DNA of 32,000 nt from Nostoc sp. PCC 7120 = FACHB-418. Lineage in GTDB: Bacteria; Cyanobacteriota; Cyanobacteriia; Cyanobacteriales; Nostocaceae. Under the pieces are notes generated by a model. That model was not told where the DNA came from, ran no database searches, and saw only the letters and a program-made list of their open reading frames with translations. The stretch lies in NCBI RefSeq assembly GCF_000009705.1, contig NC_003272.1, forward strand, positions 4,620,001 through 4,652,000, written 5' to 3'. This document shows positions 1 through 32,000 of the stretch, piece by piece; position 1 is the first letter of the stretch, and each line of letters begins with the position of its first letter. Made by a program: the position numbers and the translations under genes.

Positions 1-588
1 TTCATCTTGTTTGGTGTAACTTCTAGGAGCATTTGCCCCTAAAATTAATACCCCTTCATTACCAATTGGTTGACAAATTACGCCTTGGGTATTTTCTGGT
101 AAATAATCAAATTCAATTCGTCCTGGGTAGACATATAAAGCTACTAAATAAACAGGCTGTTGTTTTTCCAAAACTCGTTTAACGATCGCGCCTGGTGTAA
201 CTTCTGCCTTTGGTGCCAGAATACCGCGACGTAACAAAACCTTACCTTGATAGTAAACCACCAGCGATCGCGTTACTGTGTTAGTCAACAATAAATGAGA
301 TGCCCAGGCTAGTTCTGTTTTCACGGCTTCTGGTAAATCTGCTGCTAAAGCAAAACCTTCTTCGCCAATGAGTTCTACAGAATCAGGCGATCGCGGCTGT
401 ACCTGCTGCCAAATTAAACCCGTTAAAATTAGCACAGCACTCAAAATCACTCCCAGCACATCACCACGGGCTTGAGAGTTTGTCAATTCTGGTGTCAATA
501 AACGGTTAATTAGCAAAAGTATAGCGCCTAACCCACCTACTACTAAGGGTAAGCGCCGCAAAACTCGATTGGGATCAGGTTTGGTCAT
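1..588 (-). CDS. Partial CDS (first 196 codons, runs off the left edge): conserved cyanobacterial membrane protein, tentatively DUF2930 / 'cofactor assembly of complex C subunit B'-like
   Basis: Hand translation of the minus strand from ATG (plus 586-588) gives MTKPDPNRVLRRLPLVVGGLGAILLLINRLLTPELT... It stays open in frame to position 1 and has hydrophobic segments. The family name is from memory of similar N-termini and is unverified. Confidence 0.6.
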   Translation of the reverse strand, partial: MTKPDPNRVLRRLPLVVGGLGAILLLINRLLTPELTNSQARGDVLGVILSAVLILTGLIWQQVQPRSPDSVELIGEEGFALAADLPEAVKTELAWASHLLLTNTVTRSLVVYYQGKVLLRRGILAPKAEVTPGAIVKRVLEKQQPVYLVALYVYPGRIEFDYLPENTQGVICQPIGNEGVLILGANAPRSYTKQDE

Positions 589-589
589 T

Positions 590-638
590 AGTCGTTAGTC
601 CATAGTCAACAGTCAACAGTTAACAGTCAACAGTTAAC
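590..638. repeat. STRR-like heptamer tandem repeat (AGTCAAC/AGTTAAC, about 7 units, the first two degenerate)
   Basis: Direct reading gives agtcgtt agtccat agtcaac agtcaac agttaac agtcaac agttaac, between the left-edge CDS start and the rpaB stop. Confidence 0.85.
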
Positions 639-648
639 ACTTGTTCCT

Positions 649-1377
649 CTATTCTTCTCCTGGCTCAATTATGCGTTGAAACAAATAACCAGTACCCCTT
701 GCTGTGAGAATTAATTCTGGGTTGCTGGGGTCATCTTCTAATTTTGCCCGTAAGCGGGAGATATGCACATCCACCACGCGGGTATCTACATGGCGTTCGG
801 GAGTATAACCCCAGACTTCTTGTAAAATTTCCGAACGGGAAAAAGCTTCTCCAGAACGGCTGACTAGCAACTCTAGTAAACTGAATTCCATACCTGTCAA
901 GCGGATACGCTCATCGCCTTTGTAAACTTGGCGCTTGTTGGTATCAATTTTGATATTGCCAACGTGAATCACTCCAGAACTGGGAATACCAGAGGCACCA
1001 GTTTTATCTACCCGTCGTAATACTGAGCGAATTCTTGCTTCTAGTTCTTTGGGTGAAAATGGTTTAACTACGTAGTCATCAGCACCTAACTCTAGACCAG
1101 TGATGCGATCGGCAACGTCCCCTAAGGCTGTTAGCATAATTATGGGGACATCCGATTCTTTACGTAGTTCTTGACAAACACCGTAACCATCTAGTTTTGG
1201 CATCATTACATCCAAAACCACTAAATCGGGGTCAGATTTGCGGAATGTGTCTAAAGCTTCTTCGCCATCCCCTGCTGTGACTACATCGTAGCCAATCATT
1301 GAAAGGCGCGTTTCTAAAATTCGGCGAATGCTAGCTTCGTCGTCTACTACCAGGATTTTTTCTTTATGACTTTCCAA
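649..1377 (-). CDS. rpaB: OmpR-family response regulator RpaB (Ycf27)
   Basis: Receiver domain (KILVVDDE...DLVVLDVMMPKLDG...) plus a winged-helix OmpR C-terminus, and very close to known RpaB sequences. No ATG is available. The track start is TTG at 1386, only 2 nt after AAGGAG. TTG at 1377 gives M-ESHKEKILVVDD, which matches typical RpaB N-termini. Confidence 0.88.
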   Translation of the reverse strand: MESHKEKILVVDDEASIRRILETRLSMIGYDVVTAGDGEEALDTFRKSDPDLVVLDVMMPKLDGYGVCQELRKESDVPIIMLTALGDVADRITGLELGADDYVVKPFSPKELEARIRSVLRRVDKTGASGIPSSGVIHVGNIKIDTNKRQVYKGDERIRLTGMEFSLLELLVSRSGEAFSRSEILQEVWGYTPERHVDTRVVDVHISRLRAKLEDDPSNPELILTARGTGYLFQRIIEPGEE

Positions 1378-1553
1378 GTTTTTCAATGCTCCTTAACTAA
1401 ACTTTTCATGATTAATTTTTAATACCATAATATTAAGATATCATTCCTTCAAATGATTTGGAAAATGCTCTAACTCTTGCTATTAATCGGATTTTCAATT
1501 TGAGCAATACTTAAGGAAAAATTAAGATATTTCATATTAGTTAACATTTAATA

Positions 1554-3077
1554 ATGGCAAAGCCCAAAACTTTTTACATTTGTAACGAATGTGGAGCAGA
1601 ATCTCCCCAATGGTTTGGTAAGTGTCCAGCTTGTGGTACTTACAATTCCTTAGAAGAACAGATTACCATTCAATCTTCCGTAGATGTACCTAAGGGGGGA
1701 GTTAGTGGTTGGCACGCTTCTCAGAATAATGGCAAAGCACCTGTTAAGCCGCCAAAAGCACGAGCTTCTTTAACATTTGACCAAATTACCGATCGCCAAA
1801 TTGCACGTTGGGAGTCTGGCTATGGGGAACTGGATCGGGTACTTGGTGGTGGTGTGGTTCCGGGTTCGATGGTGTTGATTGGTGGCGATCCTGGTATCGG
1901 TAAATCTACTTTATTACTACAAGTTTCAAATCAATTGGCGCAGAGATATCGGATTCTCTATGTAACTGGCGAAGAATCTGGGCAACAGGTAAAGTTAAGA
2001 GCTTCTCGCTTAGGTGTGGCAAAATGCCTAAGTGTTGTAGGAGATGATCAGCAAGAAGAGTCAGAACAGACGTCTCCAGTATCAATAGCTGAAAGTGTAG
2101 GTGCAGATTTATATGTTCTTCCAGAGACAGATTTAGAAGAAATATTACGAGAGGTGGATTCTCTCAAGCCCAATGTGGCAGTGATTGATAGTATTCAAAC
2201 CGTGTTTTTTCCCGCCCTGACCTCTGCGCCTGGTTCAGTCGCCCAAGTCAGGGAATGTACAGCCGCCTTAATGAAAGTGGCAAAACACGAAGACATCACC
2301 ATGTTAATTGTCGGACACGTCACCAAAGAAGGTGCGATCGCCGGGCCAAAAGTTTTAGAACACCTAGTAGATACAGTACTCTATTTTGAAGGCGATCGCT
2401 TTGCTTCTCATCGGTTATTACGTACAGTTAAAAACCGCTTCGGTGCAACTCACGAAATCGGTATCTTTGAAATGGTGGCGAATGGATTGCGAGAAGTACC
2501 TAATCCCAGTGAGCTATTTCTAGGTAATCGTGATGATCCTGCTCCTGGTACAGCCATTGTTGTGGCTTGTGAAGGTACACGCCCTATTGTCGTAGAATTA
2601 CAAGCCTTAGTCAGTCCCACCAGCTACCCCTCTCCCCGCCGTGCAGGTACAGGTATAGACTATAACCGATTAGTCCAAATTCTCGCTGTGTTAGAAAAAC
2701 GCGTGGGAATCCCCATGTCCAAATTAGATTCTTACGTCGCTTCGGCTGGAGGATTAAACGTAGAAGAACCAGCCGTAGATTTAGGGATAGCCATTGCTAT
2801 CGTTGCCAGTTTCCGCGATCGCATTGTTGATCCCGGTACAGTCTTGATTGGGGAAGTCGGCTTGGGTGGACAAGTGCGATCGGTTTCCCAGATGGAACTC
2901 CGATTAAAAGAAGCAGCTAAACTGGGATTCAAGAAAGCGATCGTTCCTAAAGGTCAAAAATTTCCCGACTTTGACATAGAAATTATCCCAGTTGCCAAAG
3001 TCATAGATGCAATTATTGCCGCCATCCCTCACCAAGAACTAACAGAAGAGGACTTCAACCCAGATGAGGATGAATAA
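1554..3077 (+). CDS. radA: DNA repair protein RadA/Sms
   Basis: N-terminal zinc finger (CNECGAESPQWFGKCPACG), Walker A GDPGIGKST, the KNRFG motif and a Lon-like C-terminal domain. Confidence 0.95.
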   Translation: MAKPKTFYICNECGAESPQWFGKCPACGTYNSLEEQITIQSSVDVPKGGVSGWHASQNNGKAPVKPPKARASLTFDQITDRQIARWESGYGELDRVLGGGVVPGSMVLIGGDPGIGKSTLLLQVSNQLAQRYRILYVTGEESGQQVKLRASRLGVAKCLSVVGDDQQEESEQTSPVSIAESVGADLYVLPETDLEEILREVDSLKPNVAVIDSIQTVFFPALTSAPGSVAQVRECTAALMKVAKHEDITMLIVGHVTKEGAIAGPKVLEHLVDTVLYFEGDRFASHRLLRTVKNRFGATHEIGIFEMVANGLREVPNPSELFLGNRDDPAPGTAIVVACEGTRPIVVELQALVSPTSYPSPRRAGTGIDYNRLVQILAVLEKRVGIPMSKLDSYVASAGGLNVEEPAVDLGIAIAIVASFRDRIVDPGTVLIGEVGLGGQVRSVSQMELRLKEAAKLGFKKAIVPKGQKFPDFDIEIIPVAKVIDAIIAAIPHQELTEEDFNPDEDE

Positions 3078-3177
3078 GTAACAGGGGACAGGTGACAAAA
3101 TTTCCTTTACACCCTTACTTCATTAGCAGCGCAACTACGAGCAGCAGGTATTGAACCACAAGAGTAGACTTTTGACT

Positions 3178-3978
3178 ATGACTACTTTCTCTAACTACGT
3201 CCCCCAATCTGACCCGCCGCGTCCTCCGTGGGAAACCCTACCAACAATGTATGATTTACCTAGCGACAACCCAGAGGAGCCAGGCTTGCCAGACGATTTC
3301 CATTTTTTACAGCCCTTACTTTTATACTTAACCTTTCAACCAATTAACTGGAATCCCGAATTAGTTTACAGTGCGGCTGACCTGAATCTTTATTACGATC
3401 TTGATCATCCACTATGGTACAAACGCCCTGATTGGTTTGGCGTTGTGGGAGTACAAAAACTCTACAAAGGTGAAGATTTGCGTTTAAGTTATGTCACTTG
3501 GCAAGAACCCGCAAATCCCTTTGTCGTCGTGGAATTATTATCCCCAGGTACAGAAGATGAAGATTTAGGCATTACTCAAAAGCCAACAGCTAAACCTCCT
3601 AGCAAATGGGAAGTTTACGAGCGAATTTTGCGAATCCCTTACTATATTGTGTTTAGTCGCTACACCAATGAACTGAGAGCTTTTCAGTTAGTAGGTGGTC
3701 ATTATGAAGCGATAAATTTAACTGAGGGACGTATACTCATGCCAGAGTTGGGTTTAAGTTTGGGTGTATGGCAAGGAGCGTTTCGAGATATTAACAGGTT
3801 GTGGCTACGTTGGTTCACCTTAACAGGGGAATTAATTTCTGAGCCGACAGAAGAAGTTGTTGCAGCTACGGAACGAGCAATGATTGCTGAACAGGAAGTT
3901 GAAAAGGCAAAAAGAAAAGCAGAACAACTAGCAGAACGTCTGCGACAACTAGGAGTGAATCCTGATGAGCTAGTGTAA
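3178..3978 (+). CDS. Uma2-family (DUF820) PD-(D/E)XK endonuclease
   Basis: Motifs typical of cyanobacterial Uma2 proteins: YDLPSDNPEEPGLPDDFH, VVELLSPGTEDEDL and the C-terminal tail AERLRQLGVNPDELV. ATG at 3178 is preferred over the track's TTG at 3151. Confidence 0.8.
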   Translation: MTTFSNYVPQSDPPRPPWETLPTMYDLPSDNPEEPGLPDDFHFLQPLLLYLTFQPINWNPELVYSAADLNLYYDLDHPLWYKRPDWFGVVGVQKLYKGEDLRLSYVTWQEPANPFVVVELLSPGTEDEDLGITQKPTAKPPSKWEVYERILRIPYYIVFSRYTNELRAFQLVGGHYEAINLTEGRILMPELGLSLGVWQGAFRDINRLWLRWFTLTGELISEPTEEVVAATERAMIAEQEVEKAKRKAEQLAERLRQLGVNPDELV

Positions 3979-4071
3979 ACTATGCTTTTCAGATAAACCT
4001 GTAGATAGAATTGCGATCGCCTAAAACTTGTCACAATATATTGCGATCGCAATTTTGGGACAATAAATACT

Positions 4072-4965
4072 ATGGGTTTTGGTATTGGTGATTTATTCTG
4101 GATTTTTCTCCTCCTTTCTTCTCTACAACCCCTCTGGCAAAAACGCCAAGTAGAATATCGCCGCATCCGGGCTTTACAAGAGTTTCAACAAGAACGTAAA
4201 AGCCGGGTAATTTTACTCATACACCGTCAAGAGTCCATCAGTTTGTTGGGTATTCCCATCTCACGCTACATCACTATCGAAGACTCAGAACAAATACTTA
4301 GGGCAATTCGCCTCACACCCCCAGATGTACCCATAGACCTGATTCTACACACACCAGGGGGTTTAGTCTTAGCTACCGAACAAATAGCCAGAGCTTTAAT
4401 TCGTCACTCTGCCAAAGTTACCGTATTTGTACCCCACTATGCCATGAGCGGCGGTACCATGCTTGCCCTCGCCGCCGATGAAATCGTCATGGATGCCAAT
4501 GCTGTCTTAGGTCCAGTTGATCCCCAACTGGGTAATTTCCCCGCCGCCAGCATTCTTAAAGTTGTCAAAGATAAACCAATCGGGGAGATTGATGACCAGA
4601 CTTTAATCATGGCAGACCTAGCTGGCAAAGCTATTCAGCAAGTACAACGCTTCGTGCGAACTCTGCTCAAAGATAATATACCCAAACAAAAAGTTAACCC
4701 TGAAAATATCGAATCTATCATCGAAGCCTTGACCACTGGGCGAGTAACCCATGACTACCCCATCACCGTCGAAGAAGCTACAGAAATGGGGCTGCCCATA
4801 ACTGTAGGACTGCCCCGTTCTATCTACGAACTAATGGATTTATATCCCCAATCCCAAGGAGGAAGACCCAGCGTTCAGTATATTCCTATGCCTTATGATG
4901 ATCGCCGTCCAATCTTACCTATACCAAAAGGTAGACCCCTCGAAGAACCAAATCAAAAGAACTGA
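4072..4965 (+). CDS. SDH-family Clp-fold serine proteinase (ClpP/SppA-like, membrane anchored)
   Basis: N-terminal TM helix, then ...LILHTPGGLVLATEQIARAL...HYAMSGGTMLALAADEIVMD...GPVDPQ, characteristic of the PF01972-type Clp fold. Confidence 0.75.
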   Translation: MGFGIGDLFWIFLLLSSLQPLWQKRQVEYRRIRALQEFQQERKSRVILLIHRQESISLLGIPISRYITIEDSEQILRAIRLTPPDVPIDLILHTPGGLVLATEQIARALIRHSAKVTVFVPHYAMSGGTMLALAADEIVMDANAVLGPVDPQLGNFPAASILKVVKDKPIGEIDDQTLIMADLAGKAIQQVQRFVRTLLKDNIPKQKVNPENIESIIEALTTGRVTHDYPITVEEATEMGLPITVGLPRSIYELMDLYPQSQGGRPSVQYIPMPYDDRRPILPIPKGRPLEEPNQKN

Positions 4966-4995
4966 GGTTTGGGTATAGGGGGTTTTTAGCGTTAT

Positions 4996-5721
4996 TTAAG
5001 GTGTAGTTGTCGGCGATGCTGTTGGTGAGGGTGATTCCGTTGGCGAGGGTGATGCCTCCGGTTTAGCTGTTGGCGATTCCGTTGGTGAGGGTGATACTGT
5101 TGGTGTAGTTGCCGGCGATTTCGTTGGCGCAGGTGATGTTGTAGGTTTAGATGTTGGCGATGCTGCTGGTTTAGCTGTCGGTGATGCTGTAGGTTTGGCT
5201 GTCGGTGATGGCGACGGCTTCACCGTTGGTTGAGTACTCGGTTTACTGATGACTTTTTTGGCTTCTTCGTCCAACTTTTGACGAAGAGCTAAATTAGCAA
5301 TACCAGTTGCTTCTAGCTGATGTTTTTTCTGAAATTCTTTAATAGCTGCTTCAGTTTTGGGGCCGTAAAATTGATCACGAGGTAAAGGGGGATTTGTTTT
5401 TAGGACTGCATTTAAGTTTGCTTGCAAGATTTGAACGATATTTGCAGCAAAGTCTTGGGTTTTTGGCCCTGCAATCCCATCAACTGGGGTAAGCTTGTAA
5501 CCTTTTTGAAATTCACTGATAGCTTTTTTAGTTTCTGCGTCGCTGAGAGGCGTGTTTGTCACCTTGACGTTATAGCCTAAACCTCGTAAAACTGTACGAA
5601 ATTCCTGTGGCGTATAATTACGCTGACGATCTGCAAAAGTTGTATTTGAAATTACAAAACTAGCACTAATTACACAAGCTGTAGCAATTACTGCACTTGA
5701 TTTTCCAAACCCACACCACAT
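4996..5721 (-). CDS. Secreted peptidoglycan-binding protein (two PG_binding_1-like repeats) with a Pro/Thr/Ser-rich C-terminal tail
   Basis: Signal-like N-terminus. The motif ...GYK.TPVDGIAGPKT / ...FYGPKTEAAIKEFQKKH occurs twice. The C-terminal ~70 aa are PTAKP/SPTxSP low complexity, visible as degenerate DNA repeats at 4996-5230. Confidence 0.75.
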   Translation of the reverse strand: MWCGFGKSSAVIATACVISASFVISNTTFADRQRNYTPQEFRTVLRGLGYNVKVTNTPLSDAETKKAISEFQKGYKLTPVDGIAGPKTQDFAANIVQILQANLNAVLKTNPPLPRDQFYGPKTEAAIKEFQKKHQLEATGIANLALRQKLDEEAKKVISKPSTQPTVKPSPSPTAKPTASPTAKPAASPTSKPTTSPAPTKSPATTPTVSPSPTESPTAKPEASPSPTESPSPTASPTTTP

Positions 5722-5974
5722 ATTTAAAACTCCTTTGAGTTAAACCAAAAAATTGATAGACGTAAACAAGAGGACAATTTTACTTTGCTTTACAGTATTT
5801 GTCTAAGTTGTTCATAATTTTTGACGAATGATAACGCTTTTTAGTCTTAATCTAACTAACATATAATAGAAAGTTTTTCCTCAGCCACAGGAAATATCTT
5901 AGTTGGATTATTATGCAATGTATAAGAATTAAAAATGGTTTAGCTATAGGAAGTTGTATAATCTAAAACTAAAA

Positions 5975-7393
5975 ATGGCTAATCGAAAATTACCGAAAAA
6001 GCAGAATTTATACTTTGAAAGATTGATGGCAACTATTGCCACATTAAACTTATTCTTAGTTTTATTTGATTTGAGCTATGTGCCGTGGCGGGATTTTTAC
6101 TTACGGAAAGTACCAGAAATAACTAAAATTTATGACCCCATTAAGGGTATTGAACAGCACAGAGAAACGCAAAATTATTTAAATAAAATCAACCTTTTAA
6201 AAGCAGAGGTAAGTCAAACAGGTATTACATCACCAGCAGTAAAAACTCAATTACAAGAGATCAGTCGTCTTAGCAACGAGATGATTGAAGGTAACCCATT
6301 TGCCGCCGCAGGTAAAAGTGGGACTTTAGAAAGAATCAAAAAGCGAATGCGCGATCGCATCGGTAATGATTCAGCCAAACAATCATTTGCTACCTTTTGG
6401 AGCCAGCCATACCTATCTCAAAAAGGCTGGTTACAAGAAATTACCTTTTTTAACCAGAAAATCAGTCCTTTAATTGCTACAAATTATTACCGCCAAATCG
6501 GGGAAAACAACGAATTCATTAATTATTTTTGGCTGATAGATTTGCCATTTGTTTGCTTATTTGGCTTAGAGTTACTAGGACGCGTAATTTATATCAGAGG
6601 TAGGCATCCAGGGTTCAGCTGGTTAAATGCTATTTTGTGGCGATGGTATGATTTATTCCTATTAATTCCCTTCTGGCGCTGGTTGCGGATAATACCTGTA
6701 GCGATTCGCCTAGATCATGCCCATTTAATAAACCTACAACCCATAAATAAACAAATTCACCAAGTAGTTGTCGCTAATTTTGCTGAAGAACTCACAGAAA
6801 TTGTCATCATTCGCGTCATTAACCAGATTCAGGGATCAATTCAAAAGGGTGAAATTACACGCTGGTTGCTGCAAAACGACAAATTGCGTCCCTACATAGA
6901 CATTAACGATATCAATGAAGTGGAAGCGATCGCTGGTCTTTTAGTTCAAACTATCGTTGATCAAGTCTTGCCAAAAATCCAACCAGAACTCATTGCCTTA
7001 TTACAGCACAGTATCAACAGCGCCTTTCACCAAGTCCCCATCTACAAGAACCTACAAGCCTTACCCGGAGTTGGACAAGCTCAAAGCCAACTCAGCGAAC
7101 AACTAGCCACCCAAATTACCACAAATCTCTACAACGTCCTAGCCAGTGCTATCAAAGATCCCGTCGGTGCAAAACTCTCCAGCCAACTTGCCAATAGCTT
7201 TACCCAAGCCTTAGGCAACGAAATACAGCAAAAGCACGTACTCTCCGAAATCCAAAGTTTACTAGTTGACTTCCTAGAAGAAGTCAAACTCAACTACGTC
7301 CAGCGTTTATCCCAAGAAGACATCGACCAAATTATCGAACAAACTAGACAAATCAAATCAATTCCCAATTCGATGCTGAGGAGTAGAGAGTAG
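5975..7393 (+). CDS. Conserved membrane protein with a voltage-sensor-like TM segment cluster and a long helical soluble C-terminus
   Basis: Long ORF with TM segments (ATIATLNLFLVLFDLSYV; FWLIDLPFVCLFGLELLGRVIY; WYDLFLLIPFWRWLRIIPVAIRL). ATG at 5975 is preferred to the track's TTG at 5954, which overlaps a TATAAT at 5957-5962. The start is uncertain. Confidence 0.7.
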   Translation: MANRKLPKKQNLYFERLMATIATLNLFLVLFDLSYVPWRDFYLRKVPEITKIYDPIKGIEQHRETQNYLNKINLLKAEVSQTGITSPAVKTQLQEISRLSNEMIEGNPFAAAGKSGTLERIKKRMRDRIGNDSAKQSFATFWSQPYLSQKGWLQEITFFNQKISPLIATNYYRQIGENNEFINYFWLIDLPFVCLFGLELLGRVIYIRGRHPGFSWLNAILWRWYDLFLLIPFWRWLRIIPVAIRLDHAHLINLQPINKQIHQVVVANFAEELTEIVIIRVINQIQGSIQKGEITRWLLQNDKLRPYIDINDINEVEAIAGLLVQTIVDQVLPKIQPELIALLQHSINSAFHQVPIYKNLQALPGVGQAQSQLSEQLATQITTNLYNVLASAIKDPVGAKLSSQLANSFTQALGNEIQQKHVLSEIQSLLVDFLEEVKLNYVQRLSQEDIDQIIEQTRQIKSIPNSMLRSRE

Positions 7394-7425
7394 AGGAAAC
7401 AACCAATCACCACTGACTAAATGAG

Positions 7426-7454
7426 TATTGACTAATAAAGAAATGCGCTACACT
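7426..7454 (+). promoter_or_regulatory. Candidate sigma70-type promoter for the rimP operon leader
   Basis: TTGACT (7428-7433) lies 15 nt from TACACT (7449-7454). The alternative TATTGA (7426-7431) has a 17-nt spacer. By-eye match only. Confidence 0.35.
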
Positions 7455-7518
7455 CATGTTAGCGGCGAACCATCATCGGTTCGTCACAAGACTTCTTGGA
7501 AGATATACCTATCGCAGG

Positions 7519-7543
7519 AAGTGGGTTAATGCCCACTTTTTTT
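7519..7543 (+). terminator. Intrinsic terminator/attenuator hairpin immediately upstream of the rimP start
   Basis: Stem aagtggg (7519-7525) pairs with cccactt (7532-7538) around a 6-nt loop, and the T run continues to 7543. The rimP ATG follows 14 nt later. Confidence 0.6.
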
Positions 7544-7556
7544 ATTGTATTTGCAC

Positions 7557-8018
7557 ATGACTCATCCTTTAGTTCCACCAATTACAGATTTGGCAATACC
7601 AGTGGCAGAACAACTGGGATTGGAAGTCGTTGGCATCGTTTTTCACACCAACCAACGACCACCAGTATTGCGGATAGATATCCGTAATCCTCAACAGGAT
7701 ACTGGTCTGGATGATTGTGAGCGCATGAGCCGTGCTTTAGAAGCTGCCTTAGATGCAACGGAAATCATTCCAGATGCCTATGTCTTGGAAGTGTCGAGTC
7801 CTGGTATTTCGCGGCAACTGGTAACTGATCGGGAATTTATCTCTTTTAAAGGGTTTCCTGTAATTGTTTCCACTTCCCCACCCCACGAAGAACAACAAGA
7901 GTGGATTGGTCAGTTGATTCGCCGGGACGAGACAAAAGTTTACATAAATCAAAAAGGTCGCGTCATTGAAATTCCTCGCCCCCTAATTACTAGGGTGTTG
8001 CTATATGACGGCGAATAG
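7557..8018 (+). CDS. rimP: Ribosome maturation factor RimP
   Basis: The sequence ...[23 protein letters not shown]...[12 protein letters not shown]... is typical of RimP and sits first in the rimP-nusA-ylxR-infB order. ATG at 7557 is preferred because the track's TTG at 7545 lies in the terminator T-tract. Confidence 0.9.
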
Positions 8019-8039
8019 ACGACGGACTAGAGATTAGGG

Positions 8040-8154
8040 ACTGGGGACTGGGGACTGGAAGGAGGTAAGGAAGGATAATTTTCCTCCGACTCCCTTGTTA
8101 CCCTATCTTTTTATTTTCCCTATGCCCAGTACTCAATACCCAATCCCCAGTCCC
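8040..8154. repeat. STRR heptamers (GGGACTG x3) and their inverted complement (CCCCAGTCCC) flanking a GGAGG/CCTCC core in the rimP-nusA spacer
   Basis: gggactg occurs at 8040-8046, 8047-8053 and 8054-8060. The inverse copies are cccagtac (8125-8132) and ccccagtccc (8145-8154). Together they can form a long-range stem. Confidence 0.8.
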
Positions 8155-8176
8155 GAATATATAAAGGAGATTGCTT

Positions 8177-9454
8177 ATGTCAATGGTTAGTTTACCAGGA
8201 TTAAAAGATTTAATAGAAAGTATTAGTCGTGAGCGGAATTTGCCCCGATTAGCGGTTCAGGCTGCTATTAGAGAAGCATTACTTAAGGGTTATGAACGTT
8301 ATCGTCGCGCTCAAAACATCGAGCGCAAACAGTTTGATGAAGATTATTTTGATAACTTTGAAGTCGAGCTAGATATTGATGAGGAAGGATTTCGCGTTCT
8401 TTCCACAAAATCCATTGTTGAAGAAGTTAATAATTCTGACCATCAAATTTCCTTAGATGAAGTGCAGCAAGTAGCTCCCGAAGCCCAATTGGGGGACTCA
8501 GTGGTACTAGATGTCACTCCAGACCAAGGTGAATTTGGGCGCATGGCTGCCATGCAAACCAAGCAAGTACTGGCACAAAAACTACGAGATCAACAGCGCC
8601 AGATGGTGCAAGAAGAGTTCCAAGACTTAGAAGGCACAGTTCTCCAGGCCAGAGTTTTGCGATTTGAGCGCCAATCAGTAATTCTGGCAGTTAGCAGCAC
8701 CTTTGGACAACCAGAAGTAGAAGCCGAATTACCCAAGCGCGAACAATTGCCCAATGACAATTATCGGGCAAATGCCACATTTAAGGTTTATCTCAAAAAA
8801 GTTTCTCAAGGTCAGCAACGAGGGCCACAGTTATTAGTATCCCGTGCTGATGCAGGTTTAGTAGTTTATCTATTTGCCAACGAAGTACCAGAAATTGAAG
8901 ACGAAGTGGTACGGATAGTTGCCGTAGCCAGGGAGGCAAACCCCCCTTCCCGCTATGTAGGCCCAAGGACTAAAATAGCAGTAGATACCCTTGATCGTGA
9001 TGTAGATCCCGTAGGAGCTTGTATTGGTGCTAGGGGATCACGCATTCAGGTAGTAGTCAACGAATTACGCGGCGAAAAAATTGACGTGATTCGCTGGTCT
9101 CCAGACCCGGCAACATATATTGCGAATGCCCTCAGCCCGGCGCGAGTCGATGAAGTGCGCCTCATGGACCCAGAAACTCGACAAACTCACGTATTAGTCG
9201 CGGAAGACCAACTGAGTTTGGCTATTGGCAAAGAAGGGCAAAACGTGCGATTAGCTGCCCGATTGACTGGCTGGAAAATAGATATTAAAGATAAAGCCAA
9301 GTATGACCAAGTAGCCGAAGATGCTAAATTTGTGGCGGCGCGTGCAAAATATCAACTAGAGGAAGATGACATCGAATCAGACGAGCTAGACTATGAAGAA
9401 AATCAACAAGGAGAATTAGAAGACGAATCTTTTGACCCCAACTATGAAGAGTAA
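8177..9454 (+). CDS. nusA: Transcription termination/antitermination factor NusA
   Basis: NusA N-terminal domain, S1 and two KH domains (e.g. [38 protein letters not shown]). ATG at 8177 sits 7 nt after AAGGAG (8164-8169), so the track's TTG at 8171 is less likely. Confidence 0.96.
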
Positions 9455-9602
9455 TTTCTTAGCCTTAAGGATTTCTGGTAAGATAGACATTAGTATTAGT
9501 CTTAATTATTACTAAAAATCAGGCAACATAAAAATCAATCAGAGTTGGCAAGTCTAACTTGGTTGTCACCATCAATAGTTCTGTTAAAGTTACAGAAGAC
9601 AG

Positions 9603-9872
9603 ATGCAACCCAACTACCGACGTTGTATTAGTTGCCGTAAAGTAGGACTAAAACAAGACTTTTGGCGGATTGTCCGTGTCTTTCCTTCGGGAAAGGTACA
9701 ATTGAATGAGGGCATGGGGCGTTCAGCCTATATTTGTCCGCAGATGAGTTGCCTACAAGTGGCTCAGAAAAAAAATCGATTAGGGCGATCGCTACAAGCA
9801 TCGGTGCCAGACACACTGTACCAAACATTGTGGCAAAATCTAGCCCAAAACGATCCCCAAAATCAAAATTAG
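9603..9872 (+). CDS. ylxR: YlxR/RnpM-family (DUF448) RNA-binding protein
   Basis: The RRCISCRK...GRSAYIC motif, small size and conserved position between nusA and infB. Confidence 0.85.
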   Translation: MQPNYRRCISCRKVGLKQDFWRIVRVFPSGKVQLNEGMGRSAYICPQMSCLQVAQKKNRLGRSLQASVPDTLYQTLWQNLAQNDPQNQN

Positions 9873-10361
9873 GCTACAAAACATTCATGGTGGTAATCCT
9901 CAGGGGAATAGTGGTGACAGCCAAAACATTTGAGCTATGACCACACCCTCTGCAATTTTTGGGGTTAGTGCCAAAATAGTAAATGGGTGTAGTTAGCAAG
10001 CGGCTCTGACAAAATATTAAGAGGAGCGAAGCATTACTCCCAACAAATTCACTCTCATTGTGTTGTGGAAGGCTCAGAAACAGCAAAACAAAAAACGACA
10101 AAATGGCAACCTGGTAGCGCTCAGGCGCAGTTCGGCATCAATGAACATCAGAAAAACGTTTTATTTAACAAACTTTTAAGGATGTTCGCTAACCATCGAT
10201 TTTGGTGGAGATGCCAGCATTAACCCGAAACATCTCTCTTTCCTGATTGGAGGCACCGGCAAAATCACCAAGGGCAACCTAAAACAGTAATCAAAGGATG
10301 GAGATGTCGCACTTCCAGGCAACCATCCGCAAAAAAACTGTAAATTAAAGGGGAAGAGTGG

Positions 10362-13300
10362 ATGAACAACGGCAAAGTTAGAATCTACGAATTATCAAAG
10401 GAATTGAATTTGGATAACAAAGAGCTATTAGCAATTTGCGACCAGCTCAATATTGCGGTCAAAAGCCATAGCAGTACAATTTCAGAATCAGAGGCAGAAA
10501 GTATCCGGGCAGCTGCGGAAAAACTTGCAGCTACAAATGGAACATCTAAAAAAGAATTAAACGCAACCAGCCATAAACCAAATTCAGCACCTGCTGGCTC
10601 GCGCAACCGACCTGCGCCCCCACAAAAACAACAACAAATTTTGGAAATCCGTAAACCCAAAATATTGAGAAACACTACCTCCAACGCTCCTGAAGCGTCA
10701 GTTGCTAATAACCAGATTGCTTCTTCTGAAGCCAATTCTCCAGCACCTCCACGGCCCTTCGCTACACCAGTCTCGCCCATGAAGCCGACGGCACCATCTC
10801 GACCCGTACCAAGGAATCTATCTGAGACCCCGCAAAAACCTGCTGCACCAGAAGCAGAGCCGGAAGCTCAATCACAGGCTCCAGCGAAAATCGCAGTAGA
10901 GAAGCCAGAAAAATCAGCTCAGCCCAGACCAGGTAAACCAGAGAGACAACCAAAACCTCAACTGGTAGCGCCTCCCAGTAGACCTACAGCAGAAAAACTG
11001 GATCTATCTGAAATAACAGGTGCGCCGGGCGAAAAACCAATTCTCAAACGCGATCGCCCACGCCGTGAAGATGAGCGCGACCAAGCTAAACCAAGAGTCG
11101 CCAAACCTGCACAGGGAGAAACCTCATCCGCTCCTGTACAAAAACAGGCTCGCCCCGCCCAAGGTCTAGTCAAACCAGAGCAACGTGTCAACAGACCAGG
11201 CGCTCCATCGGGTGACGGCATACGTCCCCAAAGACCAGTCCGCCCGTCAGCAGATGCCGCACCAGTTGCCACCCCACCTAGAGGAGTTCCCGGCGGCGGC
11301 AGAGGAGAGGCAGGTGATACAGCAGCGATCGCCCCAGACCTACTCGATTTGAAACGCCCGACACCACCCCGTCTCGCCAAAGGTGGCAAGAAGTGGCAGG
11401 AAGAAGAAATCATCGACGAAATCAAAGAAAAAGCTGGCAAGGCTGGCGTTAAAGGCAAACGCGTCAAGCCATTGGTGGAAGATGATTTTGAAGATGAAGA
11501 TTTACTAGATGAAGAGGGATTAGAAATACCCGCAACCGTCCAAGTTAGTCTTTCCATTGCTCGTCCTCCCAAACCCAAAGCAGCCAGATCCGCCAGTGCA
11601 GCAACGGCAGCACCAATTAGTAGTCCTACCACTCGTGGTAAGAGGTCTAGTCATAACAACCGTGACCAAAACCGCCGCCAAGAAACAGAAGTTAAACGTG
11701 AGCGGCCAGAAAAAGTTGCGGTCACAGGGGCAATGACAGTGCAAGAGTTAGCTGACCTTATGGCAGTTGCTGACACAGAAATAGTGAAAATCCTGTTCAT
11801 GAAAGGCATGGCAGTGAGTATCACCCAAAATCTGGATATTCCGACAATTACCTTGGTAGGCAAAGAGCTAGAGATAGAAGTCGAGACTGCTGAACCAGAA
11901 GCAGAAGCCCGTAAAGTCACGGAAATGATCGAAGTTGGCGACTTGGAACATCTCCTGCGTCGTCCGCCAGTAGTGACAATCATGGGTCACGTAGACCACG
12001 GTAAGACTACCCTCCTCGACTCGATTCGCAAAACCAAAGTAGCAGCCGGTGAAGCTGGCGGGATTACCCAGCATATAGGCGCATACCACGTTGATATCGT
12101 CCATGACGGTAAAGAACAGCAGATTGTCTTCTTAGATACCCCCGGTCACGAAGCCTTCACAGCCATGAGAGCAAGAGGCGCTAGGGTAACAGATATCGCC
12201 GTCTTAGTTGTGGCCGCAGACGATGGTGTTCGTCCCCAAACAGTGGAGGCAATTAGCCACGCTCAAGCAGCCGGAGTACCAATTGTTGTTGCTATCAACA
12301 AAATTGATAAAGAAGGCGCACAACCAGACCGAGTGAAACAAGAACTCACTCAGTATGGTTTGACCTCAGAAGAGTGGGGTGGTGAAACAATCATGGTTCC
12401 CGTGAGCGCCATCAGGGGTGAAAATCTCGATACCCTTCTAGAGATGATTCTGTTAGTAGCAGAAGTTGGTGAACTCTCCGCCAACCCAGACCGGAATGCC
12501 AGAGGAACAGTCATTGAAGCCCACCTGGATAAAGCCAAGGGCGCAGTTGCTACCCTATTGATTCAGAACGGTACACTCCATGTAGGAGATATACTACTTG
12601 CTGGTTCAGCATTTGGTAAAGTCCGGGCAATGGTTGACGATCGCGGCAGAAGAGTAGATATAGCTGGGCCTTCATTTGCAGTTGAGGTACTGGGTTTAAG
12701 TGACGTACCCGCCGCAGGTGATGAATTTGAGGTATTCGACAACGAAAAAGAAGCCAGAGCGCTGGCCTCAGATCGTGCCGACAAGCAACGTCTATCTCGT
12801 CTACTACAAGGACGTGTCACCCTCACAACCCTATCGGCGCAAGCTCAAGAAGGCGAGTTGAAAGAACTCAACCTGATCTTGAAAGGCGACGTACAAGGTT
12901 CTGTAGAAGCAATTGTGGGATCACTCAAACAAATCCCCCAAAACGAAGTACAGATTCGGATGCTGTTAACTGCGGCTGGCGAAATCACCGAAACAGATAT
13001 CGACTTAGCAGCAGCCAGTGGAGCTGTAATTATCGGCTTCAACACCACCTTCGCCAGTGGAGCCAGACAAGCTGCTGATGAAGCAGGAGTAGACGTGCGG
13101 GAATACAACATCATCTACAAACTGATCGAAGATATCCAAGGCGCATTGGAAGGTCTGTTAGAACCAGAGTTGGTAGAAGAACCCCTTGGTCAAACAGAAG
13201 TCCGCGCTGTCTTCCCAGTTGGTCGTGGTGCTGTTGCTGGTTGTTACGTTCAGTCTGGCAAACTAGTCCGCAACTGCAAAGTGCGGGTACGTCGTGCCGG

Positions 13301-13481
13301 TAAGGTGATCTATGAAGGCGTGCTTGACTCCCTCAAACGGATGAAAGACGACGCGCGTGAGGTCAACGCTGGTTATGAATGCGGTATTGGTGTTGATAAA
13401 TTCCATGATTGGGCTGAAGGTGACATCATCGAATCCTATCAAATGGTCACAAAACGCCGTACCCTGGCACTAACAAGATAG
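10362..13481 (+). CDS. infB: Translation initiation factor IF-2, with a long Pro/Ala-rich N-terminal extension
   Basis: GTPase motifs [17 protein letters not shown] and NKID, plus the conserved IF-2 C-terminal domains. The ATG is preceded by a GGGGAAGAG purine tract. Confidence 0.98.
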
Positions 13482-13668
13482 TGCTGAGTAACGAGTGCTG
13501 AGTGGTAAGTAATTTAAGAGTAAAGAGTTGAAAACAGTTTTTAACTGCGACAGCTCACAACTCATACCAGTTGGAAACAAACCTGGGAGAGATTTAAACC
13601 TGACTTTCTTGCTGGTATCCAAACTTAAAATTCAACACTCAGCACTCAAAACTCAAAACTCAGGACTC
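13482..13668. repeat. STRR-containing intergenic region with a 12-bp long-range inverted repeat
   Basis: gagtgctgagtg (13493-13504) is the exact reverse complement of cactcagcactc (13636-13647). Heptamers aaaactc aaaactc aggactc follow at 13648-13668. An inner 7-bp pair, ataccag/ctggtat, lies between. Confidence 0.75.
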
Positions 13669-13672
13669 TTTT

Positions 13673-14284
13673 ATGCGCTCATTTCGCTCTGAACCAATAT
13701 TGTGGATTCACGTCGCTGGATTGGCGACACTACCAATTTTTTTGCTATTGTGCTTATTGTTCCTTTCTGTTGGTGAGCCACTTTTACCAGTCTGGATGGA
13801 ACTTTTGTTAGTAGCTGCAACTGGTCTTATTCCACTTTTATGGATGCAGTTGCGTCGCCCTTTTTATATATTTGCCATTTTGGGAATTGCCCTCAAGCCA
13901 GAAAATCTGACTGAGCAGCAAAGAAAAATCCTTTGTTTAATTAATACCAAGTTAAATCGTGTGCTGGCTCTATTGTCAGCAATTTTATCTATTTTTGTAT
14001 TGTGGCAGCTATATCAAGCTGCGCCTTTAGTTGTCAACATTACAAGTCAATTACCCCAGTGGCGTATCTTGGGGTTAGCACTTGCGGCTTTAACCTTTTT
14101 GGCAAGTAATTTGTTTCTGCAAATTCCCGTGAGCGTAGCGCGGGTTTTGGTCACAAATGACACAGAATTTGCAGCGATAGAACCATTACCTTTAGAGAAG
14201 ATTAACCAGGATTTCACAATTTTAGGGGTGCGGGTTAATAAAATCTTGCCCCAGTTGCCTGTCAAAGTTAAAACTGAGGAATGA
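13673..14284 (+). CDS. Hypothetical multi-pass membrane protein (cyanobacteria-type)
   Basis: 203-aa ORF with about four hydrophobic helices and an ATG start. No motif recognised. Confidence 0.65.
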   Translation: MRSFRSEPILWIHVAGLATLPIFLLLCLLFLSVGEPLLPVWMELLLVAATGLIPLLWMQLRRPFYIFAILGIALKPENLTEQQRKILCLINTKLNRVLALLSAILSIFVLWQLYQAAPLVVNITSQLPQWRILGLALAALTFLASNLFLQIPVSVARVLVTNDTEFAAIEPLPLEKINQDFTILGVRVNKILPQLPVKVKTEE

Positions 14285-14290
14285 GGGACT

Positions 14291-14488
14291 ATGGCTAAGA
14301 TTACAGCTACCAGTAATTATCAATTTTCTCGTGATCCTGATATTTGGAGCAATCTCCAATATGCGATCGCCACTACTTCTGGTTTCCAGCGTTGGCAGCT
14401 AGAAAGTAATATTCAACTTAAGGAATTGCGTTTAGAACAGCAAGTACAACGTTATTTGCGGGAAACTTTAGAAACTTTAGCTTATTAA
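14291..14488 (+). CDS. Small hypothetical protein (65 aa)
   Basis: ATG 6 nt after the preceding stop, suggesting co-transcription. Non-repetitive, helical-looking sequence. Its stop overlaps the stop of the convergent DUF1400 gene (14485-14488). Confidence 0.5.
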   Translation: MAKITATSNYQFSRDPDIWSNLQYAIATTSGFQRWQLESNIQLKELRLEQQVQRYLRETLETLAY

Positions 14489-15015
14489 AAACTGAATAAA
14501 TTCTCTAACCTAGCTTGTAAGCTACGAAGTTGACGGTAAGCATCCCCCAAACGCTCTCCGTCAATTTCTACGTTTGGAGTAGGATAATTTTGGATGATTT
14601 CTATTAAAGTCACTTGTCCATCACCACTAGCGGAAAGTACCAAAGCGGAACGCAAAGCTTGTCTATCAGCACTGCGGGATGGTGTGTGGATAACTTGACT
14701 TAGCTCATCAAGAATAATGTTACCAACAGGACTGTTTAAAACCCGATCTAAAAGTACAGGGCTGACTTTGATTGGTGTTGTTAAATATTGACGAATTACT
14801 TTAGGGTTTTGTCGAGCCAAAGCTAAATTAATTCGTAGTGAACTTGAGAGTGCGCCAGTTTGAGCAAAGGTTGACAATTCTTCTACAACAATAGTTTCAC
14901 GGAAGACCTTGTACTTCAGTACTACTCTTTCAGCAGCTAAAGCAGAGTTGCTAGCCAGTAGGATGCAGACACTCACTACCAATATTGAGGTGCGATACAG
15001 CCTGATAAGACTCAT
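14485..15015 (-). CDS. Secreted DUF1400-domain protein
   Basis: From ATG at 15015: signal peptide MSLIRLYRTSILVVSVCILLASNSALA, then ERVVLKYKVF...ELSTFAQTG...LLDRVLNSPVG..., which resembles DUF1400 proteins. The track's TTG at 15054 would overlap the upstream gene. Confidence 0.7.
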   Translation of the reverse strand: MSLIRLYRTSILVVSVCILLASNSALAAERVVLKYKVFRETIVVEELSTFAQTGALSSSLRINLALARQNPKVIRQYLTTPIKVSPVLLDRVLNSPVGNIILDELSQVIHTPSRSADRQALRSALVLSASGDGQVTLIEIIQNYPTPNVEIDGERLGDAYRQLRSLQARLENLFSF

Positions 15016-15041
15016 ATTTTCTGAAGTTCTATACTGGGAAC

Positions 15042-15851
15042 TCAAGCTGACCAAGGTTCTCTAAAGTCAGCGTACAGCGACAGACCACCATCTACAAACA
15101 AAGTTTGTCCCGTGATGTATGCTGCTTCATCTGATGCTAAAAATGCTACTGCTGCCGCCATTTCCTCGGAAGTACCAGCACGCCTCATGGGAATATGACT
15201 TTCTACAACTGCTTTCTTTTCCGGGTCATCAGTCCAAGCTTCATTGATAGGTGTAATTGTCGCTCCAGGCGCTACAGAATTGACACGAATACCCCGATGA
15301 GCATATTCCAAAGCTAGAGTTTTGGTCATATTTTCCATTCCACCTTTACTGATGGAATAGCTGACATACATTGGTCGAGGGATAATTTCGTGGACACTGG
15401 AAATATTAATAATTACCCCTGAACGATTTTGAGTCAGCAGGTGTTTAATAGTTTCACGCGCGCACAAGTAAGAACCCCGCAGATTGACTCCAATTACGCG
15501 ATCAAAGTCTTCTGCTGTGATTTCGTGGGATGGACATTCAGTTTGAATCCCGGCGTTATTGATGAGAATATCGAGACTACCAAACTCCTCAATTACAGTG
15601 TTGACCATCTCGACAACATCTTCTTCCTGAGAAACATCACCCTGTACTAACAAAGACTTAACACCGCAAATTTCAACATTTTTACAAGCCTTCTGCAAAG
15701 CCATTTCTTCAGTTTCCTCTGCACCTGAGGGACTTTTGCGGTAATTAATAGCAATGTTACAACCTTCTTGAGCCAGACGGATAGCGATCGCCTGCCCAAT
15801 ACCAGAACTAGCACCCGTAATCAGAGTGTTTTTACCTTTTAACCCGTTCAT
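15042..15851 (-). CDS. SDR-family oxidoreductase, glucose 1-dehydrogenase-like
   Basis: Cofactor motif TGASSGIG, NNAG and the catalytic YSISK (YxxxK). Overall similar to bacterial glucose 1-dehydrogenases. Confidence 0.85.
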   Translation of the reverse strand: MNGLKGKNTLITGASSGIGQAIAIRLAQEGCNIAINYRKSPSGAEETEEMALQKACKNVEICGVKSLLVQGDVSQEEDVVEMVNTVIEEFGSLDILINNAGIQTECPSHEITAEDFDRVIGVNLRGSYLCARETIKHLLTQNRSGVIINISSVHEIIPRPMYVSYSISKGGMENMTKTLALEYAHRGIRVNSVAPGATITPINEAWTDDPEKKAVVESHIPMRRAGTSEEMAAAVAFLASDEAAYITGQTLFVDGGLSLYADFREPWSA

Positions 15852-15943
15852 AATAGTTTGGGAATGCCTACATTGCTAGGGTTACAAGCAAATGTGACTG
15901 GAAAGTGACGAATCTCTGATGAGAAATATTCAGTAAAAATCTA

Positions 15944-16774
15944 CTAATTTTCTACAACTTCCTGAACTTGCTCAATCGTCAAATCCAAAGCACCTGCTAT
16001 CTGTTCTACATTCAACCCCAAGGCCAGTAACCGAGGAATAGCCTCTAACTTTGCTTGTAACTTACCTTCTTGTCTACCTTCCTGTCTACCTTCTTGTCTA
16101 CCTTCTTCTAGTCCATCTTCCTTAATAGACTGATACATCCTAGTTTTTTTGAATTCATCATCTATACCCAACATAGCTGCTACCTCCTCTCGGCTTAAGT
16201 TGGTGAATTTGTACAACAAGATAGTTTCTATTAATTCTACAATTTGTTTTTTGTTTGCTTCATCGGTCAGTTCTTGCCTTGCCTGTATAATCAGTTGTCT
16301 ACCTTGGTCAATAGCTGTTGCTTCACTGGCAATAATTAGTTGCACGATCGCTAATTGCAGAGAGTTTTCGCTAGCCGTCCCTAACTCATCTAAATAAATG
16401 CGTTGTATTTGGGAACTATCCAAAATCAAACGATAAGGTTGTTGATCATCCGGTTCTATGATGCGTTGGGGATAAATGACAACAGCACGCCAAAAGTTAA
16501 CAGATGGGTTTTGACGGAGATAAAGAAAGATTTCGGCAAAGAAGCGTCTATAAAATTTAGGATCTAGTTGAAACTGAACTTCAACAAAATATAGGGGTTC
16601 TTCTGTGCTTTCATTAACAGGTTTAAATACCCCATCAATGCGAAAAGCAGTTTCCTTTAGTTCCACTGAGACAAACTCATAGGTACTGGGATTAATATCT
16701 GTTTCCCCAATGATGGCAAAAAATATGCTGGGGAACGCTTGAAACAAGCTGTAGAATATTTTGTCTGTTTGCAC
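15944..16774 (-). CDS. Rpn-family (DUF2887 N-terminal PD-(D/E)XK, DUF4351-like C-terminal) recombination-promoting nuclease/putative transposase homologue
   Basis: N-terminus MQTDKIFYSLFQAFPSIFF..., nuclease-like core RIDGVF...LYFVEVQFQ, an EGRQ x3 repeat, and a C-terminal helical domain ...IPRLLALGLNVEQIAGALDLTIEQV. GTG start. Confidence 0.75.
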   Translation of the reverse strand: MQTDKIFYSLFQAFPSIFFAIIGETDINPSTYEFVSVELKETAFRIDGVFKPVNESTEEPLYFVEVQFQLDPKFYRRFFAEIFLYLRQNPSVNFWRAVVIYPQRIIEPDDQQPYRLILDSSQIQRIYLDELGTASENSLQLAIVQLIIASEATAIDQGRQLIIQARQELTDEANKKQIVELIETILLYKFTNLSREEVAAMLGIDDEFKKTRMYQSIKEDGLEEGRQEGRQEGRQEGKLQAKLEAIPRLLALGLNVEQIAGALDLTIEQVQEVVEN

Positions 16775-16802
16775 CTGGAATAATTCGTAATTTCGTTCTT
16801 AC

Positions 16803-16980
16803 AACTCCATCATTCCACTTCTAAACACGAAACTTCAAGTTTTAAACTGGAGCGATCGCCTCCAAAACTCCATCATTCCACCTCAAAACACGAAACTTCA
16901 AGTAAAAAGGGTGAGCGATCGCCTCCACAACCCCATCATTCCACCTCAAAACATAAAACTTTATGTTTAGGTGATCGCTG
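16803..16980. repeat. Tandem repeat, 63-bp unit x 2.8, each unit carrying a HIP1(-like) site
   Basis: Units start at 16803, 16866 and 16929 (aac[t/c]ccatcattccac...). Units 1 and 2 end in gagcgatcgcctcca. Unit 3 is truncated at the TPR gene's stop codon. Confidence 0.9.
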
Positions 16981-19113
16981 TTATTGTTCTGAGGAGAGGC
17001 GATCGCGCAACTCTGCTAAATTTTCACGCATAGTAACAGTATCTGGGTGGTTTGCCCCTAAAATTCTCTCTAAAATATCTAAAGCTTGAATGTACAAAGG
17101 TTCCGCTTCGCTGTATCTGCCTTGGGAATCGTAGAGTAATGCTAAACTGCGACGACTAAGTGCGACTGAAAGATGTTCTTCACCTAATAGTTTGCGCGTT
17201 AGCGCTAAAGCTTGAATGTAAAAGGATTCGGCTTCGCTGTATCTGCCTTGGTAGTGGTAGAGTGTGGCTAAATTGTTGAAGCTTTGTGCGACTGAAAGAT
17301 TTTCTTCCCCCAGCAATTTGCGCCACAGTGCCAAAGCTTGAATGTACAAAGGTTCCGCTTTGCTATATCTGCCTTGAAAAAAGTAGAGTGCAGCTAAATT
17401 GTTGAGGCTTTGTGCAACATCGGGATGTTCTTCACCCAGGAGTTTGCGCCTCATTGCCAAAGCTTGAATGTACAAAGGTTCCGCTTCGCTGTATCTGCCT
17501 TGGGAACGGTAGAGTGCAGCTAAATTGTTGAGGCTTTGTGCAACATCGGGATGTTCTTCACCCAGGAGTTTGCGACTCAGTGCCAAAGCTTGAATGTACA
17601 AAGATTCCGCTTCGCTGTATCGACCTTGAGATTTGTAGAGTCCTGCTAAATTGTTGAGGCTGGTGGCGACATCTGGATGTTCTTCACCAAACAGTTTATG
17701 GTACAGTACTAAGGCTTGGATGTATAAAGGTTCGGCTTCACTGTATCTGCCTTGGGACTGGTATAGTACTGCTAGATTGTTGAGGCTGATGGCAACATTG
17801 GGATGTTCTTCCCCCAGCAATTTACGCCACAATGCCAAAGCCTGGATGTGCAGAGGTTCGCCTTCACTGTATCTACCTTGGGAATCGTAGAGTGCGGCTA
17901 AATTGTTGAGACTGACAGCGACATCAGGATGTTCGTCCTCCAGCAGTTTACGGTACAGTACTAATGCTTGGATGTATAAGGGTTCGGCTTCACTGTATCT
18001 GCCTTGGGACTGGTATAGTCTGGCAAGATTATTGAGACTGTGTGCGACCTCTGTATGTTCTTCACCCAGCAGTTTACGGTATAGTGCTAAAGCTTGGCTA
18101 TACAAAGGTTCAGCTTCACTATATCTGCCTTGATAGCGGTAGAGTACTGCTAGGTTGTTGAGACTTTGTGCAACATCGGGATGTTCTTCACCCAGTAGTT
18201 TGCGTGTGAGTGCCAAGGCTTCTATGTACAAATGTTCAGCTTCGCTGTATTTGCCTTGGGAACGGTAAAGCAATGCTAAGTTATTAAGGCTGGTGGCTAA
18301 GTCTTGATCTAAACCTAACTCTTTTTGCAACTCAACAGCCTTGCTTAAATACTTAATGCCTAAGTCTTGCTCTTGCTGATAATCTTGAAACTCTCCCCGG
18401 TTGAGTCTTTTTCTATAAATATCTCCTAAGCTAAAGTATAAAGTCGCTAAAGTTGCATCTTTCACACCGCGCTGTTCTAAATCTTGAATAAATCCTTGCA
18501 AATCTTCTATGGGTAATAAATAATCATTTTCATCATCAAAACCTGAAATCTCATCGTCACTGAAAGCAAAACGAATTGCTTCTATATCTCTACCAGAAAT
18601 AGTATTTTTTCTTCTAGACACAAACCGGAAAACACCATTGCGCCAACTCCAAAAATCAGGTGCTTTCTTCCTCAAATCACCCAATATTTGATTAGTCACC
18701 CAGAGAACTATAGCAAAAGGAAATTCCCTTAACCCCTCTCTAGTCCACTGCAAGTAACCGAAAAAAATCTCTTGTTCTGAACGCTCATTCCCCAGCTTGA
18801 GAAAATAAAGCTGTTCTGCACCAGTTACAGTAATAACTGCTGGGTTATGTTGCTGCAAATATTCTTCTCTTTCCACCAATTGAGCAACAGCAGCCCTCAA
18901 ACTCGGTTCACCCCGCGCTAATGTCACCCGATAGCAACGAATTTCTGGCTGTAATTCTGCCTCATACTGAGCAATAATCTCATCTCGGAAACTGGCATCA
19001 TCACAAACGGCAATTAGCAAATTTAATCGATGTGCTTTAGCCTCAATAGAAACCATTAAATCATCATAAGCATCTCGATTTTCTCCATCTGCTAATAAGT
19101 CTTCATTCACCAT
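16981..19113 (-). CDS. TPR protein: unassigned ~270-aa N-terminal domain plus ten 42-aa tetratricopeptide (TPR_10/12, kinesin-light-chain-like) repeats
   Basis: Ten repeats matching VAxSLNNLAxLYxSQGRYSEAEPLYIQALALxRKLLGEEHPD (aa 272-691). The ATG start is embedded in the end of the upstream ATPase gene. Confidence 0.9.
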   Translation of the reverse strand: MVNEDLLADGENRDAYDDLMVSIEAKAHRLNLLIAVCDDASFRDEIIAQYEAELQPEIRCYRVTLARGEPSLRAAVAQLVEREEYLQQHNPAVITVTGAEQLYFLKLGNERSEQEIFFGYLQWTREGLREFPFAIVLWVTNQILGDLRKKAPDFWSWRNGVFRFVSRRKNTISGRDIEAIRFAFSDDEISGFDDENDYLLPIEDLQGFIQDLEQRGVKDATLATLYFSLGDIYRKRLNRGEFQDYQQEQDLGIKYLSKAVELQKELGLDQDLATSLNNLALLYRSQGKYSEAEHLYIEALALTRKLLGEEHPDVAQSLNNLAVLYRYQGRYSEAEPLYSQALALYRKLLGEEHTEVAHSLNNLARLYQSQGRYSEAEPLYIQALVLYRKLLEDEHPDVAVSLNNLAALYDSQGRYSEGEPLHIQALALWRKLLGEEHPNVAISLNNLAVLYQSQGRYSEAEPLYIQALVLYHKLFGEEHPDVATSLNNLAGLYKSQGRYSEAESLYIQALALSRKLLGEEHPDVAQSLNNLAALYRSQGRYSEAEPLYIQALAMRRKLLGEEHPDVAQSLNNLAALYFFQGRYSKAEPLYIQALALWRKLLGEENLSVAQSFNNLATLYHYQGRYSEAESFYIQALALTRKLLGEEHLSVALSRRSLALLYDSQGRYSEAEPLYIQALDILERILGANHPDTVTMRENLAELRDRLSSEQ
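17041..18300 (-). repeat. Intragenic tandem repeat, 126 bp x 10 (the TPR array)
   Basis: DNA strings such as ttc[cg]gcttc[ga]ctgtatctgccttgg recur with a 126-bp period. The protein repeats are near-identical except at a few columns. Confidence 0.9.
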
Positions 19114-20419
19114 TAATTAACCCCCTGCGTCTCAGAGTCTCTACAAGAATGGGGTGAATATCATACCAAGTTTCATCATTACGATATTCCAAAACATACA
19201 ACCCATGCAGTAATTCTAAAAACTCCTGTTGCTGTACATCTTCCGGCTCGAACTGCTCATAAGTAGTTTTCAAAATTTCAAAATCGTCTCTTCCTAGACG
19301 CAGAGAAAGATCATTACGAATTTGCTTAATGGCTTCTTCTATAATTTGGTCATTAATAACAATTTTCTCTCCTGGTTTCTGCCTGATAAGCCGCAAACAA
19401 ATGCGACAACACACATTACCCAGACGAATTAATTCACGCAGCACTCCACCACTGTAAACAACAATCTTCTCTGCTGCTGATTTGTCTATTAATTCACTAG
19501 AAATGCGTTTTTGTAAGATTTCACATAAAATATTTTTGGCTTCACTTCGAGGCTGGGCATCAGGCAAACGATTGTCACCCTTAGCAAAAATCTTGATAAC
19601 AGGCATCACCACAGTTTGATAATTAGTTTCTGCACCAATAAGTGGCCAGAGAAAAGTGTCACACATTACCGAAATAGGGATAGTATAGATAATCCGAAAA
19701 TTAGGTTGAAACAGAGCTTTAATATTATCTCGATAAATATCATTAACTCTTCCCAAATCTAGTTTATCTAAATCATCAATGATGACTATAACTTCTTGTT
19801 TAGTAGCAAATTGAATCAATGCAGCAATTTCATTAATTCGGGCAACTAAATCTGATATTTTCCGTTCAAATTCCTGTGTAATTTCCTCTCTAACTTTTGC
19901 GTCAGCCTTTAATTGAGCTTTCAGGAAAGTGAGCAAATTAACACTAGCTTCAATCCCACCTCCCAACTCTGCCTCTGTAGTCCGAGTACGAGTTGCAAAC
20001 CATCCATAAAGTTTATCTTTAGTAGTTTGAGGAATTTGTACTTTGCGTGCTTCTGCCTCGTACATTAAATTAAGAGCGATCGCAAACAGAATATTGACAT
20101 GATTAACAGCCGACATTTCAATAGTGTCAGCAATAGAAAATAAAACTACAAAAAAATTATCCTGAACTTGTCTACTAAATTCGGCTAATAAAGAAGACTT
20201 TCCACATCCTCGATGTCCAGTAAATACAAACTTGCCATCACCATTAGGGCTATCTTCAACTAATTGCCGCAAATCTGCTATTAAATCATCACCATAATCT
20301 ACACGAAACTGCTCCATTAATTTCTCTCCCATCAATGGAAACAATTCGAGATTGCTATAAGCTTCCTGGAAAGATTTTAATAATTCCTTAGACATAAACA
20401 AACTATGGCAACATAACAT
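19103..20419 (-). CDS. P-loop NTPase, ORC/Cdc6- or STAND-like (NBD + helical + winged-helix-like tail)
   Basis: Walker A GHRGCGKSS (aa 68-76), Walker B VIVIIDDLD (aa 210-218) and a sensor-2-like SGGVLRELIRLGN. It overlaps the downstream TPR gene by 11 nt. An alternative ATG at 20395 gives MSKELLK.... Confidence 0.85.
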   Translation of the reverse strand: MLCCHSLFMSKELLKSFQEAYSNLELFPLMGEKLMEQFRVDYGDDLIADLRQLVEDSPNGDGKFVFTGHRGCGKSSLLAEFSRQVQDNFFVVLFSIADTIEMSAVNHVNILFAIALNLMYEAEARKVQIPQTTKDKLYGWFATRTRTTEAELGGGIEASVNLLTFLKAQLKADAKVREEITQEFERKISDLVARINEIAALIQFATKQEVIVIIDDLDKLDLGRVNDIYRDNIKALFQPNFRIIYTIPISVMCDTFLWPLIGAETNYQTVVMPVIKIFAKGDNRLPDAQPRSEAKNILCEILQKRISSELIDKSAAEKIVVYSGGVLRELIRLGNVCCRICLRLIRQKPGEKIVINDQIIEEAIKQIRNDLSLRLGRDDFEILKTTYEQFEPEDVQQQEFLELLHGLYVLEYRNDETWYDIHPILVETLRRRGLINGE

Positions 20420-20511
20420 TTTTCATACTTACTTATATCATCACCCATCCTCGCAAAAATAGAACTATTCTCTGCGAAACTCTGCGCCAACCTCCGCGCC
20501 ACTTTGCGTAT

Positions 20512-20546
20512 AAAAAACATTACCCCTCTCCGCCGCCGGAAAGGGG
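20512..20546 (-). terminator. Intrinsic terminator of the ndhCKJ operon
   Basis: The minus strand reads cccctttccg-gcgg-cggagagggg then taatgtttttt. The 10-bp stem is complete only on the minus strand, where one pair is G-U (C-A on plus). It lies 50 nt after the ndhJ stop. Confidence 0.7.
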
Positions 20547-20595
20547 TTAAAGATGAGATATGAAAATTCTCACAAGCTGACACTTAGTACTCAGC

Positions 20596-21123
20596 CTAAT
20601 AAGCGTCCTGCAATTCGTAGAAATCAGGCGAAATGTAATCCTTCCGCAAAGGCCAACCTACCCAATCTTCCGGCATCAAAATCCGCTTCAAATTGGGGTG
20701 TCCTTCGTAGATAATGCCGAACATATCGTAAGATTCGCGTTCTTGCCAGTCTGCGGTTTTCCAAATCCAGTACACCGAAGGAACTACCGGATTTTCCCGT
20801 GGTAAGAACACCTTCACCCTGATTTCTTCAGGCTTATCAGCATTGTCACTCACCTTCACCAAGTGATACACGCTAACCAAATCCTGTCCTGGCCCAAGGT
20901 CAACACCACCTTGAAACTGGAGATAATTAAACCCGTAAGCATACAGGGCTGTAGCGATGGGAAGCAAGAAATCTGCCTCCACTTTAATTATCTCCACGCC
21001 GTTTTTGTCGGCTGCCAAAGATTCATGAGCAAAGCCATTTTCCGTTAGCCACTGGGAAGTCGGCCCAGATGGAACTATAGCGGCTTCTGCTGCGGGTACT
21101 GGTTGTAATTCTTCATCAGCCAC
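20596..21123 (-). CDS. ndhJ: NAD(P)H-quinone oxidoreductase (NDH-1) subunit J
   Basis: Strong NdhJ-like sequence (...VYHLVKV...[23 protein letters not shown]...). GTG start overlapping the ndhK stop. Confidence 0.95.
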
Positions 21124-21853
21124 GTTTTTGTTCCTCCTTCTGGGTTTGTGATGTCAGCAGTGCTGGGGGAACAGGAAGACCGATCGCTTCTGTCAACTCT
21201 TTTGGTGGGTTGAAGCGAGTCTCTGACTGCATATACTTACCAGTTAAGATGTCTGGTACTGGCTTCAAGTTATGAGTCGTGCTGTAGAAACGATGGGTTT
21301 GCCGAATCAGACTCCGTTCCTGCATAGAGTCGTTAGCAATCTTCTTCCGCAGCTTAATAATTGCGTCGATAATTGCTTCCGGACGGGGAGGACAACCAGG
21401 TAAGTAGACATCCACGGGAATTAACTTATCAACTCCCCGCACAGCCGTAGGCGAATCAACGCTAAACATACCGCCTGTAATTGTGCAAGCACCCATCGCA
21501 ATTACATACTTAGGTTCGGGCATTTGTTCATAAAGACGCACCAATTGAGGAGCCATCTTCATGGTGATTGTCCCAGCTGTGATAATCAAATCGGCTTGAC
21601 GGGGACTGGAACGGGGAATTAACCCGAAGCGGTCAAAGTCAAAACGCGAACCAATTAATGCTGCAAACTCAATAAAGCAGCAAGCTGTACCAAACAACAA
21701 CGGCCACAGGCTCGAAAGCCTAGCCCAGTTATAGAGGTCATCAACCGTAGTTAAAATCACATTTTCCGACAGGTCTTGAGTGATTGTAGGACGTTCAATG
21801 GGGTTGATGATTCGCTCTTTGTCCTGAGTAGTTAAATCAGAATTCAAGACCAT
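21116..21853 (-). CDS. ndhK: NDH-1 subunit K
   Basis: Fe-S ligand motifs [17 protein letters not shown] and LPGCPPRPE. Overlaps ndhC by 10 nt. Confidence 0.96.
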
Positions 21854-22206
21854 TCCAATGCTCCTTTACGCCATGCGTAAACTAGGGCGACTACAAGAAT
21901 TGCAATAAAAATTAGCGCTTCAATGAATGCCAATAGCCCCAGACGGTGAAAAGCAACTGCCCAAGGATATAAGAACACAGTCTCCACGTCAAAGACGACA
22001 AAGACCAGGGCAAACATATAGTAGCGGATATTGAACTGAATCCAGGCTCCCCCTATTGGTTCCATCCCAGATTCGTAAGTGGTGCGGCGTTCCAGGCTGT
22101 TACCAGTGGGTCTCAGGAGCTTGGACGCGGAAAGCGCTAATGCAGGAACTAGGCTACAGATAATGAGAAAGCCTAGAAGGTACTCGTAACCGCTAAGGAC
22201 AAACAC
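21844..22206 (-). CDS. ndhC: NDH-1 subunit C (subunit 3)
   Basis: 120-aa three-helix membrane protein (...YESGMEP...[23 protein letters not shown]...). GTG start. Confidence 0.95.
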
Positions 22207-22401
22207 AATGAATATCTACCGCTTATGGTGTAAATAAGGCTGTTACTTTATTTCACATTATATCTTTTTATCTTTTCTGAAATCTTCGCAACAAACGCAT
22301 TTCGAGTATTTGATTCGTTTCTATGATTGATAGAAAAGTCTAACGGGTATGTCATAATTTTTAACGTATATTTAATATTTCTTTTCTGTGAGACTTTCAC
22401 C

Positions 22402-22737
22402 ATGAGCGAACAAGCTGTTGAAAATACAGTGTTAGACCGCTTTGAGTGTCGCTCCTGCGGTTATGTTTACGAACCTGAGAAAGGGGACAATAAGCATGAC
22501 ATTGCGCCAGAGACACCATTTGCCGAACTGCCAATCAATTGGCGCTGTCCAGTTTGTACAGCGAAAAAGGCAGCTTTCACGAACATCGGCCCGGCAGGTA
22601 CAGCCTCCGGTTTCAGAGAAAATCTCGGTTATGGTTTAGGTGTCAATAAGCTCACCCCAGCACAAAAAAATATCCTCATTTTTGGTGCTTTAGCTTTGGG
22701 ATTCTTGTTCTTTATCAGTCTTTATGGCTTGCAGTAA
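22402..22737 (+). CDS. rubA: Membrane-anchored rubredoxin RubA (photosystem II assembly)
   Basis: Motifs CRSCGYVYEP...WRCPVC plus a C-terminal TM helix, in the conserved position upstream of ycf48-psbEFLJ. ATG at 22402 (MSEQAVEN) is preferred to the track's alternative start at 22327. Confidence 0.9.
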   Translation: MSEQAVENTVLDRFECRSCGYVYEPEKGDNKHDIAPETPFAELPINWRCPVCTAKKAAFTNIGPAGTASGFRENLGYGLGVNKLTPAQKNILIFGALALGFLFFISLYGLQ

Positions 22738-22745
22738 TGCTGGAG

Positions 22746-22785
22746 ATAGGGGTTTAGGGGTGTAAGGGTTTAGGGGTGTAGGGGT
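22746..22785. repeat. Octamer tandem repeat (TTAGGGGT-like x5)
   Basis: ataggggt ttaggggt gtaagggt ttaggggt gtaggggt, directly after the rubA stop. Confidence 0.8.
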
Positions 22786-22890
22786 ATAAAAATCAGCTTT
22801 TTTTACTCAGCACTCATTAGTCTTTCAATCTGCTTAAGGTAAACCTTCTAGAAAAACCTTACACAAATTCAGAAACAAATAAAGAAATCG

Positions 22891-23910
22891 ATGGTTATTG
22901 TGAAAAGTTGGCAAAAAATATTTACTTTGTTGGTGGTCTTACTCTTGTGTATTGGTTGTAGTAAGGTTCCCTCTACCAGCTACAACCCTTGGGCAGTGGT
23001 TTCTTTGCCAACAGAGGCCAAATTACTGGATATTGCTTTTACAGAAAATCCTCAGCATGGTTTTTTAGTAGGTAGTAGTGCCACCTTGCTAGAAACCAAT
23101 GATGGTGGTAATAATTGGCAGCCCCTGAATTTGGCACTGGATGATGATAGATACCGTTTTGACTCAGTAAGTTTCGCTGGCAAAGAAGGCTGGATTGTCG
23201 GTGAACCTTCTTTGCTATTGCACACCACAGATGAGGGTCGTTCTTGGTCACGCATTCCCTTGAGTGAGAAACTCCCCGGTAATCCCATCGCTATCCAAGC
23301 TTTGGGAACAGACATAGCTGAGATGGCTACAGATGTAGGTGCTATCTATAAAACTACTGATGGCGGAAAAAATTGGAAAGCCCAAGTAGAGGCTGCTGTA
23401 GGGGTAGTGCGGAACTTGGAACGTTCTGTGGATGGTAAGTATGTTGCTGTTTCTGCAAAGGGTAGTTTCTACTCTACTTGGGAAGCAGGACAAAATGCTT
23501 GGGTTCCCCACAACCGTAATAGTTCTCGCCGTGTAGAAAATATGGGATTTTCACAGGATGGGCTGTGGTTACTCGCTAGGGGTGGTCAGGTACAATTTAG
23601 CGACCCAGCTAACCCGGATGAGTGGTTAGATGCCGAAACTCCTGAGCTGGCGACCAGTTGGGGTTTACTGGATATGGCCTATCGCACACCAAACGAAGTT
23701 TGGATTGGCGGCGGTAGTGGTAACTTATTGGTAAGTACTGATGGCGGCAAAACCTGGGAAAAAGACCGAGATGTAGAAGAAGTGGCAGCTAATTTTTACA
23801 AGGTTGTCTTTCTCAAGCCCGATCAGGGATTTGTGATTGGCGATCGCGGTGTTTTACTAAAATATCAACCAGAGGCAGCAAAAACTGCCACAACAGAACC
23901 AGCTGCTTAG
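22891..23910 (+). CDS. ycf48: Photosystem II assembly factor Ycf48 (HCF136 homologue), lipoprotein
   Basis: Lipobox LLLCIGC followed by repeated beta-propeller motifs (TNDGGNNW, TTDEGRSW, TTDGGKNW, STDGGKTW). Confidence 0.93.
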   Translation: MVIVKSWQKIFTLLVVLLLCIGCSKVPSTSYNPWAVVSLPTEAKLLDIAFTENPQHGFLVGSSATLLETNDGGNNWQPLNLALDDDRYRFDSVSFAGKEGWIVGEPSLLLHTTDEGRSWSRIPLSEKLPGNPIAIQALGTDIAEMATDVGAIYKTTDGGKNWKAQVEAAVGVVRNLERSVDGKYVAVSAKGSFYSTWEAGQNAWVPHNRNSSRRVENMGFSQDGLWLLARGGQVQFSDPANPDEWLDAETPELATSWGLLDMAYRTPNEVWIGGGSGNLLVSTDGGKTWEKDRDVEEVAANFYKVVFLKPDQGFVIGDRGVLLKYQPEAAKTATTEPAA

Positions 23911-24015
23911 GTAGTTTTCCTAACTTTTATGAGAAGAAAGTTGCAACTTGTAACTCTTTCTTAACTTTGTAGGATAATAAACTCAATAACAATCTTTGTG
24001 AAGGTGGGAATCTAA

Positions 24016-24264
24016 ATGTCAGGGACTACTGGAGAACGTCCGTTTTCCGATATCGTCACCAGTATTCGTTACTGGGTAATTCACAGCATCACCATTCCAG
24101 CATTATTTATTGCTGGTTGGTTATTCGTCAGCACCGGGCTGGCTTATGATGTGTTTGGCACTCCTCGTCCTGATGAGTATTACACACAAGCACGGCAAGA
24201 ACTGCCAATTGTGAACAATCGTTTTGAAGCGAAAAAACAAGTTGAACAACTTATCCAAAAGTAG
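24016..24264 (+). CDS. psbE: Cytochrome b559 alpha subunit
   Basis: [38 protein letters not shown]... is the canonical PsbE sequence. Confidence 0.97.
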
Positions 24265-24273
24265 TTTGAAATC

Positions 24274-24411
24274 ATGACTAGCGGGAACAACATCAATCAA
24301 CCAGTTACCTATCCTATTTTTACGGTGAGATGGATCGCGGTTCACACACTAGCTGTGCCTACCGTATTCTTTTTGGGCGCGATCGCCTCAATGCAGTTTA
24401 TTCAACGCTAG
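24274..24411 (+). CDS. psbF: Cytochrome b559 beta subunit (45 aa; not in the ORF track)
   Basis: Hand translation: [45 protein letters not shown]. Confidence 0.95.
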
Positions 24412-24431
24412 TTCGACACTAGGAGTAAATC

Positions 24432-24551
24432 ATGGAAAGAACGCCCAATCCTAATAATCAACCGGTAGAACTCAACCGGACTTCACTTTACCTGGGACTA
24501 TTACTAGTTTTTGTTCTAGGTATTCTATTCTCCAGTTACTTCTTTAACTAA
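24432..24551 (+). CDS. psbL: Photosystem II protein L (39 aa; not in the ORF track)
   Basis: Hand translation: [44 protein letters not shown] lies 7 nt upstream. Confidence 0.95.
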
Positions 24552-24621
24552 CTGGAACTCTTGTTGTGAATTTTCATTTATTCAACCTGTGTTGATTTGT
24601 TGTTAAGGGAGGAGAAAGCTG

Positions 24622-24744
24622 TGTCTGCTGGAAGTGGGAGAATTCCCCTGTGGGTCGTCGCTACGATCGCAGGTTTAGGTGTAATTACGGTTGTAGGTAT
24701 CTTCTTCTATGGAGCCTACGCTGGAATCGGTTCTTCAATATAAT
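24622..24744 (+). CDS. psbJ: Photosystem II protein J (40 aa, GTG start; not in the ORF track)
   Basis: Hand translation: (M)[47 protein letters not shown] lies upstream. Confidence 0.9.
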
Positions 24745-24785
24745 TTAGTCTGGGTTTTCTAGCTCTTGTTTAGAAAACAGCATTA

Positions 24786-24826
24786 AAAAACCGCCTGTCT
24801 CCAAAAGATAGGCGGTATTTTGTTTT
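24786..24826. terminator. Bidirectional intrinsic terminator shared by convergent psbEFLJ and psaI
   Basis: Stem accgcct (24790-24796) pairs with aggcggt (24810-24816). It is flanked by an A run on the left and attttgtttt on the right, so a U-tract follows the hairpin on either strand. Confidence 0.8.
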
Positions 24827-24996
24827 GTGAACTTAAAAACCAATTAGTTGAACATTTGATAACAGGCAATAGGTAAAATTTGGTAACAAGTAACTAAAAA
24901 TAAATTATTGCTCACTACCCATTACCAGTTCTTAAATTGACTACTAACAACTTAAGTTAGTATCAAATTACGTATTACCCGTTACATCCGCTTCCA

Positions 24997-25137
24997 TTAA
25001 GCAACATCTTCGCGCTCAATATATAGAAATAGAAACGAGAAGGTGGCAATTGGTACAACCCAACCAATTACGGGAACGAAGATAGAGGACAAGAAAGAAG
25101 CGTCAGCCAAGATAGAAGGCAAAAATGCAGTTGCCAT
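24997..25137 (-). CDS. psaI: Photosystem I subunit VIII, PsaI (46 aa; not in the ORF track)
   Basis: Hand translation: MATAFLPSILADASFLSSIFVPVIGWVVPIATFSFLFLYIEREDVA*. It resembles known PsaI sequences (...P.VGW..P......LFLYIE.E). Confidence 0.85.
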   Translation of the reverse strand: MATAFLPSILADASFLSSIFVPVIGWVVPIATFSFLFLYIEREDVA

Positions 25138-25246
25138 AGTAAAGTTTCCTCTTAAATCACACTACAATTCAAGACGAGCTTACTGCAAATTCAGCCAGTT
25201 TTTTTAAATTCTCAAGATTTTTAACACACCCTCATTCAGATGGTAT

Positions 25247-27871
25247 TCACATACCAAGTAAGTCATTTAGGCTAACATTAGGCAAATCAGGAGGAATTAC
25301 AGTTTTTACTATTGTGACCTTGTGACTTTCCTGCTGGGTAGCTGTATTGAGAGCGATCGCCTCTATCCGAATCTCCATGCAGCCAAAGGGAATATTGAGT
25401 TGAGTCATCGCTTCCAGGTTACCTGAGGAGTTCTGTAACAACTCTTTTAGTAGGTGGGGCCCATCCAACAACCAGCGAGTTTGACAGTCTTCCACCCACA
25501 ATTTGACTACAACTTGTGGGGATACTTGTGGCAATTCTACTCGTATCCTCACTAAAGTACCAGCAATCAGTTCCCCATCTGGTACATACAGTTGGGGAAT
25601 CGGTAAGGGTTCCAGAATTTCCTGGGGAGCGTCAATTGTATTTGCGATCGCCTGCTGCTCGGTTTTTGGTAATTGATTATTGTTTGTCTCCAATTCCGGC
25701 TCATTGTCGCTGTCATCTACGACAAATTCTTGAGCTAACCAACTTGATGCTGTGTAAGTGGGTTCTGTCGAAGGTAATTCGAGTTGTAACACCGATGATT
25801 CTGGAGAGATGTCTTCTATCCCCACAGACATCTGTTTTTCTGTTTCCTCTGGAGTGATTAAATCTGTCTCCACTGCCTCTGCTTGCACATCTAAGAGAGA
25901 TGACAAGCTATCGTCAAACTCTAGAGTTGCAGGACTCAGGGGAATGATAGCAGGTTCTTCTGGCGCGGGCTGCTCCTGTGGAAAATCACTTGTATTTGTG
26001 ACAAATTCAGGTAAGGAGTATCCTTGACGCTCCATCCACTTGCGAATTAAAGGCGATGAATAGGGAAGTGATGGAGAAATTGATATTGCTGATACATTTT
26101 CATCAATTAACTCTGTTATAGGCTCTGCTGCTAATTCTGTTGCCGATGTGTTAGTTTCTAGAGTCTCAATGACTTCTGCCATTGGTTGAGACTCTAGCTC
26201 TGCCACAACTTCATCATGAACCTCTATATCACTCAGCACATCTTCTAAATTAGTTTCCGGCTCAGTAATTAAGTTATCAACCTGTGGCAATTCCTGTACA
26301 ACGGATTCGATTAATTCGTCAGCAATTTGGCTTGTTTTCACTTCGCTACTACTAGGCTCGCTTGGTAAGCGCTTTAAGTAAGGTAAAGTACTGCCCAGAA
26401 TCCGTGAGCGACGTGCTTTGATGAGCAACTGATCCAAGTTGATGGGAGCGGGAGCTTGGGGGACAGTTGTATCATTCTGTTCCAAGAGAGGAAGTTCTAA
26501 GGTCAGTTCTGTCACTAAATCAGCTGGAGCGATGCCATCAGTGGGATTATCGGGTAATTTTGGTAATTGTGGGAAACGGAAATCGGCTGATTTATTTAAC
26601 GATTGTGAATCAATTTGCCCCGGTAAAGGCGTGTTTATAGATGGAATAGTTGGCTGTAATTTTCTTGGAGATGAGGTTTTAACTAGGTTAAACAGTTCCA
26701 AATCCAAACTTATAGGGGCTTCAGCCGTGGATATTCCTAAAATTGTGCCATTTTGCTCATCTACTGGGCTAGCCTTGACTGCATTTTTAACCGCCAGCAA
26801 ATCAGCCACATCTGCCGTAATTGTGAAAGAGTGACTAGCCAGTAAGGTCACTGCTTCAGGATTAGCTTTAGCCTCTGCCACGGCGTAGCCCATCACCCCA
26901 TATAATTTGATATCTGCCAAAATTAGCTTAGATTCACAGTCAGCAGGAATATCTATCACCGAACGGATAGTTATAGGTAATGATTTTTCTCCTAGAGATT
27001 GACGTAATTGAGTTAATATTCCTGAGCTTAGAGGCGATCGCAACTCAATGCGGAGTTCCAAAGCACGGAGGTTTTCTGTACTGACCGTCTTATCTGCCTG
27101 TTCTAGATTTTTTTGTAACTCTACATTCCCATGAATAGTTAACAAATGTCCCCATCGAGTAATGTATGTTTCTCGATCCAGCGTCAGCAATAGGGGTAGG
27201 GATGGTTCCGAGGTTGGCGAATCTTCAACTTTTGCGTCTTCTAATAAAAGTTCAGAAGTGGGTAATGCTAAGTCAATTAAATTTTGTAAAATTTGCTCTG
27301 CCGTTTCGCCTTTAACCCAAACTGGATTTACAGGCTCATCAATTACTGTACCTTCTTGGTCTAGGGAAAAACCGGTACTGAGAAAGTAACTCTCATTAGT
27401 AATTGTTAGTTCTGTTCCAGAATTTGATGTCAAATTTCCATCAGATAGGGAGTCTGGCTGATGAAATGAATCGATTTCTAAGGTATTTTCTATCTCTAGT
27501 TCCTGTTCTACCTCATCTGCTGCCTGAGAATTTACTTGCAGATGAACACCATATTGCCAAGATTTACCAAGAATATCTGATATCAAGTCGCCAGAGCAGC
27601 GCAATTCCCAAATACCCGGTTTGAGGTATGTGAAAGGAATTACCGCCATTAAGCCTTCGGAATTGGTGCGGCGCAGTCGTTTTTGAATCCGCCGCTTTGG
27701 CGGCACTTCCTGGGGCGAGAAGTAAGTTACGCGCACTTCCACATCTTGATTGGGAAGGCTAGAACGAGCTAAAACTCTATACCGACCCTCTACGATTTCT
27801 GTGTTTGGCGATTCCAAGGCGTGCCAAGAGCGATCGCCTTGCTTCTGAATCAGAAATTGCCAGTGTTCCAT
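25247..27871 (-). CDS. Large hypothetical protein (874 aa): globular-looking N- and C-terminal domains separated by a ~600-aa acidic, low-complexity region
   Basis: Uninterrupted 2.6-kb ORF with an ATG start. N-terminus MEHWQFLIQKQGDRSWHALESP...GIWELRCSGD.... The middle is rich in E/D/P/S/T/L. No catalytic motif recognised. Confidence 0.8.
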   Translation of the reverse strand: MEHWQFLIQKQGDRSWHALESPNTEIVEGRYRVLARSSLPNQDVEVRVTYFSPQEVPPKRRIQKRLRRTNSEGLMAVIPFTYLKPGIWELRCSGDLISDILGKSWQYGVHLQVNSQAADEVEQELEIENTLEIDSFHQPDSLSDGNLTSNSGTELTITNESYFLSTGFSLDQEGTVIDEPVNPVWVKGETAEQILQNLIDLALPTSELLLEDAKVEDSPTSEPSLPLLLTLDRETYITRWGHLLTIHGNVELQKNLEQADKTVSTENLRALELRIELRSPLSSGILTQLRQSLGEKSLPITIRSVIDIPADCESKLILADIKLYGVMGYAVAEAKANPEAVTLLASHSFTITADVADLLAVKNAVKASPVDEQNGTILGISTAEAPISLDLELFNLVKTSSPRKLQPTIPSINTPLPGQIDSQSLNKSADFRFPQLPKLPDNPTDGIAPADLVTELTLELPLLEQNDTTVPQAPAPINLDQLLIKARRSRILGSTLPYLKRLPSEPSSSEVKTSQIADELIESVVQELPQVDNLITEPETNLEDVLSDIEVHDEVVAELESQPMAEVIETLETNTSATELAAEPITELIDENVSAISISPSLPYSSPLIRKWMERQGYSLPEFVTNTSDFPQEQPAPEEPAIIPLSPATLEFDDSLSSLLDVQAEAVETDLITPEETEKQMSVGIEDISPESSVLQLELPSTEPTYTASSWLAQEFVVDDSDNEPELETNNNQLPKTEQQAIANTIDAPQEILEPLPIPQLYVPDGELIAGTLVRIRVELPQVSPQVVVKLWVEDCQTRWLLDGPHLLKELLQNSSGNLEAMTQLNIPFGCMEIRIEAIALNTATQQESHKVTIVKTVIPPDLPNVSLNDLLGM

Positions 27872-28197
27872 TGTGAGTGATGCCCAGACTGAAGAGCAGC
27901 TGAGTAGTAGTTTGCGTTATTTTTCTTGCAAGTTTACCTCAGCAATCTGTAATTTCATGAATGTAATATAATGTTTCGATTCAAAAACTGTAAAGAACTC
28001 CGGCTAAATAATAATTTTATTTAAGAGTGTGATTCTTAAATATCAAGTTCTAAAGCTGATACTTACTTGACCTTGCTGCACCTTACCCAGTCGAGTGAGG
28101 CAGATGTCATCCGTGTCCGCGTCTTATCGTGTTGATAAGCACAGCTATTTCTGTACCTATTGCCCACAACCAAAACCGTTTTTCATCAAAATTAAAG

Positions 28198-28233
28198 CCC
28201 CCAACAGTTACTAGAAAAGAGAACTACCGGGGG
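28198..28233 (-). terminator. Candidate strand-specific hairpin/terminator downstream of the 82-aa gene
   Basis: The minus-strand RNA cccccgguaguu-[12 nt]-aacuguuggggg forms 12 bp including 3 G-U pairs; these are C-A mismatches on plus. A T-rich cuuuaauuuug follows, so the U-tract is imperfect. Confidence 0.4.
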
Positions 28234-28354
28234 AAACAGAATATGACAAATCTCTTCCACAAAGATCATCAAAGCCTTTTCATTACCAACGAAACTTTGA
28301 TTAGACATCAAAGATGAAAAATCCAGTGTTGTAACTATGGCTCATAGAGCCAAG

Positions 28355-28603
28355 TCAAAAAACGCCATAACGATTTTTATAGTATGTCAAAATTTGCTGT
28401 ACCCGTTGCCGACTCTCAGCATTAGTGTTTGCGTTCCAAGCAATACACAAGCCCTCAATTTGACTTTGATAATAATCAAACTGTTGGGATGATTGGGGAA
28501 TTAAACTGACTTCTACCCCTTCGACTTGACGTAGATGAGCTGCTATCTCTCGATAGACAGCCAAGGGTAAACCCGCAAATTCGACTTTCTCTTTAGTCTC
28601 CAT
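28355..28603 (-). CDS. Small hypothetical protein (82 aa)
   Basis: The ATG lies 2 nt after the stop of the upstream lipoprotein gene (28606), suggesting tight coupling. No motif recognised. Confidence 0.6.
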   Translation of the reverse strand: METKEKVEFAGLPLAVYREIAAHLRQVEGVEVSLIPQSSQQFDYYQSQIEGLCIAWNANTNAESRQRVQQILTYYKNRYGVF

Positions 28604-28605
28604 CT

Positions 28606-29451
28606 TTATGAGGCTCCAACAGCAGGAAGATTAGTAGTAGGTGTTACAACTGAAACCGGACTACCAGTAGGGCTTGTGCTTCCTGGTATAGTTCCAACAG
28701 GCGCTTCACCCACCATTCTGGCAACTTCAATACCATATTGTTCCAGAATAACAATCGGATTGGAACCTGCATTCATTTCAATTCGTTTCACCAACAGACC
28801 ATTTGCTAGTCTTTGTCCTGCTTGCACATAACGACTAGCGATTTCGTTAGGTATTTTAATTATGGCTTGGGGTTCTCTACCCACTATCACTACACCAGTA
28901 ACCACAACTGCTTTAGCTAAATCAGGTTGTGCCGGTGGTGGTAATACTGAAACTAAAGTCGGATTGGGTACGACTTGAGGTAAAACTTTAGGCAAAACCG
29001 GCATTAAACTGGGGCGTGATTTTGCTATCAGTGTTTTCTTGTTTGTAGTCGAATTTGCATTGTTTTTCACATTTACCCTTTTTGGCGTAGTACCAGGGGG
29101 TAGAGGTGGTAAAGAGGGGACTGTTTTAACAGGTGTATTTGCTGGCATTTCGGCAATTGGCTGTCCGATAATTTGAGCAAAGGGGTCAATCCGTCCTTTA
29201 GAAACTAAATTTGCCCGTTCAGTACCATTGGTCAATTGAATTAAATTAGGAGTCCCAGAGGCAACCTTTACAGACGCATTAGGAGACACCACCGGATTAT
29301 TAAAGGATTCAGCCTTAACTGGCGCTTTCGCTACAGGCGCAGCAGTTGGGGGGGGACTAGGATTAGCAATTGGTGGTGTATCTTCCGAGGCACATCCGGC
29401 GATCGCCACGGTTACAATACTTGCAAGTAAAATTTTAGATTTTCTGCCCAT
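28606..29451 (-). CDS. Lipoprotein with a Pro-rich linker and a C-terminal beta-rich domain (PilP-like?)
   Basis: Lipobox VAIAGC|A, a Pro/Ala/Val-rich spacer, an RIDPF motif, and a C-terminal ...VVVTGVVIVGREPQAIIKIP...VQAGQRL.NGLLVKRIE...VILEQYG. Confidence 0.75.
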   Translation of the reverse strand: MGRKSKILLASIVTVAIAGCASEDTPPIANPSPPPTAAPVAKAPVKAESFNNPVVSPNASVKVASGTPNLIQLTNGTERANLVSKGRIDPFAQIIGQPIAEMPANTPVKTVPSLPPLPPGTTPKRVNVKNNANSTTNKKTLIAKSRPSLMPVLPKVLPQVVPNPTLVSVLPPPAQPDLAKAVVVTGVVIVGREPQAIIKIPNEIASRYVQAGQRLANGLLVKRIEMNAGSNPIVILEQYGIEVARMVGEAPVGTIPGSTSPTGSPVSVVTPTTNLPAVGAS

Positions 29452-29485
29452 TAGCCGTTCTCAAACGCTATAGGAAACTGTTATT

Positions 29486-29523
29486 GATAAAAGGCAAAAA
29501 TGCCTGTTTGTATTTCAGGCATT
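29486..29523 (-). terminator. Intrinsic terminator after sigF
   Basis: The minus strand reads aatgcctg-aaatacaa-caggcatt, a perfect 8-bp stem (29499-29523), followed by tttgcctttt. It lies about 95 nt after the sigF stop. Confidence 0.65.
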
Positions 29524-29617
29524 GTTGTCGTTTCCTTTATAACCTAATTTTTTGGGATTTAAAGAGTTGTTTTTGGCACCAAGCATTCAGAATAAATGCT
29601 GATGACTTAATGGAACT

Positions 29618-30394
29618 TTAATCATCTGCCACACACATCAGATGCTTTAACAAGTCCAACCCTTTTTTTACTCTCCTGGAAACTGTGACGACGCTGATTC
29701 CTAAGTGTTCTGCCACCTGTTTCTGCGTTAAGTCTTGTAAAAACACACACTCTAAAACTTCACGAGTGCGTTGTTCTAACTGAAACAATGCTTGTTGTAA
29801 GCGAATTTGGTCTTCTTGTGCCAACTGAAAACTGCGGTAATGATGATCAGGAACCAATTCTCCCAGGCTAGTGGCTCCTTCTTCACCATCTTGCACGGGT
29901 ACATCTAAACTCAAAGGAGCGCGGTTTACCCACGCTAATTTGATTTCCTGCCATTCATCTGGGGAAATTTCCAGTGCTGTTGCTAATTCTGAGTCAGTTG
30001 GTTGGCGGTTGTATTGTTCCCGCAAAGAACGCGAAACTCCGATTGCTCGCTGTTGTATCGCCAAGTAGCGACGAGGAATTCTTACTGTTACACCTTTATC
30101 GCGGAGGTAGTGTTGAATTTCGCCACGGATATAAGGTATGGCAAAGGAGCTAAAAGCATGGCCTTTGGCAATTTCAAATCTTTCAATCGCTCTGATTAAA
30201 CCTAAACAACCAACTTGAACCAAATCATCATAGTTTTCCCGGCATTGATTCATCCAGTAGTGAGCTTCTTTCCTCACTAATCCAAGATTCAGTTTTACTA
30301 GTTGATTACGAACAGTTTCTGATCGAGATTGCTGATATTCTCGTAACAACTGCCAAATTTCATACTTCAATTCGTTGGTAGCTGTTGTAGGCAT
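29618..30394 (-). CDS. sigF: Group 3 (SigF-type) RNA polymerase sigma factor
   Basis: Region 2 (DLVQVGCLGLIRAIERFE...FSSFAIPYIRGEIQHYLRD) and region 4 HTH (LTQKQVAEHLGISVVTVSRR). The size and sequence fit cyanobacterial SigF, and the gene sits next to psbO as I recall for Nostoc genomes. Confidence 0.8.
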   Translation of the reverse strand: MPTTATNELKYEIWQLLREYQQSRSETVRNQLVKLNLGLVRKEAHYWMNQCRENYDDLVQVGCLGLIRAIERFEIAKGHAFSSFAIPYIRGEIQHYLRDKGVTVRIPRRYLAIQQRAIGVSRSLREQYNRQPTDSELATALEISPDEWQEIKLAWVNRAPLSLDVPVQDGEEGATSLGELVPDHHYRSFQLAQEDQIRLQQALFQLEQRTREVLECVFLQDLTQKQVAEHLGISVVTVSRRVKKGLDLLKHLMCVADD

Positions 30395-30648
30395 AGCACC
30401 GCATTTATTAAGTAAATAATTATTTGAGTAATCGCTTTTAAAGAATGCTGCGATTAAGCACTATCAACGCAAATGTCAAATTATTTGCTCTGTGAAAATT
30501 TTGATTGATTCACATTTGGTGTTATCAAAATGCCAAGAGTCCGAAAATCAAACAGAATTTAAACTAATAAGAATTGCATCGTGGTTTTATTTTTTTTTGT
30601 ATTTTTTGGAGCTTTATCAGAGCTACATACAGACAAAATATAGAATTT

Positions 30649-30680
30649 TTAGGTAAAATTGAAACCGAAATTTTACCTAA
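30649..30680. promoter_or_regulatory. Perfect 12-bp inverted repeat (TTAGGTAAAATT-N8-AATTTTACCTAA) in the AT-rich region upstream of sigF
   Basis: Direct reading. The arms are at 30649-30660 and 30669-30680. Function unknown (protein-binding site or RNA hairpin). Confidence 0.35.
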
Positions 30681-31044
30681 CTTTCTTAATAAGTATTAAG
30701 GCTGAATTTTTAATATATTTTGAGTAACACAAAGACCAAAACCTCCAGTATATTTACGGCTATTTTCTTGGAGCTTTATGTAAACTTTAGGATAAGTAAT
30801 TAAGGAATTGTAAATTGAGCTATTTAATAAAGATTTTGGTAAAAAAATTGGGTGTAATCAGTGCAACACTTAAAAAAGTAATTAATACTGAAATAAAATT
30901 AAGAAAGTTTATTATTTTTTATAAAAAACTCATTGCAGACAACCTGGGTACGTAAGTCCTAATAACATTAGACCTCTTGCATGAATCTGATAGCTTCTCA
31001 GGCTGGAAGTCTGGCTGGATCTCAGCGATGTTGACCAACCCAAT

Positions 31045-31068
31045 AAAAAAAGGGCTAGAAGCCCCTTT
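31045..31068 (-). terminator. Intrinsic terminator downstream of psbO
   Basis: The minus strand reads aaaggggc-ttcta-gcccttttttt. It pairs better on the minus than on the plus strand. It lies about 250 nt after the psbO stop. Confidence 0.65.
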
Positions 31069-31314
31069 CTGTGATTTTTTTTGAGAGTATTAACAGCTTT
31101 TTACCACTGATTGAACTGCATTTTTCCCAACTCCCTGTCCTCACGGGATTTTATCAACCCGAAAATTGCGTTAGTTAAGCGAGTAGTCAAACCATGCACC
31201 TCAGGAAAATTAGGGGGTATGGGTTAACGTTCAATCAGAAATTTGATAATAGGCAAAGAATGGTTCCAGTGCCAGACAGCTTTGGCAATCAAGAAAATTT
31301 AGGCACGTTTGGGT

Positions 31315-32000
31315 TTATTCAACACGAGCGTAAAATATACCCCGAATCTTCACTTCCTTGGGTTCATCAGCGCCTAAATCAGTATCTGAAGGCTGTTCGC
31401 TCTCAAAAGTACCAGCAATTTCACCACTAGAGCTATCAACTTTAGCTATTTGTAGAGAAATTTTGCCGTTGAGAATTTCCGCACGCTTAACGTTAGTACG
31501 AGTAAGGTCTTCATCATCGGCTTGGGCTGGAAGAGCAACGGCATTATCATAGCCACTAACAACACCCCGACCTTTAGGATCTAAGAATGCAGCACCACGA
31601 TAGGAAGGTACTTTGAATGTACCTTCAAAGTCTGTGGAAGTATTCAGACTGCTTAAGCCAGGTTGTGTTTGTGCAACTAAATTTTTAATGGTGAACAGGA
31701 AGGGTACTCGCTCACCACCAGGTAATTGCACAGTAATGGCTTGGAAGTCAAGACCATCTTTTTCCACAAAGGTCAAGCTGCTATCATCGTTGAACTTAAG
31801 ATCACCCGATACCTGATCAATGGTGGAAGTGTATCTAGTTAACAATTTTCCAGCCACAAATTCTGCTGTTTGGCGTTTATTAGCAGGTTCTTCTTTGACG
31901 AAGAAATTGGTTGGTTCCAAGCAAAGTTCTTTGAGGACATAGGACTTACTGGAATCCAAGGGAATGGAGCCACGGCTGGTTTCTGTCAGTTGGGGACATT
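31315..32000 (-). CDS. psbO: Photosystem II manganese-stabilising protein PsbO (C-terminal ~228 codons; N-terminus beyond the right edge)
   Basis: ...VPFLFTIKNLVA...FKVPSYRGAAFLDPKGRG...GEIAGTFESEQPSDTDLGA...KIRGIFYARVE* is canonical PsbO. The frame stays open from 31959 to 32000 (...CPQLTETSRGSIPLDSS), so the track's TTG start is an artefact. Confidence 0.95.
   Translation of the reverse strand, partial: CPQLTETSRGSIPLDSSKSYVLKELCLEPTNFFVKEEPANKRQTAEFVAGKLLTRYTSTIDQVSGDLKFNDDSSLTFVEKDGLDFQAITVQLPGGERVPFLFTIKNLVAQTQPGLSSLNTSTDFEGTFKVPSYRGAAFLDPKGRGVVSGYDNAVALPAQADDEDLTRTNVKRAEILNGKISLQIAKVDSSSGEIAGTFESEQPSDTDLGADEPKEVKIRGIFYARVE

Follow-up and report, generated by a model that had tools for sequence, protein, structure and literature searches.

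What purpose is served by the two overlapping genes that follow the ndhCKJ operon in Nostoc sp. PCC 7120? They lie in a window of 32,000 nucleotides (positions 4,620,001 to 4,652,000 of NC_003272.1; coordinates below are those of the window), and the preliminary description saw in them a candidate NTP-dependent conflict/defence or signalling module. We give about an even chance to the reading that the pair is an accessory, bipartite two-gene sensor switch, NLR-like and ATP-dependent, whose most likely role is the sensing of invaders or non-self in conflict or defence. The co-conservation of the genes, the repeat sensor and the accessory nature of the pair agree with that description; the defence role we infer from the evolutionary behaviour of the locus and the contexts of its paralogues, whereas the neighbours of the orthologous pairs are mostly housekeeping genes.

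Both genes, like all features described below, are on the minus strand: an ATPase gene, 19103..20419 as the longest open reading frame (438 aa), and a gene for a TPR protein, 16981..19113 (710 aa). The ATPase start kept in relatives is the ATG at 20395 (MSKELL); in their aligned ndhJ-ATPase intergenic regions the ATG further upstream, at 20419, does not stay in frame, so the length of 438 residues given initially has to be replaced by 430, encoded at 19103..20395. At the junction, 'ttaattaATGGTGAATGAag', the ATG of the TPR gene (19113-19111) and the TGA of the ATPase gene (19105-19103) produce the 11-nt overlap first reported, and a Shine-Dalgarno-like AGGGGG run (19121-19126) stands 7 nt upstream of the TPR gene start; the run, its 7-nt spacer and ATGGTGAATGA with the start/stop overlap would form a coupling junction at 19103..19126. 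Among 80 ATPase-anchored Nostocales loci the pair is intact in every one, the overlap is kept as ATGnnnAATGA in 66 and all junctions fall between -11 and +7 nt; the genes are adjacent in Microcystis and Phormidesmis too. The two are thus a co-conserved unit and, as proposed earlier, probably translationally coupled. Since homologues reach E = 1e-279 and dN/dS is low (0.03-0.13 for the ATPase, 0.11-0.19 for the N-terminal domain of the TPR protein), with purifying selection on both, these are, as judged from sequence comparison, real genes rather than chance open reading frames. No sequence similarity was found between the two proteins.

The ATPase is predicted to be a soluble AAA+ protein that belongs to the KAP_NTPase/AAA_16 type and folds like Cdc6/Orc1 and RdrA. 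Two Pfam models match it above their cut-offs, AAA_16 at 36.1 bits and KAP_NTPase at 30.8 bits, and in the AF2 model (pLDDT 70.9) an alpha/beta base bearing a helical insert of ~110 aa is followed by a lid and a C-terminal winged-helix-like tail. Foldseek places Cdc6/Orc1 structures closest (2qby_A, E 8e-8; 1fnn), with RdrA at E 2e-5. The motifs quoted in the preliminary description are all present in the translation (430-aa numbering) and appear intact. Walker A, GHRGCGKS (residues 60-67, 20195..20218), has G60, H61, G63, G65, K66 and S67 invariant even in paralogues at 23-28% identity; in Walker B, VIVIIDDLD (residues 202-210, 19766..19792), D210 is invariant across the family and D207 nearly so. 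The ~134 residues between them, with helices across residues 88-198 of the model, match the helical insert of ~130 aa noted before, in which no transmembrane segment is present (the Kyte-Doolittle mean peaks at 1.34). The sensor-2-like SGGVLRE (residues 315-321, 19433..19453), which we take to resemble the 'GDAR' box of Cdc6/Orc1, has S315, G316 and G317 invariant and R320 nearly so; at identities as low as ~25%, Walker A, Walker B, T238, R297 and SGG..R320 are still conserved. In the tail, modelled at a pLDDT of only 40-55, lies WYDIHP (residues 410-415, 19151..19168), with W410 and P415 invariant and H414 conserved in orthologues and replaced by N in WD40-linked paralogues. Fold and motifs support a predicted architecture of the ATPase in which an AAA+ base and lid precede what may be a winged helix, as in the Cdc6/Orc1 proteins, relatives of the STAND NTPases. 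Curated STAND models are not passed (NPHP3_N, 18 bits against a cut-off of 24.8), and the Pfam model DAP3/S29 gives a faint match of 15 bits.

The N-terminus of the TPR protein, which had resisted assignment, is a new finding: its first 170 residues (the N-domain, 18604..19113) are modelled as a five-stranded alpha/beta fold, a degenerate AAA+/ORC-like domain that lacks a Walker A and has no Pfam model. The AF2 model is of high confidence (pLDDT 89.3), and its Foldseek matches are ORC3, archaeal Orc2/Cdc6, Rif2, TnsC and NLRP9, at E down to 5e-5. The motifs quoted earlier occur in the translation, and the observation that a Walker A is missing here is borne out: 'VCDD' stands at the Walker A position, and the model has a three-residue turn in place of the P-loop. 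No Pfam, NCBIfam or PADLOC model matches aa 1-245, while L19, C37, L65, L72, G98, R125, E126, D153 and W157 are invariant. Directly after distant ATPase paralogues, the N-domain recurs in five distant operons. It can head nSTAND1-WD40 giants, which carry a complete nSTAND1 NTPase and WD40 repeats, or stand alone in a gene between the ATPase and such a giant, with a 4-nt overlap with the ATPase gene. Proteins made up of the N-domain alone are common. ATPase and N-domain thus travel together across very distant operons while the downstream part varies (TPRs, or nSTAND1 NTPase and WD40), which makes the ATPase an extra partner accompanying the N-domain, and the N-domain a conserved, nucleotide-blind partner domain of the ATPase. 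The idea of a single STAND/NLR protein split over two polypeptides, on which the preliminary description was built, does not hold: the TPR protein begins with an AAA+-like domain of its own, and the same domain precedes a complete nSTAND1, so we rejected the view that the ATPase is a split-off half.

After a low-confidence linker (aa ~171-200) and TPR-like capping helices (aa ~201-266; together 18316..18603, delimited by AF2 secondary structure and pLDDT) come the ten in-register 42-aa repeats already recognised (aa 267-686, 17056..18315), then a capping half-repeat with the stop codon (aa 687-710, 16981..17055). They are of the kinesin-light-chain type (TPR_12 580 bits, TPR_10 472 bits; KLC1 7ai4 at E 1.6e-72), and at the DNA level Tandem Repeats Finder delimits 17081-18279 as 9.5 units of 126 nt. 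The repeat scaffold is near-identical and per-position entropy is concentrated at repeat positions 8, 15, 18, 19 and 37, which, by our reading of the helical periodicity, would form a stripe on helix A beside the invariant N11 and N12. Repeat number varies, as the protein measures 500-714 aa across loci in steps of ~42 aa, and the repeats are homogenised to a separate consensus in each lineage, although the array type of the window is common to a more distant strain. Compared with close relatives, the DNA is 93-98% identical outside the array and drops to 62-68% inside it. Against locus L004, substitutions are enriched at the variable positions (10/30 versus 13/222, p = 5e-5), so a few repeat positions appear to evolve fast. 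This is the pattern expected of a ligand-binding sensor, if sequence variation is a guide. High internal repeat identity with few variable sites is, however, common to many cyanobacterial TPR_10/TPR_12 proteins and is therefore not specific evidence for immunity.

How firmly is the pair tied to its site? The block was said to start right after the ndhCKJ terminator, and a hairpin resembling an intrinsic terminator does follow ndhJ at 20547..20522 (found by consensus scan, with a T-run after a stem of 11 bp, 7 of them GC), marking the upstream boundary of the module; an alignment of 11 loci shows it conserved, with compensatory changes in the stem. The intergenic alignment also reveals a conserved motif (GGATGGGTGATGAT..ATAAGT) at approximately 20425..20455, a candidate promoter of the pair itself; a strict sigma-70 scan found no promoter on the minus strand. 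The block had also been called AT-rich, which is true of the ATPase gene (GC 0.364, GC3 0.267) and the N-domain (0.388) but not of the TPR array, whose 0.454 exceeds the mean of the window, 0.428; two other genes of the window equal the ATPase gene in GC3. Genomes whose NdhC is identical differ: some carry the pair, some lack it, and one deletion derivative (L100) retains a homologous 69-aa remnant of the TPR protein C-terminus. The pair is therefore not universally present after ndhJ, which would have counted against the preliminary description, but accessory and variably present there. One Nostoc locus looks degenerate. In 37 of the 80 loci ndhC-K-J precedes the pair in the same orientation (33 of the 63 loci whose upstream flank reaches 7.9 kb or more, and 4 where the flank is shorter), and the pair occurs without ndh linkage in Microcystis, Phormidesmis and many Nostoc genomes. 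Its hosts are filamentous and colonial cyanobacteria, the family being widespread in cyanobacteria; no orthologue was found on a plasmid and no homologue in a phage. Purifying selection on both genes and this wide spread would fit a cellular regulatory role, too.

The surroundings link the family to conflict more through its paralogues than through the orthologous pair, whose 86 neighbour families yielded only generic PADLOC matches (Uma2, a protein kinase, TatD). The Rpn/DUF2887 gene downstream was correctly identified before as Rpn-like (TIGR01784, 223 bits), yet only 5-6 of the 80 loci have it beside the pair, and it is, on this count, an independent, sporadic neighbour rather than a member of the module. 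A Pepco and caspase-FGE defence module (PMC12642450) lies just upstream in Nostoc, in 18-20 of the 80 loci. A TIR domain is attached to one family member, a close homologue of the ATPase resides in a MoxR-CHAT cluster among toxin-antitoxin genes, and plasmid paralogues adjoin NB-ARC, TIR, NACHT, HicAB and CHAT genes. In keeping with the notion of an undescribed system without a recognisable effector, the pair is not listed by PADLOC, its proteins match no PADLOC or NCBIfam anti-phage model above noise, and neither contains an effector domain detectable with Pfam, NCBIfam or PADLOC.

In the sensor switch that we favour, the N-domain would be a non-catalytic AAA+ subunit that docks onto protomers of the ATPase, by analogy with the inactive subunits of ORC, clamp loaders and the nSTAND2 two-gene system, which are thought to dock likewise. 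The TPR array would bind a variable ligand, presumably a peptide or protein in its groove given the kinesin-light-chain type of the repeats, and the bound ligand might alter the contact between N-domain and ATPase and so license ATP-dependent oligomerisation or hydrolysis. Because no enzymatic effector is encoded, the output should come from the ATPase itself or from unlinked partners; for the ATPase, it could be the winged-helix tail acting on nucleic acid, or ATP turnover.

It is possible, if unlikely, that the pair is a signalling switch or transcription regulator outside conflict, like the STAND-type MalT and AfsR, with TPRs that sense an endogenous ligand or protein and an ATPase that oligomerises and binds DNA through its C-terminal winged helix, controlling genes elsewhere. 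The nearness of the fold to DNA-binding initiators, the winged-helix-like tail, the lack of an effector, the purifying selection, the chromosomal site among housekeeping genes and weak matches of the TPR_MalT and AfsR models to the repeats all fit such a regulator. However, profile searches detect no HTH or DNA-binding family and the tail is modelled with low confidence, the pair is dispensable among near relatives, relatives are TIR-fused or found in CHAT, MoxR and nSTAND1-WD40 contexts, and fast array turnover with strain-specific variable positions would be unexpected for a fixed endogenous ligand. The same hypervariability is ill suited to the invariant clients of a housekeeping protein that would help, as chaperone or assembly factor, to build photosynthetic or respiratory complexes (NDH-1, PSII). 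Many TPR assembly factors are known in cyanobacteria, NCBIfam Ycf3 matches the repeats weakly, and the position directly after ndhCKJ, with rubA, ycf48 and psbEFLJ adjacent, does suggest this function. But the conserved terminator sets the pair apart from ndhCKJ, it has its own upstream motif, it lacks ndh linkage in many genomes and is absent or deleted in some with identical NdhC, and no model unicellular cyanobacterium was named among the best 120 to 150 matches of each search; we regard an assembly factor as very improbable.

Alternatively, ATPase and N-domain might not serve a sensor of their own but act as a helper (chaperone, loader or regulator) of other NLR-like receptors, the TPR-only protein being a decoy or adaptor that feeds STAND proteins encoded elsewhere in the genome. 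The couple upstream of nSTAND1-WD40 proteins that have their own NTPase, the common stand-alone N-domain proteins and the ATPase homologue in the MoxR-CHAT cluster point in this direction, yet no conserved STAND gene was found near the orthologous pair and the TPR protein displays the variable sites expected of a sensor, so we hold this to be rather doubtful. That the pair is what remains of a larger system, in decay or without function and preserved by chance alone, could be argued from the missing effector, the deletion remnant in one relative and the degenerate-looking locus, but is hardly credible in view of the dN/dS of 0.03-0.19, the intact frames, the junction conserved in 80 loci and the invariant catalytic motifs.

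The favoured sensor switch invites comparison with several known systems. With STAND/NLR sensors (Avs families, NB-ARC-TPR, nSTAND1-WD40, MalT, AfsR) it would share the NTPase, helical lid, possible winged helix and repeat sensor as well as the logic of ligand-gated oligomerisation, and paralogous operons hold true nSTAND1-WD40 proteins. Unlike these, it has NTPase and sensor on two polypeptides joined via an extra pseudo-AAA+ domain, its ATPase fails curated STAND models and keeps the sensor-2 arginine typical of initiator-clade AAA+ proteins, and there is neither an N-terminal effector nor a PADLOC match. Orc1/Cdc6 and ORC provide the best structural matches for both ATPase and N-domain (ORC3, archaeal Orc2 for the latter), and ORC likewise mixes active and inactive AAA+ subunits, but the module shows no sequence-level membership and no replication context, being cyanobacterial, accessory and equipped with a TPR array. 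KAP NTPases, like the ATPase, have a large insert separating Walker A from Walker B, though here it lacks a transmembrane segment, and RdrA of the RADAR defence system is structurally similar (Foldseek E ~2e-5) but twice as long and paired with a deaminase that has no counterpart here.

Another close parallel in architecture is the nSTAND2 two-gene counter-invader operon (Kaur, Iyer, Burroughs and Aravind, 2021, eLife; PMC8195603, section 15), in which adjacent active and inactive STAND genes are predicted to form a hetero-oligomer. There, too, two adjacent genes encode STAND/ORC-clade NTPase-like modules, one active and one with eroded NTP-binding motifs; however, in nSTAND2 the inactive module carries enzymatic effectors (GT4, HEPN) and mobility is ascribed to the operon (PMC8195603), whereas the inactive module here carries a TPR sensor without effector and the orthologues are chromosomal. 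The DAP3/S29 model matches the ATPase faintly (15 bits), the two proteins here are mutually dissimilar in sequence, and the likeness is mainly one of architecture. The ternary iSTAND and iSTAND2 systems (Kaur et al., 2020, 2021; PMC7159879, PMC8195603) also have a dead STAND/AAA+-like module at the core of a conflict system enriched in multicellular cyanobacteria, but their framework is a MoxR-vWA pair and they come with effectors; our locus has no MoxR or vWA gene, and its N-domain has no Pfam or NCBIfam match of any kind, STAND-related or otherwise. The 42-aa repeats themselves are those of the kinesin light chain TPR domain. Fungal NLRs carry TPR, WD40 or ANK repeats of high internal conservation, and the array resembles them in its near-identical scaffolds, few hypervariable positions, varying repeat number and shuffled repeats, with the difference that in these bacterial proteins the repeats are mounted on a pseudo-AAA+ domain instead of a NACHT or NB-ARC domain.

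The two minus-strand open reading frames of the pair, 19103..20419 and 16981..19113 in the translation of the window, overlap by 11 nt, as the preliminary description had it. At their junction, ttaattaATGGTGAATGAag, the start codon of the TPR-protein gene occupies 19113-19111 and the TGA of the ATPase gene 19105-19103, and an AGGGGG run lies 7 nt upstream of the TPR-gene start. All motifs quoted in that description are found in the translations. Its choice of the ATPase start at 20419 (438 aa) has to be given up, since that ATG is out of frame in relatives. Alignment of the spacer between ndhJ and the ATPase gene from ten relatives shows instead that an ATG at 20395 is kept, yielding a protein of 430 aa that begins with MSKELL; ATPase homologues in the databases measure 426-434 aa. 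The same spacer carries a terminator-like hairpin after ndhJ (20547..20522), with compensatory stem changes across relatives, and beyond it a conserved GGATGGGTGATGAT..ATAAGT motif. Given this hairpin and the conserved motif downstream of it, the pair looks like a transcription unit of its own, and we infer that it is transcribed separately from ndhJ. The AT-richness that had been ascribed to the whole block applies to the ATPase gene (GC 0.364, GC3 0.267) and to the N-terminal part of the second gene (GC 0.388), but not to the TPR array, whose GC content is 0.454 versus 0.428 for the whole window. A low GC3 like that of the ATPase gene is also found in two unrelated window genes. A contig of assembly GCA_014696765.1 (JACJQP010000004.1) is 100% identical to the window across 16.4 kb, and Rfam and tRNA scans of the whole window found nothing.

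The ATPase passes the Pfam thresholds for AAA_16 (36.1 bits) and KAP_NTPase (PF07693, 30.8 bits with a cut-off of 20). The best of the curated STAND models in Pfam, NPHP3_N, scores 18.4 bits, under its cut-off of 24.8, and none of the NACHT, NB-ARC or nSTAND models reaches E 0.1 on this protein. In NCBIfam only the Sll1717 family matches, weakly, and we found no literature on sll1717. Cdc6/ORC models of Pfam or NCBIfam do not match the window ATPase, nor does its profile find anything under E 0.01 among PDB sequences. The AlphaFold2 model (pLDDT 70.9) comprises an alpha/beta base, a helical insert of ~110 residues between strands 2 and 3, a well-modelled lid and a C-terminal helix-hairpin-helix tail that is poorly resolved (pLDDT 40-55). 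Searched against the PDB with Foldseek, this model ranks archaeal and eukaryotic Cdc6/Orc1 proteins at the top (2qby_A, E 8e-8, TM 0.48/0.55; also 1fnn, E 1.8e-6), followed by RdrA of RADAR, RuvB, TnsC and RFC.

With paralogues at 23-28% identity included in the alignment, G60, H61, G63, G65, K66, S67, D210, T238, P240, P265, R297, S315, G316, G317, E403, W410 and P415 are invariant and D207 and R320 nearly so; Walker A (GHRGCGKS) and Walker B (IIDDLD, with extra acidic residues) are thus invariant or nearly invariant. The pattern indicates that Walker A, Walker B, a sensor-1-like threonine, a candidate arginine finger and a sensor-2 arginine have all been retained, the candidate finger being R297, which in sequence falls between sensor 1 and sensor 2. 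The sensor-2 box SGGVLRELIRL resembles the GDAR box of Cdc6/Orc1. In STAND NTPases the NTPase domain is followed by a helical domain and by a winged helix that bears a conserved histidine. H414 (WYDIHP) of the ATPase, situated in the tail modelled at pLDDT 40-55, is kept among orthologues and replaced by N in distant paralogues. Judged from its motifs, then, the ATPase is active-looking. KAP NTPases, as Aravind and co-workers are said to have described in 2004, carry transmembrane helices inserted in the NTPase domain. No transmembrane segment was detected in the ATPase insert, where the top 19-residue Kyte-Doolittle mean is 1.34; the only mean of 1.6 in the protein maps to core strand beta-4.

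The partner protein begins with a region (aa 1-245) on which no Pfam, NCBIfam or PADLOC model matches. A model of this N-terminus built from 66 sequences is confident (pLDDT 89.3, pTM 0.85) and runs in the order helix, b1, a1, b2, a2, b3, a3, b4, a4, b5, followed by TPR-like helices. Its Foldseek matches are ORC3, archaeal Orc2/Cdc6 (1w5t, 1fnn), SAMD9, Rif2, TnsC, ClpC, RFC and NLRP9, with E-values down to 5e-5 and probability 1.0; modest TM-scores (0.33-0.38) reflect the inclusion of the helical part in the query. Between b1 and a1, where a P-loop would be expected, the model has only three residues (C37-D38-D39). The N-domain (aa 1-170) thus has an AAA+/ORC-like fold that is unable to bind nucleotide in the usual way. 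Profile-profile comparison detects no similarity between N-domain and ATPase, and the N-domain profile has no significant sequence match among PDB chains. A recent duplication as the origin of the two modules was rejected on this ground, as their agreement is confined to the folds.

Genomic relatives number at least 553 in a scan of species-representative genomes. Of these loci the best 80 all come from Nostocales, and in every one an N-domain/TPR gene follows the ATPase gene, with junctions of -11..+7 nt throughout and the ATGnnnAATGA overlap in 66. The same pair occurs in Microcystis and Phormidesmis amid unrelated housekeeping genes. Distant ATPase paralogues (21-26% identity) reside on plasmids of Acaryochloris, Nostoc and Calothrix, and there the next large gene begins with an N-domain, as judged by hhalign (probability 95%, E 2e-8) and by hmmsearch (E 1e-10 to 4e-27). 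In the plasmid protein the N-domain is followed by a full nSTAND1 NTPase (111 bits) and by WD40 propellers. Moorena and Lyngbya encode the N-domain on its own, in a small gene with the ATPase gene on one side and that of an nSTAND1-WD40 giant on the other; the Lyngbya version overlaps the ATPase gene by 4 nt. The N-domain-only profile collects 312 proteins, and every match with an organism name is cyanobacterial; stand-alone proteins of 150-300 aa are frequent among them, and Pfam annotates the domain in hardly any. The ATPase profile gathers 2,962 clusters at 50% identity (344 at E <= 1e-30). Among the matches listed, the named relatives are almost all cyanobacterial, with one plasmid paralogue from an acidobacterium, and carry no annotation beyond 'ATP-binding protein' or 'tetratricopeptide repeat protein'.

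It had been proposed that the pair is one STAND protein split in two. The recurrence of the N-domain beside distant ATPase paralogues, alone or heading an nSTAND1-WD40 protein, argues against such a split and favours the view that the ATPase is recruited through a dedicated dead-AAA+ domain. The N-domain does not follow every ATPase relative, being missing from a TIR-fused member and from a close Pseudanabaena homologue in a MoxR-CHAT cluster that adjoins toxin-antitoxin genes. A possible fusion exists as a single 811-aa protein (P0258). Among the variant arrangements, a Lyngbya locus (L092, 2050-5004) has two tandem ATPase paralogues before its stand-alone N-domain gene, and plasmid4 of Calothrix sp. 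NIES-4101 (L085, 8498-11179) encodes a WD40 protein with two tandem N-domains (aa 4-155 and 234-371).

The remainder of the second protein is dominated by its array, which matches TPR_12 (580 bits) and TPR_10 (472 bits) over the Pfam cut-off. The ten repeats, each of 42 aa, belong to the kinesin-light-chain type (KLC1 7ai4, E 1.6e-72). Within the window protein 14 of the 42 repeat positions are constant, and entropy is concentrated at positions 8, 15, 18, 19 and 37; the same five fall within the six most variable positions across 406 repeats from the 80 loci. Positions 8, 15 and 18/19 follow an i, i+7, i+10/11 spacing that flanks the invariant N11 and N12 on helix A, and by helical periodicity they should lie on one face of that helix, a face that would correspond to the ligand-binding groove of KLC-type TPRs. 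The TPR protein measures 500-714 aa, in increments of ~42 aa, and its length varies even between strains with an ATPase identity of >97%. DNA identity to the two closest genomes is 93-98% over most of ndhK, ndhJ, the ATPase gene and the N-domain core and falls to 62-68% inside the array, and the repeat consensus, homogenised within a lineage, differs from one lineage to the next. Nostoc sp. CHAB 5844 has the same repeat type as the window, despite an ATPase identity of only 88%. Between these two arrays 10 of 30 variable positions differ in amino acid versus 13 of 222 elsewhere (Fisher p = 5e-5). The array thus behaves like a fast-evolving recognition surface.

Purifying selection acts on both genes (dN/dS 0.03-0.13 for the ATPase, 0.11-0.19 for the N-domain). 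For the same strain pair, synonymous divergence is 0.13 in the ATPase and 0.40 in the N-domain, which points to recombination within the operon. Relative to Anabaena sp. CCY 9910 and Nostoc parmelioides, dS of the ATPase gene (19103-20395) is 0.13, about half that of ndhK/ndhJ (20596-21853; 0.26-0.40), and dS of the N-domain relative to Anabaena sp. CCY 9910 is 0.40. By these values the history of the operon is a mosaic.

The ndhCKJ genes lie upstream of the pair in 37 of the 80 loci, at distances of 174 nt to 7.9 kb. Since a sample anchored on the ATPase could not reveal absence, the comparison was re-anchored on the exact NdhC protein, which gave ten distinct places. The pair directly follows ndhJ in three of them (the source genome, Nostoc sp. 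TCL26-01 and Anabaena sp. CCY 9910); in four, ndhJ leads straight into PBP-like, kinase and LysR genes, and in two a GAF protein comes after ndhJ. The tenth (GCA_009498015.1, CP034058) retains the downstream Rpn, SDR and DUF1400 genes of the window, with flanks at 93-97% protein identity, and in its ndhJ-Rpn interval (L100, 9700-10300) the pair has shrunk to 35 nt of ATPase sequence and a C-terminal TPR piece of 69 aa. These remnants identify it as a deletion derivative; the pair is dispensable in nature. Universal presence of the block, which the preliminary description had set against its proposal of a conflict/defence or signalling module, is therefore not what we find, the pair being missing or deleted in other places with an identical NdhC. 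A fixed syntenic core feature beside ndhCKJ was dismissed on the same grounds.

Upstream of the pair and on its strand, 18-20 of the 80 loci, the window not among them, carry Pepco and caspase (Peptidase_C14)-FGE-sulfatase genes, which in L016 (3391-5851) and L052 (2891-5282) sit between ndhJ and the ATPase. Pepco and caspase-FGE form a protease-activated pore-forming defence module (PMC12642450). A GIY-YIG gene is found upstream in some loci. Downstream come XisH/XisI (18-21 loci), Uma2 (8) or Rpn (5-6), and the remaining neighbours are housekeeping genes. The Rpn-family/DUF2887 PD-(D/E)XK gene of the window (15944-16774, minus strand; TIGR01784, 223 bits) was considered as a part of the module and set aside. 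Adjoining the pair in no more than 5-6 of 80 loci, and replaced elsewhere by XisH/XisI or Uma2, it is a sporadic neighbour and probably selfish. A defence-island test over 86 neighbour families gave generic PADLOC matches only, so that the evidence for defence association is weak. No orthologue was found on plasmids, the plasmid collection yielding only the paralogues at 21-26% identity, and the phage collection contains no homologue. The spacer between the TPR stop and the Rpn start holds a 63-nt tandem repeat (16803-16969; 2.6 copies, 84% matches) with HIP1-like GCGATCGC sites, and related copies occupy the same place in loci L001 and L002. Tandem heptamers (AGTGCTG)n, variable in copy number between loci, occur just after the ndhJ stop in L007 and L013; we take these heptamers of the ndhJ-terminator spacer to resemble the short tandem repeats (STRR) of Nostocales.

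Several other genes of the window deserve mention. An 874-aa ORF without Pfam match (25247-27871, minus strand) appears to encode a conserved large protein of unknown function; matched by position only, a gene of 841-874 aa with no recorded Pfam domain occupies the same place by psaI/psbEFLJ in 10/10 NdhC loci. A 479-aa ORF without Pfam match (5954-7393, plus strand; GC 0.39, surrounding 1-kb windows down to 0.34) is flanked by a gene with a peptidoglycan-binding domain and by rimP-nusA-infB. Between radA-like and SDH-type (ClpP-like) serine protease genes lies a gene for a putative restriction endonuclease of the Uma2 family (3151-3978, plus strand); in neighbouring loci, relatives from this family give matches to PDC-S03, a PADLOC candidate. 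Composition is unusual for the window in the 5' part of infB (IF-2; 10362-11500, plus strand), with a GC of 0.53 and an AT skew of up to 0.38, presumably reflecting the low-complexity N-terminal region of IF-2.

What might such a pair do? The N-domain may join ATPase protomers as a non-catalytic subunit, in the manner of ORC, of clamp loaders and of the hetero-oligomer predicted for nSTAND2 (PMC8195603). A ligand in the TPR groove could then gate ATP-dependent assembly or hydrolysis. As the preliminary description had noted, the pair encodes no effector domain, so that the output would come from the ATPase itself or from unlinked partners. A role in conflict or non-self sensing is in our view the most likely, with a chance we put near even. 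It is favoured by the accessory distribution, by the turnover of the sensor and by the TIR, CHAT, MoxR, nSTAND1-WD40 and plasmid contexts of relatives. A switch for cellular signalling or transcription, to which the lack of an encoded effector would be no obstacle, appears unlikely when set against that distribution and turnover; as a split AAA+/TPR switch it would be unusual all the same. Ranking below it is the notion that the pair acts as a helper for other NLR-like receptors; the nSTAND1-WD40 partners of the paralogues speak for it, and the sensor-like variable positions of the TPR protein and the lack of a conserved STAND gene near the orthologues speak against it. An assembly factor for photosynthetic complexes is brought to mind by the ndhCKJ genes and seems improbable for a pair that can be deleted beside them. 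A decaying remnant would fit the deletion derivative, but purifying selection on both genes makes it very hard to credit.

Within the favoured conflict role, it is tempting to go one step further. The ATPase and the pseudo-AAA+ N-domain might constitute an undescribed, cyanobacteria-wide coupling device that plugs a stand-alone Cdc6/KAP-like motor into hypervariable receptors, TPR-only here and nSTAND1-WD40 giants elsewhere. This would be a new bipartite class of NLR-like immune sensors, and in its effector-less form in the window the ATPase would itself deliver the output, by clamping onto nucleic acid, say, or by burning ATP. We offer this as a tentative and rather doubtful proposal. More generally, if the inferred mechanism of the pair holds, there would at last be a role for a widespread family (~3,000 clusters at 50% identity), the N-domain would be a new adaptor in which a dead AAA+ module recruits an active one, the pairing of active and inactive STAND modules, hitherto a computational prediction only, would be extended, and NLR-like signalling without an enzymatic effector would have a compact two-protein system. 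The array evolves fast, some five of the 42 positions in each repeat being variable. The natural presence, absence and deletion variants in near-identical strains provide ready material for genetics.

How does the pair relate to known systems? Under the definition of STAND NTPases (Leipe et al., 2004), the ATPase shares the P-loop NTPase with Walker A and an acidic Walker B, but the superstructure-forming repeats, which in STAND proteins belong to the same polypeptide, are here on the neighbouring gene product, and the ATPase stays under the cut-offs of the curated STAND families. The KAP family score is passed, yet the KAP membrane insert is not present. With the AAA+ initiator clade (Orc1/Cdc6-like) the modelled ATPase shares the AAA+ base, the lid and the sensor-2 arginine, together with a possible winged helix, whereas by sequence it does not belong to the Cdc6/ORC families; the nearest solved structures are Cdc6/Orc1, ORC subunits and RdrA. 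Among defence models, PADLOC-DB v2 gives only noise on the ATPase (VakA 23 bits, PDC-S20 17.5, PifA 16) and a generic TPR model on its partner, and the NCBIfam anti-phage models DS8 and DS41 score 16-19 bits versus cut-offs of 370-790. The couple of ATPase and N-domain is not described in the available portions of the Aravind-lab papers or of the 2026 STAND survey. It is well established that NTPase-centred, repeat-sensing conflict systems are enriched in multicellular cyanobacteria. The iSTAND systems share with the pair the idea of a dead STAND module, but their ternary system (PMC7159879) has MoxR and vWA, genes for which are missing from the window and from all 80 orthologous loci. The nSTAND2 two-gene operon has active and inactive modules and a predicted hetero-oligomer (PMC8195603). 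Adjacent genes for an active and an inactive NTPase module are likewise seen here, by motifs and modelled fold; the nSTAND2 inactive module is fused to variable effectors (GT4, HEPN), while here it is fused to TPRs and in paralogues to nSTAND1-WD40. The NTPase of that system falls in the nSTAND2/DAP3-S29/CR-ATPase branch; a DAP3 model scores 15.2 bits on the ATPase of the window, under its cut-off of 23.1, and no nSTAND2 model is among the matches. The nSTAND2 operon with its active and inactive modules is the nearest described concept to the pair.
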